Sequence record: OR896834.1
DNA: 64,000 nucleotides
Source of the DNA: Escherichia phage Baret
Reading direction: 5' to 3' (one strand)
Shown here: positions 1-64,000 of the stretch, piece by piece
Layout: each line of letters begins with the position of its first letter
Numbering within the stretch: the stretch's first letter is position 1
Program-made: the position numbers and the translations under genes
The notes under the pieces: model-generated
What the model saw: only the letters and a program-made list of their open reading frames with translations
Told to the model about the DNA's origin: nothing
The model's database searches: none

Positions 1-668
1 TTTAATGTTCCAGATAGCCCAATCTTATAGCGAGCACATGATATTTCTAGGAAGTTAGTGAAAGTTGTAGCCACACAATGGTGAACTTCATCAACTATAA
101 CAGTACCGAATACTTTAGAAAGATTATTCGCATGTTTATTCACTGTTTGAATATTACTGACCACAATTGGTGGATCAATATTGTATTTCCCAGAACCTAT
201 TATACCGGGTTCAAACCCAAACCATTTACGAACTTCTGCTGCCCACATCTCACGAATAGATGTATTTGTACAGATTACCAAAGTTTTCTGGCCAAATTTA
301 TACGCAAGTGCAAGGGCTAGGATAGTTTTACCAAATCCAGGTTTACCATTAATAATACAGGTATCGTCACATTCTTCATATATTGGAAGCTGATCTTCTT
401 CACGCAGCTTGAACTTAGGTTCTGGTATAGCTACCGGAGCTAATGTGCGTTTATCTACTAATTCGTATTTTACTCCTTTAGCATCTAGTAAGTCCAGACG
501 CGTAATAGGAATCCACTTAATCTCTTTGGCAACAACACCACTATTCTTGTACATAATAGGGTATTTACTAGTCATTGTCTCTATGTGATAAGTGGTTTGC
601 TTGCTACAATAATCCCAAAGTTCATCATCGGGCTTGAAATAGGCTTTATTAGATATAACAACTTTCAT
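1..668 (-). CDS. SF2 DNA helicase, N-terminal portion (gene continues beyond window start)
   Basis: Minus-strand ORF open to position 1; ATG at 668-666; Walker A NGKPGFGKT and DEVH box (IVDEVHH) in translation; ATGA start/stop overlap with upstream ORF. Confidence 0.7.
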   Translation of the reverse strand, partial: MKVVISNKAYFKPDDELWDYCSKQTTYHIETMTSKYPIMYKNSGVVAKEIKWIPITRLDLLDAKGVKYELVDKRTLAPVAIPEPKFKLREEDQLPIYEECDDTCIINGKPGFGKTILALALAYKFGQKTLVICTNTSIREMWAAEVRKWFGFEPGIIGSGKYNIDPPIVVSNIQTVNKHANNLSKVFGTVIVDEVHHCVATTFTNFLEISCARYKIGLSGTL

Positions 669-1165
669 AATTTTATTCTAAGTCTAGGAATTTCAGGCTC
701 CTCTTGATGGACTTGATAAATAACAGGGCTATTATTTACCAGAATATAGCTTATATAAGCTGGAACATAGGATAATACAAATGGATATGGAACTTTAGCC
801 ACATAGCATTGGTATTTTCCATTATAAATTCTAGCTGAATGCAAAACTTTAGAGGTGACAACATCATAGAACGTAGTTTTCTTCCAATTAATAAGATTTC
901 CATCAGAATCTATAAATTGGTTACGCTTTGACCCCACTAATTGAGACAACATTGATATTCTACCCCTAATAGGATAGAGCTTGTATGGTAATTCTTTCCG
1001 TTTCTCAAATAGAATAAGCCTACGTTGAGAAAACGTGCCAGGCAACTTCCTGTTATCTAGCACATATTTATTATATCTTGTTGTAATTACGGAATAATCA
1101 CCTTCTTGCTCAATTGATACAAATGCCCGTAACGCATAGACGGGCAATTTGAAATTAAGCACCAA
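665..1165 (-). CDS. hypothetical protein (166 aa) between polymerase and helicase
   Basis: Track ORF; overlaps polymerase stop and helicase start (translational coupling); no recognisable motif. Confidence 0.5.
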   Translation of the reverse strand: MVLNFKLPVYALRAFVSIEQEGDYSVITTRYNKYVLDNRKLPGTFSQRRLILFEKRKELPYKLYPIRGRISMLSQLVGSKRNQFIDSDGNLINWKKTTFYDVVTSKVLHSARIYNGKYQCYVAKVPYPFVLSYVPAYISYILVNNSPVIYQVHQEEPEIPRLRIKL

Positions 1166-3722
1166 GAATCCTTTTCACGTTATCCAGATCTTTACATACA
1201 GCAATAAACTTATCATCCTTGTACTTGCTATGATCTGGATGCTCTTTATCCATTGCAGCTAGTTTCTTATACTCGAACTCTGCATCAAGTAATACACCCT
1301 TGACATAACGAGTATATTCATCATCATCAATACAAGCGATTGATGGATGCTGTTTCTTCATCTTACCACAGGAGTAGTCACGAGAACCCCCAGCCTCAGA
1401 ATCAGAATCAATACCAATCGGACAGCCAGGGATACTGATACCACGGTCTTTCTGAATATTACGAATCAGGATTTCATTGTATTGGTCGATCAAATCCTCA
1501 CGAACAATAGCAACTACGGAGTCATGAACCAGCATAACAATCTTCATCTCTTGTTCTAGGCCAAGAGAAATGATCTCATTATCTGCATCTACCGCACCTA
1601 AAAGGAGGCTATCAGAAGAAGCAGACTGAATGATTGCGTTAAATCCAGAACGGATTTCTTCACCCTGAACACCACGGTCTTCGGAGTGGATATTATGCAG
1701 ACGACGTTTACGACCAAAGTGACTATAGATAAATCCATGATTCTTGATCTGATCGTGGCACTTATCAATCCAACGCTTAAGCTGCGGGAACTGACCGAAG
1801 TAAGTTTCAATGTACTCTTTAGCATCTGCAACAGTACACTCTACAAACGGTTCGCCTGTCTTAGCAGCCTGTTCCAGAAGAGCTTCGTTAACAGAATGAG
1901 CTACTTTAGCTGGGCCAGAACCATACAGAATACCAAAGGTGATTGCTTTAGCTGCTTGACGCAGAGCTGGGAATAACTTTTTAACATCACGAGGTTCGCA
2001 TTGGAGCTTAAATACCATGTGTGCGATGTTAGAGTGGAAGTCAGGGTATTTATCAGGTTCATTTCTCATGTTGATAAATACCTGTTGCATATTTCTATCA
2101 CCAGATAGAACAGCAGCATAATAAACTTCCGCAGTTGTTAAGTCCCATGCGATTACACGGTATCCAGGTGGTGCAACCACACAACCCTTGATAATAGATT
2201 CATCACGAGGTAACTGTTGCAGGTTCAGTTTACCAGAAGAACTCAGACGACCAGAAGTAGTCATGTGTTCGTGGAAGCCAGTACGAATGCAACCATCAGC
2301 ATCAATGCTCAGAAGAATCTTCTCAACGTAAGTAGAGATCAGCTTAGTCAGCTTACGAATCTCTAGTAGAGTCTTAGCAATTGGATGCTGCGTAGCCAGT
2401 TCATTCAGAGCTTCTGCATCTGTAGAGTCTGCCCCAGTATCCGTCAATTTACCTGTTGGAGTTAAGCCAACATAATCAAACAGAAGAACACGCAGTTGCT
2501 TAACAGAGTTTGGGTTAAACGCCTCGTTCTGGTCTTTTTCTAGCTGAACGACTTCTGGATAAGTATACAGTTTCTCACGAGCCTTATTCAGATTATGGGT
2601 TAACTGGTACTGAGCTTCTTTTAAACGATCAATAGAAATAGGTACACCACGATCCTCAACACGCTGGAGAAATACACAACCAGGCATTAGGACATCATAA
2701 TACAGACTGCAAAGTTTTTCATTCTTCTCAATTTTTGGTAAGAAGAAGTTGTGCAAACGTATGGTGGCATCGGTATCTTTTGCAGCGTAAGGCCACATAA
2801 TATCAAACGGAATTAAATCATAGGTGAAATCTTCTTTCTTGATTTTATGTGCTTTGCAGTAATCCTCCTTGAACTTATCTAGTTCAAAGTCATAGTCGCC
2901 CATATCGGTATACTTCATTGCTAGAGATTTCAAGCCATGAGTACCACGACGCTCATCTAGAACATAATGCTGCAACATGGTATCATGGAGCCTGCGTTCT
3001 TTATGTGCTTTATCAAAAGTAAGTCCCAGATGGTACTTATAAAAGTGCATATCAAACTTCAAGTTGTGAAAAACAATAGTGTGGTTTTCACTATCCAGAA
3101 TTTTCTGGAGATAATATACTGCAACCTCTGTGAGACAATCAGAATCGATATATACACCCTGATACTCTTGGTGAGACATAGAAACACCAAGCAGATAACC
3201 ATCTCGACAGTATAGTGCTGAGGTTTCGGAGTCGAATGCGACAGGTCCGATAACCATATTATACACCATCTTGATATATTCTTCCGCCTCGTCAGGGTCA
3301 GTAATAGGACGGTAATCACCAGCTTTTGCAATCTTCTCACGACCATTGATAATATCGTGGATATTCTCTACTGTTGCATCGAAAACTGGTTTCATTTCAG
3401 GCTTAAAGTGTAACTGGGCTGGGCTGATACTCGCAATCCAGTTAGCATATCCATTATACTCTACACGTTTACCAGTATAGTCACCAATGCCTTTCTTACC
3501 TGCAAAGTACAGGAAAGGCTCGGCACCTACCAGTATAACAAAATCATAATCATTCGGGTCAAATGGGTTTTCCGGAGTCCCGATAGTAATATGCTTTTTG
3601 AGCAAACGACCGGATAACTTCTCGTTACACATATGGAATACATCAACTTCCTCGCCGTATAGCTGGAAATGTTTATCATAACGAGTGTTATTTAGAGCTT
3701 TATCAACTACTGCTATTTTCAA
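1155..3722 (-). CDS. DNA polymerase, family A with 3'-5' exonuclease domain (855 aa)
   Basis: Exo motifs FDSETSALY, HNLKFD, YAAKDTD; pol motifs DLTTAEV, RQAAKAITFGILYG, LVHDS; AGGAG RBS upstream of ATG at 3722; length matches T5 polymerase. Confidence 0.93.
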   Translation of the reverse strand: MKIAVVDKALNNTRYDKHFQLYGEEVDVFHMCNEKLSGRLLKKHITIGTPENPFDPNDYDFVILVGAEPFLYFAGKKGIGDYTGKRVEYNGYANWIASISPAQLHFKPEMKPVFDATVENIHDIINGREKIAKAGDYRPITDPDEAEEYIKMVYNMVIGPVAFDSETSALYCRDGYLLGVSMSHQEYQGVYIDSDCLTEVAVYYLQKILDSENHTIVFHNLKFDMHFYKYHLGLTFDKAHKERRLHDTMLQHYVLDERRGTHGLKSLAMKYTDMGDYDFELDKFKEDYCKAHKIKKEDFTYDLIPFDIMWPYAAKDTDATIRLHNFFLPKIEKNEKLCSLYYDVLMPGCVFLQRVEDRGVPISIDRLKEAQYQLTHNLNKAREKLYTYPEVVQLEKDQNEAFNPNSVKQLRVLLFDYVGLTPTGKLTDTGADSTDAEALNELATQHPIAKTLLEIRKLTKLISTYVEKILLSIDADGCIRTGFHEHMTTSGRLSSSGKLNLQQLPRDESIIKGCVVAPPGYRVIAWDLTTAEVYYAAVLSGDRNMQQVFINMRNEPDKYPDFHSNIAHMVFKLQCEPRDVKKLFPALRQAAKAITFGILYGSGPAKVAHSVNEALLEQAAKTGEPFVECTVADAKEYIETYFGQFPQLKRWIDKCHDQIKNHGFIYSHFGRKRRLHNIHSEDRGVQGEEIRSGFNAIIQSASSDSLLLGAVDADNEIISLGLEQEMKIVMLVHDSVVAIVREDLIDQYNEILIRNIQKDRGISIPGCPIGIDSDSEAGGSRDYSCGKMKKQHPSIACIDDDEYTRYVKGVLLDAEFEYKKLAAMDKEHPDHSKYKDDKFIAVCKDLDNVKRILGA

Positions 3723-3784
3723 ATTTAATCTCCTCTTGGTAAGTAAGTATAACTTCAGTGTTTCTTCTCTAACTTACCAATATA

Positions 3785-4675
3785 TTATACCAAATCTTTA
3801 AGCGATTCAGCAACTAAAATTTCAATACGTTTTGCTAACATATCAATTTCATCTTTGTTTAAATCACCCGGATCTTTGCCTTCAGGCAGGAGAAAGTTAG
3901 CAACTACAGGTGTTAGACGCGTTTTTGTACGAATTAGCTTAGCCAATGCTTGTGCAGCTTTATTACCAGAAGCATCATTATCTAGTAAGATAACAACAAC
4001 TTTTACACCAGCAATAATATAAGGACTGAACTTATCTGCAATGTTATCTGAAGTGAACTGATGTGTACCAAAGCAGCAAGAAGCATAATCTATACCATTA
4101 TCCTCTAGGTTCAGCATATCAAAGATACCTTCAACTAGAATAAGAACTGGAGTATTATATCGTACAGGGAAAATCGGTGGTGAAACTTGTTTTGGTTTTA
4201 CTAAGTATTTAGGAGGGGCAGAACTGTTTATAGAACGACCCAAAAATAGGATATTGCGTCCAACAGCATCTGTGATTGGGAATACAATTCTGCCTTCCCA
4301 GTTCTCTTGGTGTTGGAAAGCAAAATATTTCTTCAAGGTCTTAGAACTGATACCTCGGAAATCACCTTCAAAAAGAAAGGCAGATTCTGGGATTGCAAGA
4401 TTCGTAGATCCATTTCTAATCTCAGAAATTTTTTTACGTACTTGGGATAGTCTTGGAGATTGTCTATATTGAGTCTCATTAAAATAATGATAAATACTAG
4501 GTATACCTTTGCCAAAACCGCAACTCAAGCAGTGCATAATCCCGGTTTCAGGATCAATACGCAAACTTGGGTGTTTATCCTCGTGTTCAGGATTAAGACA
4601 ACAGATTAAAATATCCCCACCAGTATCTTTATACTCAATTCCTTTAAGATCAAGTAATTCTGTTATTCTACTCAT
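3785..4675 (-). CDS. DNA primase (DnaG-like: CHC2 zinc finger + TOPRIM)
   Basis: CCLNPEHEDKHPSLRIDPETGIMHCLSCG zinc finger; TOPRIM LVEGIFDM...LLDNDASG...DPGD. Confidence 0.85.
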   Translation of the reverse strand: MSRITELLDLKGIEYKDTGGDILICCLNPEHEDKHPSLRIDPETGIMHCLSCGFGKGIPSIYHYFNETQYRQSPRLSQVRKKISEIRNGSTNLAIPESAFLFEGDFRGISSKTLKKYFAFQHQENWEGRIVFPITDAVGRNILFLGRSINSSAPPKYLVKPKQVSPPIFPVRYNTPVLILVEGIFDMLNLEDNGIDYASCCFGTHQFTSDNIADKFSPYIIAGVKVVVILLDNDASGNKAAQALAKLIRTKTRLTPVVANFLLPEGKDPGDLNKDEIDMLAKRIEILVAESLKDLV

Positions 4676-5205
4676 GAATTTATCTCCTCTAATGCAGGAT
4701 AATTAGACGGGTCGAATATTTCTTGAATAGCATTTTCCCCATGAAATTGTAATCGTAGCTTATTAATCTTATCTACTGCTGATTCTAAATTCTGGTACTC
4801 AAAATATCCACCGAATACTTTCTTTTTATTGGTATCTCTTAGTTGAACTTGCCATTTTTGCCGTTGTTTATTCCAACTAACTCCTATATACCCTGATTTA
4901 CTTTTAGCTGCTTTATTCCTACTATTCTCTTGGTGAGAAGAATCTTTAAGATTAACCCAACGATTATCACTTCGTATACGGTTTATATGGTCTACTTCTT
5001 CAGGTAAATAACCTTCCATATAGAGAAAAGCTAGTTGATGCGCATAGTAAGGCTTTCCATCTACCCATATACATATATAACCGTCTTTTCTTAAAGAGCC
5101 AGCTATACTACCAGCTTTCTGATTGCCTCTAGATACTTTTCTAGTAAACTCCCCAGTTTCTGGGGAGTAATCAAATAACTCTTTTAGCCTTTTCTGTGTT
5201 ATCAT
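4672..5205 (-). CDS. HNH homing endonuclease with AP2 DNA-binding domain
   Basis: HNH core HQLAFLYMEGYLPEEVDHINRIRSDNRWVNL; AP2-like SGYIGVSWNKQRQKWQVQLRDTNKKKVFGGYFEYQNLESA; overlaps both neighbours by 4 nt. Confidence 0.8.
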   Translation of the reverse strand: MITQKRLKELFDYSPETGEFTRKVSRGNQKAGSIAGSLRKDGYICIWVDGKPYYAHQLAFLYMEGYLPEEVDHINRIRSDNRWVNLKDSSHQENSRNKAAKSKSGYIGVSWNKQRQKWQVQLRDTNKKKVFGGYFEYQNLESAVDKINKLRLQFHGENAIQEIFDPSNYPALEEINS

Positions 5206-6674
5206 ATATCGCTGGCCTGTTCACCTGTTGAATTTTCAGCTTTGTCTTTCTTAGCACGTTTAGATTGAGCCGGCTTATCCTTCTCAATAGGGATAACGAA
5301 CTCAGCTTCCATTTGAGATATATCTTCCATTGCTAGGTTGGTAGTGTTATCCATCCGCAGGGTTTCCCAGTTCATTTTAGGCATAAACTTCACGCTATCA
5401 GAAGAACGAGTCTTAACGAAGTCAAACATAATAGCACCTTGACCATTATCAGCTTTTGCAGCATTAAGATTAGCAGCCATGTCTGCGGAATCAAGAATCC
5501 CCTTTGACATACGTGTTCTACCATCTTGATCGATCTGGTAAGGAGCTACACCAGCTACGTTATGTTTCTGGCAGATAGATTTGAAAGACGAGCTAACAAC
5601 CATCTGTTCTTTCCAGTCATACATATCAATGGTTTTAGAGTCTGGGAGTCGGGTTTGGTTAATATAGTCCAGTAAAGCTACTGTAACTTTATCACCATAT
5701 CTAGCAACTAATTTATTTAATTCTACGTCAACTGTTGTAATGGACAGTTCAGGGTCATAAACGATAATCATAGGAGTATGTAGTTCATACCCTTCTATTA
5801 GTTTACTCTCCATATCGTAGAAATCACTCATCTTAGCCATTGTGTACTGTTTAACGAAGTTATCGAAAAGCTCTTCACCGCCATTAAACATCCTAGCTCT
5901 AGTTCTGGCTAATCTCAACAGAGCTGCACCTTCTAGAGTATTATTACGCATTGCTAGTGCTGATACACCAGCTAACATGGCTAGATTACGTCTAAATACT
6001 TCATGTTCTTTCATCTCAATTGAGAAGTATGGAGCAATATCTCCATTCAAATATTGCTGAACCTGTATGTTTGAACAGATAATGGATTTACCAGTACCAC
6101 GCCAACCACCAAGCAGTAACGTTTCTGTGCGAGCTAAACCAATTTGAGCGTCGAACTCATTACAAATACCAAGAGCGATTAAGTTCAGTTTGGTATCTTC
6201 TTCTCTCTGGAAAATACGCATGTTATCTGCGTTGAATACTTTTCCAGTATTCGTTACTTTCTCTTCTAATTTTAAGTGAAGGGAGGCAACTCGGTTGAGA
6301 ATTTCTCCCTGATCCAGCATTGTTAAATCTTGAAGCACGTCTGTTTCTAGAAGCTTCAGGAATAAATCCTGTGTATATTCAGCCTCTAGGACTTCAAGTG
6401 CCTGTTCCATGCTAACTTCTGGAATTTGAGTGTTAGCTAAAACGACTAGAGCTTGAGAAAGGCGGGCGTTCCTATTAGCCTCAAGCATCAGTGCGTCAAT
6501 GGACGGCATTGTGTTATATTTTTTATAATAATTCTGGACGGCTTGGTAAATTGAGGAGAAAGCGTCATTAAAATGATCTTTATGCAGTTTTGAGAATGTT
6601 TCCAATGCTATTTGCTTCTGTTCGGAAGCTAGAAGCATCTTCAACACTACAGCTTGCACGTTAAACAAGGTCAT
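5202..6674 (-). CDS. DnaB-like replicative helicase / P-loop ATPase
   Basis: Walker A GGWRGTGKS; start moved to internal ATG (MTLFNV) preceded by AAGGAG; track's longer ORF (to 6725) would overlap an upstream terminator hairpin. Confidence 0.7.
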   Translation of the reverse strand: MTLFNVQAVVLKMLLASEQKQIALETFSKLHKDHFNDAFSSIYQAVQNYYKKYNTMPSIDALMLEANRNARLSQALVVLANTQIPEVSMEQALEVLEAEYTQDLFLKLLETDVLQDLTMLDQGEILNRVASLHLKLEEKVTNTGKVFNADNMRIFQREEDTKLNLIALGICNEFDAQIGLARTETLLLGGWRGTGKSIICSNIQVQQYLNGDIAPYFSIEMKEHEVFRRNLAMLAGVSALAMRNNTLEGAALLRLARTRARMFNGGEELFDNFVKQYTMAKMSDFYDMESKLIEGYELHTPMIIVYDPELSITTVDVELNKLVARYGDKVTVALLDYINQTRLPDSKTIDMYDWKEQMVVSSSFKSICQKHNVAGVAPYQIDQDGRTRMSKGILDSADMAANLNAAKADNGQGAIMFDFVKTRSSDSVKFMPKMNWETLRMDNTTNLAMEDISQMEAEFVIPIEKDKPAQSKRAKKDKAENSTGEQASDI

Positions 6675-6707
6675 TCTCCTTTGCACGCTTTCGTGCCTTC
6701 TAAATGC

Positions 6708-6739
6708 AAAAAGGGGAAGGAGCATAGCCCCCTCCCCTT
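6708..6739 (-). terminator. Rho-independent terminator-like hairpin
   Basis: AAGGGGA/TCCCCTT stem with T-rich tract on minus strand, directly downstream of the 6757 stop. Confidence 0.45.
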
Positions 6740-6756
6740 AGGTTTAATTTACCAGA

Positions 6757-7524
6757 TTATTCAGCAGCCGCAGCTTTTGCATCCAGTTTAGCACGCTTAG
6801 CGGCACCATCATAGTCCTTAGCAACCAGACCACGACGAGACAACATAGATTTAACACCACGCTCAGACTTACCAGTTTTCTCAGCGATCTCAGCAACGGT
6901 CATGTTAACCAGATCCAGACCTTCTAGCAGATCTTCACGAGTTTTAGCACTTGAAGTTTCCTGTACCGGCATAGCAGCGATACGACCTTCACGAAGCAGG
7001 CTCAGAGCTTTACCACGGATCTGCTTGATATTACGACCGAAGTGAGCAGCGATAGCTTCAATAGTAGCTCCAGCAACAACCTGATTAACAAAATCGGTTT
7101 CTTCATCAGGAGTGAAGGAACGAACAGCAGCAGCTTTTTCAGTTGGTTTAACAGAGGCGGTCATTTCCAGACTCAGGATCTTACCCTGTACCTGCTTAGC
7201 ACCAAATTGACCACCAGCTACAGCAGCAGCGATTTCAGCATAAGTATACTGACCAGCATGAGCGTTCAGGAAATCAACCAGTTCAGCTTCCTGCTCAGGA
7301 GTCCATGGGGATTTCTGTACTTCGTTAGCTTTCTGTACTTCAAAACCTTCTTTACGCAGTTTAGAGCCAACAGAGCGAGCAGTAACATCTTTGCCAGTTT
7401 CAGCAGCCAGTTCAGCAGCAATAGCAGCTACTTGTTCTTGAGAGATTACAGAAACACCCAGAGCGGTGGCTTTTGCTTTCAGAGACTCGGTTACACCTTC
7501 TACGTTCCAGTTCAGTTTAGACAT
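6757..7524 (-). CDS. Ala-rich putative dsDNA-binding protein (possibly T5 D5-like)
   Basis: 255 aa, Ala/Gly/Lys rich, repeated helix-turn-helix-like segments; GC-rich codon usage unlike neighbours; position between ligase and helicase. Confidence 0.35.
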   Translation of the reverse strand: MSKLNWNVEGVTESLKAKATALGVSVISQEQVAAIAAELAAETGKDVTARSVGSKLRKEGFEVQKANEVQKSPWTPEQEAELVDFLNAHAGQYTYAEIAAAVAGGQFGAKQVQGKILSLEMTASVKPTEKAAAVRSFTPDEETDFVNQVVAGATIEAIAAHFGRNIKQIRGKALSLLREGRIAAMPVQETSSAKTREDLLEGLDLVNMTVAEIAEKTGKSERGVKSMLSRRGLVAKDYDGAAKRAKLDAKAAAAE

Positions 7525-8290
7525 TATTATTTTTCTCCAATAGTTCTTTAATCGACAGGATTTCTATCCCATTCGTTTCGGCTTTCTTATAAGATGAGGA
7601 AGAACGCTTCGATTCATCCTCACAGATTAGGTATTTGACGTCTTTGGTAACGGATTTCTTAACCGTGTATCCTAGACCTTCTAAATAGTTTGTTGCATCC
7701 GTTCGGTTTGCAAAGTCTTGCAAAGATCCGGTAATACATACCGCGATTCCATTTGGCTGGGCAACTAAATCATCAGTAACGACGGTTTTAGCTTTAGCAC
7801 CAGTTGAGAATTTCCACGGTAATTCGATAACATCCTTGCCTTGTGGGGAATTTAGCCAGGCTTTATAGTTTTCTCCAGCCTTGCCGTCAGCCTTCACATC
7901 GTGAAAGCCAGTGCAATTTTGGGATAATTTCTTTGCTGCAACCTCTCCAATTAGAGGGATTCCTAAAGAACCGAGAACTGAACCAAAGTCAATGTCTCCG
8001 CGAACTTTAGTATTTAATTCGCTAATTAACTTAGCGGCAACCTTGCTACCCACGGCTCTAACCAAATCTTCTTCGGTTAGGTAAAATAGTTCTGAAATCT
8101 TCGTCAGCTCCAGCTTCTCAATAGTTTTCGGGCCAAAGCCCTTTAACTTCATTTTTGTACAGAAGTTCTCAATTAACTTACTTGATTGCGCTGGACAGTT
8201 GGACTTATTCCGACAGAATAATTGTCCGTTGACAAGATCTAGCTTAGAACCACAAGAGGGACATTGTGTTGGAATTTCGATTTTCATCAA
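7517..8290 (-). CDS. NAD-dependent DNA ligase, C-terminal half (Zn finger, HhH, BRCT)
   Basis: CPSCGSKL...CRNKSNC zinc finger; BRCT-like CITGSL...YLICED; separate ORF from the adenylation half. Confidence 0.8.
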   Translation of the reverse strand: MMKIEIPTQCPSCGSKLDLVNGQLFCRNKSNCPAQSSKLIENFCTKMKLKGFGPKTIEKLELTKISELFYLTEEDLVRAVGSKVAAKLISELNTKVRGDIDFGSVLGSLGIPLIGEVAAKKLSQNCTGFHDVKADGKAGENYKAWLNSPQGKDVIELPWKFSTGAKAKTVVTDDLVAQPNGIAVCITGSLQDFANRTDATNYLEGLGYTVKKSVTKDVKYLICEDESKRSSSSYKKAETNGIEILSIKELLEKNNNV

Positions 8291-8317
8291 ATTTCTTCCT
8301 TATCAATTTATATAAAT

Positions 8318-8346
8318 ATTATAGCAAGTATTTAAGCATTTAGCAA
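8318..8346 (-). promoter_or_regulatory. sigma70 promoter (TTGCTA-17-TATAAT) for ligase C-terminal gene
   Basis: Minus strand reads ttgcta...17 nt...tataat followed by atttatataaattgataagg and ATG. Confidence 0.7.
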
Positions 8347-8489
8347 CTACAATTTTAACTAACTTTGCTTACCCTCGCCATAACTTTCTATCCCTCAACT
8401 GAATGATAATAGTATATACCTAAGCGGCGAAAATGTCAATAACCACTTTATAATTCCGATATGGTAGATGGGTAGCAAAGGGTTATGTA

Positions 8490-9461
8490 TTAATCATATA
8501 CTCGCTCTACTATGCACGGGATTACACCACCAGCACGAATCACTCGAATCTGGCAACCGATCTCTAGATCAAGAGAGTTAATATAATCAACGTTATTAAG
8601 AGTCGCTTTAACAATTGTAGCATCATCAATAATTACCGGTTCGAAATAACCAACTGGAGTTACTTTACCAGAGGCCCCTACCTGCCACTCAACTTTAGTA
8701 AGAGTAGTAATCTCACCTTCTTCATCCTCTTTAATAGCGAATGCTCCACGAGGGAATTTATTAGTCCAGCCTTCTCGGAAGAATTTGTTGTTGTCATTAA
8801 TACGAACAACTTTACCATCCGTTGGAATCCACTTAAAGAAGGAACGCACATTAACAACTGTTAAGAAATCTTCATTCTCTAGCCAAAGCATATCTTTTAA
8901 ATACGTTTCTGTAATACCTACAGATTCAGCAGAACACTGGATACCATATGCAACGAAGATTAAACCACCTTCCCCTATACGTTGTACGAAATCATCGCTA
9001 TCTTTGAGGTTAATAGCACCAGAGGCAAAGTTACGTTTATTTTCTACTTCTTTTGTAATTAGAACTTCACCAGTGATTTGAGTAGGTACTTTTTGGGAAA
9101 TCTTTTGAGGGATGTTCAGCAATCTTACGTTGCTTGTGACATCATTCCCTAGAATACCATTACCACGAGTTAGTGCTTGAACAAATTCGCCATTAATATA
9201 TAACAGAGAAATCGCACAACCATCTAACTTATCAGTTTCTACCTGACCTAATGGGTTAAACGGAGGTTTATCTCCACGATTATAATAAACTTTCTGTAAA
9301 GAATACATACGATACAGATGTGGAATATCGCCCTTAGGCCCGATCTCTTCTTCTAACGGAAATCTTTTAATCAGACGATCATATTCTTCGTCAGAGATTA
9401 AAGACATTCCCTGGTAATATGCTTCTTGGCAACGTTTAATAAAGTCTTTTACATTAGTCAT
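8490..9461 (-). CDS. NAD-dependent DNA ligase, N-terminal adenylation + OB-fold half
   Basis: KxDG adenylation motif (ETDKLDGCAIS); domain order matches LigA N-terminus. Confidence 0.8.
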   Translation of the reverse strand: MTNVKDFIKRCQEAYYQGMSLISDEEYDRLIKRFPLEEEIGPKGDIPHLYRMYSLQKVYYNRGDKPPFNPLGQVETDKLDGCAISLLYINGEFVQALTRGNGILGNDVTSNVRLLNIPQKISQKVPTQITGEVLITKEVENKRNFASGAINLKDSDDFVQRIGEGGLIFVAYGIQCSAESVGITETYLKDMLWLENEDFLTVVNVRSFFKWIPTDGKVVRINDNNKFFREGWTNKFPRGAFAIKEDEEGEITTLTKVEWQVGASGKVTPVGYFEPVIIDDATIVKATLNNVDYINSLDLEIGCQIRVIRAGGVIPCIVERVYD

Positions 9462-9492
9462 TTATTTGTATCTCTCATTAATTTATATAAAT

Positions 9493-9521
9493 ATTATATA
9501 ACAAAACTGAGTTGAAAGCAA
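9493..9521 (-). promoter_or_regulatory. sigma70 promoter (TTGCTT-17-TATAAT)
   Basis: Minus strand ttgctttcaactcagttttgttatataatatttatataaatt. Confidence 0.65.
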
Positions 9522-9548
9522 ATACATTTATAAAGAAAAAGCCAAGAA

Positions 9549-9857
9549 CTAGGCATTCTTGGCTTTGAGTTCTTCAGCTCGTTTCTGTACTTCATGTAAA
9601 ACCTCAGATTCGCTAAGAATCTGTGTAAACGCATAGAAAAGCTGCGATGTTGTTTCTAGGGTGTAAGGAAAAGAGAAGCCAGATTTCGTTGGAAACCATT
9701 CATCATTAATATCAAGAAGCCAGTAACGAATACCCATGTATAGATTCCCACGAAATTCAGATACTGTTAATCTTACTTGTTCTCCCTCCTTCTCCCAGAG
9801 TATGATGGACTGGTCATCAACGTGTCCTTCATAGTTTTGATTTACCTGTTCGCTCAT
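9549..9857 (-). CDS. PC4/Sub1-like ssDNA-binding protein
   Basis: VRLTVSEFRGNLYMGIRYWLLDINDEWFPTKSGFSF matches the PC4 fold signature (SEF-G-Y-DIR...P-KKG-S); a PC4 homologue is known in T5. Confidence 0.6.
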   Translation of the reverse strand: MSEQVNQNYEGHVDDQSIILWEKEGEQVRLTVSEFRGNLYMGIRYWLLDINDEWFPTKSGFSFPYTLETTSQLFYAFTQILSESEVLHEVQKRAEELKAKNA

Positions 9858-9873
9858 TTACATATCCCAAATA

Positions 9874-9897
9874 CACAAAAAGCCCCATATAGGGGCT
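9874..9897 (-). terminator. Rho-independent terminator
   Basis: AGCCCC-atata-GGGGCT hairpin followed by TTTTTGT on minus strand. Confidence 0.6.
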
Positions 9898-9907
9898 AAT
9901 TGGTTTC

Positions 9908-10204
9908 TTATCGGCCTACTGGAGAAGCACGATCTAACTCTGATTGGAGGCTAGTCACACGACGGACTTTCTCGACAGGAATAAAACGGAAGCTATCATT
10001 AGTACGAGAGAAGACAAGGATCTCATCATCTTTCGCTTTACGAATACGTTCACGTTTAATACGCTCAGCCAGATATTTATCTTGGGCTGGATCAAATTCC
10101 ATCGTACCCTGAAGGTACGTGGTTCCTTTCTGACGAAGTTTCTCGTAATGAAGATAAAACTCACCAAATTTTTCACATTGTGCGATAATTTCAGCTTTGG
10201 TCAT
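9908..10204 (-). CDS. hypothetical protein (98 aa)
   Basis: Track ORF, terminator immediately downstream. Confidence 0.5.
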   Translation of the reverse strand: MTKAEIIAQCEKFGEFYLHYEKLRQKGTTYLQGTMEFDPAQDKYLAERIKRERIRKAKDDEILVFSRTNDSFRFIPVEKVRRVTSLQSELDRASPVGR

Positions 10205-10240
10205 AACTGTGTTCCTTTTGTTGGTGGATTTATCTAAAAA

Positions 10241-10651
10241 TTACTTAGTGATAGCTCGGATTGCTTCTGCCAGATGAGCAGCCGCTTTACCAGTCAGTTT
10301 GTCGATAATTGCATCATCCAGAAAATCTGGTGCTAAGCCAGCATCAGAGAATGCTGAACGAAGATCGGCATGAGCTTGGGCTTTGGAAGTACGAGAACCA
10401 CCAGAAGCTTTTTCTCCAGTAGATGCGCTAGATTTAGAAGCAGAGCCAGCAGCTTTCTTGATATACACACCTGCTTTAGTTAGCTTCATACGAAAACCGT
10501 TCGGAGTTACACCATTTTCCTGGGCAATTTCGCTAACAATTTCCATGCTAACACCCGGACGTTCATCCTCTGGGAATTGCTCCATACGAGCAACGTATTC
10601 GGAAGACATTTTTTCGAACAGTTCATCAGTCCACTGAGTTGGAGTAGTCAT
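10241..10651 (-). CDS. hypothetical Ala/Gly/Ser-rich protein (136 aa)
   Basis: Track ORF; own promoter upstream. Confidence 0.5.
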   Translation of the reverse strand: MTTPTQWTDELFEKMSSEYVARMEQFPEDERPGVSMEIVSEIAQENGVTPNGFRMKLTKAGVYIKKAAGSASKSSASTGEKASGGSRTSKAQAHADLRSAFSDAGLAPDFLDDAIIDKLTGKAAAHLAEAIRAITK

Positions 10652-10708
10652 ATTTTATATTTCCTTAATTAATAATTAAACAGAATAGTTCTTTCAAACT
10701 ATGAGAAT

Positions 10709-10737
10709 ATTATACCAAGAATTATAGGATTAAGCAA
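10709..10737 (-). promoter_or_regulatory. sigma70 promoter (TTGCTT-17-TATAAT)
   Basis: Minus strand ttgcttaatcctataattcttggtataat. Confidence 0.65.
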
Positions 10738-10757
10738 CTGAAATTTTTCTGTAATTG

Positions 10758-11045
10758 CTACACATCTAGCTCAACGATCTCCCAATCATCCGCCAGAGCT
10801 TCTTCTAGGGTTAGGGAGGAGGTTTTCCATGTTGCGTCTTTTATATCGAACTTGGTATACCCATCTTCATTGGGCCACCAGGTAAACTCGACAATATCAT
10901 TATTATCAACATCTACTTTTATAATGGTAGAGTAATAAGTACGAGCGTCCCAATTACCCCAGCTATCCCGCTGGAGATATTTTACATCTCCATCTTTAAG
11001 CAAATCTGTTAGCTTACTCACGGCGTTTTCCTTTTTCTTTATCAA
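10758..11045 (-). CDS. hypothetical protein (95 aa)
   Basis: Track ORF; overlaps upstream gene end. Confidence 0.45.
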   Translation of the reverse strand: MIKKKENAVSKLTDLLKDGDVKYLQRDSWGNWDARTYYSTIIKVDVDNNDIVEFTWWPNEDGYTKFDIKDATWKTSSLTLEEALADDWEIVELDV

Positions 11046-11718
11046 GCTTCAGGGCGGCCTTAACAGCTTCGTTAATCAACGTAATAATTTCTTCACGAGT
11101 CCACTTGTACCCTAGAGATTTTACGTCAACCCCTAACTTTTCTAGATGCTTAACAGAGGCCAACTCGTAATTCATATAATGGACGTTCTGTTGTTTGCCT
11201 TCCGATAGAAGCCATACACGGTAACAACCAACAGGATTATCCATTGCTTTTTTGATTTCACCGATACACTGGTATCCAGGAACCCAAACAAGCTCACCAA
11301 CTGCAAATTCTTCTGCTACAGCATCATCAGGAATAATTGGAGGATTCAATGGATCTACAATATCGTTCAAACGAAGTAGAGCACCATATCGTTCCAGAAC
11401 AGATTTAACCATTGCTACAGAGCGGTAATTACGATCGGCAATTTCTTCAAAAGAATCACCAGATAAATACTGCTCAATAACGTTAGCTAACTCAATGCCT
11501 TCAATGAGTGTGCCACGTTTCTTTTTCTTCATTTCGGCAACTTGAATCTGGCGGTCTTGCCATTCTTCAATCATTCTTTCCATAGTTGGATTAGATGATA
11601 CGCCGAGCATTTCACACGCTGCTTTCTTAGTACCACCGTTCTCCAGATGCTCTATAACCTTTTTAAAGACTTCATCCGGGATTTCATGGATATGTTTCTT
11701 TCTACGAGAACCAGCCAT
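11014..11718 (-). CDS. HTH-containing early protein driven by PN25-like promoter
   Basis: Starts MAGSRRKK; HTH-like TKKAACEMLGVSSNPTMERMI; preceded by GAGAGGAG RBS. Confidence 0.6.
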   Translation of the reverse strand: MAGSRRKKHIHEIPDEVFKKVIEHLENGGTKKAACEMLGVSSNPTMERMIEEWQDRQIQVAEMKKKKRGTLIEGIELANVIEQYLSGDSFEEIADRNYRSVAMVKSVLERYGALLRLNDIVDPLNPPIIPDDAVAEEFAVGELVWVPGYQCIGEIKKAMDNPVGCYRVWLLSEGKQQNVHYMNYELASVKHLEKLGVDVKSLGYKWTREEIITLINEAVKAALKLDKEKGKRRE

Positions 11719-11749
11719 ATTTAAACTCCTCTCTCAAATTTATGAATCT

Positions 11750-11778
11750 ATTATACAGAAATTTTTTGCACTATGCAA
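11750..11778 (-). promoter_or_regulatory. PN25-like strong early sigma70 promoter
   Basis: Minus strand aaaaatttatttgcatagtgcaaaaaatttctgtataatagattcataaatttgagagaggagtttaaatATG; closely resembles the classical T5 PN25 promoter. Confidence 0.8.
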
Positions 11779-11786
11779 ATAAATTT

Positions 11787-12029
11787 TTACGATTCCTTGA
11801 GCAAAGAAGCAAGTTCAGCATAGACTTTATCTAATTCAAAGCCGATGCGAAGAGACACGTTTGTTTTCCGTTGTTTAAGTAACCACTCGGATATGTTAGG
11901 GATGCCAGCTAATCTAGCAGGAACCACCCTACATAGCTTTTCCGAAGTATCGTAAACAGGAACTTTACGCTCTTTTACTGGGAACTTCCTTGTTTCCCAT
12001 TTTTTATTCTTCACTGTCATTTCTAGCAC
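11787..12029 (-). CDS. hypothetical protein (80 aa)
   Basis: Track ORF. Confidence 0.45.
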   Translation of the reverse strand: MLEMTVKNKKWETRKFPVKERKVPVYDTSEKLCRVVPARLAGIPNISEWLLKQRKTNVSLRIGFELDKVYAELASLLKES

Positions 12030-14793
12030 CTAGCTCTGCCATTGCTTCATCATGCATATGTTTCTCCTCATCAGGCATAAACTTATAAGGAATTGGCATA
12101 CACTCGATTTTACAATAGGTTCTGTACCAGTCTACAATATTTTCAGTGTTCATATCCTTACCAATACCCATCATACCAAGATACATTCTAGCATATTTTG
12201 GGTTAGCACTCTGACCTGTTTTAAGGAAGAAGTCCTTCTTCTTACCTTTCAGAGCTTCTATGAATGGTTTGATAGTGACGTTTGAACACTTCTTAATATC
12301 TTCCCAAAACATCTCGTGCATTTTATGGAAGAATGCCGCTCGATCATTAGGTTTATCCTTGATATATTGTTCAACATGCTCAACTGTTACATCTTTAATA
12401 GACTCAAGATGATAATAGCGAACAAGAAGTAGTTTAGCTTCATACGCATCCGCATGACGTGGAGCACAATAATCAGGAGTTGAATGTAGAATAGCTTTGA
12501 TTCGCTCTTCCATATATTCTTTCCCTGCACCTTCAATAGTTCCCCAGCTTTCGCTGAAAATATCAATAGTTGCACCCTGATCAAGCAAGTAATAACGTAA
12601 AGTACTAGTATAATTTCTAGATTCCAGCTCTCTACGACGTGCATATAATTGCTGTGCTAACTCCAGCCAGCCCTCATCAATATTATATTGTTCAGAACCT
12701 GCAGAGAATCCACTCGTAGATTTATCAATAAAATAATAGATATTCTGAGCACCACGGTCGCGCCTGATTGCTTGAAAACGCATGTTTGGCGCTTGGTTAC
12801 TGGTTCTAGTAATAACGAATACGTTATCAAAATAGTTGAAGTCAACCCCACTCGTTACGGATGGACTACATAATAAGCAATCAATTTGTTGATCAATCAG
12901 CTCATTAGTTGTGTAATCCAGAATACGTCTAATATCCACATCAGACGTAGAATTTGAGTGGATTTCCTTAACTAACGCACCCGTATTACGACGTAATGCC
13001 ATACCCTTCTCATTCAGCTCATCAGGGGCACAATCAGATACCAGAATAGATTTCTCACCCATCTCTAGAGAAGTCTGAAGTGCAACCCAAATACTGGATT
13101 CATCAGGAAACTCATAAGCATGAGCTTTTGACAGCATTTTACGGTGATGATTATAAAATGCAACCGGTTTATCAAACTCGATCAAAGAACCATATGCTTC
13201 AATTGTTTCTGCACTAATATCACCATCTGATAATATAATGATTTTTGCAGTTGCAAGAATATCCCGAAGAACCTGAATACATTCACGACGTTGTTTAACA
13301 ACCGGGGCGAATAGTAGGTCATTCATTACTGCATCACATTCATCTATAAAGATTGCATCAATTTGACCAATAAAACTCTTGAACTTATGCAAAGAGTGAA
13401 TAGTTGTGGACATACGGTCAATAGCACCACGCTTAAAATTAAGCATATCTACAGACTTATCATATTGTCCTGCACTAAATTTCTTAGCATTGGAAGATAC
13501 CAGTGCTCGAGTATTGGTAATTGCTAAGAAATTACCTTTAATAACTCTTGAATCTAACCAACGCACAACCGCTGTAGTTTTACCTGTACCTAGACTCGCT
13601 TTTACAAAAGTCATATAACCTTCTGGTGGCACAGTATTTAATTTCAAGAAGTTATCAGTCTCTAAAGAGTTAGTTTCTAGCTTTTTGAGTGGAATACCTT
13701 TTAAAACATCCGGTATATCACGTTTAGAATTATTAACAAATGCTTTTAGAGCCTGTTTACGACCATTATTAAAGTAGTCTTGAATATTACGACTATTATC
13801 TTTAGTTGCAATATATTCTGATAAGGCTGGACGGATTTCTTTTTCTAGCCATGCAAAATCAACACCATCCTCTAAAGCCCTGTGATAGAGTTTAGGAATA
13901 ATACGTAGATACACTCCATCCTCAGCTTCTTCTAGTTCGCTGATGGTTTCTTCTACTTTATCAGAGGCAGCTTTTTTACCCTTAATTTGGTCGAGTAAAG
14001 AGTAGAACTCTTCTTTAAACTCACCTCTAGTTGTTTCATAGTCAACCAGATTATTGGGTAAATTTACTTTAGAACCCTTAACAAATACCAGACGTGAAGC
14101 ACCCTCCGCTTTAAACGGATCTACTATACCATCGGTAAATAACGGATCTGCAAAATAATGGAGCTGTACGGAAGAGTAATAAGCTAAGTCGGCAATATCA
14201 AAGCCATACTTTTGTCTACTACTTTCGTTGATAGATGTAAATAAGAATTTGATTTGACCCTGAGTTACTTTAACATTAGATTCTAGTATTAAGTGCATTC
14301 GGATACCTGGTTTTAGCCCAGCCGAAGATGATGCATGAGCGATAAACCCTGCATCAAGAGGAAACATATCCTCACTAATACTATTTAACATTCTAATAAT
14401 ATGTCGAGCCATGCCAACAAGATCAAACTTGTTACAACCACCTGTATCTACAATACCATCCACGTCCATTGCAATTATATGACTTGGGTTAGATACATTA
14501 AAGTTGCCCTTCTTACGTCGCACATTATTTTTAGGTGCAAGACATCGACCTCGTACCGCAACGATATGAGGGTCAGACGTTAAACGTCTCATAAGAGGAA
14601 GCATTTCTACTAGGGTTTGAGGATCAACTTCGTCAATTACATCAAACTTGAAGGGCATTGAAGCTGGTTTACCTTCAGGATGCTTTGAGGAAAATCTTTT
14701 AGCAAAAAGATAATCTTCTGCTTTAACTTCTCGCCAATTGCCTGTGGCTAAATCGCGATGAAATCCTGCATGACCTTGTAGGATTGAAAACAC
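12004..14793 (-). CDS. large P-loop/SF2-type ATPase, replication origin-binding-protein-like
   Basis: Walker A FVKASLGTGKTT and DEAD-like IFIDECDAV; start set at GTG preceded by AGGAG (track TTG start at 14871 lacks RBS); start uncertain. Confidence 0.55.
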   Translation of the reverse strand: MFSILQGHAGFHRDLATGNWREVKAEDYLFAKRFSSKHPEGKPASMPFKFDVIDEVDPQTLVEMLPLMRRLTSDPHIVAVRGRCLAPKNNVRRKKGNFNVSNPSHIIAMDVDGIVDTGGCNKFDLVGMARHIIRMLNSISEDMFPLDAGFIAHASSSAGLKPGIRMHLILESNVKVTQGQIKFLFTSINESSRQKYGFDIADLAYYSSVQLHYFADPLFTDGIVDPFKAEGASRLVFVKGSKVNLPNNLVDYETTRGEFKEEFYSLLDQIKGKKAASDKVEETISELEEAEDGVYLRIIPKLYHRALEDGVDFAWLEKEIRPALSEYIATKDNSRNIQDYFNNGRKQALKAFVNNSKRDIPDVLKGIPLKKLETNSLETDNFLKLNTVPPEGYMTFVKASLGTGKTTAVVRWLDSRVIKGNFLAITNTRALVSSNAKKFSAGQYDKSVDMLNFKRGAIDRMSTTIHSLHKFKSFIGQIDAIFIDECDAVMNDLLFAPVVKQRRECIQVLRDILATAKIIILSDGDISAETIEAYGSLIEFDKPVAFYNHHRKMLSKAHAYEFPDESSIWVALQTSLEMGEKSILVSDCAPDELNEKGMALRRNTGALVKEIHSNSTSDVDIRRILDYTTNELIDQQIDCLLCSPSVTSGVDFNYFDNVFVITRTSNQAPNMRFQAIRRDRGAQNIYYFIDKSTSGFSAGSEQYNIDEGWLELAQQLYARRRELESRNYTSTLRYYLLDQGATIDIFSESWGTIEGAGKEYMEERIKAILHSTPDYCAPRHADAYEAKLLLVRYYHLESIKDVTVEHVEQYIKDKPNDRAAFFHKMHEMFWEDIKKCSNVTIKPFIEALKGKKKDFFLKTGQSANPKYARMYLGMMGIGKDMNTENIVDWYRTYCKIECMPIPYKFMPDEEKHMHDEAMAELGARNDSEE

Positions 14794-14894
14794 AACAATA
14801 CTCCTGTGTTGAAAATGAAATAAGTTTTCTTTAGGACTATTCAGAAAGAATAGAACAACTGTTACTGTCAATTTCTCAACAAATTAATCGCAAA

Positions 14895-15290
14895 TACTGA
14901 AGGGGGGTGGCAACTTCCCCTTTCACGCTACACTGCCGCTTCACTATACCGCACAAATCCTTGAGGATGGCCGCTAAGCCAGATTTGCTCACCTAATGCT
15001 TCATGTACTAGCTCATACTAGATGCAGTATACCTTACGTCATCACTTCTCAGAGTTTTTCACTCTTCCCGTCTCACTTCACAACCACCTCACACTAGGTT
15101 GCTTCGAGGCCTTACCAGGGTTCCTACGGGATGTAGATCGCTAAGTATTCTATTAACTATTTGTTTAAAAACTAACACGTAACAGTTAAAACAACCCTTA
15201 ATGGGGCAGCCTAACTGTTCCGTATCGCGGATTGTAAACAAGAAAAATTAGCAAAATCAATTTTTACTAATGTCTCTCAATTCAATATAA
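14895..15290 (-). other. ORF-free promoter-to-hairpin unit (candidate ~370-nt noncoding RNA or long leader)
   Basis: Promoter at 15293-15321 fires into ~400 nt with no ORF over 10 codons; GC hairpin AAGGGG...CCCCTT at about 14893-14918. Confidence 0.3.
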
Positions 15291-15292
15291 AT

Positions 15293-15321
15293 ATTATATC
15301 AAGATTTTGGGCATCCTGCAA
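15293..15321 (-). promoter_or_regulatory. sigma70 promoter (TTGCAG-17-TATAAT)
   Basis: Minus strand acttgcaggatgcccaaaatcttgatataatatttatattgaattgagag. Confidence 0.6.
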
Positions 15322-15363
15322 GTAAAATTTTCCGGATGGTGCTATCATTGGTCTTGAGTACGG

Positions 15364-15390
15364 ATAAAACCGAGCCAAAATGACTCGGTT
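15364..15390 (-). terminator. Rho-independent terminator
   Basis: CCGAG...CTCGG hairpin followed by TTTTAT on minus strand. Confidence 0.5.
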
Positions 15391-15397
15391 ATGTGGA

Positions 15398-15595
15398 TTA
15401 GACGCTTAAAATACTTCTAATCTCTTCTATATACTTACCTACTTTTTTAGCATCTACTTTACTTAGTTTTCCTATATCAAAATCAGGATCAGTAAACATT
15501 CTAGCTATCTCTATCTCTAGAGACTTACTAATTTTCCCGGTAGTATTCCACTTAGAAATCTTACCTTTTATTTTCCAAAATTCCTTATTCATCAT
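15398..15595 (-). CDS. hypothetical protein (65 aa)
   Basis: Track ORF. Confidence 0.4.
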   Translation of the reverse strand: MMNKEFWKIKGKISKWNTTGKISKSLEIEIARMFTDPDFDIGKLSKVDAKKVGKYIEEIRSILSV

Positions 15596-15977
15596 TTAGG
15601 CCTGGAACATAAATCCCAACACGGTTTAATTGTTCTTTAGCTTCTTTGAGAATATCTGGAGTGTACTCCCAAATATCATCTTCTACCTGTAAAAGATGGG
15701 GCGAACAACCGTCATCAGGCACACGACATATGGCCAAACCACGTGGATGGAATATAGAGAAGTTTAGGGCAACAATTAAACCCATAGCAGACAATTCATT
15801 CCAATCCAATTCCCATTCCCTAGCGTAGCCTGATAGGAAAACACCAACACAGGGATCATCTATTTGCTGCTCTGGAAAAGTGAAGGAGGCTTGTCTTACC
15901 CCCAACCAACGTTGTAGCAGCTTCTCAGCACGCTTCACCAAACTAGGATCAATCTGACGCCAATATACTTGTTCCAT
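15585..15977 (-). CDS. hypothetical protein, tandem paralogue A
   Basis: Shares W-x-ELD-x-MGL-x-ALN...PGL pattern with adjacent ORF 15987-16415. Confidence 0.55.
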   Translation of the reverse strand: MEQVYWRQIDPSLVKRAEKLLQRWLGVRQASFTFPEQQIDDPCVGVFLSGYAREWELDWNELSAMGLIVALNFSIFHPRGLAICRVPDDGCSPHLLQVEDDIWEYTPDILKEAKEQLNRVGIYVPGLNDE

Positions 15978-15986
15978 TCTGCCTCC

Positions 15987-16415
15987 TTAAGCAGTTAAAC
16001 CTGGGATCATATACCCGAAATGGCGAAGTTTCTGAATCCCCTCATTCACTTCTTCCGGTGAGTAAGACCAACCATAACGTTCATTAACCTGAAAACCAGG
16101 AGATTCACTAGTTTTATAGTTAACAACTAGGCGATGCTTAGCAGGCATAAACAGCTTATAGTTTAACGCAAAAACTAAGCCCATTTCGTCTAACTCTTTC
16201 CAGCCCACAATCTCTTCAAGACCATCCTCTACCTGCACAATTAAACCAATACAGGGGGCCTCATCAATATCATCCTTAAAAGCAAAGGAGATTTCGTTAT
16301 TCTCACACCATATTTTCAAAGAGTTAATAGCCTCATTATACAGGCTAGCTGGGAGAGTACGCCAAAAGTTAACCAAAATTGGGTTAGCTTCTTTAGAGAA
16401 TACATTATTGAACAT
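15987..16415 (-). CDS. hypothetical protein, tandem paralogue B
   Basis: GWKELDEMGLVFALN...GYMIPGL aligns with the neighbour's WNELSAMGLIVALN...GIYVPGL. Confidence 0.55.
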   Translation of the reverse strand: MFNNVFSKEANPILVNFWRTLPASLYNEAINSLKIWCENNEISFAFKDDIDEAPCIGLIVQVEDGLEEIVGWKELDEMGLVFALNYKLFMPAKHRLVVNYKTSESPGFQVNERYGWSYSPEEVNEGIQKLRHFGYMIPGLTA

Positions 16416-16417
16416 AT

Positions 16418-16924
16418 TTACACCTTAAATTGTTGTAAGGATTTACACATTTCAATATCTGGGCTAAATTCTAGCATATAGCTAACAGCTTTTAAATCTT
16501 GAAGATTTATCCCAGTCCTACCGTTGACTATAACCGTTGGATACTGATACATCATAGCACCAGCATCATCAAGCACACACCAATGTTTGAGCTTATGCTT
16601 TTCAACGAAACGGAGAACAGAATTACCTCTAGATAGCCCACCCCCAGTAAAATCAGTTGTACCAAGAAAACGATCGATAAGACCTAATCCGGTCATAATC
16701 TGAACGTTCTCCATCTCATTCCTGACAGAGAACCATGAGGATACTCCAACAATCATTATCGGAGAAGGACGAATAAAATCCTGAAAAGCCTTGAGAAGCG
16801 GTTTGAAAACCCAGTCACTTCCAAAGAAAATCTTTTCATTATCAGGTGCATGATGATGGGAGATGCTCGAATTGAGCACCCCATCAATGTCTAGAAAAAT
16901 AATTGGAGTATTACTTATTTCCAT
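16418..16924 (-). CDS. HAD-superfamily phosphatase
   Basis: Motif I IIFLDIDGVLN (DxDG); later VLDDAG. Confidence 0.6.
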   Translation of the reverse strand: MEISNTPIIFLDIDGVLNSSISHHHAPDNEKIFFGSDWVFKPLLKAFQDFIRPSPIMIVGVSSWFSVRNEMENVQIMTGLGLIDRFLGTTDFTGGGLSRGNSVLRFVEKHKLKHWCVLDDAGAMMYQYPTVIVNGRTGINLQDLKAVSYMLEFSPDIEMCKSLQQFKV

Positions 16925-17093
16925 TTTTGTTCCTTTCTAAGAACGTATCATACTCAACCGTATCAACATATATAACACCATAGTCATCAGATTTATAGTC
17001 CATTTCCCACAGCTCACAACGATAGCACCAACTACCGTCCGCCCATACAAATATATCATCAGGGTGTGTATACACAGATTTAATTATGGACAT
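16911..17093 (-). CDS. hypothetical protein (60 aa)
   Basis: Track ORF, overlaps neighbours. Confidence 0.35.
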   Translation of the reverse strand: MSIIKSVYTHPDDIFVWADGSWCYRCELWEMDYKSDDYGVIYVDTVEYDTFLERNKNGNK

Positions 17094-17938
17094 ATTTGTT
17101 TCCCCGGCACATAAGGTCTACCCTCTAAATGGGCTTCTACACGAGCGATAAAATCAGGGTCATTGAAAGCATCTACCGCACCTTTACTCCAGTAAGAGAT
17201 ACCACGTTCTTCCAGCTGGTACATCTCACTACGAGTCATACCTTGATAGCCAGGTTCCGCTGCGAGGGCACTATCATAGTAGTTAACAACCATAAGTTTC
17301 GCAGCAGTCAAATTAAGAACAGGAAATAATTCCCAGTAGAAGTTAATTACTTGGTTAGAGCAACCAACCACAATGATCATATCTTGACTGGTAATACCAT
17401 CAAAAATATTGTACATTTCTGCATACGCTGGAGCATGCTCCCCAAAGAAGATTACATTAGGTTTAACCCATTTATAATCATCTGGATCAATAGAAGTGTA
17501 CCCTACATCAATAATCCGTTTATTGCTACTATTGTAGCTATCAGCTACAACAACCTCTTTTAAATATCCGTGAATGTGCAGAATGTCACTATGTGGAACG
17601 CCAGCACGCTCAATAAGGTCATCAACGTTGGTAGTCAAGTTTACTACCTGACCTGGATATTGTTTATACCATTCACCAATACGCAAATGTGCAAGATTGG
17701 GTTCAACAGTTTTTAGCTCTTCACGACGTTTGTTGTAAAACATATGGGTTTTATGGTAAAAATTACCACGAAAGGCATGAATATTACATACTTCTTCTAG
17801 ATCATAATCATCCCACAGTGCTTTACCACTAGCAGTATCAGTACGAAAAGCTCGTACACCACTTTCAACACTCAAACCCGCACCGCTAATAATAATTAAT
17901 CTACGCATTTTCCACCTGTTCTCTGAAGTTTTGCCCAA
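17084..17938 (-). CDS. Sir2-like NAD-dependent deacylase/ADP-ribosyltransferase family protein
   Basis: GAGLSVESGVRAFR, TTNVDDL and HIHG resemble sirtuin GAGIS-ESG-FR, TQNID-L and H-G motifs; no zinc-ribbon cysteines. Confidence 0.55.
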   Translation of the reverse strand: MGKTSENRWKMRRLIIISGAGLSVESGVRAFRTDTASGKALWDDYDLEEVCNIHAFRGNFYHKTHMFYNKRREELKTVEPNLAHLRIGEWYKQYPGQVVNLTTNVDDLIERAGVPHSDILHIHGYLKEVVVADSYNSSNKRIIDVGYTSIDPDDYKWVKPNVIFFGEHAPAYAEMYNIFDGITSQDMIIVVGCSNQVINFYWELFPVLNLTAAKLMVVNYYDSALAAEPGYQGMTRSEMYQLEERGISYWSKGAVDAFNDPDFIARVEAHLEGRPYVPGKQICP

Positions 17939-18122
17939 TACTGTCTAATAGCTCAGCTAATTCTTTATTGCCTTTCTCCATTAAGGTATTAGCAATAACT
18001 TCTAGCATATTAGCGCAGGATTCAACACCATCCTTATAGCCAGTTTCCCAATACTGCATTAATGCGTTTTCCAAAGCGGCATTTAAACCCTTATCTGGTA
18101 GCATCGGCTTCGAGAATGCCAT
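17901..18122 (-). CDS. hypothetical protein (73 aa)
   Basis: Track ORF. Confidence 0.4.
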   Translation of the reverse strand: MAFSKPMLPDKGLNAALENALMQYWETGYKDGVESCANMLEVIANTLMEKGNKELAELLDSIGQNFREQVENA

Positions 18123-18315
18123 AAAGTTTCTCCTCTAGTTCCATAACACGATTTTCATAAGAAGCACGCAACTTTTCAATTGCCAGCGCACGCACTGTAA
18201 CCTCATTAGAATTAATAGCTAACTGGGCTAGGTCTTCTGTTTCCATACGTCCGTTGTAAATTAAGCGATATTTAAGGTGTTTCACATTCTTAGTCATTAT
18301 TAAACTCCACTGCAA
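18091..18315 (-). CDS. hypothetical protein (74 aa)
   Basis: Track ORF. Confidence 0.4.
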   Translation of the reverse strand: MQWSLIMTKNVKHLKYRLIYNGRMETEDLAQLAINSNEVTVRALAIEKLRASYENRVMELEEKLYGILEADATR

Positions 18316-18670
18316 CTGTTTCTAGGTCTTCATCAGAAAAACTAGAGTATACATCTTTAAGATATTGTTTAATACTCCAAGTAATATCTTCGTACCCATG
18401 GGGGCTACGTTGGTACACTTTTAGCACTCTATTATACACAAATTCAAGATTACATTTTACTTCATCTCTGTCTTCATCAAACAAGCAATATGGATTATAA
18501 GGTGATACATCTAGATTTGTTCCCACCCAATCGCCAATAATTGATGAATATCCAATACCCTCTAGATGGGAATAATCTCCAGTAGATGCAAAAATAGCTT
18601 CTCTAAGATCGTCTACGCCAAGATGGAAACTACCACATGTAGACTCAACTATATAGGGCTTTAATTCCAT
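18290..18670 (-). CDS. hypothetical protein (126 aa)
   Basis: Track ORF; promoter upstream. Confidence 0.45.
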   Translation of the reverse strand: MELKPYIVESTCGSFHLGVDDLREAIFASTGDYSHLEGIGYSSIIGDWVGTNLDVSPYNPYCLFDEDRDEVKCNLEFVYNRVLKVYQRSPHGYEDITWSIKQYLKDVYSSFSDEDLETVAVEFNND

Positions 18671-18698
18671 ACCTTTCTCCTATCAAATTTATAAATCT

Positions 18699-18727
18699 AT
18701 TATATATAAATTTTTGGCTGAAAGCAA
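18699..18727 (-). promoter_or_regulatory. sigma70 promoter (TTGCTT-17-TATAAT)
   Basis: Minus strand ttgctttcagccaaaaatttatatataatagatttataaatttgatagg. Confidence 0.6.
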
Positions 18728-18769
18728 ATAAAATAAAAGCCAGGTCGACTAGCAACCCGGCTGATTAGC

Positions 18770-20644
18770 TTACTTAGCTCGAATATCCTGATGCTTCACC
18801 CTGCCCATCACCTCGTGCTGTTTGCCAGGGTTAAATGGACGAGCACCCGGATTTCCAAGATACCCACAAACCCGACGAGTTACTTCAAGAGTTTCAGGGT
18901 CATGATTACCACAGATAGGGCACTTGAATCCATCTTCGGATGCTACTGTTTCACCTAAGAATCCACATTTACCACAAGAATCCACTGGAGTATTAATACC
19001 AAAGTAATGAACCTTACTAGCAGCATAATTAATAACCCATTCCAGTGCATCTGGGAATCGTTTCATATCCGGTAGTTCTACATAGGAAATGCACCCACCA
19101 GAAGCAATCGGAGTAAAGTTAGATTCATAATCAAATTTGACGTTAGGAGCAACTTTACGTTCCACATCAAGGTGGTGAGAGTTAGTGTAGTAACCTTTGG
19201 ACAGAATATCTTCATGCTCCGGGAAATATTCACGGTCTAGACGACAAAAGCGATCACATAGGGACTCTGATGGTGTAGCATACAGACTATAGCCTAACTG
19301 AGTCTCTTCCTTCTTCTGATCGACTCTATCTCGCATGTACTGCAATACACGCTGAACAAACTTGATGCAGGTCTCGGACATTGTATCTACATCTTTGCCA
19401 AACATGAACTGTAGCATTTCATGGCAACCAATATACCCTAGAGATACAGAAGCACGGTTATAGAAATGATCGAATACATATTCATCAGGCCCCAAGCGTA
19501 ACCCAAAGGCTCCTGACATATAGAGGATGGGTGCAGCTTTAGCTTGAATGTATTTTAAGCGATCAACTCTCCACTCCAACGCTTTTAATGCTGTATCCAC
19601 ACGTAGCTCAAGCAAATCAAAGAATAGATCAATATTTCCTTCAGCTTCGATAGCAATTCTAGGCAAGTTTACAGAAACAACACCTAAGTTATTACGACCG
19701 GCAGTTTCACCATCTTCTGTAGCAGCTAGGAATGAACGGCAGCCCATAGAAACTTTGTAGTCTCCAGTAACCTCTACAACTTTGTCATAGCTGATATAAT
19801 CTGGATACATACGTTCAGCAGTACATTTCATAGATAACTTCTTGATGTCATAATTAACATCTCCTGGTTTCATATTAACGCCATCACGAAGTACAAATAC
19901 CAGTTTCGGGAAGATAGCTGTACGTTTATTGATACCTAAACCATCCATGCGTACTTTCAGTATTGCCCTCTGTACTAGACGTGCTTCCCAAGAAGTTCCT
20001 AGACCAAAACCAAAGGTAATAAATGGGCTCTGACCATTAGAGTTGAACATGGTATTGATTTCATATTCTAAACCCTGACAAGCGTCATAGACTTCTTTTT
20101 CAGTCATCTCCGTAGCCATTACGGATGCTTTGGCTTCATCCTTAGTCCAACGTTTTGCAAACGCATGATTTTTATCATAGGATTTACGAACATAAGGTGC
20201 TAATACTTCATCAAGGCGATCTACAGAAGTACCACCATACTGATGGGAGCTAACTTGAGTGATAATCTGAGCAGTGATAGCCGCCGCAGTAGTGATAGAG
20301 TTTGGAGTGCTAATTTCAGCATTACCAACCTTCATACCATTCTTCAACATATCTTCCAGAGCTACCAGGCAACAGTTAGTCATGCCTAATGCAGCATAAT
20401 CAGCATCATGGAAATGAATATCCCCAATCATATGAGCATTTCGAATCTGAATTGGCATTTCTTCTAGAATCAGATACTTACTCAATTCACCTGCAAGCAT
20501 ATCCCTTTGTGTAGGGAAACGTTCTGAGGGTTTATTGGCATTATTAAACAGCAGCTCTTCATCTGCTGACCCTTCGATAATCTCTTTGCAGTTTCTAATT
20601 AACGCCTGCATTTCTTTATACTTTAGTTCTTCATTGCGATTCAT
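18770..20644 (-). CDS. nrdD: anaerobic ribonucleoside-triphosphate reductase (class III)
   Basis: C-terminal zinc ribbon CGKCG...CPICG and glycyl-radical motif RRVCGYLG; AGGAGAG RBS. Confidence 0.85.
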   Translation of the reverse strand: MNRNEELKYKEMQALIRNCKEIIEGSADEELLFNNANKPSERFPTQRDMLAGELSKYLILEEMPIQIRNAHMIGDIHFHDADYAALGMTNCCLVALEDMLKNGMKVGNAEISTPNSITTAAAITAQIITQVSSHQYGGTSVDRLDEVLAPYVRKSYDKNHAFAKRWTKDEAKASVMATEMTEKEVYDACQGLEYEINTMFNSNGQSPFITFGFGLGTSWEARLVQRAILKVRMDGLGINKRTAIFPKLVFVLRDGVNMKPGDVNYDIKKLSMKCTAERMYPDYISYDKVVEVTGDYKVSMGCRSFLAATEDGETAGRNNLGVVSVNLPRIAIEAEGNIDLFFDLLELRVDTALKALEWRVDRLKYIQAKAAPILYMSGAFGLRLGPDEYVFDHFYNRASVSLGYIGCHEMLQFMFGKDVDTMSETCIKFVQRVLQYMRDRVDQKKEETQLGYSLYATPSESLCDRFCRLDREYFPEHEDILSKGYYTNSHHLDVERKVAPNVKFDYESNFTPIASGGCISYVELPDMKRFPDALEWVINYAASKVHYFGINTPVDSCGKCGFLGETVASEDGFKCPICGNHDPETLEVTRRVCGYLGNPGARPFNPGKQHEVMGRVKHQDIRAK

Positions 20645-20673
20645 TATACTCTCCTTCTCTAACTAAGACTACT

Positions 20674-20702
20674 ATTATAACTCATTCGAGGGCGGATGTC
20701 AA
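20674..20702 (-). promoter_or_regulatory. sigma70 promoter (TTGACA-17-TATAAT) for nrdD
   Basis: Minus strand ttgacatccgccctcgaatgagttataat. Confidence 0.65.
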
Positions 20703-20753
20703 CAATATTTTACTATAAAGTTCTGTAACATGATCTGAGTCAAAAAATTTTAT

Positions 20754-20782
20754 TTGCCAATCTCTATTAAAAATTGTATAAT
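20754..20782 (+). promoter_or_regulatory. sigma70 promoter (TTGCCA-17-TATAAT)
   Basis: ttgccaatctctattaaaaattgtataat. Confidence 0.6.
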
Positions 20783-20894
20783 CACGCACTCGTACACGCG
20801 ATATAAAATGATTATCTAGTATCACACATCTCACGTTAAAAGCAAGCAAATTTTTTATTTAAATGCAATATCATAGGCTTATTTAAAATTGTAG

Positions 20895-20923
20895 TTGCTT
20901 TTTACTGTATATATTGGTATAAT
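20895..20923 (+). promoter_or_regulatory. sigma70 promoter (TTGCTT-17-TATAAT) for phoH-like gene
   Basis: ttgctttttactgtatatattggtataat. Confidence 0.65.
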
Positions 20924-20996
20924 ATATTTGTAAGTTGATAAACAAGATCTTTTTGTTGATCCTCTGTTAGCGAAGTACACTATAGGAGTGTTATTT

Positions 20997-21749
20997 ATGG
21001 GAAAAGCACGTCAAAAAAGAGAGAACCGCAATGGTTCAAGAAAGCGTGGCAACAAATATGAGAATAACGTAATTCAGGCTGATTTTTCTAATGATTACGC
21101 TAACCCAGTTGCTAAATCCCTAGTAGGTAAAAACCGCGAGCAAAAATCATATATCAATATGATCAAGAACAACACAGTGACTGTGGGTATCGGTGAGCCA
21201 GGTACTGGTAAAACCTTTATTCCGTCCGTTCTTGCAGCTCAGGAACTCGTAGACATTCACTCAGATATTGAGCAAGTGATTCTCGTACGTCCTAATGAAC
21301 CTCTAGGTAAGTCTCTTGGTATGCTTCCTGGTGATCTGGCGGAAAAGCTAGAGCCTTGGTTAGAGCCAATAGCTGATGGTATGAAATGGGCCATCGGCGA
21401 TCATGCCTATAAGGGATATGTCGAACGTCAGAAAATTAAATTTTTGGCTGTCGAACATGCTCGTGGCAGAACTTTCAACAACTCCTATGTAATTGTCGAT
21501 GAAGCTCAGAATATTTCCGTTGAGGCAATGATTTGTCTCCTAACTCGTGTAGGGCAAGACTGCCGTTTAATTATCTGTGGAGATATAGCTCAGAAAGACA
21601 TTAAAGGTGACTCAGGTCTAGCACTCCTTATGGAAGTCTATGAGAAATATGAAAATGCCCCATTCTCAATGATCGAATTGATTGATAACGTTCGTTCTGT
21701 TGAGTCTAAAGCATTCTATGATATTTTTAAAGATATGGGAAAGGTGTAA
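20997..21749 (+). CDS. phoH: PhoH-like ATPase
   Basis: Walker A GEPGTGKTF, Walker B VIVDEAQN; TAGGAG RBS 8 nt before ATG at 20997. Confidence 0.8.
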   Translation: MGKARQKRENRNGSRKRGNKYENNVIQADFSNDYANPVAKSLVGKNREQKSYINMIKNNTVTVGIGEPGTGKTFIPSVLAAQELVDIHSDIEQVILVRPNEPLGKSLGMLPGDLAEKLEPWLEPIADGMKWAIGDHAYKGYVERQKIKFLAVEHARGRTFNNSYVIVDEAQNISVEAMICLLTRVGQDCRLIICGDIAQKDIKGDSGLALLMEVYEKYENAPFSMIELIDNVRSVESKAFYDIFKDMGKV

Positions 21750-21750
21750 T

Positions 21751-21993
21751 ATGGGAAACGTCGTTCATCTGAGCCGTAAAACTAAAATACATCGTACTTC
21801 ACTGAGTGCTGCTAATATGATTACACGTAAGGAAGGGGAAGAAAGTCCTAAGACAACCCTAGCGTGGAAAATTGTAACCTCAAATCCAAATAAACCATTC
21901 AATTATAACGAGCTGAGCACCTCTATAGATATTCTATTAAAAGAAGTAGCTAGAGCTAAAGTAATTGAACAAGCTAAAAAGCTAGACTGGTAA
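21751..21993 (+). CDS. hypothetical protein (80 aa)
   Basis: ATG overlapping phoH stop (TAATATG), AAGGTG RBS. Confidence 0.45.
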   Translation: MGNVVHLSRKTKIHRTSLSAANMITRKEGEESPKTTLAWKIVTSNPNKPFNYNELSTSIDILLKEVARAKVIEQAKKLDW

Positions 21994-21999
21994 TATACA

Positions 22000-22030
22000 G
22001 GGCCTGGGTATGAAAATACTCGGGCCTTTT
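22000..22030 (+). terminator. terminator-like hairpin
   Basis: GGGCC...GGGCC imperfect hairpin followed by TTTTC. Confidence 0.35.
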
Positions 22031-22047
22031 CTATCAGAAAATTTTAT

Positions 22048-22076
22048 TTGCCTAATGACAGATAATAAAGTAGAAT
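22048..22076 (+). promoter_or_regulatory. sigma70 promoter (TTGCCT-17-TAGAAT) for nrdA
   Basis: ttgcctaatgacagataataaagtagaat. Confidence 0.55.
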
Positions 22077-22114
22077 ATTCCTTAAATCCTGATAACTATA
22101 AAAAGGAAAGCCAA

Positions 22115-24445
22115 ATGAGCCATCGCATTGAAAAAGTAATTAAACGTGACGGTACTGTAGAAGACTTTGCTCCTGAAAAACTCAATGGTTGGGCAGAGTA
22201 TGGTTGCAAAACAGTTGATGTAAGTTGGTCAGCCATTACTATGGCTGCTCAAAAAACTCTGCCTAAGGGGGTTGTAGATTCCGACACTCTGATGGACGCA
22301 TTAATTAAAGCTGCTGAAAGTCTTATCAAAGATAACCCAGCATACGATGTGCCAGCAAAGGAATTACGTCTTGCGCAAATGCGTAAACGCCTTTACGACT
22401 CTTTCGAACCACCTTCTCTACGCTTCTTCCATGACCATATGGTTAGCGTAGGTGCATGGGAAGACATGAGTGCATGGATTACCGATGAGCAGTTCGAAGC
22501 TCTGAATCAGGTTATCGACCATGATCGTGACCGTCTTTTTACTAGTGGTGGACTGAAACAGTTCTTTGATAAGTATTCCCGTCGTAACATAGCCACTGGT
22601 GAAATTTATGAAACTCCGCAGTTTGCCTACATGGGTATGGCAATGGCGATGTTATCTCAACCTAGCTGGACAATTCTAGATGCAATCGACCTCTACAACG
22701 CAATGTCACTCCACAAAATCAACGTTCCTACGCCGCCACTGGTTGGTCTGCGCTCTAGTGACCGTGGATTTGCTAGTTGCTGCCTCGTGGATTCCACTGA
22801 CACGTTGGATTCAATCGACACCGCCGAGCACATCGTCTTCAAAATGGTCGCAGCCAGAGCGGGAATCGGGTATCATCTTGAAAGCCGATCAATTGCTGAT
22901 CCGGTGCGAAATGGGGCATTCCCGCATTCCGGAAAACTGCCATATTATCGACACATTGACCGCTCAGTAAAGGCCAATACTCAGCAAACTCGTGGTGGTT
23001 CTGCCACAGTGTCTTATCCGTACTTCGACCCTGAAATCATTCAATTGATGCAGGTTAAGCAACAACGTGCTACAGATGAGAATAAAATCGATAAGATGGA
23101 TTATTCTCTGAGCTTTAACAATCTTTTGTTAAAACGTTATCTTAAAAACGAAGATATTACGCTAATGTCATACTTCTATGCTCCAGAAGTTCATGAAGCG
23201 TTTTATAGTGATGACGAGGCTAAATTTGAAGAAATCTACGTGGCAGCGGAGAAACGTGTGGCATCTCTTACAAAGATCGACCACGAAGGAAAAACAGTTC
23301 CAGCAGCTCCTAAAGTCTCTGCAAAAGAAATCCTAGATACTTGGCTACGTATCCGAATGGAAACAGGACGTATGTATGCGCATCACATCGGGGAATCTAA
23401 TCGTCACGGTAATTTCCTTGATCCGATCCGTATGACAAACCTTTGTGTTGAGATTACTCAGCCTACACGCCCGTTCCACCATATCACGGAACTGTATAAA
23501 ACAAAAGAACAACTTGATCAAATGAAGCCGGAGGATATTGGTGAAGTATCTCTGTGTAACTTAGGTGGTGTTGTACTTGGACGCATGGAATCTCTGGCTG
23601 AGTGGGAAAAAACTTGCTACATCCTCCTGAAATTCGTTGATACAATTATTGAAATCCAGGATTATCCGTTCCCAACTATGGAATATACGGCTAAGAAACG
23701 TCGTAATGTTGGTATTGGACTGATGAACGCAGCAGGTGCAATGGCAGCAGAAGGTCTGGCTTATGAAGGTATTGAAGCCCGTAACTGGATTCACCGTGAG
23801 GCTGAAAAACTGTCTTACTTCCTGCATAAAGCCTCTGTACGCCTAGCTAAAGAACAGGGTGCATGTGAGTGGTTTGATCGTACTAAACCATCTAAAGGAA
23901 TTCTGGTAATCGACACGTACAAGAAAACTGTTGATGAGCTGGTATCCGTAGGTCTAGAAATGGATTGGGAGTCTCTACGTGCAGATATTCTGAAATATGG
24001 TATGCGTAACTCTGTTCTGACTGCTCAGATGCCGGGAGAAAGTTCTTCTGTTCTGTTAGGTGTTACTAACTCTATTGAACCACCTCGTAAGATTGTATCT
24101 ATCAAGGGTAGTGCAGTAAATAAAGTAATTGCAATTGCTCCAGGTGCAACCGATTGGGAAACGTTAATGAGCTATAAACTGGCCTATGATGTAGATCGTA
24201 TCGAGTGGATCAAGTGGGTAGCAACTATGCAGAAATTCTTCAGTCAGTCTATCAGTACTAATATGTACTATGACTACACCAAGTTTGAGAATGAAATCAT
24301 TCCTGGCCCAGTAGTAGTTCGTGATTTCATGACTGCTGTTAAGTATGGGTGGAAAACTTGGTATTATGCTAACTTCAATACCGCAAATGGTGGAGGTGCT
24401 GGAGAAGAAGCAGCCGGTTGTGCATCCGGTGGTTGTACTATTTAA
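22115..24445 (+). CDS. nrdA: ribonucleoside-diphosphate reductase large subunit (class Ia)
   Basis: 776 aa from ATG with AAGGAAAG RBS; ATP-cone N-terminus and C-terminal Cys pair CASGGC typical of NrdA. Confidence 0.88.
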   Translation: MSHRIEKVIKRDGTVEDFAPEKLNGWAEYGCKTVDVSWSAITMAAQKTLPKGVVDSDTLMDALIKAAESLIKDNPAYDVPAKELRLAQMRKRLYDSFEPPSLRFFHDHMVSVGAWEDMSAWITDEQFEALNQVIDHDRDRLFTSGGLKQFFDKYSRRNIATGEIYETPQFAYMGMAMAMLSQPSWTILDAIDLYNAMSLHKINVPTPPLVGLRSSDRGFASCCLVDSTDTLDSIDTAEHIVFKMVAARAGIGYHLESRSIADPVRNGAFPHSGKLPYYRHIDRSVKANTQQTRGGSATVSYPYFDPEIIQLMQVKQQRATDENKIDKMDYSLSFNNLLLKRYLKNEDITLMSYFYAPEVHEAFYSDDEAKFEEIYVAAEKRVASLTKIDHEGKTVPAAPKVSAKEILDTWLRIRMETGRMYAHHIGESNRHGNFLDPIRMTNLCVEITQPTRPFHHITELYKTKEQLDQMKPEDIGEVSLCNLGGVVLGRMESLAEWEKTCYILLKFVDTIIEIQDYPFPTMEYTAKKRRNVGIGLMNAAGAMAAEGLAYEGIEARNWIHREAEKLSYFLHKASVRLAKEQGACEWFDRTKPSKGILVIDTYKKTVDELVSVGLEMDWESLRADILKYGMRNSVLTAQMPGESSSVLLGVTNSIEPPRKIVSIKGSAVNKVIAIAPGATDWETLMSYKLAYDVDRIEWIKWVATMQKFFSQSISTNMYYDYTKFENEIIPGPVVVRDFMTAVKYGWKTWYYANFNTANGGGAGEEAAGCASGGCTI

Positions 24446-24454
24446 TAAAAACAA

Positions 24455-24478
24455 GGAGATCTTCGGGTCTCCTTTTTC
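24455..24478 (+). terminator. Rho-independent terminator
   Basis: GGAGATC-ttcg-GGTCTCC hairpin followed by TTTTTC. Confidence 0.65.
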
Positions 24479-24491
24479 TTTGAAATTTTAC

Positions 24492-24520
24492 TTGCTAATC
24501 GCTACCAGATTTGCTATAAT
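24492..24520 (+). promoter_or_regulatory. sigma70 promoter (TTGCTA-17-TATAAT) for nrdB
   Basis: ttgctaatcgctaccagatttgctataat. Confidence 0.65.
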
Positions 24521-24551
24521 ATTCCTGAAATAGTGAGAAAGAGGAAAATCA

Positions 24552-25697
24552 ATGACTACTTTACTAAACCTGAATTGGGATCATACTAACGCTGACCTTT
24601 TCCTGGGAGATTCTCTCGGTATCGCAGATTATGTACGTGTAGCACATCCAGAACTAGAACGTCTGGCACTTCTGCAACGCTCTCAATTTTGGACTGAAAC
24701 TGAAATTAGTCTGGAAGCAGATAAGAAACAGTGGCCTAATCTCCCGCGTGAAATTCAGGAAATTACACTCCTGAACTTAGCATGGCAGACTCAAACAGAT
24801 TCCTTTATCAGTCGTGCCCCTGAAGCAGCTATTATGCCGCTTGTAAGTCGTCCAGAGTTGGAAGGTATGCTCAAGCAGTGGAGCTACTTCGAAGATCTGC
24901 ATAGCCGTGCATATAGTAATATTATTCGTAATGTGCTGACTGATCCAGCAGAATTTATTGATTCTGTAACCAAAAACCAAGAAGCATTCGCACGCATCGC
25001 TGATTCTGTTGAACTATTCGATGAACTGTACCAGTTAGGTCAGTATTTCATCGCAGTACGCGATCATCGTGGCGACAATACATATCCAGAAACTGAGTTC
25101 CCTGAAGTTAAACGTGAAACTCAGGCTAAGCTATTAGATGCTTACTTTGCGATCTATGGTCTGGAAGCAATGCAGTTTTACGCATCCTTTGCATGTACCT
25201 TTGCATTAGCAGAGAACGATATTCTGCAAGGTATTGCTAAAAATCTGCAATTAATCGCTAAAGATGAAGCTCTGCACACTCAGATGTCCAAAGCAATCAT
25301 CCAGATTATGTTTCAACAATTTGACAAAGATCTGGTAGATGAAGCAGTGGCTAAAGCACCAGCACAGCTCCTGAAAACTCTGAAAACTGAAATTGAATGG
25401 GGTCATTTCATTTTCAAAGGTCGTAGTCTGATTGGTTTGAACGCAGAACTTCTAGAAGAGTATCTATATTTTGTGGGGCGTAATGCGTTTATGCACATTG
25501 GTGTAGAATGGCCTAGTCATTTACCAGTAATCACCAAAAACCCTATTCCGTGGATCATGAACTGGTTGGATACCACTTCTTTACAGCCTGCTCCACAAGA
25601 AATCCAGATTGGTGCAGCCTACCGTGTGGGTCAGGTAACTGAGACCTCTACTGATACTCTGAAAGATCTGGGTAATGAATTTGGAGATTTCTTATGA
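24552..25697 (+). CDS. nrdB: ribonucleoside-diphosphate reductase small subunit
   Basis: 381 aa, di-iron ligand pattern (E...EALH...E...H), follows nrdA. Confidence 0.85.
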   Translation: MTTLLNLNWDHTNADLFLGDSLGIADYVRVAHPELERLALLQRSQFWTETEISLEADKKQWPNLPREIQEITLLNLAWQTQTDSFISRAPEAAIMPLVSRPELEGMLKQWSYFEDLHSRAYSNIIRNVLTDPAEFIDSVTKNQEAFARIADSVELFDELYQLGQYFIAVRDHRGDNTYPETEFPEVKRETQAKLLDAYFAIYGLEAMQFYASFACTFALAENDILQGIAKNLQLIAKDEALHTQMSKAIIQIMFQQFDKDLVDEAVAKAPAQLLKTLKTEIEWGHFIFKGRSLIGLNAELLEEYLYFVGRNAFMHIGVEWPSHLPVITKNPIPWIMNWLDTTSLQPAPQEIQIGAAYRVGQVTETSTDTLKDLGNEFGDFL

Positions 25698-26227
25698 TAA
25701 CGGCATTATATGCAGTTGGGCCGAATGGGGAGTTCGGCCTCCGAGGTAAACTCCCTTGGGGTTCCTTCAAAGAAGAACTAGATGCTTTCTACTCTCAACT
25801 GGACGTGTTGAACCCAGATAACATCATCATTGGTGCGGGTACTTATTTAGCACTTCCAGAAGTTATTCGGCAACGTATGATTGGAGAATCTGACCTCTTT
25901 ATTCGTGCGGATCGTCCTCTGCCTGATGATATTAAACATGGTATCTATACCCCAATTTCTAAGATTGGGGATACATTACCTACGTTCTTAAAAGATCAGC
26001 AAACAGTAGTTCTAGGCGGAGCTAATCTTCTCCTAGAAATGTATCAGCATGGACATATAGAAAGTGCTTTTGTATCTACAATCTTTAGCGAGCAGAAGCT
26101 AGAGGCGGATATACACCTAGATAGTATGATACTGGATTATAACTACGAATCCACTCGATTAGTCTATGCAGTTGGCGCAAACAGTGATAACAGCCTGCGA
26201 TTTGTACAGGAATTGGTTACTTATTAA
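25694..26227 (+). CDS. dihydrofolate reductase
   Basis: N-terminal ALYAVGPNGEFGLRGKLPW matches DHFR M-PW signature; precedes thyA. Confidence 0.7.
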   Translation: MITALYAVGPNGEFGLRGKLPWGSFKEELDAFYSQLDVLNPDNIIIGAGTYLALPEVIRQRMIGESDLFIRADRPLPDDIKHGIYTPISKIGDTLPTFLKDQQTVVLGGANLLLEMYQHGHIESAFVSTIFSEQKLEADIHLDSMILDYNYESTRLVYAVGANSDNSLRFVQELVTY

Positions 26228-27066
26228 TGCAACAATACTTAAAAATTTTGACAGATGTAATTTTACTAGGTGAACCCCGTAATGACCGTACAGGAACAGG
26301 CACAGTTTCAATTTTTGATTCCTATGCTAAATTCGACCTACGTGAGGGGTTTCCGGCTGTAACTACCAAACGTCTAGCTTGGAAATCCGTAGTAGGAGAA
26401 CTCTTATGGTTCTTGTCTGGTTCCACAAATCTCCATGATCTACGTGTATTCACATTTGGTCGTGACGAAGGACAGTGGACCATCTGGACTCCAAATTATG
26501 AAGATCAAGCTATAAGTATGGGGTATGATAAGGGTAATCTAGGACCGGTATATGGTAAACAGTGGCGTAACTTTGGTGGGCGAGATCAGATTCTAGAACT
26601 TATTGAAGGACTCAAGAATAATCCTCATGGCCGCAGACATCTAGTTTCTGCGTGGAACGTAGCTGAACTTGATAAAATGGCATTACCACCTTGTCACTAC
26701 GGCTTCCAGTGCTATGTAAGTAACGATGGATACCTAGATCTTAAATGGACACAACGCTCTGTGGATTGTTTCCTCGGTTTACCTTTCAATATTGCTAGTT
26801 ATGCTTTATTAACACATATCCTGGCAAAACTGACTGGATTAAAACCTCGCTACCTTATCTTTAGTGGCGGTGATACTCATATCTATAATGACCATATGGA
26901 ACAGGTAGAAGAACAGGTAAAACGTAAACCTCGTTCTTTACCAACTCTAGTAATGCCAGAATTTGTAGATCTCTACGATTTACTGGAGAATAATACTGCA
27001 GCTTGGTCATTCCATTTAGAGGGGTACGATCCTCACCCAGCTCTTAAAGCTAAGATGTCTTCTTAA
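26227..27066 (+). CDS. thyA: thymidylate synthase
   Basis: 279 aa; RTGTGT and active-site region LPPCH, DLKWTQRSVD. Confidence 0.85.
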   Translation: MQQYLKILTDVILLGEPRNDRTGTGTVSIFDSYAKFDLREGFPAVTTKRLAWKSVVGELLWFLSGSTNLHDLRVFTFGRDEGQWTIWTPNYEDQAISMGYDKGNLGPVYGKQWRNFGGRDQILELIEGLKNNPHGRRHLVSAWNVAELDKMALPPCHYGFQCYVSNDGYLDLKWTQRSVDCFLGLPFNIASYALLTHILAKLTGLKPRYLIFSGGDTHIYNDHMEQVEEQVKRKPRSLPTLVMPEFVDLYDLLENNTAAWSFHLEGYDPHPALKAKMSS

Positions 27067-27071
27067 CTCAA

Positions 27072-27098
27072 ATAGCCCTTCGGGGCTATTATATTTAA
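27072..27098 (+). terminator. Rho-independent terminator
   Basis: ATAGCCC-ttcg-GGGCTAT hairpin followed by TATATTT. Confidence 0.7.
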
Positions 27099-27105
27099 AT
27101 TTCAT

Positions 27106-27134
27106 TTGCTTACTGAGTGAAATTTAGATATAAT
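27106..27134 (+). promoter_or_regulatory. sigma70 promoter (TTGCTT-17-TATAAT)
   Basis: ttgcttactgagtgaaatttagatataat. Confidence 0.65.
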
Positions 27135-27158
27135 ATATTTTATAAATCGGAGACAACT

Positions 27159-27413
27159 ATGGGACTATTTAAAAAGAAAGTTTATTTAACACAAAGTCAA
27201 GAACGTAGGTTCTTAGCTCTGTCTCAGTATTATCACTTACCTTTCGATCATTTTGTAGAACGGGCGTTAGAACAATTCATAGAAAAGGAATTAAAGGCAA
27301 TTAGACCTGAACCGCCAAGAGTACTAAATGATGCACAGAGAGGTCAACCATGTATTCCTCCTATGCCGCCAATTCCTCCAGCGACTAGGGTAATTATAGA
27401 AGGCGAAAACTAA
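27159..27413 (+). CDS. hypothetical protein, possible ribbon-helix-helix DNA binder
   Basis: ATG at 27159 after CGGAGA RBS (track start 27117 lies inside the promoter); C-terminal proline-rich tail. Confidence 0.45.
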   Translation: MGLFKKKVYLTQSQERRFLALSQYYHLPFDHFVERALEQFIEKELKAIRPEPPRVLNDAQRGQPCIPPMPPIPPATRVIIEGEN

Positions 27414-27682
27414 TGTCTATTCTTTTATCTGCTTTAGAAGCAAAACAAAATACTATTGCTGTTATTAAACAGGAAGTACTTAATCTAGAGTCACTTATTG
27501 CCGTAGAGATTGATAAAGCAATCAAAGAAAAAGAATTTAACTGCCATATTCAGGGATTAACTGAATATTCAGAAAACGCCAGAAACAGCGTTATGCAACG
27601 ACTCACTAAACTAGGCTACGTCGTAGAAGCTAAGTATGAGCAGCGTGAAGGTTTTTGGCTTGAAATTGACTGGAGCAAATAA
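27413..27682 (+). CDS. hypothetical protein (89 aa)
   Basis: Track ORF, start overlaps upstream stop. Confidence 0.45.
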   Translation: MSILLSALEAKQNTIAVIKQEVLNLESLIAVEIDKAIKEKEFNCHIQGLTEYSENARNSVMQRLTKLGYVVEAKYEQREGFWLEIDWSK

Positions 27683-28158
27683 TGTCGGTTTTCCACATTT
27701 ACACAGATGGTGCTTGTAAGTCTAACCCAGGTCCAGGTGCTTGGGGATTTATTGTCTATGATGATAACGATGATCGTTTAGGTTCTAAATCTGGATATAG
27801 TCCTAAAACTACAAATAATGAGATGGAACTCACGGCTATTGTAGAGGCTCTACGTTGGTCAGTTAAAAAAGATAATAGACCAATTGTTATCTATACTGAT
27901 TCTGCTTATTGCAAAAATGGTATGGAAAGTTGGATGTTTTCTTGGCAAAGGAAAGGCTGGAAGAAAGCAGATGGTGAAGTTCCTCTTAATCTAGAACTTT
28001 GGCAGGAAGCATTTAAATTAACACAGCAGTATATCAACTTTCATAATACTAACCCTACCTTTATTAAGGTTAAAGGACATTCTGGTATTAGTGGTAATGA
28101 AGCTGTAGACGCCTTATGTAACACAGTTATTACTGAAGCTGAAATGGCTGAGATGTGA
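27682..28158 (+). CDS. rnhA: ribonuclease HI
   Basis: IYTDGACKSNPGPGAWGFIV...ELTAI...IYTDS...VKGHSG; DEDD catalytic pattern of RNase H. Confidence 0.85.
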   Translation: MSVFHIYTDGACKSNPGPGAWGFIVYDDNDDRLGSKSGYSPKTTNNEMELTAIVEALRWSVKKDNRPIVIYTDSAYCKNGMESWMFSWQRKGWKKADGEVPLNLELWQEAFKLTQQYINFHNTNPTFIKVKGHSGISGNEAVDALCNTVITEAEMAEM

Positions 28159-28179
28159 TAAATAAATTAAAAAATTTTC

Positions 28180-28208
28180 TTGCTTAAAGCCCTCTAATTT
28201 AGTATAAT
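28180..28208 (+). promoter_or_regulatory. sigma70 promoter (TTGCTT-17-TATAAT)
   Basis: ttgcttaaagccctctaatttagtataat. Confidence 0.65.
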
Positions 28209-28235
28209 ATTCGTATTGAAAGTGAGGAGGGCTTT

Positions 28236-28514
28236 ATGAGAATTTATAACTCAAATTCATTAGGATTTAAACCGTTGAGAAAACGTGCACAATCACCTCG
28301 TCAAATAAGAAAGGCTAATATTGGTGAGCCAGAAACACGTCTTCCACCTCCTCCGGAACAACGTTTAGTTTATCTGGATGAAGAATTAGCTGAACGCGAA
28401 AGAAAAGCTCAAGAAGAGATTGAGCGTAAGAAAATGTGTACTGCTCCAGCATATAATAAAGGAGCGTATCAATATGTTTCCGATGCAGAACAAGCCAAGA
28501 TGGTTGGTAGATAA
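28236..28514 (+). CDS. hypothetical protein (92 aa)
   Basis: Track ORF, GAGGAGG RBS. Confidence 0.5.
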   Translation: MRIYNSNSLGFKPLRKRAQSPRQIRKANIGEPETRLPPPPEQRLVYLDEELAERERKAQEEIERKKMCTAPAYNKGAYQYVSDAEQAKMVGR

Positions 28515-28531
28515 TTTTTAAAAAATTCATT

Positions 28532-28560
28532 TGCTAAACGCTTCAAATTCTCGTATAATA
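28532..28560 (+). promoter_or_regulatory. sigma70 promoter (TTGCTA-17-TATAAT)
   Basis: aaaaaattcatttgctaaacgcttcaaattctcgtataat. Confidence 0.7.
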
Positions 28561-28597
28561 TACTTCATAAATTGATAAACAAAAAGGAAAATAAATA

Positions 28598-29113
28598 ATG
28601 GCTAAGCAGAAAAACGCAAAAACTCAAGCAGCCCCGGCAGTTAAAACTTTCCCTCAGACTGAGGCTAACCGCAAAGCTCGTCTGGAACGCCACCTGCGCA
28701 AGCACCCTACTGATGCTCAAGCTGCACAGGCACTGAATCGTCCGGCTCCGATTCGTCAAAAGCCGAAGGCTAAGAATACCACTCGTTCTGTAGCCCGCCT
28801 TGTGACCTATGTACAGGGTTATGGTCACAAATCTGTTCCAGTAGCACTGAGTTTCAATGCTGGAGCAGAATTGTTCCCTCGTAATGGCATGGCCATGAAA
28901 GATTACGAGAAAGCAGTTAACCAGAAACGCAAACCAACGGCAGATGTATTGCGTGATACTCGTGGACAGTTTGGTTCTGTTAAGCCAAATATCTTCGGTG
29001 TAGGGTATAGCAAAGATAATGTTCGTGCTCTATGTTACGGTGTAGGCATTAAGTTCACGGGTGATTCTGCTCGTAAATCTGCTAAACCAGCTCGTAAACG
29101 TAAAGCGAAGTAA
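28598..29113 (+). CDS. highly basic protein, possible nucleic-acid binder (171 aa)
   Basis: Track ORF; Lys/Arg-rich termini. Confidence 0.5.
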   Translation: MAKQKNAKTQAAPAVKTFPQTEANRKARLERHLRKHPTDAQAAQALNRPAPIRQKPKAKNTTRSVARLVTYVQGYGHKSVPVALSFNAGAELFPRNGMAMKDYEKAVNQKRKPTADVLRDTRGQFGSVKPNIFGVGYSKDNVRALCYGVGIKFTGDSARKSAKPARKRKAK

Positions 29114-29176
29114 TAGATAAATAGGGGCAGAAGCCCCTACAATCTACTAATTCTCTAACTAATCAAGGATATTTTT

Positions 29177-29392
29177 ATGTTCTCTAAGAAACCACGTTCC
29201 GTTACTGAAATCGTTGCTTCCTTTACCACTATCACTGATGAGCTTCAAGCTCGTATTGAGGCTGATCAAAAAATTGCGGCGGATATTCAGAAACAGCAGG
29301 AAGAACTCGCTTTAAAGTTGGCTGAAACCAACAAGAGTGAAAAATCTGCCCAAACTATTATGGAAAATATCCTTAAACTGCTGGGCAAGTGA
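29177..29392 (+). CDS. hypothetical protein (71 aa)
   Basis: Track ORF. Confidence 0.45.
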   Translation: MFSKKPRSVTEIVASFTTITDELQARIEADQKIAADIQKQQEELALKLAETNKSEKSAQTIMENILKLLGK

Positions 29393-29401
29393 TTTAAATC
29401 A

Positions 29402-29424
29402 GGGGGCGAAAGCCCCTCTTATTT
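29402..29424 (+). terminator. Rho-independent terminator-like hairpin
   Basis: GGGGC-gaaa-GCCCC followed by TCTTATTT. Confidence 0.5.
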
Positions 29425-29433
29425 GGAGAAACT

Positions 29434-29670
29434 ATGCGTAATTTTGTAGCAAAGAATGATTTTAACCGTGCTAGCACTCATAAGTCCGCTAGAGATTATA
29501 CACGACTTTCTAGTCATGAGGTAATGGACACCTGTTATGAAGAGCTGGAAGGTAGCTGGAATGAATGGCCCGACTTCTCTATGGAAGAGAACTGGGATGT
29601 CAGTGAGGATATGCTTCCTGGCTTTAAAGACCCCAAGAAGTGGGAGTCTATTAAAGAGACAGCTCTTTAA
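29434..29670 (+). CDS. hypothetical protein (78 aa)
   Basis: Track ORF. Confidence 0.45.
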   Translation: MRNFVAKNDFNRASTHKSARDYTRLSSHEVMDTCYEELEGSWNEWPDFSMEENWDVSEDMLPGFKDPKKWESIKETAL

Positions 29671-29698
29671 TAGTTTTCTACACAGTAAAGGATAAGTT

Positions 29699-30400
29699 AT
29701 GAAAGTAAAACCATTTGGTATGCTAGATATTGAATCTCTAGGAACTCCAGGAGATTGTGGTACTACTCATATCGTAATGCCTTCTTTCGCTTTTGTGGCT
29801 ATGCATGGGGTTGATAAAGACCCTGATCTAGTATTTGTTACTTTGGATGTGCAGGATCAGCTTAATTCTGGTGCCAAAGTTACAGCATCTACTCTAGCAT
29901 TCTGGATGGATCAAGCTAAAAATAGCCCCTCTGCTATCCACATTATGGAAGCTATGAAGGAACGTAATACAAAACTGATTGCCTTCCAAAATGGTAAACA
30001 TCATTGCACTAATAAATTAGGCTCAAACTATGCTGCCTTCTCTATGGCTCAAAATATTATGGAGTTGGCTCTAGGCGAAAATGCTTTGTATTATGGCAAT
30101 GGCCCAGAGTTTGATATGACTATCTACTCTGCAAACACGTTCCATGCTGGAACCAATGAAGAGGTAGTTCCATGGAAATTCTGGAATTTGGGTAATGTTC
30201 GATCTCTTCGTAATCTCTGGATGCAAGCTGGATACAGTTATAAGGCTCTAGAGACCGAAGGTATTAGCTGGGCAATAGCTAAAATGGAGAAGATGGACAC
30301 CATTCGTTATGGGATCTATCCGGTTAAGCACGACCCAGCATTCGATGCCCTAGTTGAGAGTTATTGTGTTGCAGCTATGATCGAAAAAATGAAAATTTGA
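29699..30400 (+). CDS. DEDDh-type 3'-5' exonuclease (DnaQ/RNase T-like)
   Basis: Exo I FGMLDIESLG; Exo III H-x4-D in YPVKHDPAFDAL. Confidence 0.55.
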   Translation: MKVKPFGMLDIESLGTPGDCGTTHIVMPSFAFVAMHGVDKDPDLVFVTLDVQDQLNSGAKVTASTLAFWMDQAKNSPSAIHIMEAMKERNTKLIAFQNGKHHCTNKLGSNYAAFSMAQNIMELALGENALYYGNGPEFDMTIYSANTFHAGTNEEVVPWKFWNLGNVRSLRNLWMQAGYSYKALETEGISWAIAKMEKMDTIRYGIYPVKHDPAFDALVESYCVAAMIEKMKI

Positions 30401-30401
30401 T

Positions 30402-30430
30402 TTGCTTCCGGCTCCAAAATTCTGTATAAT
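30402..30430 (+). promoter_or_regulatory. sigma70 promoter (TTGCTT-17-TATAAT)
   Basis: ttgcttccggctccaaaattctgtataat, within the 3' end of the upstream CDS. Confidence 0.65.
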
Positions 30431-30470
30431 ATATTCATAAATTTGAGAAAACAATAAAAGGAAAACAAAT

Positions 30471-30653
30471 ATGCCAGTATCTAAAAATGTTCGTAAAAAT
30501 GGTAAGAAAGCTACTCGTAATCTGGGTATCCGTCGTATGGCTGAACGTCAATCAGGTATCCAGAAAATCTTTGATCTGCTAAATCGTGCTAATCCTAAAA
30601 TTGATAACAGTAATGATACTGTTCTGCGCACTCTGCTGGCAATTGGTCTGTAA
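30471..30653 (+). CDS. small basic protein (60 aa)
   Basis: Track ORF. Confidence 0.45.
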   Translation: MPVSKNVRKNGKKATRNLGIRRMAERQSGIQKIFDLLNRANPKIDNSNDTVLRTLLAIGL

Positions 30654-30706
30654 TAGACCAAATTTAAACAAATTCAAATCTCAAACTTCATATAAGGAAG
30701 CAAATA

Positions 30707-31345
30707 ATGACTACTCGTATCTCTAAAACTCGCGCTCTAGCAACTATCAAATCTCTGGAAGCTAAAATCCGTAAAGCTACTGAACAACAGCTTCTGATCG
30801 CTGTTGGTGAAGGTAAGGATAAAAATAAGGTTGTAGTTGGCGCTGCAATCGAAGTAGATGATTTATCTGAGCGTATTAAGACAGATTTCCAGTCTCTGCT
30901 GGATATGATGTCTCAGCGTGATCGTATCAAAGCTGCTCTGATTAAGAGCAATGCGGAAACAGTAGTTGAGATTGGCTCTCGTAAGATGACTGTTGCGGAA
31001 GCAATTGAAGCTAAGCGTTCTATGGAGCTTAAAGCTCAACTGCTGGCTAACATGCGTAAGCAGTTCCATGCCGCTACGGTTAAATTTAATACGCAGAAAG
31101 CACAGTTTGATGCTAAATATGAGCGTTTGCAGGATAGCATGGCTACCCGCGATAAGAAAACTTCCGAAGATGAAGTTAAAATGCAGCTCAACCTGCTGGA
31201 ACTCAAGAATACTCCATTCTTGATTGATCCGCTGGAACTGGAGAAGCTGATTAAGCAGCATGACGAGGAATACCAGGACTTTGCAACAAATGTTGACTTT
31301 GTTCTGTCCGAGTCTAACGCCTCTACCTTCATTGAAGTAGAGTAA
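30707..31345 (+). CDS. hypothetical coiled-coil protein (212 aa)
   Basis: Track ORF, AAGGAAG RBS. Confidence 0.55.
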   Translation: MTTRISKTRALATIKSLEAKIRKATEQQLLIAVGEGKDKNKVVVGAAIEVDDLSERIKTDFQSLLDMMSQRDRIKAALIKSNAETVVEIGSRKMTVAEAIEAKRSMELKAQLLANMRKQFHAATVKFNTQKAQFDAKYERLQDSMATRDKKTSEDEVKMQLNLLELKNTPFLIDPLELEKLIKQHDEEYQDFATNVDFVLSESNASTFIEVE

Positions 31346-31728
31346 TAATTTAAAAGCTAGTAAATCGGTAGACGAAAGCCCAAGCATCTTACCTCGCAGC
31401 AGCGGTTGAAATACGAGGTTAAATAAGACCGCTGACCATACTATAAAGTATAATCTATTGGAGATTATGTTTATTACACCAGCCTTTTAAGCTGACACGT
31501 AAGAACAAAGCGTCGTTGATATTACCGACACAACTTCAAAGATCAACATTTAAGTATGAAAGCTGAAAAGTTTAAAGAACTCAAACTTCTAAACTTCTAA
31601 AGCTAAAAGATGCAAAGTATTCGTTGATGATTCAAACCCTAGATCAAAGGTACATGGCTCATAAGATATGGCCTGTGGCGCCTCTAGGCTGTTTATCGGT
31701 TTACTAGTTTCACAATTTAAAAATGTAT

Positions 31729-31757
31729 TTGCTAATCCACTAAATTATATGTATAAT
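31729..31757 (+). promoter_or_regulatory. sigma70 promoter (TTGCTA-17-TATAAT)
   Basis: ttgctaatccactaaattatatgtataat. Confidence 0.65.
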
Positions 31758-31787
31758 ATATTTTTAAATTGATGAAACGAGGCTATT

Positions 31788-32105
31788 ATGACTTTTCATA
31801 TTTTGATTGATGATGTGCGTAATCTTCATGGAATGGACATTATCATTCGAACCCCAGAAGCCGCTGTAGAGTTTCTGAATAAAACTGATACCACAGGCCA
31901 TTTCGTTTATATGGATAATGACTTGGCTGTAGATGGTATGGAAGGTTATCAAATTCTTCGTTTACTCTTAGAATTTGGGCAGAGACCAAAGAAAGTGGTA
32001 CTAGTAACCTCGAACCCAGTAGCTAAGCAAAATATGCGTAATGATTTGCTTGACTTAGGGTATAAAGAAAATCCCAATCGTGTTGAATATGATTGGCAGG
32101 AGTAA
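31788..32105 (+). CDS. hypothetical protein, receiver-domain-like (105 aa)
   Basis: Track ORF; HILIDD...YMDNDLAVDGMEGYQIL loosely resembles a CheY-like acidic pocket. Confidence 0.4.
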   Translation: MTFHILIDDVRNLHGMDIIIRTPEAAVEFLNKTDTTGHFVYMDNDLAVDGMEGYQILRLLLEFGQRPKKVVLVTSNPVAKQNMRNDLLDLGYKENPNRVEYDWQE

Positions 32106-32110
32106 AAAGA

Positions 32111-32560
32111 ATGAAGGCAGCTTTGCTTTTAGTAGCTGCCCTTACCTTCAGCTTTAGTAGTCAGGCATCGCACGATGCAAAAGAAATAGATTGCATTGCT
32201 AAAAATATCTATTTCGAAAGTCGTGGTGAGGGCATAAAGGGAATGACGGCGATTGCACATGTTACTAAAAACCGTGTAAACTCCGGTAAATTCCCAGATT
32301 CCTACTGTAAAGTAGTATATCAGTCTAACCAGTTCTCTTGGGTATCTAAGAGACCAAAAGTTGATAAAACTGATGAGGCTTGGCAAACCGCCAAGAATTT
32401 AGCTAGAGTGATATACTACGTTGATTTACCACAAGATCCTACACATGGAGCACTATACTTCCATAGTGGTAAAGATAAACCTTACTGGACAAAGAAGTTT
32501 AAGAAAACAACTAAGATTAAGGGACATACGTTTTATAAACCTGTTGTCACTAAAACTTAA
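32111..32560 (+). CDS. secreted cell-wall hydrolase, SleB/CwlJ (Hydrolase_2) family
   Basis: Signal peptide MKAALLLVAALTFSFSSQA; core IYFESRGEG...AIAHVTKNRV...FP...VVYQSNQFSW. Confidence 0.65.
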   Translation: MKAALLLVAALTFSFSSQASHDAKEIDCIAKNIYFESRGEGIKGMTAIAHVTKNRVNSGKFPDSYCKVVYQSNQFSWVSKRPKVDKTDEAWQTAKNLARVIYYVDLPQDPTHGALYFHSGKDKPYWTKKFKKTTKIKGHTFYKPVVTKT

Positions 32561-32568
32561 AAATTTAC

Positions 32569-32597
32569 TTGCTTAAATACTTAAATTTCCGTATAAT
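32569..32597 (+). promoter_or_regulatory. sigma70 promoter (TTGCTT-17-TATAAT)
   Basis: ttgcttaaatacttaaatttccgtataat. Confidence 0.65.
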
Positions 32598-32628
32598 ACT
32601 TCCATAAATTAATGAGAGGAAGCGAAAT

Positions 32629-32799
32629 ATGAAATCAGTTGTAATTATTGGTGTTAACACTCGCGGTATTCGTACTACGAAAACTGTTAAAACTTCTAAC
32701 GTTGCTGAGATCACTACGAACCCTAAAAAGTTTGATTTCGCCAAAGTCTCAGCAGTTATGACAGAACGATCTTTTAACCAAGCGTTAGGAATGAAATAA
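32629..32799 (+). CDS. hypothetical micro-protein (56 aa), not in ORF track
   Basis: ATG 8 nt after GAGAGGA RBS and downstream of promoter; stop overlaps next ATG (ATGAAATAATGG). Confidence 0.45.
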   Translation: MKSVVIIGVNTRGIRTTKTVKTSNVAEITTNPKKFDFAKVSAVMTERSFNQALGMK

Positions 32800-33242
32800 T
32801 GGAAGAGAATATTTTAGATGTTTTGCGTAGAGCTTTGCAGGATTCTAAGTTTAATGGTTCTGATAAAGAAGTCGCTAAAAGCTATCAGACCATAATCGGG
32901 GATCTTCAGCGTATTAATAAAGATTTCATCACTTCTGAACAATTTGTGTCTTATCTCAAAGCTCAACTAAAAAGCATTAACCAGATGAAAGCTAAACTTC
33001 ATGGTCAAGATCTTGATAGTTATAGCTTGCAGTCCGCTCAGTATGAATACATTCTAAATAAGTGGTTGCAGGAGTATCTGCCTCCTCAGTTATCTGATAC
33101 TGAGATTCGTAAATACTTTGCAGAATTAGTTAAGCTAAACCCTGGAATTACAAAAGGTATGCTAATGAAAGCGATTAAGGAAGAATTTCCTGGGCGTTAT
33201 GATGGTGGTACTGCTGCTCAGATTGCTGGCGAATTTAATTAA
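32799..33242 (+). CDS. hypothetical protein (147 aa)
   Basis: Track ORF. Confidence 0.5.
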   Translation: MEENILDVLRRALQDSKFNGSDKEVAKSYQTIIGDLQRINKDFITSEQFVSYLKAQLKSINQMKAKLHGQDLDSYSLQSAQYEYILNKWLQEYLPPQLSDTEIRKYFAELVKLNPGITKGMLMKAIKEEFPGRYDGGTAAQIAGEFN

Positions 33243-33250
33243 AAATTTAT

Positions 33251-33279
33251 TTGCTAAATGCTTATAAATTCTGTATAAT
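33251..33279 (+). promoter_or_regulatory. sigma70 promoter (TTGCTA-17-TATAAT) driving an ORF-free RNA region
   Basis: aaaaatttatttgctaaatgcttataaattctgtataat; no ORF downstream for ~800 nt. Confidence 0.65.
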
Positions 33280-33299
33280 ATATTCATAAATTAGAGAAC

Positions 33300-34090
33300 A
33301 GCGAGCCGATTACGCTGAACTTGTCTTAATGTAAGATGCGTCAAGCACTAAGATTCGTTGAATAGAGTCGGTGGGTTAGTTGTAAAACTAGTACACAGGG
33401 GGCGGCAATCCCGGTTAGTGGCTAGAACGTGTAAAATGAGGCGTCTGAAACCTCTCCCCTAAACTCTTCTCTAATTTATAAATAGTGGGGTGTGGAAATC
33501 ACTTATGTAGTAACACTGCCGTCCTAGTATAATTGGTATTATCAAGCCGTAACTGGTGGAAGATGTAGGTTCGAATCCTACGGTCGGTAAGAACTGGATA
33601 ACTGATGCTTTTAACGTAAAAGCTTCCGAGGTTAGTTGCGCACTGCCTAAACCACGCGGTAGTTGGTTCCAGACTAACCAACCAGTCTGCTGAATAGTTT
33701 TATTACGATTTAACTATGCCCAGGCTAAAGAAGAACTTTAGAAGGTATTCTAGGGTAGTGAAGTTCTTTCTCCATATCGGAGTAGTTTTTCAAGCTATCC
33801 ACAAAGTGGGAAATGCTGACATGAGAGATGTCACTAATGGTGCACAATAGCACAGGTAATTCGCGATAACTCCTGTTGAGTAGCAGCAAAAGGTGGGAAG
33901 TCATGACCCCAAGCCTAACCGAGTCCTCAATATACCGCAGGACATAACCACTAAGTCACCCTGACTTAAACTGGAAAATAATAGACGTTACCGTATTTTG
34001 TCTTGAAATACTTAATGAGTGAGACTTATGACTCTCCCGGTATCGTCTGTATTTTTAAGAGTTTTTACGAGAGTTCTTAAAAATACTTAA
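33300..34090 (+). other. ORF-free structured region (candidate noncoding RNAs) upstream of tRNA-Arg
   Basis: No ORF of 60 aa or more; stacked hairpins (GTTGGTT/AACCAAC, AAGAACTT/AAGTTCTT, TTTTTAAGA/TCTTAAAAA); DnaA-box-like CTATCCACA. Confidence 0.3.
33518..33589 (+). pseudogene. tRNA-like element (degenerate)
   Basis: Canonical T-arm GTAGG-TTCGAAT-CCTAC and 6/7 acceptor pairing, but no convincing anticodon arm. Confidence 0.25.
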
Positions 34091-34091
34091 A

Positions 34092-34166
34092 CGGGGTGTA
34101 GTCTAAGGGATAGGCAGGAGTCTTCTAAATTCCTTTATGCAGGTTCGAATCCTGTCACCTCGGCCA
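34092..34166 (+). tRNA. tRNA-Arg (anticodon UCU), CCA encoded
   Basis: Acceptor CGGGGTG/CACCTCG, D-stem GTCT/AGGC, anticodon loop CTTCTAA, T-loop TTCGAAT, 3' GCCA. Confidence 0.8.
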
Positions 34167-34200
34167 ATTTTATTAACTGTAACTAAAACAAAGGAAATAT

Positions 34201-35148
34201 ATGTTTAATACTAAAAATATGAAAGAACTAACTTCTGAGCAGAAAGTAATTCGTACTATTAAACGTTGGGGGATTGGTGCTGTAGTTGGTTTAGCAGGTT
34301 TAATCCTAGCTTTTAATTCATATACTATTGTTTCTGATGGTACGGTTAAAACCCAAACATTTCTTGGTAAAGTAGATCCTAACCCAGTATTACCTGGTTT
34401 CCATCCTGTAAACCCATTTGCATCTTTCGATACTTTTAGTACAAAAGATATTGCTGTAAAATTAGATAAACTTCAGGTTCCTAGCCAGGATAAGTTTAAA
34501 TCCACTGTTGACCTGACTGTTATGTTGCAGTTTGATGGTTCTAAGGCACCGATTAACCGTATTAATGCAGGTACTCAGGATCAAGCATTAGACAAATATG
34601 TAACTGAAAAATTACTGTCTACTATTCGTGAGTTTGGTAAGTCTGTACCTAAAGCACAAGATTTATTTGATGCTAAAATTCAGGCTCAATTGCAAACTGC
34701 AATTCAACAGGAAGTTGAAGAGTATGCACGCCCATATGGCTACACAGTTAAGCAGGTGTTTCTTCAGGATATTACTTTGCCACCAGTAATCATGGAACAG
34801 GTACAGAATACCAAAGTTCGTGAAGAGCAAGTTAATGCTGCAAAAGCTGAACTGGCTCGCGTTGAACAAGAAGCTCAGCAGAAAGTTAAACAAGCAGAAG
34901 CAGACCGTGAAGCTCGTAATAACCAAGCTATTGCTAACGAACGCGACGCAGATGCTAAACTGTATGCAGCTAAGAAAGAAGCTGAAGCTAACGCCGCGCT
35001 GCAACGTACCATTACTCCTGAGATGATTCGCTGGAAGCAACTAGAAGTTGAAATGATTCGTGCTCAGAAGTATCAAGGTGGTGTACCGCAGACTGTGGTT
35101 GGCACTGGTTACGATGGCCAGATGATTATGGATATGCGTAATAAGTAA
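34201..35148 (+). CDS. SPFH/band-7 domain membrane protein (HflC/prohibitin-like)
   Basis: N-terminal TM helix IGAVVGLAGLILAF; SPFH-like core; C-terminal Ala/Glu/Gln-rich coiled coil. Confidence 0.55.
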   Translation: MFNTKNMKELTSEQKVIRTIKRWGIGAVVGLAGLILAFNSYTIVSDGTVKTQTFLGKVDPNPVLPGFHPVNPFASFDTFSTKDIAVKLDKLQVPSQDKFKSTVDLTVMLQFDGSKAPINRINAGTQDQALDKYVTEKLLSTIREFGKSVPKAQDLFDAKIQAQLQTAIQQEVEEYARPYGYTVKQVFLQDITLPPVIMEQVQNTKVREEQVNAAKAELARVEQEAQQKVKQAEADREARNNQAIANERDADAKLYAAKKEAEANAALQRTITPEMIRWKQLEVEMIRAQKYQGGVPQTVVGTGYDGQMIMDMRNK

Positions 35149-35171
35149 TATCCACGCGTAATATTCGAAGT

Positions 35172-35206
35172 AAGCCCTGTGTTTCCTGGAGAGCGCAGGG
35201 CTTTTC
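35172..35206 (+). terminator. Rho-independent terminator
   Basis: AGCCCTG...CAGGGCT hairpin followed by TTTTCTG. Confidence 0.6.
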
Positions 35207-35245
35207 TGTATAATGTATTTATACAACTAACTAGGGGATCAAATA

Positions 35246-35764
35246 ATGACTGTTGATGAACTAACAGAACATCTCTTATCTAGAGGGTTTGATACAGATA
35301 AATATCACTGCTGGCTAAGCCCAGAAGGATGGCTAACAGTCCCATTGTATGACTTCTCTGGGATGTTGAGAGGCTATCAGACTTATAATCCTTCTGCTCC
35401 AAAAGGTCATGGTAAATGCCCCTTTGAAGCTAGATATTTTACTTATTCTACTACACAGTGTGTATGGGGACTAGAAACTCTCAATGGAGACGAAAAAGTA
35501 GTATTGATTGCTGAATCTGTATTTAAGGCAGTTGCGTTACATAACGCTGGTTATCCAGCCCTGGCAATGTTGGGTTCTTCCCCCGGAAAAGCGTTGTTAA
35601 AGCAATTGAAATTACTACCTTTTAAATTGGTAGCTGTTGGGGATAATGATCCTGCTGGTGAAAAATTTGCTAGACAATTAAATGGATTTGTTTCTCCTGT
35701 AGATGTGGATGAGATGTCTACCGAAAACTTGAAAAATTTTCTTGCTATGAAGCTAAATTTCTAA
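35246..35764 (+). CDS. TOPRIM-domain protein (172 aa)
   Basis: VVLIAESVFKAV (E) ... LVAVGDNDPAGEKFA (DxD) fits TOPRIM; promoter TTGCTA embedded in its 3' end. Confidence 0.5.
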   Translation: MTVDELTEHLLSRGFDTDKYHCWLSPEGWLTVPLYDFSGMLRGYQTYNPSAPKGHGKCPFEARYFTYSTTQCVWGLETLNGDEKVVLIAESVFKAVALHNAGYPALAMLGSSPGKALLKQLKLLPFKLVAVGDNDPAGEKFARQLNGFVSPVDVDEMSTENLKNFLAMKLNF

Positions 35765-35770
35765 TATAAT
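35742..35770 (+). promoter_or_regulatory. sigma70 promoter (TTGCTA-17-TATAAT) for tRNA transcription unit
   Basis: ttgctatgaagctaaatttctaatataat. Confidence 0.6.
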
Positions 35771-35784
35771 ATATTTATAAATTC

Positions 35785-35873
35785 GGAAGAATAGCATAAC
35801 GGTATTGCAGCAGATTGCTAATCTGTCGGTTTGAAATATAGCCTTGTGGGTTCGATTCCCACTTCTTCCGCCA
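35785..35873 (+). tRNA. tRNA-Ser (anticodon GCU), type II, CCA encoded
   Basis: Acceptor GGAAGAA/TTCTTCC, anticodon arm GCAGA-TTGCTAA-TCTGT, long variable arm, T-arm GTGGG-TTCGATT-CCCAC. Confidence 0.8.
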
Positions 35874-35879
35874 AATTCT

Positions 35880-35957
35880 GGTTCTCAAGCTCATATGGTA
35901 TGAGCACCCGGCTCATAACCGGAAGGTACGTAGGTTCGAATCCTCGGGGAGCCACCA
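35880..35957 (+). tRNA. tRNA with CAU anticodon (Met/Ile2-type), CCA encoded
   Basis: Acceptor GGTTCTC/GGGAGCC, D-arm GCTC...GAGC, anticodon loop CTCATAA; T-stem has mismatches. Confidence 0.5.
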
Positions 35958-35977
35958 ACTTAATTAGGGGATTACAA

Positions 35978-36166
35978 GTGGAATTATACATAGTTTATGT
36001 TGTGTTTATTCAAGATAGAGAATACCCTGATGAATATAAAAAAGGATATAGGTTAGCCAGAGCTACTTCTGAAGCCCAAGCTATGGATAAAGTGGCAGAT
36101 TATATGCTTACAGTAGAAAACGTACACTACATCGACTACCTTGAAGCCTCAAAAGTAATTGACTAA
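35978..36166 (+). CDS. hypothetical protein (62 aa, GTG start)
   Basis: Track ORF trimmed to exclude tRNAs; GTG after AGGGGA. Confidence 0.35.
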   Translation: MELYIVYVVFIQDREYPDEYKKGYRLARATSEAQAMDKVADYMLTVENVHYIDYLEASKVID

Positions 36167-36173
36167 ACTACAC

Positions 36174-36250
36174 GGGGGTGTAATCGAATTGGCATAGGTA
36201 CTGGACTTAAAATTCAGGTTTTGTGGGTTCGAATCCCACCACCCCTACCA
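36174..36250 (+). tRNA. tRNA with UAA anticodon (Leu by anticodon), type I length, CCA encoded
   Basis: Acceptor GGGGGTG/CACCCCT, anticodon arm CTGGA-CTTAAAA-TTCAG, T-arm GTGGG-TTCGAAT-CCCAC; D region GAATTGGCATA lacks a clear stem. Confidence 0.55.
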
Positions 36251-36265
36251 AATTAAGGAAATAAG

Positions 36266-36433
36266 ATGTATAGACACCCACCTCCGCCAACACGTCGTTC
36301 TAGAGAAGTTATCCTCATGGAATTGACTAAAAACTTCAAGGCAACTCTTGAGGATAGAGATTTAGGCACGGATGAAGACATTGATTTTATTTGTAGACTA
36401 TTAAAGATGAAACTGGAGAAACAACATGGCTAA
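36266..36433 (+). CDS. hypothetical micro-protein (55 aa), not in ORF track
   Basis: ATG after AAGGAA RBS; overlaps next ORF start. Confidence 0.35.
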   Translation: MYRHPPPPTRRSREVILMELTKNFKATLEDRDLGTDEDIDFICRLLKMKLEKQHG

Positions 36434-36632
36434 TCCTGAAATTACCATGCAACGATTCATGGCTAAAGGCATGATAGCTGAGGCAGGCATTGAACAAGAA
36501 GTAAAAAGTTATTACGAACAGATTAAGGGTATTGTAGACTCGGCTAAAAACACCGGAGAAAAAGAACATGGTGCGGCAATTATGGCTATAACTCTTATTA
36601 GTCTAGACTTGGCCGAAGAATCTGGAGTTTAG
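36426..36632 (+). CDS. hypothetical protein (68 aa)
   Basis: Track ORF, GGAG RBS. Confidence 0.45.
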   Translation: MANPEITMQRFMAKGMIAEAGIEQEVKSYYEQIKGIVDSAKNTGEKEHGAAIMAITLISLDLAEESGV

Positions 36633-36662
36633 CTCCTCCAAACAGAATTTTTAAAAATGTAC

Positions 36663-36692
36663 TTGCCTTTTGCCTTAAATTTCTGATATAAT
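36663..36692 (+). promoter_or_regulatory. sigma70 promoter (TTGCCT-18-TATAAT)
   Basis: acttgccttttgccttaaatttctgatataat. Confidence 0.6.
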
Positions 36693-36722
36693 AATTATAT
36701 AAATTGATGGAGGAGTTAACGA

Positions 36723-36998
36723 ATGCAAAATCGTGTTGTAGCAACTGGTATTGAAAGTGCAATCTGTAAATCCTGGGAAGGCTGGGAAGGTGAGATTGAA
36801 TGGCTTTATTTCTATGATGTAGAACTTCTACCGGAAGTTAAAGCTAAATGTATTGAAGCTGGCATGGCTCCAGATGCAAAAGCTGATATTGATATTTTAA
36901 TGTCTGAACTTAAAGGTCGTGTAGTTACCGTTAGTAATGAGGGCGAAGAAGTTTTCGAACTTCCATTTTCCTTAACTGTCACTCCTAAGTTCGACTAA
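36723..36998 (+). CDS. hypothetical protein (91 aa)
   Basis: Track ORF, GGAGGAG RBS. Confidence 0.5.
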   Translation: MQNRVVATGIESAICKSWEGWEGEIEWLYFYDVELLPEVKAKCIEAGMAPDAKADIDILMSELKGRVVTVSNEGEEVFELPFSLTVTPKFD

Positions 36999-37006
36999 CT
37001 AATACA

Positions 37007-37045
37007 GCACTGAGCAAGTTCTTTAAAATTTGACTTGCTCAGTGC
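37007..37045. repeat. 12-bp perfect inverted repeat enclosing the -35 of the next promoter
   Basis: GCACTGAGCAAG (37007-18) and CTTGCTCAGTGC (37034-45). Confidence 0.6.
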
Positions 37046-37063
37046 CTTAAAACTTGATATAAT
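37035..37063 (+). promoter_or_regulatory. sigma70 promoter (TTGCTC-17-TATAAT) for tRNA unit
   Basis: ttgctcagtgccttaaaacttgatataat. Confidence 0.6.
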
Positions 37064-37079
37064 AGTTATCTAATTCGGA

Positions 37080-37129
37080 AACATATTTAAAAGTGTTTAA
37101 ACTAGTATTTGAATACTTTTAAATATGTT
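37080..37129. repeat. 15-bp perfect inverted repeat (leader hairpin) abutting tRNA-Tyr 5' end
   Basis: AACATATTTAAAAGT (37080-94) and ACTTTTAAATATGTT (37115-29), 20-nt spacer containing GTTTAAAC. Confidence 0.7.
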
Positions 37130-37217
37130 GGATTAGTATCGTAGAGGTAGCGAAGCAGACTGTAAATCTGCCGACTCGGAAGGGTCTCGGGTGGTTCGAC
37201 TCCATCATCCAACACCA
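37127..37217 (+). tRNA. tRNA-Tyr (anticodon GUA), type II, CCA encoded
   Basis: Acceptor GTTGGAT/ATCCAAC, anticodon arm GCAGA-CTGTAAA-TCTGC, long variable arm, T-arm GGTGG-TTCGACT-CCATC. Confidence 0.8.
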
Positions 37218-37224
37218 AATTTAA

Positions 37225-37301
37225 GTCCTGTTAGACAAACTGGTAAAGTCACTACCCTTTCAAGGTAGGGTTTGCGGGTTCGATCCCCGCACAGGACGCC
37301 A
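37225..37301 (+). tRNA. tRNA-Glu (anticodon UUC), CCA encoded
   Basis: Acceptor GTCCTGT/ACAGGAC, anticodon arm CTACC-CTTTCAA-GGTAG, T-arm GCGGG-TTCGATC-CCCGC. Confidence 0.8.
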
Positions 37302-37310
37302 ATTAATAAT

Positions 37311-37381
37311 TGGGGTACGCATAGGTTGCAAATGGGCCTCCAAAACCCATGAAAAGGTTTCGAATACCTTTACCCCTGCCA
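37311..37381 (+). tRNA. tRNA, probable Trp (anticodon CCA), CCA encoded
   Basis: T-arm AAGGT-TTCGAAT-ACCTT, acceptor TGGGGTA/TACCCCT (1:72 mismatch), anticodon loop CTCCAAA with 4-bp stem. Confidence 0.45.
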
Positions 37382-37387
37382 AAATTT

Positions 37388-37462
37388 GCACCTTTAGCTG
37401 AGATGGATTAGCGCTTGCCTGAAGAGCTTGAGAGGTTCGTTCGATACGAACAGGGTGCACCA
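37388..37462 (+). tRNA. tRNA, possibly Phe (anticodon GAA), CCA encoded
   Basis: Acceptor GCACCTT/AGGGTGC, D-arm GCT...AGC, T-arm GTTCG-TTCGATA-CGAAC; loop CTGAAGA but anticodon stem has U-U mismatches. Confidence 0.45.
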
Positions 37463-37478
37463 AATTGAAGGAGATGCT

Positions 37479-37749
37479 GATGCATCCTGAAAACTTCTTT
37501 ATTTACTGCGCGGATAAGTTGCTGAAACGTAGAATTAACAAAGTCTATCATTATCGTGTTAGTCAACAGCCTTATGTATACGCTTTTGACGGTGATCACA
37601 TTTCATTAGAACAATTATCTTGTGATTACATGATATTGAAGAACTTTGACGAGACGAAGATCTCAAGCGTTCACAATCGACAGAATCCATTAACGTGGAA
37701 ATATAAGAAAAAGAAAGGCATCAAATTCTTAAAAAATGTAGTTGCTTAG
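37479..37749 (+). CDS. hypothetical protein (90 aa)
   Basis: ATG 6 nt after AAGGAG; track start adjusted. Confidence 0.45.
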
Positions 37750-37770
37750 TTTCCAAAAGTTCTGTATAAT
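37742..37770 (+). promoter_or_regulatory. sigma70 promoter (TTGCTT-17-TATAAT)
   Basis: ttgcttagtttccaaaagttctgtataat. Confidence 0.6.
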
Positions 37771-37799
37771 AAATACATAAATTGAACTGGAGAAGCAAC

Positions 37800-38018
37800 A
37801 TGACAGAACAAGAATTGAATGAACGTAAGCTAGTAATGCTTCGCTTACTAAATATTTTCTCTGGTATGGACGGTGGTGGTGATTTCTTAAGACTTAAGGT
37901 ATTTACAGAAACTGCCGAAGGTGATGCAATCTCTAGAGTTATTAGGAACATGGGAAGCCTGCTAGATGTGGCTGGAGTAGCTACTCAATACACCTTAGAT
38001 AATCCTACTGGAGAATAA
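37800..38018 (+). CDS. hypothetical protein (72 aa)
   Basis: ATG after GGAGAAG RBS. Confidence 0.45.
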   Translation: MTEQELNERKLVMLRLLNIFSGMDGGGDFLRLKVFTETAEGDAISRVIRNMGSLLDVAGVATQYTLDNPTGE

Positions 38019-38210
38019 ATGAGAAGATTAGTTAGATTTAAGTGTTGTAGTTCTGAACATATTTTCACACATCTTCGTGAATTTAAAATGTGTGATTGTG
38101 GTAAATCAGGCTATGACTCTGGAAATGGGTTCTACACCCGTACTCTAGGGAACTTCAATGATTTAGAATTTGAAGATCTCGAAAAACAAGATAAACCGAC
38201 CGTTGGCTGA
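38019..38210 (+). CDS. hypothetical Cys-rich micro-protein (63 aa)
   Basis: C-C...C-x-C pattern; start overlaps upstream stop. Confidence 0.4.
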   Translation: MRRLVRFKCCSSEHIFTHLREFKMCDCGKSGYDSGNGFYTRTLGNFNDLEFEDLEKQDKPTVG

Positions 38211-38272
38211 ATGGCTTAGGCGAAGGATTGCAAATCCTTTTTATGTGAGTTCAAATCTCATGCGGTCGTCCA
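38197..38272 (+). tRNA. tRNA-Cys (anticodon GCA), CCA encoded
   Basis: Acceptor CGACCGT/GCGGTCG, anticodon arm AAGGA-TTGCAAA-TCCTT, T-arm GTGAG-TTCAAAT-CTCAT. Confidence 0.75.
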
Positions 38273-38293
38273 AATTACTAAAGGAAAGAAGTA

Positions 38294-38812
38294 GTGCATA
38301 CAAAAGTTTTTGATAGTTTGGTAAAGAAAGGCGTTGTTACTAACGAGCCCTTCTATATAACCGCAGAACTAATCCAGAGATTTATGGAAGAATATATAAA
38401 TCTTTCAGGAACCAATGGTAATACCAAAAAGAATACAAATACTATGTATTCGAGAAAACTTGCTGCACTTTCCTTTATAAAGTTTAAGCAGGAAAATAAA
38501 CTTCCTATTTCTGAAGGTTTTGTATACTGTATTAGTAATCCTGCATGGAAAAATCAGTATAAAATAGGTATGAGTCAAAATCCAAAAGAGAGATTAGCTC
38601 AATATCAGACTTATTCCCCTTATAGGGATTATAAGTTAGAGCATTGGTCTTTTTGGTTTGACAAACGAAAAGGTGAAAAACTAATTCACCAGTATTTCAA
38701 AGATTTAAAAGAACATGAGTGGTTTAGTATAAATTCTAGGGATCTTAGTAAATATCTAGAACGTATTAACTCTAGTTCTGACTTATATGGTTCCTTAGCT
38801 CTAATTGGTTAG
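38294..38812 (+). CDS. T5orf172/GIY-YIG-like domain protein (172 aa, GTG start)
   Basis: GFVYCISNPAWKNQYKIGMSQNPKERLAQYQT matches the T5orf172 (MUG113) signature; 3' end overlaps tRNA-Asn by ~24 nt. Confidence 0.55.
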   Translation: MHTKVFDSLVKKGVVTNEPFYITAELIQRFMEEYINLSGTNGNTKKNTNTMYSRKLAALSFIKFKQENKLPISEGFVYCISNPAWKNQYKIGMSQNPKERLAQYQTYSPYRDYKLEHWSFWFDKRKGEKLIHQYFKDLKEHEWFSINSRDLSKYLERINSSSDLYGSLALIG

Positions 38813-38866
38813 AGCGGCATCTTGTTAAGTTGAGGGTTGCTGGTTCGAATCCAACAGGAACCGCCA
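38789..38866 (+). tRNA. tRNA-Asn (anticodon GUU), CCA encoded
   Basis: Acceptor GGTTCCT/AGGAACC, D-arm GCTC...GAGC, anticodon loop TTGTTAA (stem with mismatches), T-loop TTCGAAT. Confidence 0.6.
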
Positions 38867-38968
38867 AATTCTGTGTAGAGTTAAGTAAACCGGTAGCCAA
38901 CCAGCTATCATTGCTGACATCGAATTCAGCCATAGATACCATTTTCGTTAATAACTGAGGAAACAAGC

Positions 38969-39154
38969 ATGTCCAAGAATGTAATTGCGCAGCTAGAAGT
39001 TCATCGTGATAGCACTATCAACAATATTGAAGTTGAGAAGAAATACATAGAAGAACTTAAACATGATATACTGGTAAGTCTCAACCGTCTTAATGTACGA
39101 AAAGAGTTTCTTAAAGAACTTAATGCAGCTATTGAAAAACTCAAAGCTGAGTAA
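38969..39154 (+). CDS. hypothetical coiled-coil micro-protein (61 aa)
   Basis: Track ORF. Confidence 0.4.
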   Translation: MSKNVIAQLEVHRDSTINNIEVEKKYIEELKHDILVSLNRLNVRKEFLKELNAAIEKLKAE

Positions 39155-39163
39155 ATGAATTAT

Positions 39164-39240
39164 GCGACCGGGGCTGGCTTGGTAATGGTACTCCCCTGTC
39201 ACGGGAGAGAATGTGGGTTCAAATCCCATCGGTCGCGCCA
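39164..39240 (+). tRNA. tRNA-Asp (anticodon GUC), CCA encoded
   Basis: Acceptor GCGACCG/CGGTCGC, anticodon arm CTCCC-CTGTCAC-GGGAG, T-arm GTGGG-TTCAAAT-CCCAT. Confidence 0.8.
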
Positions 39241-39257
39241 AATAAGGTAGGTTAGCT

Positions 39258-39416
39258 ATGGAACGTAGGGAGTTTACTCCAGAAGAGATAGAGCAGATAA
39301 AAGAATCTGCTATGAAAAATGCTAGAATATCTCTGTCACTGGAAGGTATCATTATTAGTGATGTAAACTTTGAAAAAATCAAAGCCATAGCTGATGAACT
39401 GGAAAAAGTAATTTAA
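39258..39416 (+). CDS. VbhA/FicA-antitoxin-like micro-protein (52 aa), not in ORF track
   Basis: AAGGTAGG RBS; sequence NARISLSLEG contains the (S/T)xxxE(G/N) inhibitory motif of Fic antitoxins. Confidence 0.45.
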   Translation: MERREFTPEEIEQIKESAMKNARISLSLEGIIISDVNFEKIKAIADELEKVI

Positions 39417-39417
39417 T

Positions 39418-39493
39418 ACATCCATAGCTCAATGGTTAGAGCTACCGCCTCTTAAGCGGAGGGTTCTAGGTTCAAGTCCTAGTGGGTGTACCA
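39418..39493 (+). tRNA. tRNA-Lys (anticodon CUU), CCA encoded
   Basis: Acceptor ACATCCA/TGGGTGT, D-arm GCTC...GAGC, anticodon loop CTCTTAA, T-arm CTAGG-TTCAAGT-CCTAG. Confidence 0.75.
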
Positions 39494-39519
39494 AATTAAA
39501 CTAGCACGAGAAATATGCT

Positions 39520-39867
39520 ATGATTAATGCTAAAGAAGAATTGTTACTTGCCCTAAAGAATACTAATTCTGAAGTTAAGTGTATTAAGATAGAATTCGGT
39601 TATTATGGGGATAAAGAAGTTTGGGTATTACCCGTAGGTTATACAGAAAAAGATATTGAAGATTTTCTAGATAATCTAGACTTTAAATATGATTCTGGTT
39701 TCGGCGGACAATTGCTTTATGGTAACGTATGGTTTACCGATGGAACTTGGTTAGAACGTGGTGAATATGATGGTTCTGAATGGTGGGAATATAAGACTAC
39801 ACCAGCAATCCCAGAAGAATGCCGAACAATTAATGGTGAAGTAGATCGTACTTTACTATTAAATTAA
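39520..39867 (+). CDS. hypothetical protein (115 aa)
   Basis: Track ORF. Confidence 0.5.
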   Translation: MINAKEELLLALKNTNSEVKCIKIEFGYYGDKEVWVLPVGYTEKDIEDFLDNLDFKYDSGFGGQLLYGNVWFTDGTWLERGEYDGSEWWEYKTTPAIPEECRTINGEVDRTLLLN

Positions 39868-39869
39868 CA

Positions 39870-40250
39870 AAATTTCAGTGCAGAACACGGAGCTAGCAAT
39901 TCGGAAGTGCTGACTCATGATAAGCTGCCTATGTACTTGCGAAGCGGTCGTGTCCAAGACTCGGACTCTTGCACTGAAAACAATCAAACATTCTAGCGTG
40001 GTTGATGGGGAAACCAGCTTGGCGAGGGCAGAAGCTCGTTCGATTCGAGTGAAAGAATGGTTCTCGTAAGTCCGCACAAGTGATAACAGGTTCGAGTCCT
40101 GTCTAGAATGACACTATAAAGTTTACTTATTATGTAGGTTCCGATAGACCGGCGGGTCTATTCTGGCATTTAAGAGAGGTCTCGCAAACTTCTTTGTCAG
40201 CCGTGGGGTTGGTAGCCTCCAGGTGGCCTACACAATAAGTAAATTTATTA
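39870..40250 (+). other. ORF-free structured region with tRNA-like modules
   Basis: T-arm-like hairpins CTCG-TTCGATT-CGAG and ACAGG-TTCGAGT-CCTGT; 7-nt pairing ATTCTAG (39990-96) with CTAGAAT (40103-09) spanning ~120 nt. Confidence 0.3.
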
Positions 40251-40259
40251 AAAATTCAT

Positions 40260-40288
40260 TTGCTATTCTGCTTTATTATCTGTATAAT
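40260..40288 (+). promoter_or_regulatory. sigma70 promoter (TTGCTA-17-TATAAT)
   Basis: aaaaattcatttgctattctgctttattatctgtataat. Confidence 0.65.
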
Positions 40289-40320
40289 ATATTTTATAAA
40301 GTGAAGAGAAGGAAAGCAAA

Positions 40321-40479
40321 ATGAAACACAAGATAGCTCAAGTTTTTATGGCATTATGGTGTATACCAATAGCTATAACAGCATTTAATCTAGATACTTT
40401 TACTATAGAAGAAAAATGTATCGGATTAGTTAGCGGTTTTAGTATGCTGGGCTTATCTTTGCTGTGGTTAAAGAAATAA
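40321..40479 (+). CDS. small hydrophobic membrane protein (52 aa), not in ORF track
   Basis: ATG after GAGAAGGAAAG RBS; two predicted TM segments. Confidence 0.45.
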   Translation: MKHKIAQVFMALWCIPIAITAFNLDTFTIEEKCIGLVSGFSMLGLSLLWLKK

Positions 40480-40483
40480 TATT

Positions 40484-40561
40484 CTCCGTGTAGCTCAGTT
40501 TGGCCAGAGCGTTTCGTTTGGGGCGATAGGGTCGGGGGTTCAAATCCTCCCACGGAGACCA
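40484..40561 (+). tRNA. tRNA-Pro (anticodon UGG), CCA encoded
   Basis: Acceptor CTCCGTG/CACGGAG, D-arm GCTC-AGTTTGGCCA-GAGC, anticodon loop TTTGGGG, T-loop TTCAAAT. Confidence 0.7.
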
Positions 40562-40567
40562 AACAAT

Positions 40568-40645
40568 TGCGGGTTAGATCTCTGGTAGAGATCGCTAGTC
40601 TCATAAGCTAGAAAGAGGTAGGTTCGATTCCTGCACCCGCTTCCA
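40568..40645 (+). tRNA. tRNA-Met (anticodon CAU; could be initiator or Ile2), CCA encoded
   Basis: Acceptor TGCGGGT/ACCCGCT (1:72 mismatch), D-arm GATC...GATC, anticodon arm CTAGT-CTCATAA-GCTAG. Confidence 0.7.
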
Positions 40646-40665
40646 CTTTAATAGAGGATTTCGAA

Positions 40666-40833
40666 ATGAAAGTATTTCGATTAGTAGTAAGTGACAAACG
40701 TTTAGGTAAGAATACCTCAAAATCCTTACTTGCTCATTATGGAAAAGATGAGAAAGAAGTAATGGCGGAGTTTGGGATTAATCACCCTTACTTGAAAGTT
40801 CACTCTATTAAAGAAGTATATAATGGTTACTAA
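40666..40833 (+). CDS. hypothetical micro-protein (55 aa), not in ORF track
   Basis: ATG 8 nt after AGAGGA RBS. Confidence 0.4.
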   Translation: MKVFRLVVSDKRLGKNTSKSLLAHYGKDEKEVMAEFGINHPYLKVHSIKEVYNGY

Positions 40834-40834
40834 T

Positions 40835-40913
40835 AGATCGCTAGCTCAATAGGTTTAGTAGCATCCGACTTTTAATCGGAAGGTTCTGGGTTCGAGTCCC
40901 AGGCGATCTACCA
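40835..40913 (+). tRNA. tRNA-Lys (anticodon UUU), CCA encoded
   Basis: Acceptor AGATCGC/GCGATCT, anticodon arm TCCGA-CTTTTAA-TCGGA, T-arm CTGGG-TTCGAGT-CCCAG. Confidence 0.8.
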
Positions 40914-40931
40914 ATTTCAAGAAAAACGCAG

Positions 40932-40960
40932 TTGCTTGATGCTTAATTTCTTGTTATAAT
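40932..40960 (+). promoter_or_regulatory. sigma70 promoter (TTGCTT-17-TATAAT) for RNA-only unit
   Basis: ttgcttgatgcttaatttcttgttataat. Confidence 0.65.
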
Positions 40961-40972
40961 ATTTATATAAAT

Positions 40973-40994
40973 TGATGAGGATTTCTCCTCATCA
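40973..40994. repeat. perfect 9-bp hairpin at transcript 5' end
   Basis: TGATGAGGA-tttc-TCCTCATCA; the 5' arm is the conserved leader box that elsewhere provides the RBS. Confidence 0.6.
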
Positions 40995-41198
40995 TAGTTC
41001 ACTAAGGTATTAGCTCGACCTAGGACTGGCTGCCAAAAAGCACGATCCCTACGATTCGGGAGGAGTTCTAGATTAGTCCACTAGATTCAGCGGCAACTGA
41101 ATAGTGTATTGGGTTTGCGAGATGACGCGGTTCCTTCCGCTCGAAGCGAAGGTGCTGTAGTTACGCCGAGCTAATAGCCTTAGTAAACTAAAGAATTT

Positions 41199-41277
41199 GG
41201 GGGATGGGTCTGCTAGGGGTGGACACCTCGCTTGCACCGAGGACATCAGAACGATTCGAATTCGTTATCCTCCACCA
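41199..41277 (+). tRNA. tRNA-Ala (anticodon UGC), CCA encoded
   Basis: Acceptor GGGGGAT/ATCCTCC, anticodon arm CCTCG-CTTGCAC-CGAGG, T-arm AACGA-TTCGAAT-TCGTT. Confidence 0.8.
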
Positions 41278-41282
41278 AATAC

Positions 41283-41359
41283 GCGTGATTGATGGAATTG
41301 GCATACATACCGTCCTTAGAAGTCGGGTTTTGAGGGTTCGAATCCCTTGTCACGCACCA
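41283..41359 (+). tRNA. tRNA with UAG anticodon (Leu by anticodon), type I length, CCA encoded
   Basis: Acceptor GCGTGAT/GTCACGC, anticodon loop CTTAGAA, T-arm GAGGG-TTCGAAT-CCCTT; D region GAATTGGCATA shared with tRNA at 36174. Confidence 0.55.
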
Positions 41360-41484
41360 AATTTGATGGTCAGAGTAAATTAAACCTACTATCTCGGTTG
41401 AGCTGTTTTAATGGGTTCGAATCCCAGCGAGGCGTAACTGCCTGGTGTGATAGAGGCATCATTCCACTAACATTGGAAAAACTA

Positions 41485-41715
41485 ATGAAACGAAAATTAA
41501 AAAAGTCTTATATAATTAAGATAAATAAGCTACGAAGTAGGGCAAAAGGATGGCCACTTCGAATATTAATTGCGGATAACCATACTAGATACCATGCGGA
41601 ACAACGTCATTACAAACAGTGGGAGTCATACTGCCGCTCAAAAGCAGGTCGTTTAGATGGATCTTATGAGTTTCTATTTGGTAAGAAGCCTACTAGAGTA
41701 GCTTTAGGTAATTAA
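41485..41715 (+). CDS. hypothetical basic micro-protein (76 aa)
   Basis: Track ORF trimmed to ATG at 41485; upstream part of track ORF overlaps a tRNA-like T-arm. Confidence 0.35.
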   Translation: MKRKLKKSYIIKINKLRSRAKGWPLRILIADNHTRYHAEQRHYKQWESYCRSKAGRLDGSYEFLFGKKPTRVALGN

Positions 41716-41720
41716 TACTT

Positions 41721-41811
41721 GGAAGAGCAAATCGAATTGGCGACGAAAACCGCTTGGAAAGTGGCTGACTGGTAAAACGGCTTGAGAGTTCAAATCTCTC
41801 CTCTTCCGCCA
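41721..41811 (+). tRNA. tRNA-Ser (anticodon GGA), type II, CCA encoded
   Basis: Acceptor GGAAGAG/CTCTTCC, D-stem TCG/CGA, anticodon loop TTGGAAA, long variable arm, T-arm GAGAG-TTCAAAT-CTCTC. Confidence 0.65.
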
Positions 41812-41823
41812 AACAATTTATAT

Positions 41824-41918
41824 GGTAGGTCAATCCAACGGCTGGCGCTGGACTCCGACTTGAAATCGGTTGATCGTAGTGATACGGTGTAAGGGTTCGA
41901 TCCCCTTACCTACCTCCA
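41824..41918 (+). tRNA. tRNA-Ser (anticodon UGA), type II, CCA encoded
   Basis: Acceptor GGTAGGT/ACCTACC, anticodon loop CTTGAAA, long variable arm, T-arm AAGGG-TTCGATC-CCCTT. Confidence 0.7.
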
Positions 41919-41923
41919 AATCT

Positions 41924-42054
41924 TGGAATATGCCGGAATTGGTAGACGGGACTGCCGAATAGGTTTACTAGGAACATCCACTCCTAGAAATATACCTTAA
42001 AAGCGGTTGAGTTAAATGGTCTAACTCATGAAGGTTCAAGCCCTTCTATTCCTT
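41924..42054 (+). other. oversized tRNA-like element (~131 nt; alternative 85-nt fold from 41970)
   Basis: T-arm GAAGG-TTCAAGC-CCTTC; 3' TATTCCT pairs with TGGAATA (41924) or AGGAACA (41970); D-like GCCGGAATTGGTAGACGG; 7-bp internal hairpin TGAGTTA/TAACTCA; no CCA. Confidence 0.3.
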
Positions 42055-42283
42055 GATACATCAATGGCTCAAAGTGTAACGGTGCTATTTGATGCTCTTG
42101 GAAAGACTTTCCCGACATGCGTTCGGGGGTAAGCTTCTGAGGCTAGAATAGAAGAGTTTCTGAGAGCCGCCACAATTGAAAATTCGTACTCGTCTTGAGC
42201 TGCGTGCAATAGGAGATAACTTGATTAGTATTCTAGAACATGCTAATTGAGGATGGTTTCGCTAACCCTGCGAGTTTTCAATT

Positions 42284-42357
42284 GTGGCTATATCATAATT
42301 GGTTAATGATCCTGATTGTGAATCAGGCCTATGTGGATTCGAATTCCACTAGCCACC
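42284..42357 (+). tRNA. tRNA-His (anticodon GUG)
   Basis: Acceptor GTGGCTA/TAGCCAC, D-arm TCAT...ATGA, anticodon arm CCTGA-TTGTGAA-TCAGG, T-arm GTGGA-TTCGAAT-TCCAC. Confidence 0.75.
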
Positions 42358-42386
42358 CCCAAATTAACTTAAATAGGAAATAAAAT

Positions 42387-42581
42387 ATGGCTGATTTCTG
42401 CAAACAATGCTCCATTGATATGTGGGGCAGAGATACTGGTGATCTTTCTGGGCTGATTACAGAAGCCGAAGTCAAAGAAGGTTATGGTGCAGTTGTGGTT
42501 TGTGAAGGATGCGGAGTCATTCGAGTAGATCATGAGGGTAAGCGCCTTGAAGAATCTGAGCCAGTTACCCTATTTCCCTAA
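42387..42581 (+). CDS. zinc-ribbon micro-protein (64 aa)
   Basis: CKQC...CEGC pattern; AGGAAA RBS. Confidence 0.45.
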   Translation: MADFCKQCSIDMWGRDTGDLSGLITEAEVKEGYGAVVVCEGCGVIRVDHEGKRLEESEPVTLFP

Positions 42582-42594
42582 AGTAAAGAATTAT

Positions 42595-42670
42595 TGGGAT
42601 GTAGATCAATTGGCAGATCGTCGGCCTCTGACTCCGAAGGTTCCACGTTCGATCCGTGGCATCCCAGCCA
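42595..42670 (+). tRNA. tRNA-Gln (anticodon CUG), CCA encoded
   Basis: Acceptor TGGGATG/CATCCCA, D-arm GATC...GATC, anticodon loop CTCTGAC, T-arm CCACG-TTCGATC-CGTGG. Confidence 0.75.
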
Positions 42671-42676
42671 AATACT

Positions 42677-42752
42677 TGGAGAGTAGTGTAACGGTTAGCA
42701 CAACGGCCTTTGACTCCGTTAATGGTAGGTTCGATTCCTCCTTCTCCAGCCA
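42677..42752 (+). tRNA. tRNA-Gln (anticodon UUG), CCA encoded
   Basis: Acceptor TGGAGAG/TTCTCCA, anticodon loop CTTTGAC, T-loop TTCGATT. Confidence 0.7.
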
Positions 42753-42759
42753 AATTAAT

Positions 42760-42834
42760 GCGTGATTAGTTCAGTGGCTAGAATAACTGGCTTCCAACCA
42801 GTAGACACGAGTTCGACTCTCGTATCCCGCACCA
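42760..42834 (+). tRNA. tRNA-Gly (anticodon UCC), CCA encoded
   Basis: Acceptor GCGTGAT/ATCCCGC, anticodon arm ACTGG-CTTCCAA-CCAGT, T-arm ACGAG-TTCGACT-CTCGT. Confidence 0.75.
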
Positions 42835-42848
42835 AATAAGGAAACACT

Positions 42849-43100
42849 ATGCACGTTTTTGAGTTTCGTAATAAAAGTACTGATAAGCGAGTTATCATTA
42901 TTGGAGAAACATATCGAGCATATGAACAAACTGATGGCTCTGTTATCTTGAATGATGAGAAAGGAGGTTTTAGCTTTTATCCAGAAGAACCTTATGAAGA
43001 GTTTCGAAAACAATTTAACCTAGACTGGAGAAAGCATTTAAACACTGTTGCTTCATCTGTAGTATTGCCAACTACCAGTACTGTACTCTCTAATGGCTGA
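42849..43100 (+). CDS. hypothetical protein (83 aa)
   Basis: Track ORF, AAGGAAA RBS. Confidence 0.45.
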   Translation: MHVFEFRNKSTDKRVIIIGETYRAYEQTDGSVILNDEKGGFSFYPEEPYEEFRKQFNLDWRKHLNTVASSVVLPTTSTVLSNG

Positions 43101-43257
43101 CAACCTAAAAGTAAAGATTGATAAACAAAAGAAACGTGTAGAAGTAGAGATTGGTGAAGAACGTGTTGCCTTTACTTTTGAATTTCTACAGCAAATGGCA
43201 ATGGCAGTTATGACTGATAAGTCTCCTGTTATTGAAAAAGAAATCCCGTTGAAATAA
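43093..43257 (+). CDS. hypothetical micro-protein (54 aa), not in ORF track
   Basis: ATG overlapping upstream stop (ATGGCTGA). Confidence 0.35.
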   Translation: MADNLKVKIDKQKKRVEVEIGEERVAFTFEFLQQMAMAVMTDKSPVIEKEIPLK

Positions 43258-43267
43258 CGGGATCATC

Positions 43268-43342
43268 GCTCCTAAAGCATTGCTGGCGATGCAGTTGCCT
43301 TGTAAGCATCTGAACCGGGTTCGATTCCTGGTGGGAGCACCA
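43268..43342 (+). tRNA. tRNA-Thr (anticodon UGU), CCA encoded
   Basis: Acceptor GCTCCTA/TGGGAGC, D-arm GCAT...ATGC, anticodon loop CTTGTAA, T-arm CCGGG-TTCGATT-CCTGG. Confidence 0.7.
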
Positions 43343-43357
43343 AATTTAAAAATTCAT

Positions 43358-43386
43358 TTGCCTTCTCTCTTATTTATTGTTATAAT
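43358..43386 (+). promoter_or_regulatory. sigma70 promoter (TTGCCT-17-TATAAT)
   Basis: aaaaattcatttgccttctctcttatttattgttataat. Confidence 0.65.
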
Positions 43387-43416
43387 ATTCATATAAATTA
43401 ATGAGAGGGAAACCAA

Positions 43417-43707
43417 ATGAAACGTTATCTTTCTATTGTATTCCAAACTGGTGGTCAAAGATATACCTATGAATTTCCATCTTCTTGGAAAATCAAAGAA
43501 GGTGATCAAGTAGTAGTGTTAACACCGCGTGAAGGGTATAAAGTAGTAATGGTTAAACAAGTATTCCCAAAAGATCATGAACCAGCTAAAGGCATTCGCT
43601 ATAAGATGATTCATGGTGTGGTCCGTCAAGTACCACGAACTGAGGTAGAAGTAGATAAGACTGGAGAAACTAAATTCCATTATACTTCTTACTTAGATAG
43701 TGTGTGA
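43417..43707 (+). CDS. hypothetical protein (96 aa)
   Basis: Track ORF, GAGAGGG RBS. Confidence 0.5.
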   Translation: MKRYLSIVFQTGGQRYTYEFPSSWKIKEGDQVVVLTPREGYKVVMVKQVFPKDHEPAKGIRYKMIHGVVRQVPRTEVEVDKTGETKFHYTSYLDSV

Positions 43708-43722
43708 TGTAAATATTCTAAT

Positions 43723-43799
43723 ACTTCGGTAGCTTAGCGATCTAAAGCACCCGGCTGATAACCGAGAGATCGGGGGTTTAAATCCCTCCCGGAGTACCA
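43723..43799 (+). tRNA. tRNA-Ile (anticodon GAU), CCA encoded
   Basis: Acceptor ACTTCGG/CCGGAGT, D-arm GCTT...AAGC, anticodon loop CTGATAA, T-arm GGGGG-TTTAAAT-CCCTC. Confidence 0.7.
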
Positions 43800-43895
43800 A
43801 ATTTAGGAATTAAGACTATGCGTCCAGGAAAGTTTAAAAAAGCTAATTGGTCTAAAGAGTATAAAGAATACTTACTTAGTCTAGTAAAACATAAC

Positions 43896-43971
43896 AGTTA
43901 GTTGGCAGAGTGGTTATGCACCTCCTTCATACGGAGCGACTACAGTGGTTCAAATCCACTACTAACTACCA
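43896..43971 (+). tRNA. tRNA with CAU anticodon (third CAU tRNA; Met/fMet/Ile2), CCA encoded
   Basis: Acceptor AGTTAGT/ACTAACT, D-arm GCA...TGC, anticodon loop TTCATAC, T-arm AGTGG-TTCAAAT-CCACT. Confidence 0.7.
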
Positions 43972-44008
43972 TTAAAATAGCTAGAGATAGCTAAATTTAG
44001 GAGCAGCT

Positions 44009-44203
44009 ATGTTAACAATTAAAATAATGTCAGCCAAGAATGGTGAACATATCCATACAGGCAAAAGCGTAAGCTTTAATCCTAGAAATAAGAGATTGGC
44101 TATAGTTGGAGTAGATCAAGCCATCTTTTTAAAAGAAGATGAAGTAGCATACGTCATGAACCAAACTGGTAAGACAGTTTCCGTATACTATGGAAAAGTA
44201 TAA
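44009..44203 (+). CDS. hypothetical protein (64 aa)
   Basis: Track ORF, AGGAG RBS. Confidence 0.45.
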   Translation: MLTIKIMSAKNGEHIHTGKSVSFNPRNKRLAIVGVDQAIFLKEDEVAYVMNQTGKTVSVYYGKV

Positions 44204-44245
44204 AGAATAAAGAGCTGAGCCAAATTCTAGCATCGTGGAGATCTA

Positions 44246-44614
44246 ATGAAAGCATATCAAAATCTTAAGTCTGGCGTAATTAATCTTGTTCATGATAATC
44301 AGATTATTCAACTGTACTCTAAAAATGGCGAACTTAAACAAAAAGTTCTGGTTGAGGATCTAGAGGGTATTACACCCCATTTTGACCCCGAGTCCTTTCG
44401 TGAAGTCAAGGTGGAAGTCGCCCCTCAAATTGAAGGTGGTCAGCACCTAAATGTCAATGTGTTAAGTCGTGATCAGCTTTTGGATGCACAGAAACATCCT
44501 GAAAAATACCCTCAATTAACTATCCGTGTTTCAGGGTACGCTGTGCGTTTTAACGCACTGACGCGTGAACAGCAGAACGACGTTATTAGTCGTACATTTA
44601 CTCAGGCGATGTAA
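44246..44614 (+). CDS. grcA: autonomous glycyl-radical cofactor, GrcA/YfiD homologue
   Basis: C-terminus [60 protein letters not shown] is near-identical in pattern to enterobacterial GrcA, including glycyl-radical motif RVSGYAV. Confidence 0.85.
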
Positions 44615-44695
44615 TGGGGCTTGGATACGGTTTCTACGAACTACGTAAGGTAGTCGAGCAAACTCCATTTATCTCCCAAGTTTTAGGAGAAATGT

Positions 44696-45010
44696 GTGGA
44701 TCGAGCATTAAGACGTCATCACCGGCAACGTGTAAAGAACAACCGCAAGAAGTATTGGACAGTCTTCCCACATGAAGAAAGCCCTAAACGGTTAGGTATT
44801 ATCACTACTACTCCTTGTATCTGTTCTTGTTGGATGTGCGGGAATCCTCGCAAATACTTTAAGAATAGTAAAGCAGGGATGAAAACCTCGGAGATTAGGA
44901 AAATGGAAGCAATGATTACGGATATTTCAAATGATGAATTTGATGGCTTTGTAGGATTCGGAGAAGGAATTAGCTCAGGCTGTTTCGAAGATGTACGCCC
45001 CGATTTGTAA
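44696..45010 (+). CDS. hypothetical basic Cys-containing protein (104 aa, GTG start)
   Basis: GTG 6 nt after AGGAG. Confidence 0.45.
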   Translation: MDRALRRHHRQRVKNNRKKYWTVFPHEESPKRLGIITTTPCICSCWMCGNPRKYFKNSKAGMKTSEIRKMEAMITDISNDEFDGFVGFGEGISSGCFEDVRPDL

Positions 45011-45018
45011 TTAATAAC

Positions 45019-45055
45019 AAACCCCAGCTATTGAATAGGTAGTCTGGGGTTTTTC
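45019..45055 (+). terminator. Rho-independent terminator
   Basis: ACCCCAG...CTGGGGT hairpin followed by TTTTTCTG. Confidence 0.7.
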
Positions 45056-45131
45056 TGTATACAGGTAGATAATTTATGTATAATAAAATTCATCCACATT
45101 AGGTTAATTTAAAAAACTTAATGGAGGTAAT

Positions 45132-45479
45132 ATGAGCCGTACTTATCGTAAACAATCTGGTGATCAGTGGTGGAAGTCTAAAGAACAATTCTCTCAAGAA
45201 TATTCTTTCATCAAAGAAAATGGCTACTGGATTCGTGTTATTTATGCCAAATCTTGGGACGACATCAAAAAAGAAATGAAGGAAGCAACCATTCGTAATG
45301 AGAAAAAGGATGGTTATAACTGGAATTCTGTTAGTAAGAATGTTAAGTGGCATTCTAATAAAATGGTTCGTCAAGGGAATCGTCAAGAACTCCACCGCGT
45401 GATGAAAGATCCAGAAAATTACGACTATAATCGCGATCATGACATGCGTAAGCGTGGATTATGGTGGTGCTATGACTAA
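45132..45479 (+). CDS. hypothetical protein (115 aa)
   Basis: Track ORF, GGAGG RBS; extended -10 TGTATAAT at ~45076-84. Confidence 0.5.
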   Translation: MSRTYRKQSGDQWWKSKEQFSQEYSFIKENGYWIRVIYAKSWDDIKKEMKEATIRNEKKDGYNWNSVSKNVKWHSNKMVRQGNRQELHRVMKDPENYDYNRDHDMRKRGLWWCYD

Positions 45480-45496
45480 ATTCTGAAATAATTCAT

Positions 45497-45525
45497 TTGC
45501 TAAACCTCTCTTTTCTTGCTATAAT
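45497..45525 (+). promoter_or_regulatory. sigma70 promoter (TTGCTA-17-TATAAT)
   Basis: attcatttgctaaacctctcttttcttgctataat. Confidence 0.65.
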
Positions 45526-45555
45526 ATATTTATAAATTGATGAGAGAGGTTTGAA

Positions 45556-45837
45556 ATGAAAAATCGCCTAGACTGTGCCATTCATGTTCTTGAACATGAT
45601 GTTGTGGGAACCTGTATGTCTTACCACGAAGCAGGTCCTTTAATTAAAGAACGTGTGGCAGATGTGTGTGGATTGAAGATTACTGCTGAGGAAGCTGATG
45701 ATCTTTTAGGTCAAGCACTGGAAAAAACCGAAATGTTCCTATGCGATTCTTGTTCTTGGTGGTGTGAAGCTCACGAACGTTCTTTCAACGATTATGATGT
45801 ATGTCGTGATTGTAGTGGGGAGGATGAAGATGAATAA
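45556..45837 (+). CDS. hypothetical Cys-rich acidic protein (93 aa)
   Basis: Track ORF; CDSCSWWC...CRDCSG. Confidence 0.5.
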   Translation: MKNRLDCAIHVLEHDVVGTCMSYHEAGPLIKERVADVCGLKITAEEADDLLGQALEKTEMFLCDSCSWWCEAHERSFNDYDVCRDCSGEDEDE

Positions 45838-46129
45838 GTTTATTATTGCACTGATGATCTCCGCAGTTAGTTTCGGTTCTCTGGCATCTACCAAAGTTTC
45901 TATGAAAAACGGTAATGTTAAAGTCCAACAAAACGGCATCATTACTGAATATGGTAAAGTGCGTGATGTTAAGGAACGTAATGGCAAAGTAGAAATATAT
46001 ACTAATAAAAACTTCTCTACTCCGGCTGTTACTGTTAGCAAACGTGGTGAGATAACTACTCAACGTACTAATAGCTCTAGTTCTTTTACTTGTCGTTATG
46101 ATTGCGACTTTGAAGGTGAAGATGAATAA
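45830..46129 (+). CDS. secreted small protein with signal peptide (99 aa)
   Basis: ATG overlapping upstream stop; MNKFIIALMISAVSFGSLAST signal peptide. Confidence 0.5.
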   Translation: MNKFIIALMISAVSFGSLASTKVSMKNGNVKVQQNGIITEYGKVRDVKERNGKVEIYTNKNFSTPAVTVSKRGEITTQRTNSSSSFTCRYDCDFEGEDE

Positions 46130-46514
46130 TTTAGATCCTAGAATTAAATTTGCAATTACAGAAATCCAAGATCAAATTGATGAAGACTTCACTATTTGGT
46201 CAAGATCTGGTAATGGGGAATACTGCCAGCTTTACAGCATGAAAATGGGTATCTCAATTGAGCTTAATATCAACTCTGAAGGTAGGGTAGAAGCCCAACC
46301 CATGTTCAGTGTTCCAGGCTTCTCTGGGTTTGTTGCGGGTATGAAATTATGCCTACCAAATAACCATCTTCATCGAGTTATTTGTCAGCTAGAGACTATT
46401 AAGCATTTCTTGCCAGAAGATAATATTAATGACTACTACCATGAAGTTGTAGCAGCTCATATGATGAAAGAATGCAAACGTCGGAGAGAAGAACGTGAAA
46501 AGACTAAATATTAA
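46122..46514 (+). CDS. hypothetical protein (130 aa)
   Basis: ATG after AAGGTGAAG, overlapping upstream stop. Confidence 0.5.
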   Translation: MNNLDPRIKFAITEIQDQIDEDFTIWSRSGNGEYCQLYSMKMGISIELNINSEGRVEAQPMFSVPGFSGFVAGMKLCLPNNHLHRVICQLETIKHFLPEDNINDYYHEVVAAHMMKECKRRREEREKTKY

Positions 46515-46791
46515 TAGCACAGTGCAGATCCCAGCAACTAAGGATATTTTAACATTCCTACGTAGTGAGAATGCCCAGTTTTGGCATGACTATATCCAGA
46601 AAAATAAAAATAACCCAGATGTAGTTGCCTTTGCCAAAAAACGTATCGAAGAATATAAAGATCCAGAGATTAAAGATGGGATGATCACTATGCAATTGTG
46701 GGTAGCCATGAATACGTTTGGACCTACTATGAGTCTAGGATTTACTCCGCTGTTTACAAATATTCTAATTAATGAAAAGGATCTGAAATGA
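46495..46791 (+). CDS. hypothetical protein (98 aa)
   Basis: Track ORF. Confidence 0.45.
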   Translation: MKRLNINSTVQIPATKDILTFLRSENAQFWHDYIQKNKNNPDVVAFAKKRIEEYKDPEIKDGMITMQLWVAMNTFGPTMSLGFTPLFTNILINEKDLK

Positions 46792-47072
46792 TTATCTCTC
46801 CCTTTGCTCTTTGGTTCGTCATTGGATCCATAGTAGCTATTTATAGCTTGGTTGATGATCTGTATATTTCTAAGAACAAAGATGTAATATTATATGTTAT
46901 ACATAAAACCCGACCGTTAGACCTACCACCTCTTGATGATAAAACATTACTCAGATGTGCTAGATCTGTGATATTTATTATGGATATTCTTCTAGGCCCA
47001 ACATCTGTATTTTTCTATTACCGAAAAACTCGTAATATGAAAAAATTTAAAGCAGAAATGCAGAATAATTAA
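46788..47072 (+). CDS. hypothetical membrane protein (94 aa)
   Basis: Track ORF; N-terminal TM helix. Confidence 0.45.
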   Translation: MIISPFALWFVIGSIVAIYSLVDDLYISKNKDVILYVIHKTRPLDLPPLDDKTLLRCARSVIFIMDILLGPTSVFFYYRKTRNMKKFKAEMQNN

Positions 47073-47182
47073 AGAACTCGCGTAGGACCGAGTTGCGTCA
47101 CCTGCAACTGTTACGGATAAGGGAGTCGTGCCCCTTAGTGCGGTAAGTGGTGAGGTGGCTGCTAGCCCTAACTGGAGATGAT

Positions 47183-47527
47183 ATGACTATATTACTAATT
47201 CTTGTTACTACCTGGTTTTTAATCGGTGCTGGATATGCGATAGCTATTATTAGACATTTGGACGAATATTCTGCTGAATGGTTTATTAAGTATCTACGTA
47301 TTGATGATAAAGAACAGAAGTTTAAAGATGAAAAGCAGAAAAAAGCAGTAAATAATATGACAGCCAAAGAATGCTTGTTCTACATGCGTATTGTAGGGTT
47401 CTTTGGACTATTAGTTGCTGGCCCAATTGGTTCTACCATTGCTCCATATAAAGAAACAGTTGCTGACATCAAATTGTGGAGAAATGCAGGGGTACTGCGT
47501 AAAGCTAGAGAAACCAATATTACATAA
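47183..47527 (+). CDS. hypothetical membrane protein (114 aa)
   Basis: ATG after TGGAGA; two predicted TM helices. Confidence 0.45.
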   Translation: MTILLILVTTWFLIGAGYAIAIIRHLDEYSAEWFIKYLRIDDKEQKFKDEKQKKAVNNMTAKECLFYMRIVGFFGLLVAGPIGSTIAPYKETVADIKLWRNAGVLRKARETNIT

Positions 47528-47571
47528 GATTGATACTAAATCAACTTACTAGCAAAAGCAAATAATGACAA

Positions 47572-47607
47572 AGCCCAGCCTGCACTTTTGCGACTGGGCT
47601 ATTTTTA
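47572..47607 (+). terminator. Rho-independent terminator
   Basis: AGCCCAG...CTGGGCT hairpin followed by ATTTTTAT. Confidence 0.7.
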
Positions 47608-47621
47608 TAATAAAATTTTAA

Positions 47622-47650
47622 TTGCTTAGATGCCCAAACTTTTGTATAAT
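47622..47650 (+). promoter_or_regulatory. sigma70 promoter (TTGCTT-17-TATAAT)
   Basis: ttgcttagatgcccaaacttttgtataat. Confidence 0.65.
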
Positions 47651-47681
47651 ATGTTTATAGATTGAGGCAAGAGGATTAAAT

Positions 47682-48380
47682 ATGAGGATTATTTCTAAGT
47701 TCGCCGATGTGTATGATTTGCAGAACAGTTTGTTCGACCCAGATCGTGTGTGGGAACGTAAAACTGAGGAGTTACTGGTTAAAGTAACCGATGATGCAGA
47801 AAAGAACATTGTGCATACTCGCCAGGTATTTCGTGATGGTTCGCTATCTTTCCGTGGTGATTTCGAATACTTCGTAAACCCCCTATTTGTTGCAGGTGAA
47901 GTTTACTGGTTACACGAGCTGTACTGCTGGCATCCAGCATTTAGCTTCAAAACGTTTAATCTCGACACTATGTTCGATAAAATGGAAGAGATGGGATTAC
48001 ATGCTCGCTCTTACTTAAGGGATAAGAGTCGTGGAGATGTTCGTGAAACAATGCGTGATCTGCTAGCTGAAGCAAAACCTAAAGCAGAACGTATCTTATC
48101 CGAACTGCGTGTACCGATTGCATATGTGAAAGGTATTAAAAAGAACGATAACGATGATGTTCGTAACTTCGTAATTCAGACTAACATTCGTTTCCATCAG
48201 TCCGGTATTCCGTGGCAGGAAATTGAAAGTAACTTATACCGTTTACACCAAGTTCTCGAACAGTATATCTTCGGTGTACTAGGAACTGGTGAGCCTGATA
48301 TGATTAAAGTATCAGATAAAGACAGGTTAGCAGCGCATGGATTTGATACAAAAACTTCTTTCAGGAATATGGCGCGGTAA
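47682..48380 (+). CDS. hypothetical protein (232 aa)
   Basis: Track ORF, AGAGGA RBS. Confidence 0.55.
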   Translation: MRIISKFADVYDLQNSLFDPDRVWERKTEELLVKVTDDAEKNIVHTRQVFRDGSLSFRGDFEYFVNPLFVAGEVYWLHELYCWHPAFSFKTFNLDTMFDKMEEMGLHARSYLRDKSRGDVRETMRDLLAEAKPKAERILSELRVPIAYVKGIKKNDNDDVRNFVIQTNIRFHQSGIPWQEIESNLYRLHQVLEQYIFGVLGTGEPDMIKVSDKDRLAAHGFDTKTSFRNMAR

Positions 48381-48786
48381 GTGGTATATCCTGGGAGCAG
48401 GTCTAGCGATAGGCATCGGGTTCGGTGCTTATCACTTAATAAATAAAGTGGAGACTTTGTCGGGAGATCTTGCGGTAGCTACTAAAAAGATCTCTTCTCT
48501 AGAGACTTCCCTTAACAAGGTGAAAGCTGAGAGTGAACTTCGCGAGACTCGTATGAATCAGTATTTCACAATGAATAATGTTTCCCAAGCAGATCTAGAT
48601 AAGAAAATTAGTCAGCTTGATAAAGCACTTAGTCGTCAAGACATTATAGCTGCAAAGCCTGGATTGGTAACATTAATTGCTAAAAAGCAGAGTAAGGAGT
48701 TCGAGGAAAGATTAGCATGTTTAACTGGAAACTTGGAATACTGCTCGCAGCCGCAATCACAATCACAGGCTGTGCACAAGAAATAA
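48337..48786 (+). CDS. i-spanin-like protein (N-terminal TM helix + coiled coil)
   Basis: TM WYILGAGLAIGIGFGAY followed by coiled-coil region; next ORF is embedded in its 3' end in another frame. Confidence 0.45.
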   Translation: MDLIQKLLSGIWRGKWYILGAGLAIGIGFGAYHLINKVETLSGDLAVATKKISSLETSLNKVKAESELRETRMNQYFTMNNVSQADLDKKISQLDKALSRQDIIAAKPGLVTLIAKKQSKEFEERLACLTGNLEYCSQPQSQSQAVHKK

Positions 48787-49070
48787 AGACAGAATCTACA
48801 CATGAGCTACCAACAGCTCATGTAGACTGGCCCAAAGGACTTCAACCTTGTAGCTTTGACTTTAAGTTTGAAAAGAAATTAGCTACAAATGGAGAAGATG
48901 GTGTAGTAGTTGTTGTACCATATAAAGATTGGAATATGTTGGCAAAATGCCGTGAGGCAGAATATTCATATATTTCACGACTGACAAGTATGGTTTGCTT
49001 CTATCGCCAAGATTTACAAGAAAAACGTTGCTTAGTTTACTATCCACCCATTACAAATAGGAAAGATTAA
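48717..49070 (+). CDS. o-spanin-like outer-membrane lipoprotein
   Basis: Lipobox LLAAAITITGC; Cys-rich; starts 70 nt inside the upstream ORF (Rz/Rz1-like overlap). Confidence 0.45.
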   Translation: MFNWKLGILLAAAITITGCAQEIKTESTHELPTAHVDWPKGLQPCSFDFKFEKKLATNGEDGVVVVVPYKDWNMLAKCREAEYSYISRLTSMVCFYRQDLQEKRCLVYYPPITNRKD

Positions 49071-49822
49071 TGTCAGTATTAGTCGGTTTACATGGTGAAG
49101 CTGGTTCGGGAAAAGATACCGTTGCAAAATTAATTATCGATTGGTGTAATGACACGTATCCAACGTGTTTACCCCGTCGTTATAGTTTTGCTAAGCCCGT
49201 TTATGAACTTGCATCCGTAATCCTCGGTGTAACTCCAGAGTTTCTAGGAGAGCGCAGGGGAAAAGAGGTTGACCAATGGTTTACGATCACACAATCTCAA
49301 TTGGAGCGAGCCAGAGATGTGTGGGTTAAGTATGGTATCGATAAGTTTGAAGACTTCTCGTACGTTTGGCCTATTTTTGAGGAAAAATATCTTAATCCCC
49401 AACAACTTATCTCAGAGAGTAAAGAAGATGGTCTTTATAGTTTATTTATTTCTCCGAGAAAAATGTTACAGCTCGTAGGAACAGAGCTAGGAAGGCAGCT
49501 GGTGCATGAACGCATTTGGCTCATAATTCTGGAGCAATCCATCGCTAAAGACGACCCAGACGTCGCTGTAATAACAGATGTTAGATTCCCCAATGAAGGA
49601 GAGCTACTCAGAGAAACAAACCATTTAGATATGGATTCTTTGATAGTAAATGTAGTACCAGCTGAGCAGAAGTTCACTATTAAATCAGATCATCCATCTG
49701 AAAGGGGTATTCCTGCAAAATATATTACTCACGAATTAGTTAATAAATTCGATGGTATCAATAACCTTAAACTAGAAGTTTATAACTTCTGTGACTTAGA
49801 GCTAGAACCACTAGTTGGATAA
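49070..49822 (+). CDS. P-loop kinase, probable deoxynucleoside monophosphate kinase
   Basis: Walker A GLHGEAGSGKDT; 250 aa; T5 is known to encode a dNMP kinase. Confidence 0.5.
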   Translation: MSVLVGLHGEAGSGKDTVAKLIIDWCNDTYPTCLPRRYSFAKPVYELASVILGVTPEFLGERRGKEVDQWFTITQSQLERARDVWVKYGIDKFEDFSYVWPIFEEKYLNPQQLISESKEDGLYSLFISPRKMLQLVGTELGRQLVHERIWLIILEQSIAKDDPDVAVITDVRFPNEGELLRETNHLDMDSLIVNVVPAEQKFTIKSDHPSERGIPAKYITHELVNKFDGINNLKLEVYNFCDLELEPLVG

Positions 49823-49834
49823 TCAAGGATCGCT

Positions 49835-50434
49835 ATGACTAATAAAAAAGAAGAAAAGACTAACCTGTTTCACTCCATTCGCCAATCTAATGAGTATACC
49901 TTTTTCTTTGATGAAGAACTCGGTCCGCCGGATGAATACCGTGATTTATCAATGGTACTTATGCAAGCAAATGAGGACGACGAAATTAATCTGATGATTA
50001 ATGGTCCAGGTGGTTATGTTGATACTGCTGCACAGTTATCTAACTTAATTGCTAATTGCCGTGGAACAGTTATAGGACATCTGGTTGGTCCTAGTGCTTC
50101 TGCTTACTGCACAATTTTCCTATCCTGTCATGGATGGGTAGTACATCCACATGCTACGCTAATGGGACACACGTTCTCTGGCGGATTCTGTGAGAAAGGT
50201 CAAGAAATCAAGAAAGCCTATGAATCTTACAACAAGTTCGTAGAAGATATGATGCTAGATGTCTACTATCCGTTCTTCTCAATAGATGAAATAGACGAGA
50301 TGGTAAAAGACAACAAAAATATCTATCTAGATAGCAAGGAAATCCATAAGCGTATTGAAATCTTGGCGAAATATAGATCTGAGCAATATAATAAAATGCA
50401 GTTAACTCAATCTGAGGAGCACAACGAAGAGTAA
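49835..50434 (+). CDS. ClpP-like serine protease family protein
   Basis: INGPGGYV...GPSASAY...VVHPH parallels ClpP INSPGG...AAS...MIHQP. Confidence 0.55.
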   Translation: MTNKKEEKTNLFHSIRQSNEYTFFFDEELGPPDEYRDLSMVLMQANEDDEINLMINGPGGYVDTAAQLSNLIANCRGTVIGHLVGPSASAYCTIFLSCHGWVVHPHATLMGHTFSGGFCEKGQEIKKAYESYNKFVEDMMLDVYYPFFSIDEIDEMVKDNKNIYLDSKEIHKRIEILAKYRSEQYNKMQLTQSEEHNEE

Positions 50435-50444
50435 GTAATTTTAA

Positions 50445-50470
50445 GCCAGGGTTAAGTACCCTGGCTTTTC
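50445..50470 (+). terminator. Rho-independent terminator
   Basis: GCCAGGG-ttaagta-CCCTGGC followed by TTTTCTTTT. Confidence 0.75.
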
Positions 50471-50536
50471 TTTTATCTAAAATTCTTCTTGACAACGACA
50501 TAATTTTATGCTCCAAGTGTAACATTTAAAAACCCA

Positions 50537-50565
50537 TTGAAATTTTCCTCCAAAATTAGTATAAT
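50537..50565 (+). promoter_or_regulatory. sigma70 promoter (TTGAAA-17-TATAAT) for lysis cassette
   Basis: ttgaaattttcctccaaaattagtataat. Confidence 0.6.
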
Positions 50566-50590
50566 GGTACTGGTTAGAGGAGGTTACAAA

Positions 50591-51247
50591 TTGGAAAAGT
50601 TCTTACAATTATTAACAGTACTGCTCCAAGAAGCGAAAGACCCAGCATCGCTTCTTAAACGTCTGCTAACTATCTTAGTTGCTGTCATTATTTTCTTATT
50701 TGTTAGTAATACTAGTGAAGTAATGTCATTCTTAAAGACTTTTTCCACGTCTGCAGTTTTACAGGATTTACAAACCCAGAGGATAGATAACTTCCCTAAT
50801 GTGGCGAGGGAAAAGAGCATGGTTCTCTTCTCTCAGACGGGTGCAGATGCTGTTTTTGTAGTCAAGTATAAACCAGATGCTATCAATGATTATTCCAATA
50901 TTATTGCATGGGAAAGTAATGCGCAATTAGATAGGGCTGACTTGGCCGATAAAGCGGTAAATAAAACGTCTGAATTATACAGACGTCATTTAGAGGGCTT
51001 TAACTACGCATCGGATTTAAGTGTAAGAGTAAATAAATATATGGGGTTAAATATACCTGCGTTTAAAAACGTTACTTTTAATTACATATACACTTGTCCA
51101 TACTTCAATCTAAAAAATATCTATGCTGGGTACATTGGTATTGCTTGGAAAGATAATCCGGTAGATACAGCTGATTCTGAACAGTTCAAGGAATATTTAG
51201 CAAAGCTCTGTTCCCCACAACAGAGATCTTTAGGTAGGTCAATATGA
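50591..51247 (+). CDS. holin-like membrane protein (218 aa, TTG start)
   Basis: TTG 8 nt after AGAGGAGG and downstream of promoter (track ATG at 50537 lies in the -35); single TM LLTILVAVIIFLFV; immediately upstream of endolysin. Confidence 0.5.
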   Translation: MEKFLQLLTVLLQEAKDPASLLKRLLTILVAVIIFLFVSNTSEVMSFLKTFSTSAVLQDLQTQRIDNFPNVAREKSMVLFSQTGADAVFVVKYKPDAINDYSNIIAWESNAQLDRADLADKAVNKTSELYRRHLEGFNYASDLSVRVNKYMGLNIPAFKNVTFNYIYTCPYFNLKNIYAGYIGIAWKDNPVDTADSEQFKEYLAKLCSPQQRSLGRSI

Positions 51248-51657
51248 GTTTTAAATTTGGTAAAAATAGCGAAAAACAATTAGCTACCGTTAAGCCCGAG
51301 CTACAAAAAGTAGCTCGTAGGGCTTTAGAATTATCTCCGTATGATTTCACAATCGTGCAAGGTATTCGTACAGTAGCACAAAGTGCCCAGAACATTGCTA
51401 ATGGTACTTCATTTCTAAAAGATCCTAGTAAAAGCAAACATATTACTGGGGATGCTATTGATTTTGCTCCATATATTAATGGCAAAATTGATTGGAATGA
51501 CTTAGAAGCATTTTGGGCGGTTAAAAAGGCTTTTGAACAAGCTGGTAAAGAACTAGGCATTAAACTTCGTTTTGGTGCTGATTGGAATGCTTCAGGAGAC
51601 TATCACGATGAAATAAAACGTGGTACCTATGATGGCGGTCATGTCGAACTAGTTTAA
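51244..51657 (+). CDS. endolysin, L-alanyl-D-glutamate peptidase (M15-type zinc peptidase)
   Basis: 137 aa; zinc ligand pattern HITGDAIDF...GGHVE; length matches T5 endolysin. Confidence 0.8.
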   Translation: MSFKFGKNSEKQLATVKPELQKVARRALELSPYDFTIVQGIRTVAQSAQNIANGTSFLKDPSKSKHITGDAIDFAPYINGKIDWNDLEAFWAVKKAFEQAGKELGIKLRFGADWNASGDYHDEIKRGTYDGGHVELV

Positions 51658-51667
51658 TTAATAACTG

Positions 51668-51692
51668 AGGCGGGAATATTCCCGCCTTTTTA
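51668..51692 (+). terminator. Rho-independent terminator
   Basis: AGGCGGG-aatatt-CCCGCCT followed by TTTTT. Confidence 0.8.
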
Positions 51693-51735
51693 GGCAAAGG
51701 GGGCTTTAATAATTTTTTGAAGATAGGAGAAAGCC

Positions 51736-52152
51736 ATGTTTGCAGAGCTATTCACTATGATGCTGCTAGGTATCTGGAAAATAAGTCTAGTAGTATTCGT
51801 TTTAATGATAGTCTTTACTATCATTGCATTAACTACCCGAAATAGCTTATTAATAAAGGTTATTCACGGACTAGAGTATATAATTATGGGTTCATTCGGC
51901 GTTTGTAAATGCAATTGCCATAGAGATACGAAATATTGTTGGTTATGGATGGAACTAGAGAATCCCATATCCATAGCTTTGGCTGTTTCATTCGGTATGA
52001 TTCTTATGGCCCTTACTCTAGCATTAATACCTTTAATGTTAGCTGGGGGAGTTACAGCGTATTTCACCCTTTTCTCCCCGATACTTATGTACTCAATTTA
52101 CCCAATAACTATGTATCTAGTTAGGAAAAGATTTATACATGCAGTAGATTAA
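51736..52152 (+). CDS. polytopic membrane protein (138 aa)
   Basis: Track ORF; 3-4 hydrophobic helices; AGGAGAAAG RBS. Confidence 0.5.
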   Translation: MFAELFTMMLLGIWKISLVVFVLMIVFTIIALTTRNSLLIKVIHGLEYIIMGSFGVCKCNCHRDTKYCWLWMELENPISIALAVSFGMILMALTLALIPLMLAGGVTAYFTLFSPILMYSIYPITMYLVRKRFIHAVD

Positions 52153-52165
52153 TATAAAAAAGTAG

Positions 52166-52194
52166 TTGACTTTTAGCCCTAGTTATTATATAAT
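52166..52194 (+). promoter_or_regulatory. sigma70 promoter (TTGACT-17-TATAAT)
   Basis: ttgacttttagccctagttattatataat. Confidence 0.65.
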
Positions 52195-52227
52195 ATATAC
52201 ATAAATTAGTTAAGAGAGGTATATATT

Positions 52228-52659
52228 ATGTCTGATCGTTTCTACACTCAAATGGCGGAACATTTTCGTATACCACATTACGAGCTAAACATTGCACTCC
52301 GTGATCATGACTCTCCTGAGTACAAAAAGCTCGAAAAGAAAGCGGAAAAATCTATTGATACAAAGGTAGGTGCATCTATGTCTAAGGGCAAAAAGTTAAC
52401 TCGTCTTGATCTTAATAAAATTTTAACTGAACTTTTGGGTACTGATATTGAAGGTGCTAAATTACCACTTCTTGTACTAGAGACTATGATTAAAAAGGTC
52501 AAAAATAAAGAATATAAGAAGGTAGAAGTCCCAGAGGGCAGATTAAAGGCTCCTTATCAGGAAGCATTAACCGAGTGTTTGGGTGTAAATCTTGATCTGA
52601 GCACCGCAACCGTAAAAACTATGAAAAACTTCTTAGAGGCCATTAATAACTATGAGTAA
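52228..52659 (+). CDS. hypothetical protein (143 aa)
   Basis: Track ORF, AGAGAGG RBS. Confidence 0.5.
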   Translation: MSDRFYTQMAEHFRIPHYELNIALRDHDSPEYKKLEKKAEKSIDTKVGASMSKGKKLTRLDLNKILTELLGTDIEGAKLPLLVLETMIKKVKNKEYKKVEVPEGRLKAPYQEALTECLGVNLDLSTATVKTMKNFLEAINNYE

Positions 52660-52942
52660 ATTAGTATATCTATTAAAAGGTTCTACTTGCAATCCTTGCA
52701 AAATGTTTGAGCCAGTATTTGATAAAGTAGTCAATGAATATAATTTGGAAGTCCATAAAGAGACTGATAATGCAGAATTAATGCAGAAATTTGGTGTGCG
52801 CCAAGTACCTGTAGTAGTTCTGGCGGATCGCTTACCTAATGGTCGAGTAGAAGCTAATCATATTTTGATTGGACGTCAGCTTCGTAAAGAAACTATGCAC
52901 GAAGCTATTAAAAATTTCCTGGATGATAATCCAGAGGATTAA
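52652..52942 (+). CDS. thioredoxin/glutaredoxin-fold protein (possible RNR reductant)
   Basis: CxxC active site STCNPC near N-terminus, cis-Pro-like VPVVVL; 96 aa. Confidence 0.5.
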   Translation: MSKLVYLLKGSTCNPCKMFEPVFDKVVNEYNLEVHKETDNAELMQKFGVRQVPVVVLADRLPNGRVEANHILIGRQLRKETMHEAIKNFLDDNPED

Positions 52943-52948
52943 TAAACC

Positions 52949-52980
52949 AAGCCTGATCTTAGCGGATCAGGCTTTTATTT
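52949..52980 (+). terminator. Rho-independent terminator
   Basis: AGCCTGATC-ttagcg-GATCAGGCT followed by TTTTATTTT. Confidence 0.8.
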
Positions 52981-52983
52981 TAC

Positions 52984-53012
52984 TTGCTTTTTGCTAAAAA
53001 TTTTGGTATAAT
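52984..53012 (+). promoter_or_regulatory. sigma70 promoter (TTGCTT-17-TATAAT)
   Basis: ttgctttttgctaaaaattttggtataat. Confidence 0.65.
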
Positions 53013-53069
53013 ACTTATATAAATTGATGAGAAGGCTATCTACGCACTACAAGAAATAGGGGTATTCCA

Positions 53070-53447
53070 ATGAACTATGCATATCTAATTATTAATAATA
53101 ACGTAGTTTGTGGTACTCGCGCTGTTGAGATGGGTATTACAGAAGAAAAGTATAAGTCACTTCCAGAAAAGGAACAACAATATTATGTTGAAGAAGCTGC
53201 TTGGGAGTATGCTGAGGTTTATCCCGAAGAACGTGAAGATCGTCTTACTCTTGTTGTGTCTCTGGGTTTGGTTGGCTGTGATACCGAAGTTGATACAGAC
53301 TTAGAGACTTTGGAAGAGTGGGAAGAGTTAGATATCTCAGCTAAAAACTCCTTAATCCGTGAAGCCTTTTGGGAAGCTGTAGATTGCCACGTAGTATTTG
53401 AGCCTAATGATGAAGAGGCTGAAAAACATACCAACCATTGGAGATAA
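53070..53447 (+). CDS. hypothetical acidic protein (125 aa)
   Basis: Track ORF. Confidence 0.5.
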   Translation: MNYAYLIINNNVVCGTRAVEMGITEEKYKSLPEKEQQYYVEEAAWEYAEVYPEEREDRLTLVVSLGLVGCDTEVDTDLETLEEWEELDISAKNSLIREAFWEAVDCHVVFEPNDEEAEKHTNHWR

Positions 53448-53451
53448 TTAA

Positions 53452-53697
53452 ATGTTAGCGGAACAAGCAAAACGTTTAGCTAGGATAAATAGAGCCGCGT
53501 CCCTTAAGAGCCGAAAGAAAACGTATAGATGGGTTAAGCGGAGGATAGTATCTTCTGTAGAGATTGGAGGTTCTTTTGTACAGCTTAATCGTGACGAAAT
53601 TAGTTATGAAGCTATAAAAGCCCTCAATAAAGAGGGTTATACTCTAAAACTATCAAATAATTATGGTACAACTATTTTAAATGTTATTTGGGAATAA
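53452..53697 (+). CDS. hypothetical protein (81 aa)
   Basis: Track ORF. Confidence 0.45.
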   Translation: MLAEQAKRLARINRAASLKSRKKTYRWVKRRIVSSVEIGGSFVQLNRDEISYEAIKALNKEGYTLKLSNNYGTTILNVIWE

Positions 53698-53699
53698 TT

Positions 53700-54563
53700 A
53701 TGAAAAAAGAATTTAATGTGCATAAAACACTAGTAGTACCTGATGATGTTAACTTATTCTTTGTTGGTGATATTCATGGATGCAACGATTTGCTAGAAGA
53801 TGCACTACAATTAGCTGGCTATAACGGCAAGAAAGATTGCGTTGTATGCGTGGGAGATTTAATTGATCGAGGCACACAGAATCTGCAAGTTTTAGCCAAA
53901 TTCCTGTATAATCCACGCTTTATCAGTGTCCGTGGTAATCATGACCAATTTATGATTGTGGGAGATTGGGCTAACTGGATGTATAACGGTGGTATGTGGG
54001 CTATGAATGAACTAGATGCAGATACCATTAAAAATATTGCCGAAGACATGGCTGAAAAAATGCCAGTATTCCTAACTGTTAAACATCGTGGCAAGAAGTA
54101 TGGTGTTGTTCATGGTGGTGTACCTTTTACGTACAAAGAATGTGGTAACGAAGTAGAAACCCCAGTGTGGGATAACCTTATTGCACAAGTAGAAGCAGCT
54201 AAGGAAGACCCACATGACCACCCCGGATACCATGTTGAACCATACTTATGGGATCGAGATGTAATCCAAGAAATAGGTTTTCACTTAGCTAAAAATGGTG
54301 AAGAACACTCACATTTCCAGCGTTATGCAGGGTTTAAAGAGAAATACATGGTAGAAGTACCTCCGGTTAATGGAGTAGACTTTGTATTTCATGGGCATAC
54401 CGGAGTACCTTACCCGATTTTATACCAGAACCGTGTTTACCTAGATACTGGCGGTGTTTTCAACGGGCAGTTGACGGTTGCGCAGGTTAACGATGAAACT
54501 GGCAAAATCACCACATTTACCACAGACAAAAATGATAGCTGCGGTGTACAGAGGATCCTTTAA
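53700..54563 (+). CDS. Ser/Thr protein phosphatase (PPP-family metallophosphatase)
   Basis: GDIHG, GDLIDRG, GNHD motifs in order; ATG at 53700. Confidence 0.75.
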   Translation: MKKEFNVHKTLVVPDDVNLFFVGDIHGCNDLLEDALQLAGYNGKKDCVVCVGDLIDRGTQNLQVLAKFLYNPRFISVRGNHDQFMIVGDWANWMYNGGMWAMNELDADTIKNIAEDMAEKMPVFLTVKHRGKKYGVVHGGVPFTYKECGNEVETPVWDNLIAQVEAAKEDPHDHPGYHVEPYLWDRDVIQEIGFHLAKNGEEHSHFQRYAGFKEKYMVEVPPVNGVDFVFHGHTGVPYPILYQNRVYLDTGGVFNGQLTVAQVNDETGKITTFTTDKNDSCGVQRIL

Positions 54564-54850
54564 TGAATGATAGAATGAAAGAAGTACAAGAAGAATTACG
54601 AGCAATGCGTATTGATGCCCTTCGTTGGAGGGCATTAGCTAATGCTTTCGTCAAAGGAGATACCGGAGTAATATATTCTGGAATAGCAGTCAATTTTTGT
54701 TTTAATTCTCCTGCTGAAATAGAGATAGAAACAAGGCTTACTACCTACCTTAATGAGGTAGACCTTAAGGAAGGAGAGACTCCAAAGGAGTTTAAAACTA
54801 GAGTATTAACTACCTGGGTTGATAATTTAATACAAAAAAGGAGTAAGTGA
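54563..54850 (+). CDS. hypothetical protein (95 aa)
   Basis: Track ORF. Confidence 0.45.
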   Translation: MNDRMKEVQEELRAMRIDALRWRALANAFVKGDTGVIYSGIAVNFCFNSPAEIEIETRLTTYLNEVDLKEGETPKEFKTRVLTTWVDNLIQKRSK

Positions 54851-55440
54851 TGAAGGTTAAATTCTGGTCAGACTTGCACTTAGACCACCCTGGAGCACTA
54901 CGTTTCCGTCCGTGGTTTAAGAACATGAAAGAGCACGATGAGTATATTCTAGATACTTTGTCCAAGCATATTGGTAAACGAACAAAACTTATTTTGCTAG
55001 GAGATATTGCAGTAGGTCGTGAAGGTCTGGCCAAGTTAAAGTCGGTTATCCACAATGTCCCTAATCAACTCATTATGGGTAATCATGATGCGGAGCGTCA
55101 AGGACTGAGTATTAGGGACTTAGCGGAAGTTTATGACGATATTCAAGCTCTAGGCAAACAGACTGGAGGTGGCAAAAAGTTTTGGCTATCTCACTGCCCT
55201 TTGCATCCCAATGAACTTCGTGGCAAACTAAATATTCACGGACATGTACATACTACTTCTTTACGTGACCCACGTTATATTAATGTCTCATTTGAAATGA
55301 GTAGAACTCCAATTCCACTAGAGGATATTGTGTCTGGTAAGTTTACTAGTTACGATAGAGTGGTTAATTGTACTACCGGCGAGGTATTACAAATAGGAGA
55401 AGACGTAGCTGCTGTATTGCGTGGCGATATAAATGTCTAA
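54850..55440 (+). CDS. calcineurin-like metallophosphoesterase
   Basis: DLHLD, GDIAVG, GNHD, GHVH motifs; AAGGAG RBS. Confidence 0.65.
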   Translation: MKVKFWSDLHLDHPGALRFRPWFKNMKEHDEYILDTLSKHIGKRTKLILLGDIAVGREGLAKLKSVIHNVPNQLIMGNHDAERQGLSIRDLAEVYDDIQALGKQTGGGKKFWLSHCPLHPNELRGKLNIHGHVHTTSLRDPRYINVSFEMSRTPIPLEDIVSGKFTSYDRVVNCTTGEVLQIGEDVAAVLRGDINV

Positions 55441-55555
55441 GTATATAGCTGAGGTTATTATTAAACGAATCATACAGGCGATAGCAATACTTATAATCAT
55501 TTGTATTGCTGTTGGCACAGGATTAGGCATTTTAATTAAAAGTTTTATTTGCTAA
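55433..55555 (+). CDS. possible 40-aa hydrophobic micro-protein
   Basis: ATG overlapping upstream stop; strongly hydrophobic; 3' end overlaps next promoter -35. Confidence 0.25.
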   Translation: MSKYIAEVIIKRIIQAIAILIIICIAVGTGLGILIKSFIC

Positions 55556-55577
55556 AATGCTTAAGTTTCTGTATAAT
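55549..55577 (+). promoter_or_regulatory. sigma70 promoter (TTGCTA-17-TATAAT)
   Basis: ttatttgctaaaatgcttaagtttctgtataat. Confidence 0.65.
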
Positions 55578-55607
55578 TACTGTATAAATTGATGAGAAGG
55601 AATCAAA

Positions 55608-56039
55608 ATGAACAAAGTTGATAAAGCTCTAGTTTTTGCAGCAGCAGATAAGTTTGAACAAGTTAAAGCTACTTTCAGAACCCTGTTTCAGTCCTACGTT
55701 CAGGATAAGTCTAATCCTATTTCTGAACGCTTGATGGTTTGGGAGTGTCATGCTTGTAATGCCCTGCTAATTGCTGATTACCGTAGTGATATAGATAAAG
55801 ATCTTTGTGAAATCCTTATCCCCGAGGAAGCAGAACGTTATCAGTTAATCTCTTTTCAAGATTTAGCAGAACACATCATCCCAGATGATCTTTGGGACAA
55901 GTATTATGGTGATCCTGAAGACGAAGGAATGGCTCCAGAAGCATGTATTGAGTTAATCTGTAAAGATCATCCTGAAATTGCAGAAAAATTTGAAAAAGTT
56001 TTTGCTTCTGAGTTCTCAGGTTTCGTTAACGATTGGTAA
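55608..56039 (+). CDS. hypothetical protein (143 aa)
   Basis: Track ORF, GAGAAGG RBS. Confidence 0.5.
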   Translation: MNKVDKALVFAAADKFEQVKATFRTLFQSYVQDKSNPISERLMVWECHACNALLIADYRSDIDKDLCEILIPEEAERYQLISFQDLAEHIIPDDLWDKYYGDPEDEGMAPEACIELICKDHPEIAEKFEKVFASEFSGFVNDW

Positions 56040-56056
56040 GTAATTAAAAAATTCAG

Positions 56057-56085
56057 TTGCTTTAAGCCTTAAAATTCTGTATAAT
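56057..56085 (+). promoter_or_regulatory. sigma70 promoter (TTGCTT-17-TATAAT)
   Basis: ttgctttaagccttaaaattctgtataat. Confidence 0.65.
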
Positions 56086-56117
56086 AAGTTCATAAATTAA
56101 TGAGAGAGGAAATTCTA

Positions 56118-56369
56118 ATGGAAAACATGACTAAAAATGAAATGGCTAACGTTCTGGCAATTCTCCTCGACATGCAAGGATTTGAGGGGCAACTGATGAA
56201 AATGTCTATTCCGGCGATGAAGAAGATGTATGATTCCCTGAATAAGAATGCTATGGCATTCAACCTTGCAAAACAAGAAGCACGTTTTGCTAAAGAGCAT
56301 CAGGCAACTGCCGAACGTCGTGCAGCATCTTTTGAGCGTGAAGTTAAGCAACTGAAAGGTAAGAAATAA
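56118..56369 (+). CDS. hypothetical protein (83 aa)
   Basis: ATG 8 nt after AGAGAGG. Confidence 0.5.
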   Translation: MENMTKNEMANVLAILLDMQGFEGQLMKMSIPAMKKMYDSLNKNAMAFNLAKQEARFAKEHQATAERRAASFEREVKQLKGKK

Positions 56370-56533
56370 TGGAAAGAATATCCATTTTTATGCTATCACT
56401 CCTTTTAGGAGTGTTAATATATAGTATAGTTTCTCTTCACATACGTTTAGCAGAACTAGACAATTCTATCCACGAGTTAAATGTGGAGATGTGTAAACTA
56501 GTTCCAAACAATGAAAAATGTAAGGATATTTAA
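56369..56533 (+). CDS. hypothetical membrane micro-protein (54 aa), not in ORF track
   Basis: ATG overlapping upstream stop; N-terminal TM helix. Confidence 0.35.
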   Translation: MERISIFMLSLLLGVLIYSIVSLHIRLAELDNSIHELNVEMCKLVPNNEKCKDI

Positions 56534-56814
56534 TGTTGGTTGAAATTCTTATTGGGTTACTAATTCTTACTACGCTAGTAGCGATTGGTGGAGTTATTGG
56601 AGTTGTAAACGCACGAAAAAACATGGAAAGTATGCTCATTACTAATGATGGGCTACACCACCGTTTGCTAGAGCAAGAGCAAGATATTGAAATAGCCCAA
56701 AGACGCTCGGATATTCTTAAGGAAAAATTAAATAATATAGAAGCAATAGTTGGGAATAATAAATTACCTGCTAAAGTAATGCGTACACAGATAATCACGG
56801 AGATTAAAAAATGA
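56533..56814 (+). CDS. hypothetical membrane-anchored protein (93 aa)
   Basis: Track ORF. Confidence 0.45.
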   Translation: MLVEILIGLLILTTLVAIGGVIGVVNARKNMESMLITNDGLHHRLLEQEQDIEIAQRRSDILKEKLNNIEAIVGNNKLPAKVMRTQIITEIKK

Positions 56815-57056
56815 TGATGTTTATTCTAGCATTTTATCTAATCGTGGTGGGAGTTCTAGTTACTAAGTACCATACATGGGCACCAAAGAATGTAGTTAAG
56901 GTAGCACTATTTGTTATCCCAGTTCCACTTATTATACTTTCTATGTTACTGGTGATGTTAATCGGTAAAGTAACAAAAACAGATGTTAAGCGCATTGCTG
57001 ACGAATTGCAACAGTCCTGTGATATGATTGAGGATATTCTTAAAGATGAAACTTAA
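56811..57056 (+). CDS. hypothetical membrane protein (81 aa)
   Basis: Track ORF. Confidence 0.45.
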   Translation: MMMFILAFYLIVVGVLVTKYHTWAPKNVVKVALFVIPVPLIILSMLLVMLIGKVTKTDVKRIADELQQSCDMIEDILKDET

Positions 57057-57372
57057 TTTTAACGAATTAAATACTTTGCATGAGCTGTTACAGTTTGTAA
57101 ATAATAATATTAGTATTCCAGATGACACACTAGAAGTTCTCATGGTAATCGAGAAAAAGGTAGGAAATGAAATTGAGGACTCTTGGAAACCGCTCTCTGA
57201 ACTGACACCTCTCAAAATGAAGGTGGTTGTTAAAAATATTGAAACTGGAGAAGAACGTGAGATGGTTCGTACAGAACTGGCGAATAGTTACTCTCCAACG
57301 TCTGTAGTGATGCAACATGATGATGTTTCCGAAGTTCTACAGACAGCTAATTACGTATGGCGTCTCCCATGA
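57046..57372 (+). CDS. hypothetical protein (108 aa)
   Basis: ATG at 57046. Confidence 0.45.
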   Translation: MKLNFNELNTLHELLQFVNNNISIPDDTLEVLMVIEKKVGNEIEDSWKPLSELTPLKMKVVVKNIETGEEREMVRTELANSYSPTSVVMQHDDVSEVLQTANYVWRLP

Positions 57373-57471
57373 TTGATTTAGTACCAATTACTGCGTGGCT
57401 AATAGCACTATTAGTGCTCGCAGTTTTCATTATTGTGGAGCAGGCCAAAGTAATAAGGAGACTTAAAAACA

Positions 57472-57672
57472 ATGATAAAACGTCTTGTTTATCAGGCACC
57501 AAAGATTGTAACTGAGTATTTTGTATTACTGCCTAAGATTGTATTTCTAACAGCATTATTTAATATACTTTTTCGACATCTAGGAATAACGGAAAATATC
57601 TTCTACACTTCTGGACTACTTCCTTTTATGTACGAAGGCATCATCGTGGCAATTAACGGAGTTCGTAAATGA
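57472..57672 (+). CDS. hypothetical membrane protein (66 aa)
   Basis: Track ORF; an alternative overlapping small ORF from 57369 exists. Confidence 0.35.
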   Translation: MIKRLVYQAPKIVTEYFVLLPKIVFLTALFNILFRHLGITENIFYTSGLLPFMYEGIIVAINGVRK

Positions 57673-58130
57673 CAGCACTACAACAACTACAGAATTACTG
57701 GTTTGATAACCAATTTAATGATCTCTTCATCCAGTTGTTTGTCGAAACGAACGGACGCTTCAACTACCGATTCTTTAATAAGTTTCACGAAACAAAATTC
57801 TCGCATACAGAAATTAATGCAGCGATCCAAGACCTAACTGGTTCTAAAGTAGTTCAATATCGTGAAGTAGACTTTACACCAGATTGTTTTGGATTTGAAT
57901 TGTTTAAGAAAGCGTATAAATTTGGTAAGTTTGAAGACGCTCGTCAATGGGTTCACGATTTTTGGTATAACACCGATATTGTCCCTAGTCGCGTGCTGAT
58001 TCTTAACTGGATTGCTAAGCAACATCCACCTAAAACGCAATCATCCTTCTTACCGACTGACACAGGAAACCTCTACCATGACAGAAAAGAAAAATCCATT
58101 ATTGGAGCAGATGAAGGAGTGGGAGAGTAA
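57669..58130 (+). CDS. hypothetical protein (153 aa)
   Basis: Track ORF. Confidence 0.5.
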   Translation: MTALQQLQNYWFDNQFNDLFIQLFVETNGRFNYRFFNKFHETKFSHTEINAAIQDLTGSKVVQYREVDFTPDCFGFELFKKAYKFGKFEDARQWVHDFWYNTDIVPSRVLILNWIAKQHPPKTQSSFLPTDTGNLYHDRKEKSIIGADEGVGE

Positions 58131-58449
58131 TATTGAAACTGGTCTAATAGACGGTGAAGATATTGTCAACTCCATGCTAGAAGTAACAGTAGATAATATT
58201 AATCCTATTTTGGCTGGAGAAACCTCAGATCTTATAGGACTCTCTAGCACATTTGATTCTTTGGCTAAATTAGCTTTAGACGATGAAGAGATAACCAAAG
58301 AAGATCTCGCTACAGCTATGAATATGGCTATTAATGCTTACATCGGTAAACGTACTGATGAACTTGGTAAACAGATCAATAAGCGTGATGCTACGCTAGG
58401 TCTTATGGAAACGGCCACTATGTTAAGAAGTGGTAAACAACTTCATTAA
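58078..58449 (+). CDS. hypothetical protein (123 aa)
   Basis: ATG (MTEKKNPLL) after AGGAAA; overlaps upstream gene. Confidence 0.45.
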   Translation: MTEKKNPLLEQMKEWESNIETGLIDGEDIVNSMLEVTVDNINPILAGETSDLIGLSSTFDSLAKLALDDEEITKEDLATAMNMAINAYIGKRTDELGKQINKRDATLGLMETATMLRSGKQLH

Positions 58450-58457
58450 TTTTAGGA

Positions 58458-58486
58458 GGCCAGGACTTAATTGTTCTGGCCTTTTA
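58458..58486 (+). terminator. Rho-independent terminator
   Basis: GGCCAG...CTGGCC hairpin followed by TTTTATGTTTT. Confidence 0.65.
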
Positions 58487-58505
58487 TGTTTTCAAGGAAT
58501 ATAAT

Positions 58506-58703
58506 ATGAAAGCACTAGATAATTACTTAAAGGCTAAATATAGTCCTACAGAAGATCAATCTGCTGTAACTTGTGAAATAAGTCGAAATAATACAGTACG
58601 ATTGGCTCAAAAAGGCGGGGGAACATCTGCCAGTATTATTTGGCTATCCGAAGAACAAGCAAAAGACTTGTACCATAAACTAGACAAGTTATTTAACAGG
58701 TAG
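58506..58703 (+). CDS. hypothetical protein (65 aa)
   Basis: Track ORF. Confidence 0.45.
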   Translation: MKALDNYLKAKYSPTEDQSAVTCEISRNNTVRLAQKGGGTSASIIWLSEEQAKDLYHKLDKLFNR

Positions 58704-58704
58704 T

Positions 58705-59151
58705 ATGAGAGAAAAAGTAAATGAATTATTAATCGAGGAAGCTAACAACTTTCCAATAAATAGGTTCATCAAATCGGATGGATCTATTAATAGAACTAAA
58801 ATTAAACAGCTACATCCCGACTTCCAACAAGAAGCACTAAACCTTATATTTATCAAGAAAGCTGTTGCAGCTCATGGAGCTTTCTTCGGGTATGAGCGTG
58901 TAAATTATAAGACAATGCAACAGCAAGTTGAGATCTATTGTCCAGATCACGATGGTTATTACTGGCAGACTGCTAGATCTCATTTAGAAGGGCATGGTTG
59001 CCGACTGTGTGCACACAAGGTTGTGCAGCGTGTCACGGATTATGGAACTTATACCGTACCAGCATGTTACCATAAATTTGTAATTGACGATAATCATATA
59101 GTTTGGTATAATAAGTTTTCAAAGCTAAGAATGGAGATAAGTAGTGAGTAG
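58705..59151 (+). CDS. hypothetical protein with Cys/His-rich domain; paralogue of N-terminus of 61160-61888
   Basis: LHPDFQQEALNLIFI...YERVNYKT...QTARSHLEGHGC-x2-CA shared with downstream gene. Confidence 0.5.
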   Translation: MREKVNELLIEEANNFPINRFIKSDGSINRTKIKQLHPDFQQEALNLIFIKKAVAAHGAFFGYERVNYKTMQQQVEIYCPDHDGYYWQTARSHLEGHGCRLCAHKVVQRVTDYGTYTVPACYHKFVIDDNHIVWYNKFSKLRMEISSE

Positions 59152-59434
59152 CTATATTGTATGGTCAAACCCACTAGCAGCACTTAGTAACAAACTATTT
59201 AAAACAACGTGGGGATATAATGAAATAGACTTAGGTAGTCGCCCAATACCAAACAAACACCCCTTAGTTCCAGAGCTGTATAGGGTAGGGATAAATGGCA
59301 CGGAGTATTTGGTTGATAAATTTGACAGAAAACGTCTACTAGAGGGTATCTACGATAATTCTACATCGATAAATGAATTAGTAGAACATGCCCAAATATA
59401 TGATAAAAGCTGGATGTTAATATGGAGATCATAG
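59144..59434 (+). CDS. hypothetical protein (96 aa)
   Basis: Track ORF. Confidence 0.45.
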   Translation: MSSYIVWSNPLAALSNKLFKTTWGYNEIDLGSRPIPNKHPLVPELYRVGINGTEYLVDKFDRKRLLEGIYDNSTSINELVEHAQIYDKSWMLIWRS

Positions 59435-59646
59435 TAATTATTTTAGCAGTTATGTTATTTATTGTAACATTTGCTATTATGCGCAGAGCTAGAGAACTAG
59501 CGGAAGATATAACAAAATTACGTGGTGAGTTGGCTGCTCTTAAATTACAGCGAGAGGCTTTAAAGTTGTTTGTGGTTCAGGGTAGCGTAGAGCATACAGC
59601 AGAAGACTTCATCATATATCTCAAACGTTACATGGGAGTTAAATAA
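59422..59646 (+). CDS. hypothetical membrane protein (74 aa)
   Basis: Track ORF. Confidence 0.4.
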   Translation: MEIIVIILAVMLFIVTFAIMRRARELAEDITKLRGELAALKLQREALKLFVVQGSVEHTAEDFIIYLKRYMGVK

Positions 59647-59831
59647 TGGAAACTCTTTTTCTTTTAATGCTCGTAGGTTCCTTGCTAGTTATATTAGCAC
59701 TTCTACTGATCTGCAATATTCTTAATAATAAGAATCTAGAGCTAAAGTGTGAAAACCAAATCCTTAATCGTGAACTTAAACAATATAACATAGCAGCGCA
59801 CAAGCTACTAGACAAATTGGAGAATAAGTAA
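59646..59831 (+). CDS. hypothetical membrane protein (61 aa)
   Basis: Track ORF. Confidence 0.4.
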   Translation: METLFLLMLVGSLLVILALLLICNILNNKNLELKCENQILNRELKQYNIAAHKLLDKLENK

Positions 59832-60442
59832 TGACTTTATATGCACAACAACCTGTTCAAGTAGTACCAGACCATGAATTAAATACATGGGATTATGATT
59901 TTAAAGACTTAACTGCCACTGTACAGTTCAAATCTATGAAGCTAACCTTTGCGCACACTAATATTAAAGCATGTAAAGATTTTGAAGGTAGGCTCAACAA
60001 CGCTCGTAAGATTTTTGGCAAGGCTCGCATCCCAGCTGATAATCTAATTAATACACTAATCGATGCTGGTTATAAACTTGTAAAGACTGAGGTTAACCGT
60101 CCTAGTACTCCTGTGACTATTCGAGATCCGTGGCAGTCAGGGCCAATTACAATGTGGAACAGCCCTAAAATAACGTCGGATTTGCACAATGTTCCATGCG
60201 GTGGCGTTATAGAAAATAATTCCTCATATCGAGTTGGTGAAGATTATGGACCTTCTGCACAATTGAAACATACTCAAGAAGCTTTTGAATCTGATATGAA
60301 AAGCGTAGCGCCTGTGGATACTGAAGGTTTTAGAAGTCCCATCTATGTTACTCACTTTAATAATCTTAGGCCTGGGGGTATAAATGATACTATCCTTGAA
60401 GCGTTGGGAGCTGCTATTAATGAAGATAAGAGGGGTAATTAA
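59831..60442 (+). CDS. hypothetical protein (203 aa)
   Basis: Track ORF. Confidence 0.5.
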   Translation: MTLYAQQPVQVVPDHELNTWDYDFKDLTATVQFKSMKLTFAHTNIKACKDFEGRLNNARKIFGKARIPADNLINTLIDAGYKLVKTEVNRPSTPVTIRDPWQSGPITMWNSPKITSDLHNVPCGGVIENNSSYRVGEDYGPSAQLKHTQEAFESDMKSVAPVDTEGFRSPIYVTHFNNLRPGGINDTILEALGAAINEDKRGN

Positions 60443-61167
60443 TGAGTATAAAAAAGAATTTAGCAGAGATTATTAAGTTAGCTAGAGCTTGTAATGGAAA
60501 ATGTGTTTCTCAGCTTAATGAACTAGAGGCACATGCAGTAGCGTTTTGTGCAGAGTTTTACCCTGCATATATTAACGCTAGTGGACAGCCGAAATATAAT
60601 AAGGATGCCGAAGAAGTTACGTTAGCTCCTTCATATATTAGCTTGCGTCGTTTAATTCAAACCGTTGATCCTACTATTAAAGGATTCTCAGCAGATTCAT
60701 TCCACGTCTTTGCAGATAAAGAACTCCCGTATTTTAAAGAAGGAAATGCAAAGTCATGTTTAGAATGTTATCCTAATATACTGATGATTCCTCAAAAGCA
60801 ATGTAAATACGATCATCTTCCTAGACTTACAAAGAAAGTAGCACCACCTTATTCTTCTCTATCTGAATTAAAGCTAGGAATTGTATCTACACTTGCGCAG
60901 ATTCATCTAAGTATAGTTGACGACTCAACAACATCTAACCCTATTCTAGACGCTGCTCACTTTGAAATTTTACGTGATCCTGAACAAGCTAGAAAAGTTG
61001 CTAAGTCTGTTAAGTTTGATATATCAACAATTCTTGACACTAAACAAGAAACTAGACCTAGAGGAAGTGTAGATTATTCTGCGCTAAATTCCGAGTCATC
61101 TTACTTAGCAACATTCCTTTTCATGGCGTCAAAAGGGGTTATTCTAAAGGTTAATAAAGATGGATGA
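60442..61167 (+). CDS. hypothetical protein (241 aa)
   Basis: Track ORF. Confidence 0.5.
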   Translation: MSIKKNLAEIIKLARACNGKCVSQLNELEAHAVAFCAEFYPAYINASGQPKYNKDAEEVTLAPSYISLRRLIQTVDPTIKGFSADSFHVFADKELPYFKEGNAKSCLECYPNILMIPQKQCKYDHLPRLTKKVAPPYSSLSELKLGIVSTLAQIHLSIVDDSTTSNPILDAAHFEILRDPEQARKVAKSVKFDISTILDTKQETRPRGSVDYSALNSESSYLATFLFMASKGVILKVNKDG

Positions 61168-61888
61168 TTTACGTGCTGAAATTAATAAAAAGTTACGAGA
61201 GGAAGCCCGGAGGTTTCCTCTTAAAAACTTTTTGAAGTCAAATGGCTCTACTAATATAACGAAGATTAGGCAACTTCACCCTGACTTCCAACAAGAGGCC
61301 TTAAACCTTATCTTTATTAGGAAAGCTTTAAAAGTCCAGAAAGAAGAGTATGGGTATGAAAGAGTTAATTATAAGACAGCCAATCAGTTAGTAGAGATAT
61401 GGTGCTATAAACATAAAGGATACTTTATGCAAACTGCTAGATCTCACCTAGATGGGCACGGTTGTTTACAATGTGCTAGGGAAAGCAACCTAAATACACC
61501 TATCGAGAAACCGGAGGTAGAAGAAGATGTTCAGTCCCCCACATATCTCTATATCTTCTCTAATAAAGATCAGTCTAGGAAGAAATTAAAGACAAAGATT
61601 GGGGTTTCTAGAGAGCCACATCAAAGGTTTAAGAATCTAGAGTATGATAAATTGCGTGTGCCGGGTTTTGAAGATATGGAAGTATTTGGTATCTACCAGT
61701 ATAAGAAAGGATCGAAAGAACTCGCTTACAAAATAGAACACCAAGCACATAAATTTTTCGAGAATAAATTTGCTAACCATTATAAATTCGATGGAGCAAA
61801 AGAGATATTCAACATTAAAGCTGTAGAGGCAGAAGAATATCTATTAAGTCAAGGTTGCATAAAAATTTACCCAACTCCAAACTCATGA
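61160..61888 (+). CDS. two-domain protein: Cys/His-rich N-domain (paralogue of 58705) + T5orf172/GIY-YIG-like C-domain; possible homing-endonuclease-like
   Basis: N-domain shared with 58705-59151; C-domain TYLYIFSNKDQSRKKLKTKIGVSREPHQRFKNL resembles the T5orf172 signature also seen at 38294. Confidence 0.5.
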   Translation: MDDLRAEINKKLREEARRFPLKNFLKSNGSTNITKIRQLHPDFQQEALNLIFIRKALKVQKEEYGYERVNYKTANQLVEIWCYKHKGYFMQTARSHLDGHGCLQCARESNLNTPIEKPEVEEDVQSPTYLYIFSNKDQSRKKLKTKIGVSREPHQRFKNLEYDKLRVPGFEDMEVFGIYQYKKGSKELAYKIEHQAHKFFENKFANHYKFDGAKEIFNIKAVEAEEYLLSQGCIKIYPTPNS

Positions 61889-61915
61889 CAAAAATTTAAA
61901 AGTAACGAAATCTGC

Positions 61916-61945
61916 TTGACATTCGTGAGAATAATGTGTTATAAT
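61916..61945 (+). promoter_or_regulatory. consensus sigma70 promoter (TTGACA-18-TATAAT) firing into the repeat region
   Basis: ttgacattcgtgagaataatgtgttataat; no ORF with RBS downstream. Confidence 0.6.
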
Positions 61946-62353
61946 AATCTCATAGATTAAAAACATCAACTTGTTTTTACCTCTAGGCCGTAGATTTACA
62001 TCATTCCTCGTAGGAAAACACTTGATGACGGTTCTGTTCGCAGGTTCTCGTCAATTGTTCTTCCACACCGAGACTTAGGAGGATGTATCAAATCGCACGC
62101 GCCTAGAGGGACTAACTCTCATGAAATGGGGGTATATTTACTTTTAAATAACTAAAAAATATTTAAAGGCAATATCTGTGTTCAAGATGATACACCTGTT
62201 GCCGCTCATCTGCTAGGATGGCACAACACTTTCTTCTAGACTCCTAAGTTTCTAGGAATAGTTGAGCACTAACTCTAGAGTTTACATTAAACTTTAAATC
62301 TGCTTCTCTAGTTAACTCAGGCGGTTTTCATATTCCTAGAAACTCCAGCAATA

Positions 62354-62390
62354 GGCGGTTAATACAGGGCGGTTATAGGGAGGGCGGTTA
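62354..62390. repeat. three direct copies of GGCGGTTA
   Basis: taGGCGGTTAatacagGGCGGTTAtagggagGGCGGTTAttt. Confidence 0.6.
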
Positions 62391-62433
62391 TTTCTAAGAG
62401 ACATTTTTTGAAAACACATTTCCAGAAATTACT

Positions 62434-63034
62434 GTCGGATTTGCACATTGTGTTTCTAGAAATTTATGGTCGGATTTGCACAAACGCCTAAGTTTTTAGG
62501 AACTCTTACTCTCCTGAAAATACCAGCATTATTTCGGGCCGAAGGCCCGTGATTGCCTGAGTTTTTAGAGCCACAGAAATTTTCACTTGTCAAGCTATTT
62601 TGCCACCTTTAGCAAATAAAATCTTACTTTATCTCCACTAATCTCAAATTAACCCAAATCTTCTCAACTCTTCCCCAAAAACGCAGCAAATCAGGTGCTC
62701 CGCACCAAACATGCTGCTCCTCCAGTTTCTCCTCTTATTTTCTCTCGCTCTCTCATCTTCTCCTCAAACCTATACAATCACACACTCTCCAATCGAAGTC
62801 ACAAAAATCTTGTCGGTTTCGCACACCTCAACACATGTCGGATCTGCACATATTCTAGCTAATTCCACAGGATTCGAACGCAGTTCGTGATTGCTGGAGT
62901 TTCTAGAAAAATTCATTGTCGGATTTGCACACTATAAAAATTTTTCGGGTCGGATTTGCACACTACCAAAAATTGTCGGATTCGCACATACACGCCCACA
63001 CGTAACACCCGTGGAGCAATGTCGGATTTGCACA
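62434..63034. repeat. eight dispersed direct repeats, consensus GTCGGATTTGCACA
   Basis: Copies at ~62434, 62469, 62812, 62837, 62918, 62949, 62975, 63021 (variants GTCGGTTTCGCACA, GTCGGATCTGCACA, GTCGGATTCGCACA); irregular spacing. Confidence 0.8.
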
Positions 63035-63039
63035 AAAGC

Positions 63040-63057
63040 GCAGGGCAATTGCCCTGC
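63040..63057. repeat. 18-bp perfect palindrome
   Basis: GCAGGGCAATTGCCCTGC. Confidence 0.7.
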
Positions 63058-63063
63058 TCGCCT

Positions 63064-63267
63064 GAATGCGAATGATAATGAGAATCAATCTTATTTAAAA
63101 AGCGGAATGAGAATGATAATGATTCGCATTTAAGAAAGGGAATGAGAGCTATTCAAGAAGTGAAATGATTCTCATTTAAGAAAGGAAATGATTATCGGTT
63201 AGACAGTGGAATGCGAATGATAATGATTCGCATTTAAAAACGGAAGTGAGAAACACTGTTATTTAAG
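63064..63267. repeat. tandem array of ~30-35-bp imperfect repeats with internal palindrome
   Basis: About 7 units, consensus gGAATGaGAATGATAATGATTCGCATTTAAgaaag; inner inverted repeat AATGCGAAT...ATTCGCATT. Confidence 0.75.
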
Positions 63268-63360
63268 TTATCCACAGACTTATCAACAGCACGATTTGAC
63301 TTGACAGAATCCTAGCCATTTTGAGGCGTTATTAACAGACTTATCCACAGCTTATCCTAC
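63268..63360. promoter_or_regulatory. cluster of DnaA-box-like 9-mers
   Basis: TTATCCACA at 63268-76 and 63341-49 (exact consensus); TTATCAACA at 63280-88; TTATCCTAC at 63352-60. Confidence 0.6.
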
Positions 63361-63633
63361 TGTATAAATATACAGTATTCCTATGTAGTGAATAATTCTA
63401 ATATAGGCCTAAAACGTCCTGAATCGCATTCTAACGCGTTTAATTTTGATGGGGATACTAAAACAAGGGCAAAATTGGAGGAGGCTTAAAAATTAGTTAG
63501 CTTGCTAACGATCACACAAGGCGACATGTAACACCTTAATCATTAGCAGGCTAACCATCGCGGGCGCGGTTAAATGAGAATCACTCTCATTTGAGAATTG
63601 GGGGCACTCCCTGGTAGTTACGCCCCGTTATTA

Positions 63634-63828
63634 TTAGTCTGGTAGTCGATGCGTGATCTTTTCCTCCTCCCCGTAGGAATCCACCAAATGCTGATAATAA
63701 CCATCGGCATCATAAATAACGCTATCATATTCGCCACGCTCGACCGCTTGCCGATTCTCCGGCGTATCGGGCACGTAAAAAACATCAACCATTGTACTGA
63801 TTTTGGTTACAACAATTTTATTGTTCAT
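63634..63828 (-). CDS. hypothetical protein beyond the repeat region (64 aa from internal ATG)
   Basis: Minus-strand track ORF; start set at MNNKIVV preceded by AGGGG. Confidence 0.4.
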   Translation of the reverse strand: MNNKIVVTKISTMVDVFYVPDTPENRQAVERGEYDSVIYDADGYYQHLVDSYGEEEKITHRLPD

Positions 63829-64000
63829 AATAACCCCTAGTAAATATATTTTTGCCAATAGTGGCGAACGTTATCGCCACCAGCGGAATCATTTGCAGCC
63901 TCAACATTACCAGCGAAAATATATAATCTCATTGCGCCACCTTTCGAAACGCTGTTTCAATACTATCCGCAGTGGATTGAATATACGCGCCTTTCATTAT

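What the first reader, a model, noticed from the sequence alone, without database searches (positions are those of the whole stretch)
58705..61888. Shared Cys/His-rich N-domain in two genes, one fused to a T5orf172/GIY-YIG-like domain
Proteins at 58705 and 61160 share ~100 aa (LHPDFQQEALNLIFI...YERVNYKT...QTARSHLEGHGC-x2-CA). The downstream copy adds a C-terminal segment resembling the T5orf172 signature also seen at 38294. This suggests a modular, possibly DNA-targeting or homing-like, family duplicated near the repeat boundary.
Basis: seen in the sequence. Interest (0 to 1): 0.45.

Follow-up and report, generated by a model that had tools for sequence, protein, structure and literature searches.

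The report
Homing nuclease and its nuclease-free paralogue
In this T5-like phage, a sporadically present mobile nuclease gene (GIY-YIG/T5orf172 type) has a zinc-finger DNA-binding half that derives from a conserved, nuclease-free phage gene 2.4 kb upstream; this is a well-supported example of a known kind of selfish element, not a new system.

Summary
ORFs 58705-59151 (p1, 148 aa) and 61160-61888 (p2, 242 aa) share 63% identity over 103 aa (E 4e-47), and p2 alone adds a T5orf172 domain.

p1 is the orthologue of T5p022. It is conserved in about 390 T5-like genomes, is under purifying selection and has no nuclease fold.

p2 is a discrete 737-bp cassette found in only 34 records, always at the same site. 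Its synonymous divergence is lower than its neighbours', substitutions linked to its presence cluster at both junctions, and one copy is disrupted. It therefore behaves as a free-standing homing endonuclease gene.

p2's N-domain nests inside the p1 clade (100% bootstrap). Other T5-like phages carry a nuclease-only gene at the same site, so p2 most likely arose when a resident minimal nuclease captured p1's DNA-binding domain.

The architecture and the nuclease-free relative (CapR) are already published for ICP1 phages, so this is a new member of a known kind.

The parts
58705..59151 (+). p1: nuclease-free zinc-finger protein, 148 aa, orthologue of T5p022 / T5.023
   Evidence: ORF. Orthologue of T5p022 by synteny and 94% nucleotide identity. 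PHROG 4605, E 1.6e-86. About 388 T5-like records hold it. dN/dS 0.02-0.06. AF2 pLDDT 81.8.
58705..58848 (+). p1 leader (aa 1-48): helix, then a short beta-hairpin; specific to Demerecviridae
   Evidence: AF2 secondary structure. Full-length tblastn matches occur only in T5-like phages. The resemblance to a degenerate zinc-finger repeat is not significant (3.4 bits).
58849..59022 (+). p1 zinc-finger unit (aa 49-106), CapR/DUF4379/DUF723 type; ligands C79, H82, C99, C102
   Evidence: An independent repeat-unit HMM scores 68.9 bits, E 9e-23. Ligand columns are invariant. Profile search finds 20,155 representative clusters.
59023..59148 (+). p1 C-terminal all-beta unit (aa 107-148), unassigned; not shared with p2
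61160..61888 (+). p2: zinc-finger + T5orf172/GIY-YIG nuclease, 242 aa; free-standing homing-endonuclease-type gene
   Evidence: ORF. Pfam T5orf172/MUG113. phrog_681 'endonuclease' and phrog_18411 'homing endonuclease'. AF2 pLDDT 78.4. dN/dS about 0.04.
61160..61477 (+). p2 N-domain (aa 1-106): p1-type leader plus one zinc-finger unit (ligands C82, H85, C102, C105)
   Evidence: 63% identical to p1. Nests inside the p1 clade with 100% bootstrap. Aligns with the nuclease-proximal repeat of three-repeat T5orf172 endonucleases.
61478..61537 (+). p2 inter-domain linker (aa 107-126), predicted disordered
   Evidence: pLDDT below 50 for residues 111-124. The nuclease-only alleles begin just after it.
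61538..61885 (+). p2 GIY-YIG (T5orf172) catalytic domain (aa 127-242); conserved Y129/Y131, K146-I-G148, R156, E193, H197, E215
61166..61902 (+). Cassette (737 bp) present in HEG-positive genomes and absent from HEG-negative genomes
   Evidence: Replaced by 6 unaligned bp in HildyBeyeler and IrisVonRoten. The same 743-bp versus 12-bp interval is seen in 8 versus 6 other genomes. The nuclease-half DNA occurs in 34 records.
61125..61165 (+). 3' end of the upstream 241-aa gene carrying substitutions linked to nuclease alleles; left part of the presumptive homing site
   Evidence: About 9 mostly synonymous differences are fixed between HEG-positive and empty alleles. They are shared by HEG-positive Epseptimaviruses and by the HMD-P2 nuclease-only allele.
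61903..61945 (+). Promoter-like site (TTGACA-18-TATAAT) whose -35/spacer is allele-specific; right edge of the variable locus
   Evidence: 12/12 consensus match. The spacer differs in every allele type, and homology resumes at the -10 box.
60442..61167 (+). Upstream 241-aa gene of unknown function; its stop codon overlaps p2's start (ATGGATGA)
   Evidence: No Pfam match. Orthologues precede every allele type at this locus.
38294..38812 (+). Separate T5orf172/MUG113 ORF (172 aa) without a zinc-finger module; not closely related to p2
   Evidence: Pfam. No BLAST similarity to p2. 28% identity in the alignment, with catalytic columns shared.

Best explanation
p2 is a free-standing homing-endonuclease-type gene of the T5orf172 (GIY-YIG superfamily) class. 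Its N-domain, a leader plus one CapR/DUF4379/DUF723 treble-clef zinc finger, binds DNA. Its C-terminal GIY-YIG domain, tethered by a flexible linker, cuts. The inferred mechanism is as follows. During mixed infection, p2 cleaves T5-like genomes that lack the cassette, at or near the junction between the 241-aa gene and the downstream promoter. Recombinational repair from the p2-carrying genome then copies the cassette and a few tens of flanking bases into the cut genome. p2 has no promoter of its own and is translationally coupled to the upstream gene. p1 (T5p022) is the resident, nuclease-free relative. It is a small early-expressed zinc-finger DNA-binding protein, probably a sequence-specific regulator in the manner of CapR. 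p2 arose when a minimal nuclease-only T5orf172 gene already living at this locus acquired a copy of p1's N-domain. Shown here: the homology, the folds, the sporadic and site-specific distribution, the younger age of the cassette, the junction-linked substitutions, the direction of domain transfer, and purifying selection. Inferred only: DNA binding, cleavage, the target site and p1's regulatory role.
For: Homology and domains. GIY-YIG fold. Catalytic-position residues and zinc ligands are invariant. Distribution: 34 records carry p2 against about 388 with p1 and about 444 T5-like records overall. Insertion site: identical in 9 HEG-positive genomes of two genera, with a 12-bp interval in 6 empty genomes. 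Age: p2 has the lowest dS of five neighbouring genes, for example 0.51 against 1.2-1.3 versus EscoHU1 and 0.00 against 0.15-0.64 versus DaisyDussoix. Allele-linked substitutions cluster at both junctions. One copy (HMD-P3) is disrupted by a 109-bp insertion and truncated before E215. Distant module-bearing T5orf172 genes lie antisense between structural genes. p2's N-domain nests in the p1 clade, with 100% bootstrap against the Proteus p1 and the outgroups. Nuclease-only alleles, 38-42% identical to p2's C-half, occupy the same site in DT57C and HMD-P2, and about 56 records hold these two types. p1: dN/dS 0.02-0.06; no nuclease fold; syntenic orthologues in Klebsiella and Proteus phages. Published precedents: CapR binds DNA through the zinc finger and represses transcription (PMC8096241); 87% of T5orf172 HEGs carry CapR/DUF723/DUF4379-type fingers, and Odn captured a foreign DNA-binding domain (PMC10448857).
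Against: There is no biochemical evidence for this protein, and cleavage, target and zinc binding are all inferred. A single zinc-finger unit plus leader is a small recognition surface for a site-specific enzyme. Nuclease-only alleles persist at the same site without any DNA-binding domain, so the domain is not needed for residence there. The presence/absence pattern and low dS could also arise from ordinary recombination at a hotspot, without nuclease-driven homing. dN/dS of about 0.04 across two genera, with only 1 damaged copy seen among those examined, suggests selection for function, which would also fit a domesticated role. Elevated identity in the 241-aa gene and downstream of the promoter is also seen in empty alleles, so it is not HEG-specific. 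The Pfam models for DUF723/DUF4379/CapR do not hit p1 or p2 directly. The tree is neighbour-joining on about 106 residues.
Confidence: 0.7

Rival explanations
1. p2 is a domesticated, Odn-like weapon and not a selfish homing gene. Having captured p1's DNA-binding domain, it cuts at p1's binding sites in competing T5-like phages (or another invader) and so benefits its own phage. Its patchy distribution would then reflect accessory-gene turnover.
For: The N-domain is derived from the resident p1 lineage, which parallels Odn's capture of RepA_N (PMC10448857). Strong purifying selection acts on both halves across genera (dN/dS about 0.04). Three p2-carrying genomes have lost p1.
Against: The cassette always sits at one site, with allele-linked substitutions exactly at its edges, and it is younger than its flanks. 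These are the expected footprints of homing. No p1 binding site is known, and the empty-junction sequence does not recur elsewhere in the window. The two roles are not mutually exclusive.
Confidence: 0.17
2. The presence/absence pattern comes from ordinary recombination and deletion at a hypervariable locus. p2 is an inactive or non-specific nuclease that does not drive its own spread.
For: At least four alternative contents occur between the 241-aa gene and the -10 box: empty, two or more nuclease-only types, and p2. T5 has an unrelated gene there. Neighbouring genes also come and go.
Against: Catalytic-position residues and fold are intact. dN/dS is 0.04. Every occupant of the site is a nuclease of the same clade, which points to nuclease-driven maintenance.
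Confidence: 0.08
3. p1 is a decaying remnant of a p2-like endonuclease that lost its catalytic domain.
For: PHROG 4605 groups both proteins. Some pipelines label p1 orthologues 'homing endonuclease'.
Against: p1 is conserved in about 388 records and in Klebsiella and Proteus phages at the same position. dN/dS is 0.02-0.06. Its C-terminus is a conserved, confidently folded beta unit and not a GIY-YIG fragment. p2 branches inside the p1 clade, not outside it.
Confidence: 0.03

Closest known systems
T5orf172 homing endonuclease genes with CapR/DUF723/DUF4379 zinc fingers (ICP1 gp174, gp165 and others; Barth, Dunham & Seed 2023, PMC10448857)
   Same: Same two-part architecture: N-terminal treble-clef zinc-finger unit(s) and a C-terminal T5orf172 domain. 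Also free-standing, sporadic, and located at boundaries of sequence exchange.
   Different: p2 has a single finger preceded by a Demerecviridae-specific leader, whereas relatives commonly have 2-14 repeats. Its finger domain is traceable to a resident non-nuclease gene of the same genome family. The ligand pattern is C-x2-H...C-x2-C, whereas CapR has CxxC...CxC.
CapR of the Vibrio cholerae PLE satellite (Netter et al. 2021, PMC8096241)
   Same: Like p1, it is a small (about 15 kDa) nuclease-free protein homologous to the zinc-finger N-domain of T5orf172 HEGs. CapR has been shown to bind DNA through the Cys ligands and to repress a promoter.
   Different: CapR is encoded by a satellite and was derived from HEGs of its helper phage. 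p1 is encoded by the phage itself, is conserved across the family, has an extra C-terminal beta unit, and here appears to be the donor of the finger domain, not the recipient. Its function has not been tested.
Odn, the origin-directed nuclease of ICP1 (Barth et al. 2021, PMC8263062)
   Same: A T5orf172 nuclease whose specificity domain was captured from an unrelated DNA-binding protein.
   Different: Odn captured RepA_N from a satellite and acts as an anti-satellite defence. p2 captured a zinc-finger domain from its own lineage and shows the footprints of homing.
I-TevI and the T4 Seg / Mob free-standing endonucleases
   Same: A GIY-YIG catalytic domain joined by a flexible linker to a separate DNA-binding region (I-TevI also contains a small zinc finger). 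Intergenic, promoter-less insertion. Spread with co-conversion of flanking sequence.
P-TflXVII (DT57C_000012) and related 118-123-aa GIY-YIG genes of T5-like phages
   Same: They occupy the identical genomic site, have the same overlapping start with the upstream gene, and are 38-42% identical to p2's C-half with shared lineage-specific inserts.
   Different: They have no DNA-binding half at all. p2 is the only allele family at this site with the zinc-finger N-domain.

Membership tests
T5orf172 / GIY-YIG superfamily nuclease domain (p2 C-half) | Match to Pfam PF10544 (or the sister family PF13455) above the curated gathering score | tested here: met
   PF10544 scores 27.6 bits against 20, and PF13455 scores 23.5 against 22.3.
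T5orf172 / GIY-YIG superfamily nuclease domain (p2 C-half) | GIY-YIG alpha/beta fold | tested here: met
T5orf172 / GIY-YIG superfamily nuclease domain (p2 C-half) | Conserved catalytic-position residues (beta1 Tyr, beta2 K/Y-I-G, Arg, helix Glu/His, metal-binding Glu) | tested here: met
   Y129/Y131, K146-I147-G148, R156, E193, H197 and E215 are invariant in alignments with family members. Their assignment to catalytic roles is by analogy only.
T5orf172 / GIY-YIG superfamily nuclease domain (p2 C-half) | Metal-dependent DNA cleavage | not testable with these tools
   Requires biochemistry.
CapR / DUF4379 / DUF723 treble-clef zinc-finger repeat (p1 and p2 N-module) | Significant match to the repeat-unit profile | tested here: met
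   A profile of the T5 module finds 20,155 clusters, with up to 14 units per protein. The same residues of those proteins are labelled DUF4379/DUF723/CapR by Pfam; for example, P0015 residues 73-126 match CapR at 38.3 bits against a cut-off of 24.2. The reverse test, an HMM built from 400 non-T5 units, hits p1 residues 49-105 at 68.9 bits, E 9e-23.
CapR / DUF4379 / DUF723 treble-clef zinc-finger repeat (p1 and p2 N-module) | Direct hit by the curated Pfam models PF14311 / PF05265 / PF21817 | tested here: not met
   There is no Pfam hit for p1, p2 or their N-domains even at E <= 10, although the database's precomputed tag lists PF05265. Membership therefore rests on the custom profiles. The T5 module is a divergent member.
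CapR / DUF4379 / DUF723 treble-clef zinc-finger repeat (p1 and p2 N-module) | Four conserved zinc ligands in two knuckles about 20 residues apart | tested here: met
   C82, H85, C102 and C105 (p2), equivalent to C79, H82, C99 and C102 (p1), are invariant in 23- and 17-sequence alignments. The AF2 model places a beta-hairpin plus helix around them, with pLDDT 87-92.
CapR / DUF4379 / DUF723 treble-clef zinc-finger repeat (p1 and p2 N-module) | Zinc-dependent DNA binding | not testable with these tools
   Shown for CapR only (PMC8096241).
Free-standing homing endonuclease gene (p2) | Sporadic presence at one fixed site among otherwise syntenic genomes | tested here: met
   34 of about 444 T5-like records carry it. 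The junctions are identical in 9 HEG-positive genomes, and 6 empty genomes have a 12-bp interval.
Free-standing homing endonuclease gene (p2) | Cassette shares a more recent ancestor than the flanking backbone (lateral spread) | tested here: met
   p2 has the lowest dS of five genes in 6 of 7 genome comparisons. Nucleotide identity peaks on the cassette.
Free-standing homing endonuclease gene (p2) | Flanking co-conversion, or target-site changes in HEG-carrying alleles | tested here: inconclusive
   Allele-linked substitutions cluster in the last ~35 nt of the upstream gene and in the promoter spacer. The same left-hand variant also accompanies a nuclease-only allele, and the broader flank conservation is not HEG-specific.
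Free-standing homing endonuclease gene (p2) | Cleavage of the HEG-less allele and nuclease-dependent gene conversion | not testable with these tools
   Requires cleavage assays and phage crosses.
Domesticated / stand-alone HEG-type DNA-binding protein, CapR-like (p1) | Homologous to a HEG DNA-binding domain, lacks any nuclease domain, and is kept by selection | tested here: met
   63% identity to p2's N-domain. No Pfam nuclease domain and no nuclease fold. dN/dS 0.02-0.06. Conserved synteny across three host groups.
Domesticated / stand-alone HEG-type DNA-binding protein, CapR-like (p1) | Sequence-specific binding and transcriptional repression | not testable with these tools
   No operator could be identified in silico.

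The most novel reading that the evidence does not exclude
The p2 fusion may be a 'Rosetta stone'. In the many T5-like genomes that carry only the 118-123-aa nuclease at this site, the conserved p1 protein could supply targeting in trans, with its unassigned C-terminal beta unit docking the minimal nuclease. p1 would then be the specificity subunit of a split, two-gene site-specific nuclease, and p2 the fused single-chain version. This would explain why, among the 16 related genomes examined, p1 was missing only from p2-carrying ones (KS_S14, slur09, EscoHU1). It would also give the ubiquitous T5 early gene T5p022 a function.
Probability: 0.08. Interest if true: 0.7.

Novelty: new member of a known kind. 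Interest (0 to 1): 0.38.

Why it matters
This analysis gives a concrete, testable function to two genes that are annotated almost everywhere as 'hypothetical protein', or wrongly as terminase, tail or capsid proteins. One of them (T5p022) is present in nearly every T5-like phage.

It also documents, in the lineage that gave the T5orf172 domain its name, the same evolutionary pattern described for ICP1 phages. DNA-binding modules move between nucleases and regulators. Here the direction runs from a resident gene to the nuclease, and three allele states are visible at one locus: empty, nuclease-only and fused.

The predicted homing site is about 80 bp spanning the end of the 241-aa gene and the promoter of a conserved structured RNA. 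BASEL-collection phages are available for each allele state, so direct tests should be straightforward. HEG turnover at this site also matters for comparative genomics and for engineering T5-like therapeutic phages.

Tried and rejected
- **Direct Pfam and NCBIfam scans of the N-domain:** no hit even at E <= 10. Classification had to come from custom profiles.
- **Word-index homologue search with p2's C-half alone:** nothing found. The full-length query found only 4 proteins. An alignment query with distant phage endonucleases was needed.
- **p1's C-terminus as a truncated GIY-YIG remnant:** rejected. AF2 gives an all-beta unit, and there is no nuclease neighbour.
- **The leader as a degenerate upstream zinc-finger repeat:** MAFFT aligns it that way and AF2 predicts a hairpin there, but the HMM score is 3.4 bits, which is not significant. 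Left as a suggestion only.
- **Recurrence of the empty-junction sequence elsewhere in the window (a possible shared p1/p2 operator):** only generic promoter hexamers matched.
- **Broad co-conversion tracts:** the high identity of the 241-aa gene and of the ~300 nt after the promoter also occurs in empty alleles, so it was dropped as HEG-specific evidence.
- **First bootstrap run:** it gave meaningless supports because the trees were rooted differently. I recounted as bipartitions.
- **Rfam on 61800-64000:** no match.
- **Pfam on neighbouring variable genes** (IrisVonRoten extra gene, T5p017, the 241-aa gene and its orthologues): no domains.
- **p2 as the enzyme that makes T5's genomic nicks:** rejected. 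All T5-like phages have nicks (T5 literature), but only about 8% carry p2.


Full report
**What the window is.** The region matches 444 phage records, nearly all T5-like phages of Escherichia and Salmonella (Demerecviridae, Tequintavirus/Epseptimavirus). The closest annotated relative is DaisyDussoix, at 94% identity. Against the T5 annotation, the + strand of the window runs through the early genes T5p034 to T5p017, toward the injection stop signal and the left terminal repeat. p1 (58705-59151) is the orthologue of T5p022 (T5.023), a 'hypothetical protein'. p2 (61160-61888) is the last gene before the ORF-free region that leads into the repeat.

**The observation.** p1 (148 aa) and p2 (242 aa) align without gaps over 103 residues at 63% identity, E = 4e-47. 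No third copy exists in the window. p2 residues 129-226 match Pfam T5orf172 and MUG113 above their gathering scores, and p1 has no Pfam domain. PHROGs places both proteins in phrog_4605 and matches p2 to 'endonuclease' and 'homing endonuclease' families. The ORF at 38294 is also a T5orf172 protein, but it has no zinc-finger module and is only distantly related to p2.

**The shared N-domain.**
- An exhaustive HMMER search with a profile of the T5 N-domain found 20,155 representative clusters at E <= 1e-3. The matches fall on profile positions ~49-105, and single proteins hold up to 14 tandem copies.
- Pfam labels those same stretches DUF4379 ('probable treble-clef zinc finger'), DUF723 and the CapR homology domain. 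For example, P0015 residues 73-126 are both the best match to my profile and a 38-bit CapR match.
- In the reverse direction, an HMM built from 400 repeat units of non-T5 proteins (consensus EFIEKAKKVHGDKYDYSKVEYKNSKTKVKIICPKHGEFEQTPNSHLRGSGCPKCGKEK) hits p1 residues 49-105 at 68.9 bits, E = 9e-23.
- The four ligand positions (p2 C82, H85, C102, C105) are invariant in 23 sequences.
- The curated Pfam models themselves do not hit p1 or p2, so the T5 module is a divergent member.
- The first ~48 residues (helix, short hairpin, helix) align in full only with T5-like phages. Their resemblance to a decayed repeat is not statistically supported.

**p1 is a real, separate gene.**
- Its model (pLDDT 81.8, pTM 0.67) shows the shared module followed by a five-strand beta unit at residues 106-144.
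- Against predicted viral structures, the module matches p2's orthologue first, then multi-repeat endonucleases, 'restriction enzymes' and a few small single-module proteins.
- p1 occurs in about 388 records, including Klebsiella T5-like phages and Proteus phage RP7 at the same position, with the C-terminal unit conserved.
- dN/dS is 0.02-0.06 within Tequintavirus.
- KS_S14, slur09 and EscoHU1 lack p1, so it is dispensable.

**p2 behaves as a mobile cassette.**
- The nuclease-half DNA is in only 34 records.
- In HildyBeyeler and IrisVonRoten, homology with the window stops at 61165 and resumes at 61903, with 6 unaligned bases between.
- Across 15 genomes (this window plus 14 relatives), every carrier has the same 743-bp interval and every non-carrier has 12 bp. 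HMD-P3 has 852 bp because of a 109-bp insertion that truncates the protein before E215.
- The site is the same in Tequintavirus and Epseptimavirus.
- p2's ATG overlaps the stop of the upstream 241-aa gene (ATGGATGA).
- p2 has the lowest synonymous divergence among five neighbouring genes. Against EscoHU1 it is 0.51 versus 1.2-1.3, against TrudiRoth 0.56 versus 0.68-1.48, and against DaisyDussoix 0.00 versus 0.15-0.64.
- Substitutions that separate carriers from empty alleles cluster in the last ~35 nt of the 241-aa gene (mostly synonymous) and in the -35/-10 spacer of the downstream promoter. All alleles become identical again from the -10 box onward.
- Broader flank conservation is not specific to carriers.
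- dN/dS of p2 is about 0.04 in both halves.

**Origin of the fusion.**
- In a neighbour-joining tree of N-domains, the split (E. coli/Salmonella/Yersinia p1 + Klebsiella p1 + p2) against (Proteus p1 + outgroup repeats) has 100% bootstrap support. p2 falls outside (enterobacterial + Klebsiella p1) in 72% of replicates and is sister to enterobacterial p1 in 25%. So p2's N-domain descends from the p1 lineage.
- DT57C ('putative homing endonuclease P-TflXVII', 118 aa) and HMD-P2 ('GIY-YIG nuclease family protein', 123 aa) carry a nuclease-only T5orf172 gene at exactly this site. It starts at the position equivalent to p2 residue ~127, is 38-42% identical to p2's C-half, and shares lineage-specific inserts.
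- All allele types are bounded by the stop codon of the 241-aa gene and by the -10 box. The HMD-P2 allele shares the carrier-type 3' end of the 241-aa gene.
- About 49 records hold the DT57C type and 7 the HMD-P2 type. Further types exist, including in Klebsiella phages.
- The simplest history is that a resident minimal nuclease acquired a copy of p1's DNA-binding domain.

**Comparison with the literature.**
- Netter et al. 2021 (PMC8096241) showed that CapR, a 15.5-kDa nuclease-free homologue of the N-domains of ICP1 T5orf172 HEGs, binds DNA through its cysteine ligands and represses the capsid operon.
- Barth et al. 2023 (PMC10448857) found CapR/DUF723/DUF4379-type fingers, often repeated, in 87% of 229 T5orf172 HEGs. 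They also described domain exchange, including Odn's capture of RepA_N.
- Skutel et al. 2023 (PMC10644984) note that HEG turnover is the main source of local differences among T5-like genomes.
- I found no paper that discusses T5p022 or this gene pair.
- The finding is therefore a new member of a known kind. Its added value lies in the inferred direction of domain capture, the three-state locus and a concrete predicted target.

**What remains inferred.** DNA binding, zinc binding, cleavage, the target site, active homing (as opposed to passive recombination) and p1's role are all untested.

Noticed in passing
window 61916-62145 (+): Candidate structured small RNA immediately after the p2 cassette. 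A perfect sigma-70 consensus promoter (TTGACA-18-TATAAT with TG, 61916-61945) is followed by about 190 nt that fold at -64.2 kcal/mol against -40.6 +/- 3.6 for shuffles (z = -6.5), ending in a terminator-like hairpin (62115-62133) and a U-run. There is no ORF above 35 aa on that strand and no Rfam match. It is 95-100% conserved in 109 of 117 matching T5-like records and mostly unannotated, and T5 itself lacks it. Covariation evidence is thin: 7 compensatory pairs, all from the one divergent sequence (EscoHU1), which also breaks about 14 pairs. The presumptive homing site of p2 overlaps this promoter.
   Followed up: partly
window 59013-59151 (3' third of p1): Synonymous sites are almost frozen here among Tequintaviruses: 0-3 synonymous differences against 17-25 in the N-terminal two thirds. 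This points to a constraint at the DNA level. The stretch contains an 11/12 promoter-like site (59084-59112, TTGACG-17-TATAAT), equivalent to the 'putative promoter' annotated inside T5p022, and it overlaps the start of the next ORF (59144).
   Followed up: partly
window 58513-58704 (65-aa ORF just upstream of p1): This short gene has no nucleotide similarity to the equivalent segment in most close relatives, although both flanks are 94-98% identical. Only the Epseptimavirus TrudiRoth matches it (92%). This looks like a small mosaic replacement next to p1.
   Followed up: no
window ~60442 (boundary between the 203-aa and 241-aa genes): A second indel hotspot. IrisVonRoten, SIA3lw and I14 carry an extra 489-bp gene here, DT57C a 342-bp gene and TrudiRoth a 309-bp gene. 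The IrisVonRoten protein has no Pfam domain. Nucleotide identity to relatives also jumps from about 75% to about 95% at this point. T5 replaces the 241-aa gene and everything up to window 62181 with the unrelated T5p017 ('33.8 kDa early protein').
   Followed up: partly
window 56369-56533 compared with L001:1001-1537: Judged by gene order only (not aligned at base level), DaisyDussoix, IrisVonRoten, SP01 and HildyBeyeler carry a 537-bp HNH_3 homing-endonuclease gene (Pfam E 5.7e-11) where this window, like T5, has only a 54-aa ORF. This is another HEG presence/absence site in the same early region.
   Followed up: partly
window 38294-38812 (+): A third T5orf172/MUG113 ORF (172 aa) whose N-terminal 74 residues have no zinc finger and no Pfam match. 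It is 28% identical to p2's nuclease domain. Its mobility was not examined.
   Followed up: partly
public records matched by window 58705-59151 and 61160-61888: Annotation problems in the databases. p1 orthologues are labelled 'putative terminase' (HMD-P3, ESCO30), 'minor tail protein' (LmqsSP1) or 'homing endonuclease' (SIA3lw, where it is fused with the upstream ORF). A 2.6-kb record named 'Listeria phage LM 4-14-1' is 100% identical to the p2 region and is presumably mislabelled or a contaminant. vB_EcoS_I14 is filed under Felixounavirus although this region is T5-like.
   Followed up: no
window 58453-58486 (+): A strong terminator-like hairpin (14 pairs followed by a T-run) lies between the 145-aa ORF and the ORF65-p1 pair, which suggests that p1 begins a separate transcription unit.
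   Followed up: no

What the first reader, a model, noticed from the sequence alone, without database searches (positions are those of the whole stretch)
61890..63630. Repeat-dense noncoding region with DnaA boxes, eight GTCGGATTTGCACA repeats and a tandem palindromic array
About 1.7 kb has no credible ORF but is packed with ordered sequence: a GGCGGTTA triplet, recurring TTCTAGAA-type palindromes, eight copies of GTCGGATTTGCACA, an 18-bp perfect palindrome, ~7 tandem ~34-bp units each carrying AATGCGAAT/ATTCGCATT, then four DnaA-box-like 9-mers. This matches what is described for the T5 injection-stop-signal / first-step-transfer boundary, but the repeat families imply several distinct DNA-binding factors whose identities are not defined. 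A consensus TTGACA-18-TATAAT promoter at 61916-61945 fires into the region with no ORF downstream.
Basis: partly seen in the sequence, partly recalled or inferred. Interest (0 to 1): 0.75.

Follow-up and report, generated by a model that had tools for sequence, protein, structure and literature searches.

The report
T5-type injection-stop / terminal-repeat boundary region
This is the long-known non-coding "injection stop signal" region at the inner edge of the terminal repeat of a T5-like phage, so the finding is a rediscovery; but besides the known DnaA boxes it holds a near-perfect LexA site, Fur-box-like palindromes, and an unannotated small structured RNA gene next to it.

Summary
Window 62181-63475 aligns colinearly, at about 90% identity, with T5 "Repeat Region 3". 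RefSeq T5 labels that stretch "injection stop signal (iss)", and GenBank AY587007 already itemises the same repeats: DR-A to DR-D, palindromes D-J, nick 1 and the terminal-repeat (TR) end. Every motif family exceeds chance and recurs in T5 relatives, most of them out to Klebsiella phages. So the finding is already known in kind. How it works remains untested, according to 2020-2026 papers.

Points I did not find in the literature I could read:
- palD (63358-63377) matches the LexA SOS-box consensus at 19 of 20 positions. It is kept in 12 of 14 relatives.
- The palindromic array (63060-63243) holds the best Fur-consensus matches in the 64 kb. A PWM built from the phage palindromes alone picks out the Fur-regulated ent-fep intergenic regions of E. 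coli.
- Three independently annotated TR ends map to 62567|62568, inside the repeat region.
- The "orphan" consensus promoter drives a candidate RNA of about 190 nt (61952-62146). It has a terminator, compensatory changes and eight unrelated core sequence classes. It has no Rfam hit and no annotation.

Best reading: a composite boundary element comprising a host-factor landing pad, a nick, the same-strand DR-D array, the genome terminus and a non-coding RNA gene.

The parts
61916..61945 (+). Consensus sigma-70 promoter TTGACA-18-TATAAT with a TGn extended -10
   Evidence: It matches 12 of 12 positions. A comparable promoter sits at the same place in 21 of the 22 relatives examined, including Klebsiella Sugarlandviruses; T5 and TrudiGerster carry TTGACA-17-TATCAT, and HdH2 has only a weaker -35.
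61945..61959 (.). Perfect dyad TAATCT-CAT-AGATTA spanning the predicted transcription start
   Evidence: Coordinates. T5 has TAACTC-TAT-GAGTTA at the same place: both arms differ but the dyad is kept. Function unknown.
61952..62146 (+). Candidate non-coding RNA of about 190 nt: 5' hairpin H1 61958-61979; long closed domain 61980-62109 (50 predicted pairs); terminator hairpin 62115-62133 followed by a U-rich run
   Evidence: The + strand folds at -64.2 kcal/mol, z = -5.9; the - strand gives z = -3.3. The same layout occurs in 38 loci, 31 unique sequences and 8 unrelated core classes. The + strand z-score ranges from -2.5 to -7.7 and is stronger than the - strand in 8 of 10 representatives. There is no conserved ORF. 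Covariation score is 0.199 against 0.088 for shuffles, 0 of 500 reaching it. A terminator-like site is found here and a terminator is annotated at the equivalent place in phage HdH2. There is no Rfam hit.
62183..62240 (.). 58-nt block conserved at 98%, function unknown
   Evidence: Mean column identity is 0.98 across 12 Markadamsvirinae.
62246..62258 (+). GTTTYTAGRAA-family motif, copy a
   Evidence: It forms a perfect 14-nt inverted repeat with copy b (I4).
62333..62345 (-). GTTTYTAGRAA-family motif, copy b (inverted)
   Evidence: (I1, I4).
62354..62390 (+). GGCGGTTA x 3
   Evidence: Markadamsvirinae relatives keep 2-3 copies and the Klebsiella Sugarlandviruses 1-2; there are none in Vibrio PG07.
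62434..62447 (+). DR-D copy (T5 DR-D8), outside the terminal repeat
   Evidence: Column identity 0.98.
62450..62462 (+). GTTTYTAGRAA-family motif, copy c
62469..62482 (+). DR-D copy (T5 DR-D7), outside the terminal repeat
   Evidence: Column identity 1.00.
62490..62502 (+). GTTTYTAGRAA-family motif, copy d
62535..62549 (.). GC hairpin CGGGCC-GAA-GGCCCG, about 20 bp before the TR end
   Evidence: Coordinates. Invariant in 12 relatives.
62548..62576 (.). Terminal-repeat end motif CGTGATTGCCTGAGTTTTTA|GAGCCACAG. The inferred inner edge of the left TR, which equals the mature right genome end, lies between 62567 and 62568; the TR runs rightwards from 62568
   Evidence: The annotated TR ends of T5 (AY587007 10139), Spc35 and Sepoy (PhageTerm) all map to this exact junction. 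Column identity 0.95.
62600..62800 (+). C-rich, G-poor tract (G = 14, C = 70) that includes T5 DR-A copies (62643-62681)
   Evidence: The 150-nt window with the highest C+T content in the whole 64 kb starts at 62622.
62812..62825 (+). DR-D copy (T5 DR-D6; 2 mismatches)
62837..62850 (+). DR-D copy (T5 DR-D5; 1 mismatch)
62886..62909 (+). Second copy of the TR-end-like motif CGTGATTGCTGGAGTTTCTAGAAA, which includes GTTTYTAGRAA copy e
   Evidence: (D5, I1).
62918..62931 (+). DR-D copy (T5 DR-D4)
62949..62962 (+). DR-D copy (T5 DR-D3)
62975..62988 (+). DR-D copy (T5 DR-D2; 1 mismatch)
63021..63034 (+). DR-D copy (T5 DR-D1)
63038..63057 (.). Site homologous to T5 major nick 1 (GCGCAGGG, 63038-63045), overlapping palJ, a perfect 18-bp palindrome (63040-63057)
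   Evidence: Column identity 0.97. The nick itself cannot be seen in sequence.
63060..63243 (.). Palindromic array (T5 DR-C1-4 / DRE, palE-I): about 7 units of 23 or 35 nt built from AATGNN hexamers. These are Fur-box-like 7-1-7 dyads, with TGATAATGAGAATCA at 63073 and TGATAATGATTCGCA at 63114 and 63218
   Evidence: Both 15/19 matches, four of the eight 14/19 matches, and all three 12/14 matches to the Fur consensus in the 64 kb lie here. The dyad-only motif and its E. coli test are.
63245..63283 (+). IR-C', carrying the DnaA box pair TTATCCACA-gac-TTATCAACA (63268-63288)
63284..63334 (.). Spacer between IR-C' and IR-D', the same length as in T5
   Evidence: Davison 2020 reports a constant spacer in 25 phages.
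63329..63375 (+). DnaA box pair TTATTAACA-gac-TTATCCACA (63329-63349), within DR-B1 and IR-D' (63335-63375)
63358..63377 (.). palD, TACTGTATAAATATACAGTA: matches the LexA SOS-box consensus TACTG(TA)5CAGTA at 19 of 20 positions
   Evidence: It is the only site within 3 mismatches in the 64 kb, against 0.01 expected. It scores 19/20 in 12 of 14 relatives including Klebsiella phages, 18/20 in two, and 17/20 in Vibrio PG07.
63573..63597 (.). Extra dyad of the same family, AATGAGAATCACTCTCATT, in a segment that T5 lacks
   Evidence: (D3). The flanking GGGCGCGGTnAAATGAGAA is recognisable even in Vibrio phage PG07.
60175..60188 (+). Outlying exact DR-D copy inside ORF 59831-60442
   Evidence: It is conserved at the homologous place in Spc35 (L001 2523).

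Best explanation
The stretch is this phage's copy of the T5 'Repeat Region 3', the injection stop signal region. It is the non-coding boundary between the first-step-transfer DNA (the terminal repeat, which runs rightwards from 62568) and the rest of the genome. It is composite. In the order the DNA enters the cell (right to left in the window) it contains:
1. A host-factor landing pad at 63060-63380. It holds one operator-grade LexA box (palD), two pairs of DnaA boxes and an array of Fur-box-like dyads.
2. The major nick site with palJ, at the classical 7.9% point.
3. Eight same-strand DR-D repeats spread over 600 bp, with a C-rich tract among them. The physical genome terminus (62567|62568) lies within this stretch.
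4. Outside the repeat, a strong promoter that makes a structured RNA of about 190 nt pointing back toward the terminus.

Most likely mechanism (inferred, not shown): host proteins already present in the cell bind the landing pad as soon as it enters. DnaA was proposed by Davison; I add LexA and probably Fur. They form a bulky, possibly membrane-tethered nucleoprotein complex just inside the envelope, which contributes to the pause or marks it. The DR-D segment (about 600 bp, roughly 205 nm) then occupies the tail and envelope conduit. It is the first DNA to be engaged when the pre-early proteins A1 and A2 restart transfer. The uniform orientation of the DR-D copies fits a directional process.

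The confidence given applies to the identity of the region. The mechanistic steps are each at about 0.2-0.35.
For: Identity:
- Homology and colinearity with T5, with feature-by-feature mapping.
- RefSeq annotation of the iss and the nick.
- The same architecture in Tequintavirus, Epseptimavirus and Sugarlandvirus, and a recognisable core in the Vibrio Pogseptimavirus PG07.

Constraint: DR-D columns are 0.93 identical against 0.83 for the surrounding columns. The GC hairpin is 1.00, nick/palJ 0.97, and the DnaA and palD blocks 0.92-0.95.

Host-factor sites:
- In a 33-motif control panel, only LexA, Fur and DnaA have their window-best hits in the region.
- Paired DnaA boxes occur twice against 0.00 expected.
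- The best Fur-consensus hits cluster in the array.
- A PWM built from the phage dyads alone ranks the fepB-entC and fepA-fes intergenic regions first and second in 26 kb of E. coli DNA. Five of its top 10 hits fall in the Fur-regulated intergenic regions; permuted PWMs reach that in 2 of 300 trials.
- The order Fur-like array, DnaA boxes, SOS box, further Fur-like dyads is kept in Vibrio phage PG07, although nucleotide similarity there is limited to about 70 nt.

Geometry: the DT57C tail tube has 40 rings of 41.84 A, about 167 nm. Nick 1 to DR-D8 is 604 bp, about 205 nm.

Literature: the pause needs no new protein synthesis, and the iss is described as a cis-acting site in this region.
Against: - No binding or function has been measured for any of these motifs.
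- The LexA, Fur and DnaA consensus sequences were taken from my memory of the E. coli literature.
- Two relatives (TrudiGerster, S133) carry a point change in the CTGT core of palD, so LexA binding cannot be strictly essential.
- The array's own consensus is TGAGAAT-N-ATTCTCA, and the recurrent AATGCGAAT deviates from the Fur box at a symmetric position. A phage protein such as A2 could be the true ligand.
- The array is the least conserved block, at 0.73.
- Proteins bound to DNA that is already inside the cell do not obviously stop further entry.
- The 7.9% 'stop' may partly reflect breakage at the nick.
Confidence: 0.9

Rival explanations
1. Genome-end processing and packaging signal. The left half of the region (about 62240-63035) exists mainly to define and cut the right end of the terminal repeat in concatemers, or to duplicate the repeat. 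The elements involved would be the DR-D copies, the GTTTYTAGRAA / CGTGATTGC-GAGTTTYTAGA motifs, the GC hairpin and the C-rich tract. Transcription from the 61916 promoter toward the end could assist, as proposed for the T7 concatemer junction.
For: Three independently annotated TR ends map to one invariant junction inside the region. That junction is flanked by an invariant GC hairpin and by a motif that recurs at 62886 and, inverted, at 62330. DR-D copies lie on both sides of the cut, 2 outside and 6 inside. The adjoining gene carries a T5orf172 / GIY-YIG-like nuclease domain. This reading is compatible with the iss role of the right half, so it is partly complementary rather than exclusive.
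Against: T5's other TR junction (unique DNA into the right TR at 111613) shares no motif with this one and has no DR-D copy. No terminase binding data exist. A conserved DR-D copy also sits 2.2 kb away inside a gene. The T7 analogy comes from memory, not from a test.
Confidence: 0.3
2. DnaA-dependent replication origin or primer-RNA origin. In this reading the DnaA boxes, the strong promoter, its structured transcript and the AT-rich DNA after its terminator act together as an origin.
For: There are four DnaA boxes in two precise pairs. A strong promoter is followed by an AT-rich stretch at 62134-62180. The arrangement is conserved across relatives.
Against: The promoter cassette and the DnaA boxes are about 1.1 kb apart. 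There are only 2 GATC sites in 1.7 kb and no 13-mer-type unwinding element beside the boxes. T5 origins were mapped near the genome centre, and the replication genes are not expressed during first-step transfer (Davison 2020). The RNA has its own terminator.
Confidence: 0.07
3. Transcriptional insulator between convergent units. Terminators and tightly bound host repressors (LexA, Fur, DnaA) would stop RNA polymerase coming from the pre-early genes, or from the 61916 promoter, from running through the boundary. That would prevent transcription from pulling in second-step DNA prematurely.
For: The region lies between convergently oriented genes: + strand ORFs up to 61888, and - strand ORFs from 63634. 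T5 annotates terminators just before palD. There is a terminator-like hairpin at palJ on the - strand and one at 62115-62133 on the + strand. The operator-grade sites sit exactly between these.
Against: A 1.7-kb, multi-family, deeply conserved structure is far more than an insulator needs. Eight same-strand DR-D copies are unexplained. Transcription-driven DNA entry is documented for T7, not for T5 (from memory).
Confidence: 0.12
4. The palindromic array, palD and DR-D are operators for phage-encoded proteins, for example the pre-early DNA-binding dimer A2, alone or with A1. On this view their resemblance to Fur and LexA boxes is coincidental.
For: The array consensus TGAGAAT-N-ATTCTCA and the recurrent AATGCGAAT differ systematically from the Fur box. 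DR-D matches no host consensus beyond 8 of 9 positions of a DnaA box. A2 is a DNA-binding dimer needed for restart (Davison 2020).
Against: A 19/20 match to the SOS box, conserved from Escherichia to Klebsiella phages, is very unlikely to be coincidence. The phage-derived PWM finds genuine Fur-regulated regions in E. coli. The motifs persist in a Vibrio phage whose pre-early genes differ. The pause itself needs no phage protein synthesis.
Confidence: 0.25

Closest known systems
Bacteriophage T5 injection stop signal / Repeat Region 3 (Heusterspreute et al. 1987; Wang et al. 2005; Davison 2015, 2020)
   Same: The sequence is homologous, at about 90% identity over 62181-63475. The order of elements is the same: DR-D, DR-A, nick 1/palJ, DR-C and palE-I, IR-C'-spacer-IR-D' with paired DnaA boxes, palD. 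The TR end is at the same position.
   Different: - There are 8 rather than 9 DR-D copies; T5's DR-D9 zone has diverged here.
- palJ is a perfect 18-mer here and a 17-mer in T5.
- Segment 63476-63640 is unrelated to T5, which has the palC terminator there. It carries an extra dyad instead.
- The RNA cassette core at 61980-62109 belongs to a different sequence class from T5's.
E. coli LexA SOS operators (CTGT-N8-ACAG; consensus TACTG(TA)5CAGTA)
   Same: palD matches at 19 of 20 positions, including both CTGT/ACAG half-sites and the TA-rich spacer.
   Different: It is not placed over a convincing promoter; only a 9/12 promoter-like site overlaps its right half. It sits in a virulent phage with no known SOS-controlled switch. 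Binding is untested.
Fur boxes (GATAATGATAATCATTATC; 7-1-7 TGATAATnATTATCA; hexamer arrays)
   Same: The array has hexamer periodicity and 7-1-7 dyads, with 12/14 and 15/19 matches clustered together. Relatives carry 13/14 matches and one 14/14 match: T5 has TGATAATGATTCTCA and SP01 has TGATAATCATTATCA. The phage-derived PWM recovers the Fur-regulated ent-fep promoter regions.
   Different: The phage consensus has G in place of T at a symmetric position (TGAGAAT), and AATGCGAAT arms are frequent. The array is not obviously promoter-associated.
oriC-type DnaA box clusters
   Same: There are consensus and near-consensus 9-mers in closely spaced pairs.
   Different: There is no adjacent unwinding element and no GATC cluster. 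All four boxes lie on one strand. The T5 origins map elsewhere.
Small bacterial and phage regulatory RNAs that have their own promoter and intrinsic terminator
   Same: The cassette has a consensus promoter, an RNA of about 190 nt, a stable conserved fold, an intrinsic terminator, and no conserved ORF.
   Different: It matches no Rfam family. No antisense target was found in the 64 kb. Its scaffold is conserved but its core is hypervariable, with 8 classes. Expression has not been shown.
T7 concatemer-junction / terminal-repeat flanking repeats (from memory)
   Same: Short repeat arrays and a palindromic element lie next to a direct terminal repeat end, and a promoter reads toward the junction.
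   Different: There is no sequence relationship. The roles are untested in either direction here. The other T5 TR junction lacks these motifs.

Membership tests
T5-type iss / Repeat Region 3 | Lies in the non-coding gap between the pre-early (first-step-transfer) genes and the early genes, at the inner end of the left terminal repeat | tested here: met
   Flanking genes are homologous to T5 ORF018 / SPC35_0016 on one side and T5.017-type phrog_6973 on the other. The TR end maps to 62567|62568.
T5-type iss / Repeat Region 3 | Nucleotide homology and colinearity with the T5 iss | tested here: met
T5-type iss / Repeat Region 3 | Array of same-strand DR-D repeats (9 in T5) | tested here: met
   Eight copies, all on the + strand. 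Relatives carry 8-11 copies.
T5-type iss / Repeat Region 3 | IR-D'-spacer-IR-C' with two pairs of DnaA or DnaA* boxes, each pair 3 bp apart, and a constant spacer | tested here: met
   The spacer is the same length as in T5.
T5-type iss / Repeat Region 3 | Inverted partner copy IR-C-spacer-IR-D (Repeat Region 2) 2-4 kb further inside the repeat | not testable with these tools
   It would lie beyond window position 64000. It is present in T5 at 6022-6152, where it has its own CTGT-N8-ACAG box.
T5-type iss / Repeat Region 3 | Major single-strand nick at about 7.9% | tested here: inconclusive
   The nick-site sequence GCGCAGGG is conserved at 63038-63045. A nick cannot be seen in sequence.
T5-type iss / Repeat Region 3 | Acts in cis to arrest DNA transfer | not testable with these tools
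   This needs infection experiments. It has not been dissected even in T5.
LexA (SOS) operator | CTGT-N8-ACAG dyad with an AT-rich spacer close to TACTG(TA)5CAGTA | tested here: met
   19 of 20 positions match, and it is the only such site in the 64 kb.
LexA (SOS) operator | Overlaps a promoter that it represses | tested here: inconclusive
   Only a weak 9/12 promoter-like site (63369-63396) overlaps it.
LexA (SOS) operator | Bound by LexA | not testable with these tools
   Needs EMSA, footprinting or ChIP.
Fur box | Match to the 19-bp or 7-1-7 consensus, with hexamer arrays | tested here: met
   The independent PWM test on the E. coli ent-fep locus is.
Fur box | Bound by Fur-Fe2+ and iron-responsive | not testable with these tools
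   No data exist. The systematic TGAGAAT deviation leaves the ligand open.
oriC-like replication origin | DnaA boxes next to an AT-rich unwinding element and GATC clusters | tested here: not met
   There are only 2 GATC sites in 1.7 kb, and no unwinding element was seen next to the boxes on reading the sequence.
Independent sRNA / ncRNA gene | Own promoter and intrinsic terminator | tested here: met
Independent sRNA / ncRNA gene | Conserved secondary structure with compensatory changes, and no conserved ORF | tested here: met
   Caveat: the alignable subgroup has only 10 sequences, and an alignment of all classes gives no consensus structure.
Independent sRNA / ncRNA gene | Detected transcript | not testable with these tools
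   No T5-family transcriptome was found in the library.
Known Rfam family | Covariance-model match | tested here: not met
   There are no hits at E <= 1 over 61500-64000. Over the cassette alone, only noise appears at E = 3-7.

The most novel reading that the evidence does not exclude
The T5-family injection stop region is a conserved composite landing pad for three host regulators already present in the cell, not a DnaA-only device. They are DnaA, LexA (through palD, a near-ideal SOS box) and Fur (through the palindromic array). Their joint occupancy on the just-entered DNA creates the 50-year-old unexplained pause, or couples its release to host state; for example, LexA would be cleaved once A1-driven host DNA breakdown induces SOS. 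In addition, the adjacent 'orphan' consensus promoter encodes a previously unrecognised RNA of about 190 nt, with a conserved scaffold and a hypervariable core. Its gene lies just beyond the repeat region, on the DNA that enters in the second step.
Probability: 0.15. Interest if true: 0.8.

Novelty: new member of a known kind. Interest (0 to 1): 0.45.

Why it matters
How T5 stops after injecting 8% of its genome, and how it restarts, has been open since the 1960s. Recent papers still call the iss a repeat-rich region of untested function.

The finding itself adds only another homologue. The re-analysis gives named, purchasable candidate ligands (LexA and Fur, besides DnaA), with exact footprint predictions and obvious host mutants. 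It also separates the region into modules: landing pad, nick, DR-D array, genome terminus and RNA gene. These can be mutated independently with existing T5 engineering tools. The candidate RNA would be a new phage RNA family found across Demerecviridae.

Tried and rejected
- Scanning IMG/VR with the DnaA-pair 17-mer returned more than 120 contigs, most of them not obviously T5-like (only a few come from roughly 110-120-kb contigs). It was useless for comparison.
'Skeleton' sequences cut at MFE-defined helices came out in inconsistent register, so I did not use them.
- Rfam found nothing credible at either threshold.
- An antisense target search for the RNA within the window found only chance 10-12-mers.
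- A conserved small peptide in the cassette was rejected: start, length and sequence differ between classes.
- IHF, CRP, FNR, ArgR, PurR, Fis and 24 other host or control consensus motifs showed no distinctive hit. ArgR merely re-finds palD.
- I looked for a shared motif between the two TR junctions of T5 and found none.
- An oriC-like origin was rejected: few GATC sites and no unwinding element.
- Davison 2015, Heusterspreute 1987 and Wang 2005 could not be read here. The statement that the LexA and Fur resemblance is unreported therefore rests only on Davison 2020 (no occurrence of either protein's name) and on full-text searches.


Full report
WHAT IS THERE

Window 61890-63630 lies between + strand genes ending at 61888 and - strand genes starting at 63634. 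No internal ORF exceeds 80 aa, and none of the five longest hits a PHROG family. Both flanking genes do: phrog_4605 plus nuclease families on one side, phrog_6973 on the other.

- GTCGGATTTGCACA occurs 8 times in the region, all on the + strand. There are 10 window matches against 0.35 expected.
- GGCGGTTA occurs 3 times.
- The 'TTCTAGAA-type' motif is better written GTTTYTAGRAA. It has 5 copies, all within 62248-62909, against 0.41 expected.
- The 18-bp perfect palindrome lies at 63040-63057.
- Four DnaA-type 9-mers are present. Their paired, 3-bp-spaced arrangement occurs twice against 0.00 expected. Single boxes are not enriched.
- The promoter at 61916-61945 matches 12 of 12 positions and has an extended -10.

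The only inaccurate detail is the 'seven 34-bp units each with AATGCGAAT/ATTCGCATT'. The array is irregular, with periods of 23 and 35, and that 9-mer occurs four times counting both strands.

WHAT IT IS

The window comes from a T5-like phage (Demerecviridae, Markadamsvirinae). megablast finds 455 phage records, the best at 91-93% identity.

T5 AY587007 aligns colinearly with window 62181-63475, with the window + strand equal to the T5 reverse complement. That record already annotates the same objects: direct repeats A-D, palindromes D-J, inverted repeats C' and D', major nick 1 and the end of the left terminal repeat. RefSeq T5 labels the equivalent of roughly window 62640-63650 'injection stop signal (iss)'. 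It places the major single-chain interruption at the equivalent of about 63039.

Davison (bioRxiv 10.1101/866236) compared this 'Repeat Region 3' in 25 phages. He proposed that the DnaA boxes tether the entering DNA to membrane-bound DnaA, and he left the other repeats unexplained. Papers from 2023 and 2026 confirm that no functional dissection exists.

As a class, the object is already known.

CONSERVATION

I compared 14 relatives from four genera.
- Tequinta-, Epseptima- and Sugarlandviruses all keep 8-11 same-strand DR-D copies, the paired DnaA boxes and the dyad array.
- Across 12 Markadamsvirinae, DR-D columns are 0.93 identical against 0.83 for the neighbouring columns.
- The nick/palJ block is 0.97, the DnaA and palD blocks 0.92-0.95, a GC hairpin 1.00, and the dyad array only 0.73.
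- Vibrio phage PG07 shares only about 70 alignable nucleotides. It still shows the same order: dyad array, DnaA boxes (one 3-bp-spaced pair), CTGT-N8-ACAG box, further dyads. It also has a diverged DR-D-like repeat upstream.

CANDIDATE LIGANDS

All consensus sequences used here come from my knowledge of the E. coli literature. To guard against cherry-picking I scored 33 host or control consensus motifs over the whole window. Only LexA, Fur and DnaA have their best window-wide matches inside the region.

LexA. palD (63358-63377, TACTGTATAAATATACAGTA) matches TACTG(TA)5CAGTA at 19 of 20 positions. It is the only site within three mismatches in the 64 kb, against 0.01 expected.
- It scores 19/20 in 12 of 14 relatives, including the Klebsiella phages. 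It scores 18/20 in two relatives that each carry one core change, and 17/20 in PG07.
- T5's Repeat Region 2 carries a second CTGT-N8-ACAG box.
- The two palD variants seen among relatives are reverse complements of each other.

Fur. Both 15/19 matches, four of the eight 14/19 matches, and all three 12/14 (7-1-7) matches to the Fur consensus in the 64 kb lie in 63068-63232. Relatives hold 13/14 matches and one 14/14 match.

I also made a test that does not depend on my recollection of the consensus:
- I collected 15-mers from the arrays of 14 phages by dyad symmetry alone. Their consensus is TGAGAATCATTCTCA.
- I scanned 26 kb of E. coli K-12 around ent-fep with the resulting PWM.
- The top two hits fall in the fepB-entC and fepA-fes intergenic regions. 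Five of the top ten fall in the three Fur-regulated intergenic regions, which make up 2.8% of the DNA. Column-permuted PWMs average 0.96 such hits and reach 5 in 2 of 300 trials.

The systematic G-for-T change, and the recurrent AATGCGAAT arms, leave open that the true ligand is another protein.

Prior reports. Neither LexA nor Fur is mentioned in Davison 2020, and full-text searches found no paper linking T5 to an SOS box or a Fur box. The older primary papers could not be read.

THE GENOME TERMINUS

The annotated TR ends of T5, Spc35 and Sepoy (the last from PhageTerm) map to the identical junction, TTTTTA|GAGCCACAG, at window 62567|62568.
- The junction is preceded by the invariant hairpin CGGGCCGAAGGCCCG (62535-62549).
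- It is embedded in a motif that recurs at 62886 and, inverted, at 62330.
- Two DR-D copies lie outside the repeat and six inside.
- Just inside lies the most C+T-rich 150-nt stretch of the whole window, with G = 14 and C = 70 over 62600-62800.
- T5's other TR junction shares none of these motifs.

Part of the 'iss region' may therefore serve end formation. That is the main rival, or complement, to the pause function.

THE 'ORPHAN' PROMOTER

The 230 nt after the promoter are not homologous to T5, yet T5 has a promoter at the same place.
- In 21 of the 22 relatives examined, including Klebsiella Sugarlandviruses, a comparable extended -10 promoter is followed by the same cassette (HdH2 keeps the -10 and the cassette behind a weaker -35). 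Most begin AUAGAUUA (T5 and TrudiGerster begin AUGAGUUA). All have a short hairpin, a long domain of about 130 nt closed by a CUAGG...CCUAG-type stem, and a GGGGG hairpin followed by a U-rich run.
- The 31 unique sequences fall into 8 core classes that cannot be aligned with one another.
- Each class nevertheless folds far better than shuffled sequence on the promoter strand, with z from -2.5 to -7.7. The antisense strand is weaker in 8 of 10 representatives. The sense MFE is lower in 17 of 18 sequences, with 2-7 G-U pairs each.
- In the alignable subgroup, 97% of cells are paired and 8 pairs show compensatory changes. The covariation score is 0.199, against 0.088 for shuffles (0 of 500 reaching it) and at most 0.056 for slid controls.
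- No ORF is conserved. There is no Rfam hit and no annotation in three T5 records. One relative annotates the terminator. No antisense target was found in the window.

I regard this as a probable unannotated ncRNA gene (about 0.65) of unknown role.

MECHANISM (INFERENCE)

DNA enters from the right of the window toward the left. The LexA, DnaA and Fur-like sites are the last DNA inside the cell at the pause. Nick 1 and palJ mark the classical 7.9% point. The next 604 bp (about 205 nm) carry all eight DR-D copies, and that length is comparable to the tail tube (40 x 41.84 A = 167 nm in DT57C) plus neck, tip and envelope.

I therefore favour a two-part device. Pre-existing host proteins load onto the landing pad and help hold or mark the stop. 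The oriented DR-D array in the conduit is then what A1 and A2 engage to restart transfer.

None of this has been demonstrated. There are several objections:
- The physical objection that cytoplasmic binding need not stop entry.
- The two relatives with a mutated palD core.
- The plasticity of the array.
- The possibility that the 7.9% figure reflects breakage at the nick.

VERDICT

The object is a new member of a known kind. It has moderate interest, because the re-analysis turns an unexplained repeat thicket into specific, cheap experiments and exposes a candidate new phage RNA.

Noticed in passing
window 61952-62146 (+), promoter 61916-61945: Candidate unannotated ncRNA gene of about 190 nt. 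The scaffold is conserved: 5' hairpin, long closed domain, intrinsic terminator. The core is hypervariable, with 8 sequence classes in 38 Demerecviridae loci. No Rfam match.
   Followed up: yes
window 63358-63377: palD matches the LexA SOS-box consensus at 19 of 20 positions and is conserved out to Klebsiella phages. I did not find this mentioned in the T5 literature I could read.
   Followed up: yes
window 63060-63243 and 63573-63597: The palindromic array and an outlying dyad are Fur-box-like (7-1-7 and hexamer arrays). A PWM built from the phage dyads alone recovers the Fur-regulated ent-fep promoter regions of E. coli.
   Followed up: yes
window 62535-62576: Three independently annotated terminal-repeat ends (T5, Spc35, Sepoy) map to the same junction at 62567|62568. 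An invariant GC hairpin lies just before it, and the junction motif recurs at 62886-62907 and, inverted, at 62330-62352.
   Followed up: partly
window 60175-60188 (+), inside ORF 59831-60442: An extra exact DR-D copy lies 2.2 kb outside the repeat region, within a coding sequence and in the same orientation. It is conserved at the homologous place in Spc35 (L001 2523).
   Followed up: partly
window 62600-62800: Strongly strand-asymmetric C-rich, G-poor tract (G = 14, C = 70) immediately inside the terminal repeat. It contains the most C+T-rich 150-nt stretch of the whole 64 kb.
   Followed up: no
window 61945-61959: Perfect dyad TAATCT-CAT-AGATTA across the predicted transcription start. T5 has TAACTC-TAT-GAGTTA there, with both arms changed and the dyad kept. 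It could be an operator or a hairpin.
   Followed up: no
window 62183-62240: A 58-nt non-coding block is 98% identical across 12 Markadamsvirinae including T5. It is more conserved than most of the named repeats, and nothing explains it.
   Followed up: no
window 63358-63377 versus relatives (loci L001, L002, L123-L130): The two palD variants (centre AAAT or ATTT) are exact reverse complements of each other. This suggests that the palindrome flips, perhaps by gene conversion with the inverted Repeat Region 2 copy.
   Followed up: no
window 61160-61888 (+): The gene abutting the region carries a T5orf172 / MUG113 (GIY-YIG-like) domain and hits PHROG endonuclease families. That makes it a nuclease candidate right next to the genome terminus and the nick.
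   Followed up: partly
window 63476-63640 versus L002 and L131: This segment is unrelated to T5, which has the palC terminator there. Its GGGCGCGGTnAAATGAGAA...CATT core is nevertheless recognisable in Vibrio phage PG07.
   Followed up: partly
L136 (Salmonella phage Kenya-K36): The annotated DTR of this record ends next to the cassette promoter rather than at the usual junction, and its blastn match to the cassette is only partial. This is either a different repeat boundary or an annotation artefact.
   Followed up: no
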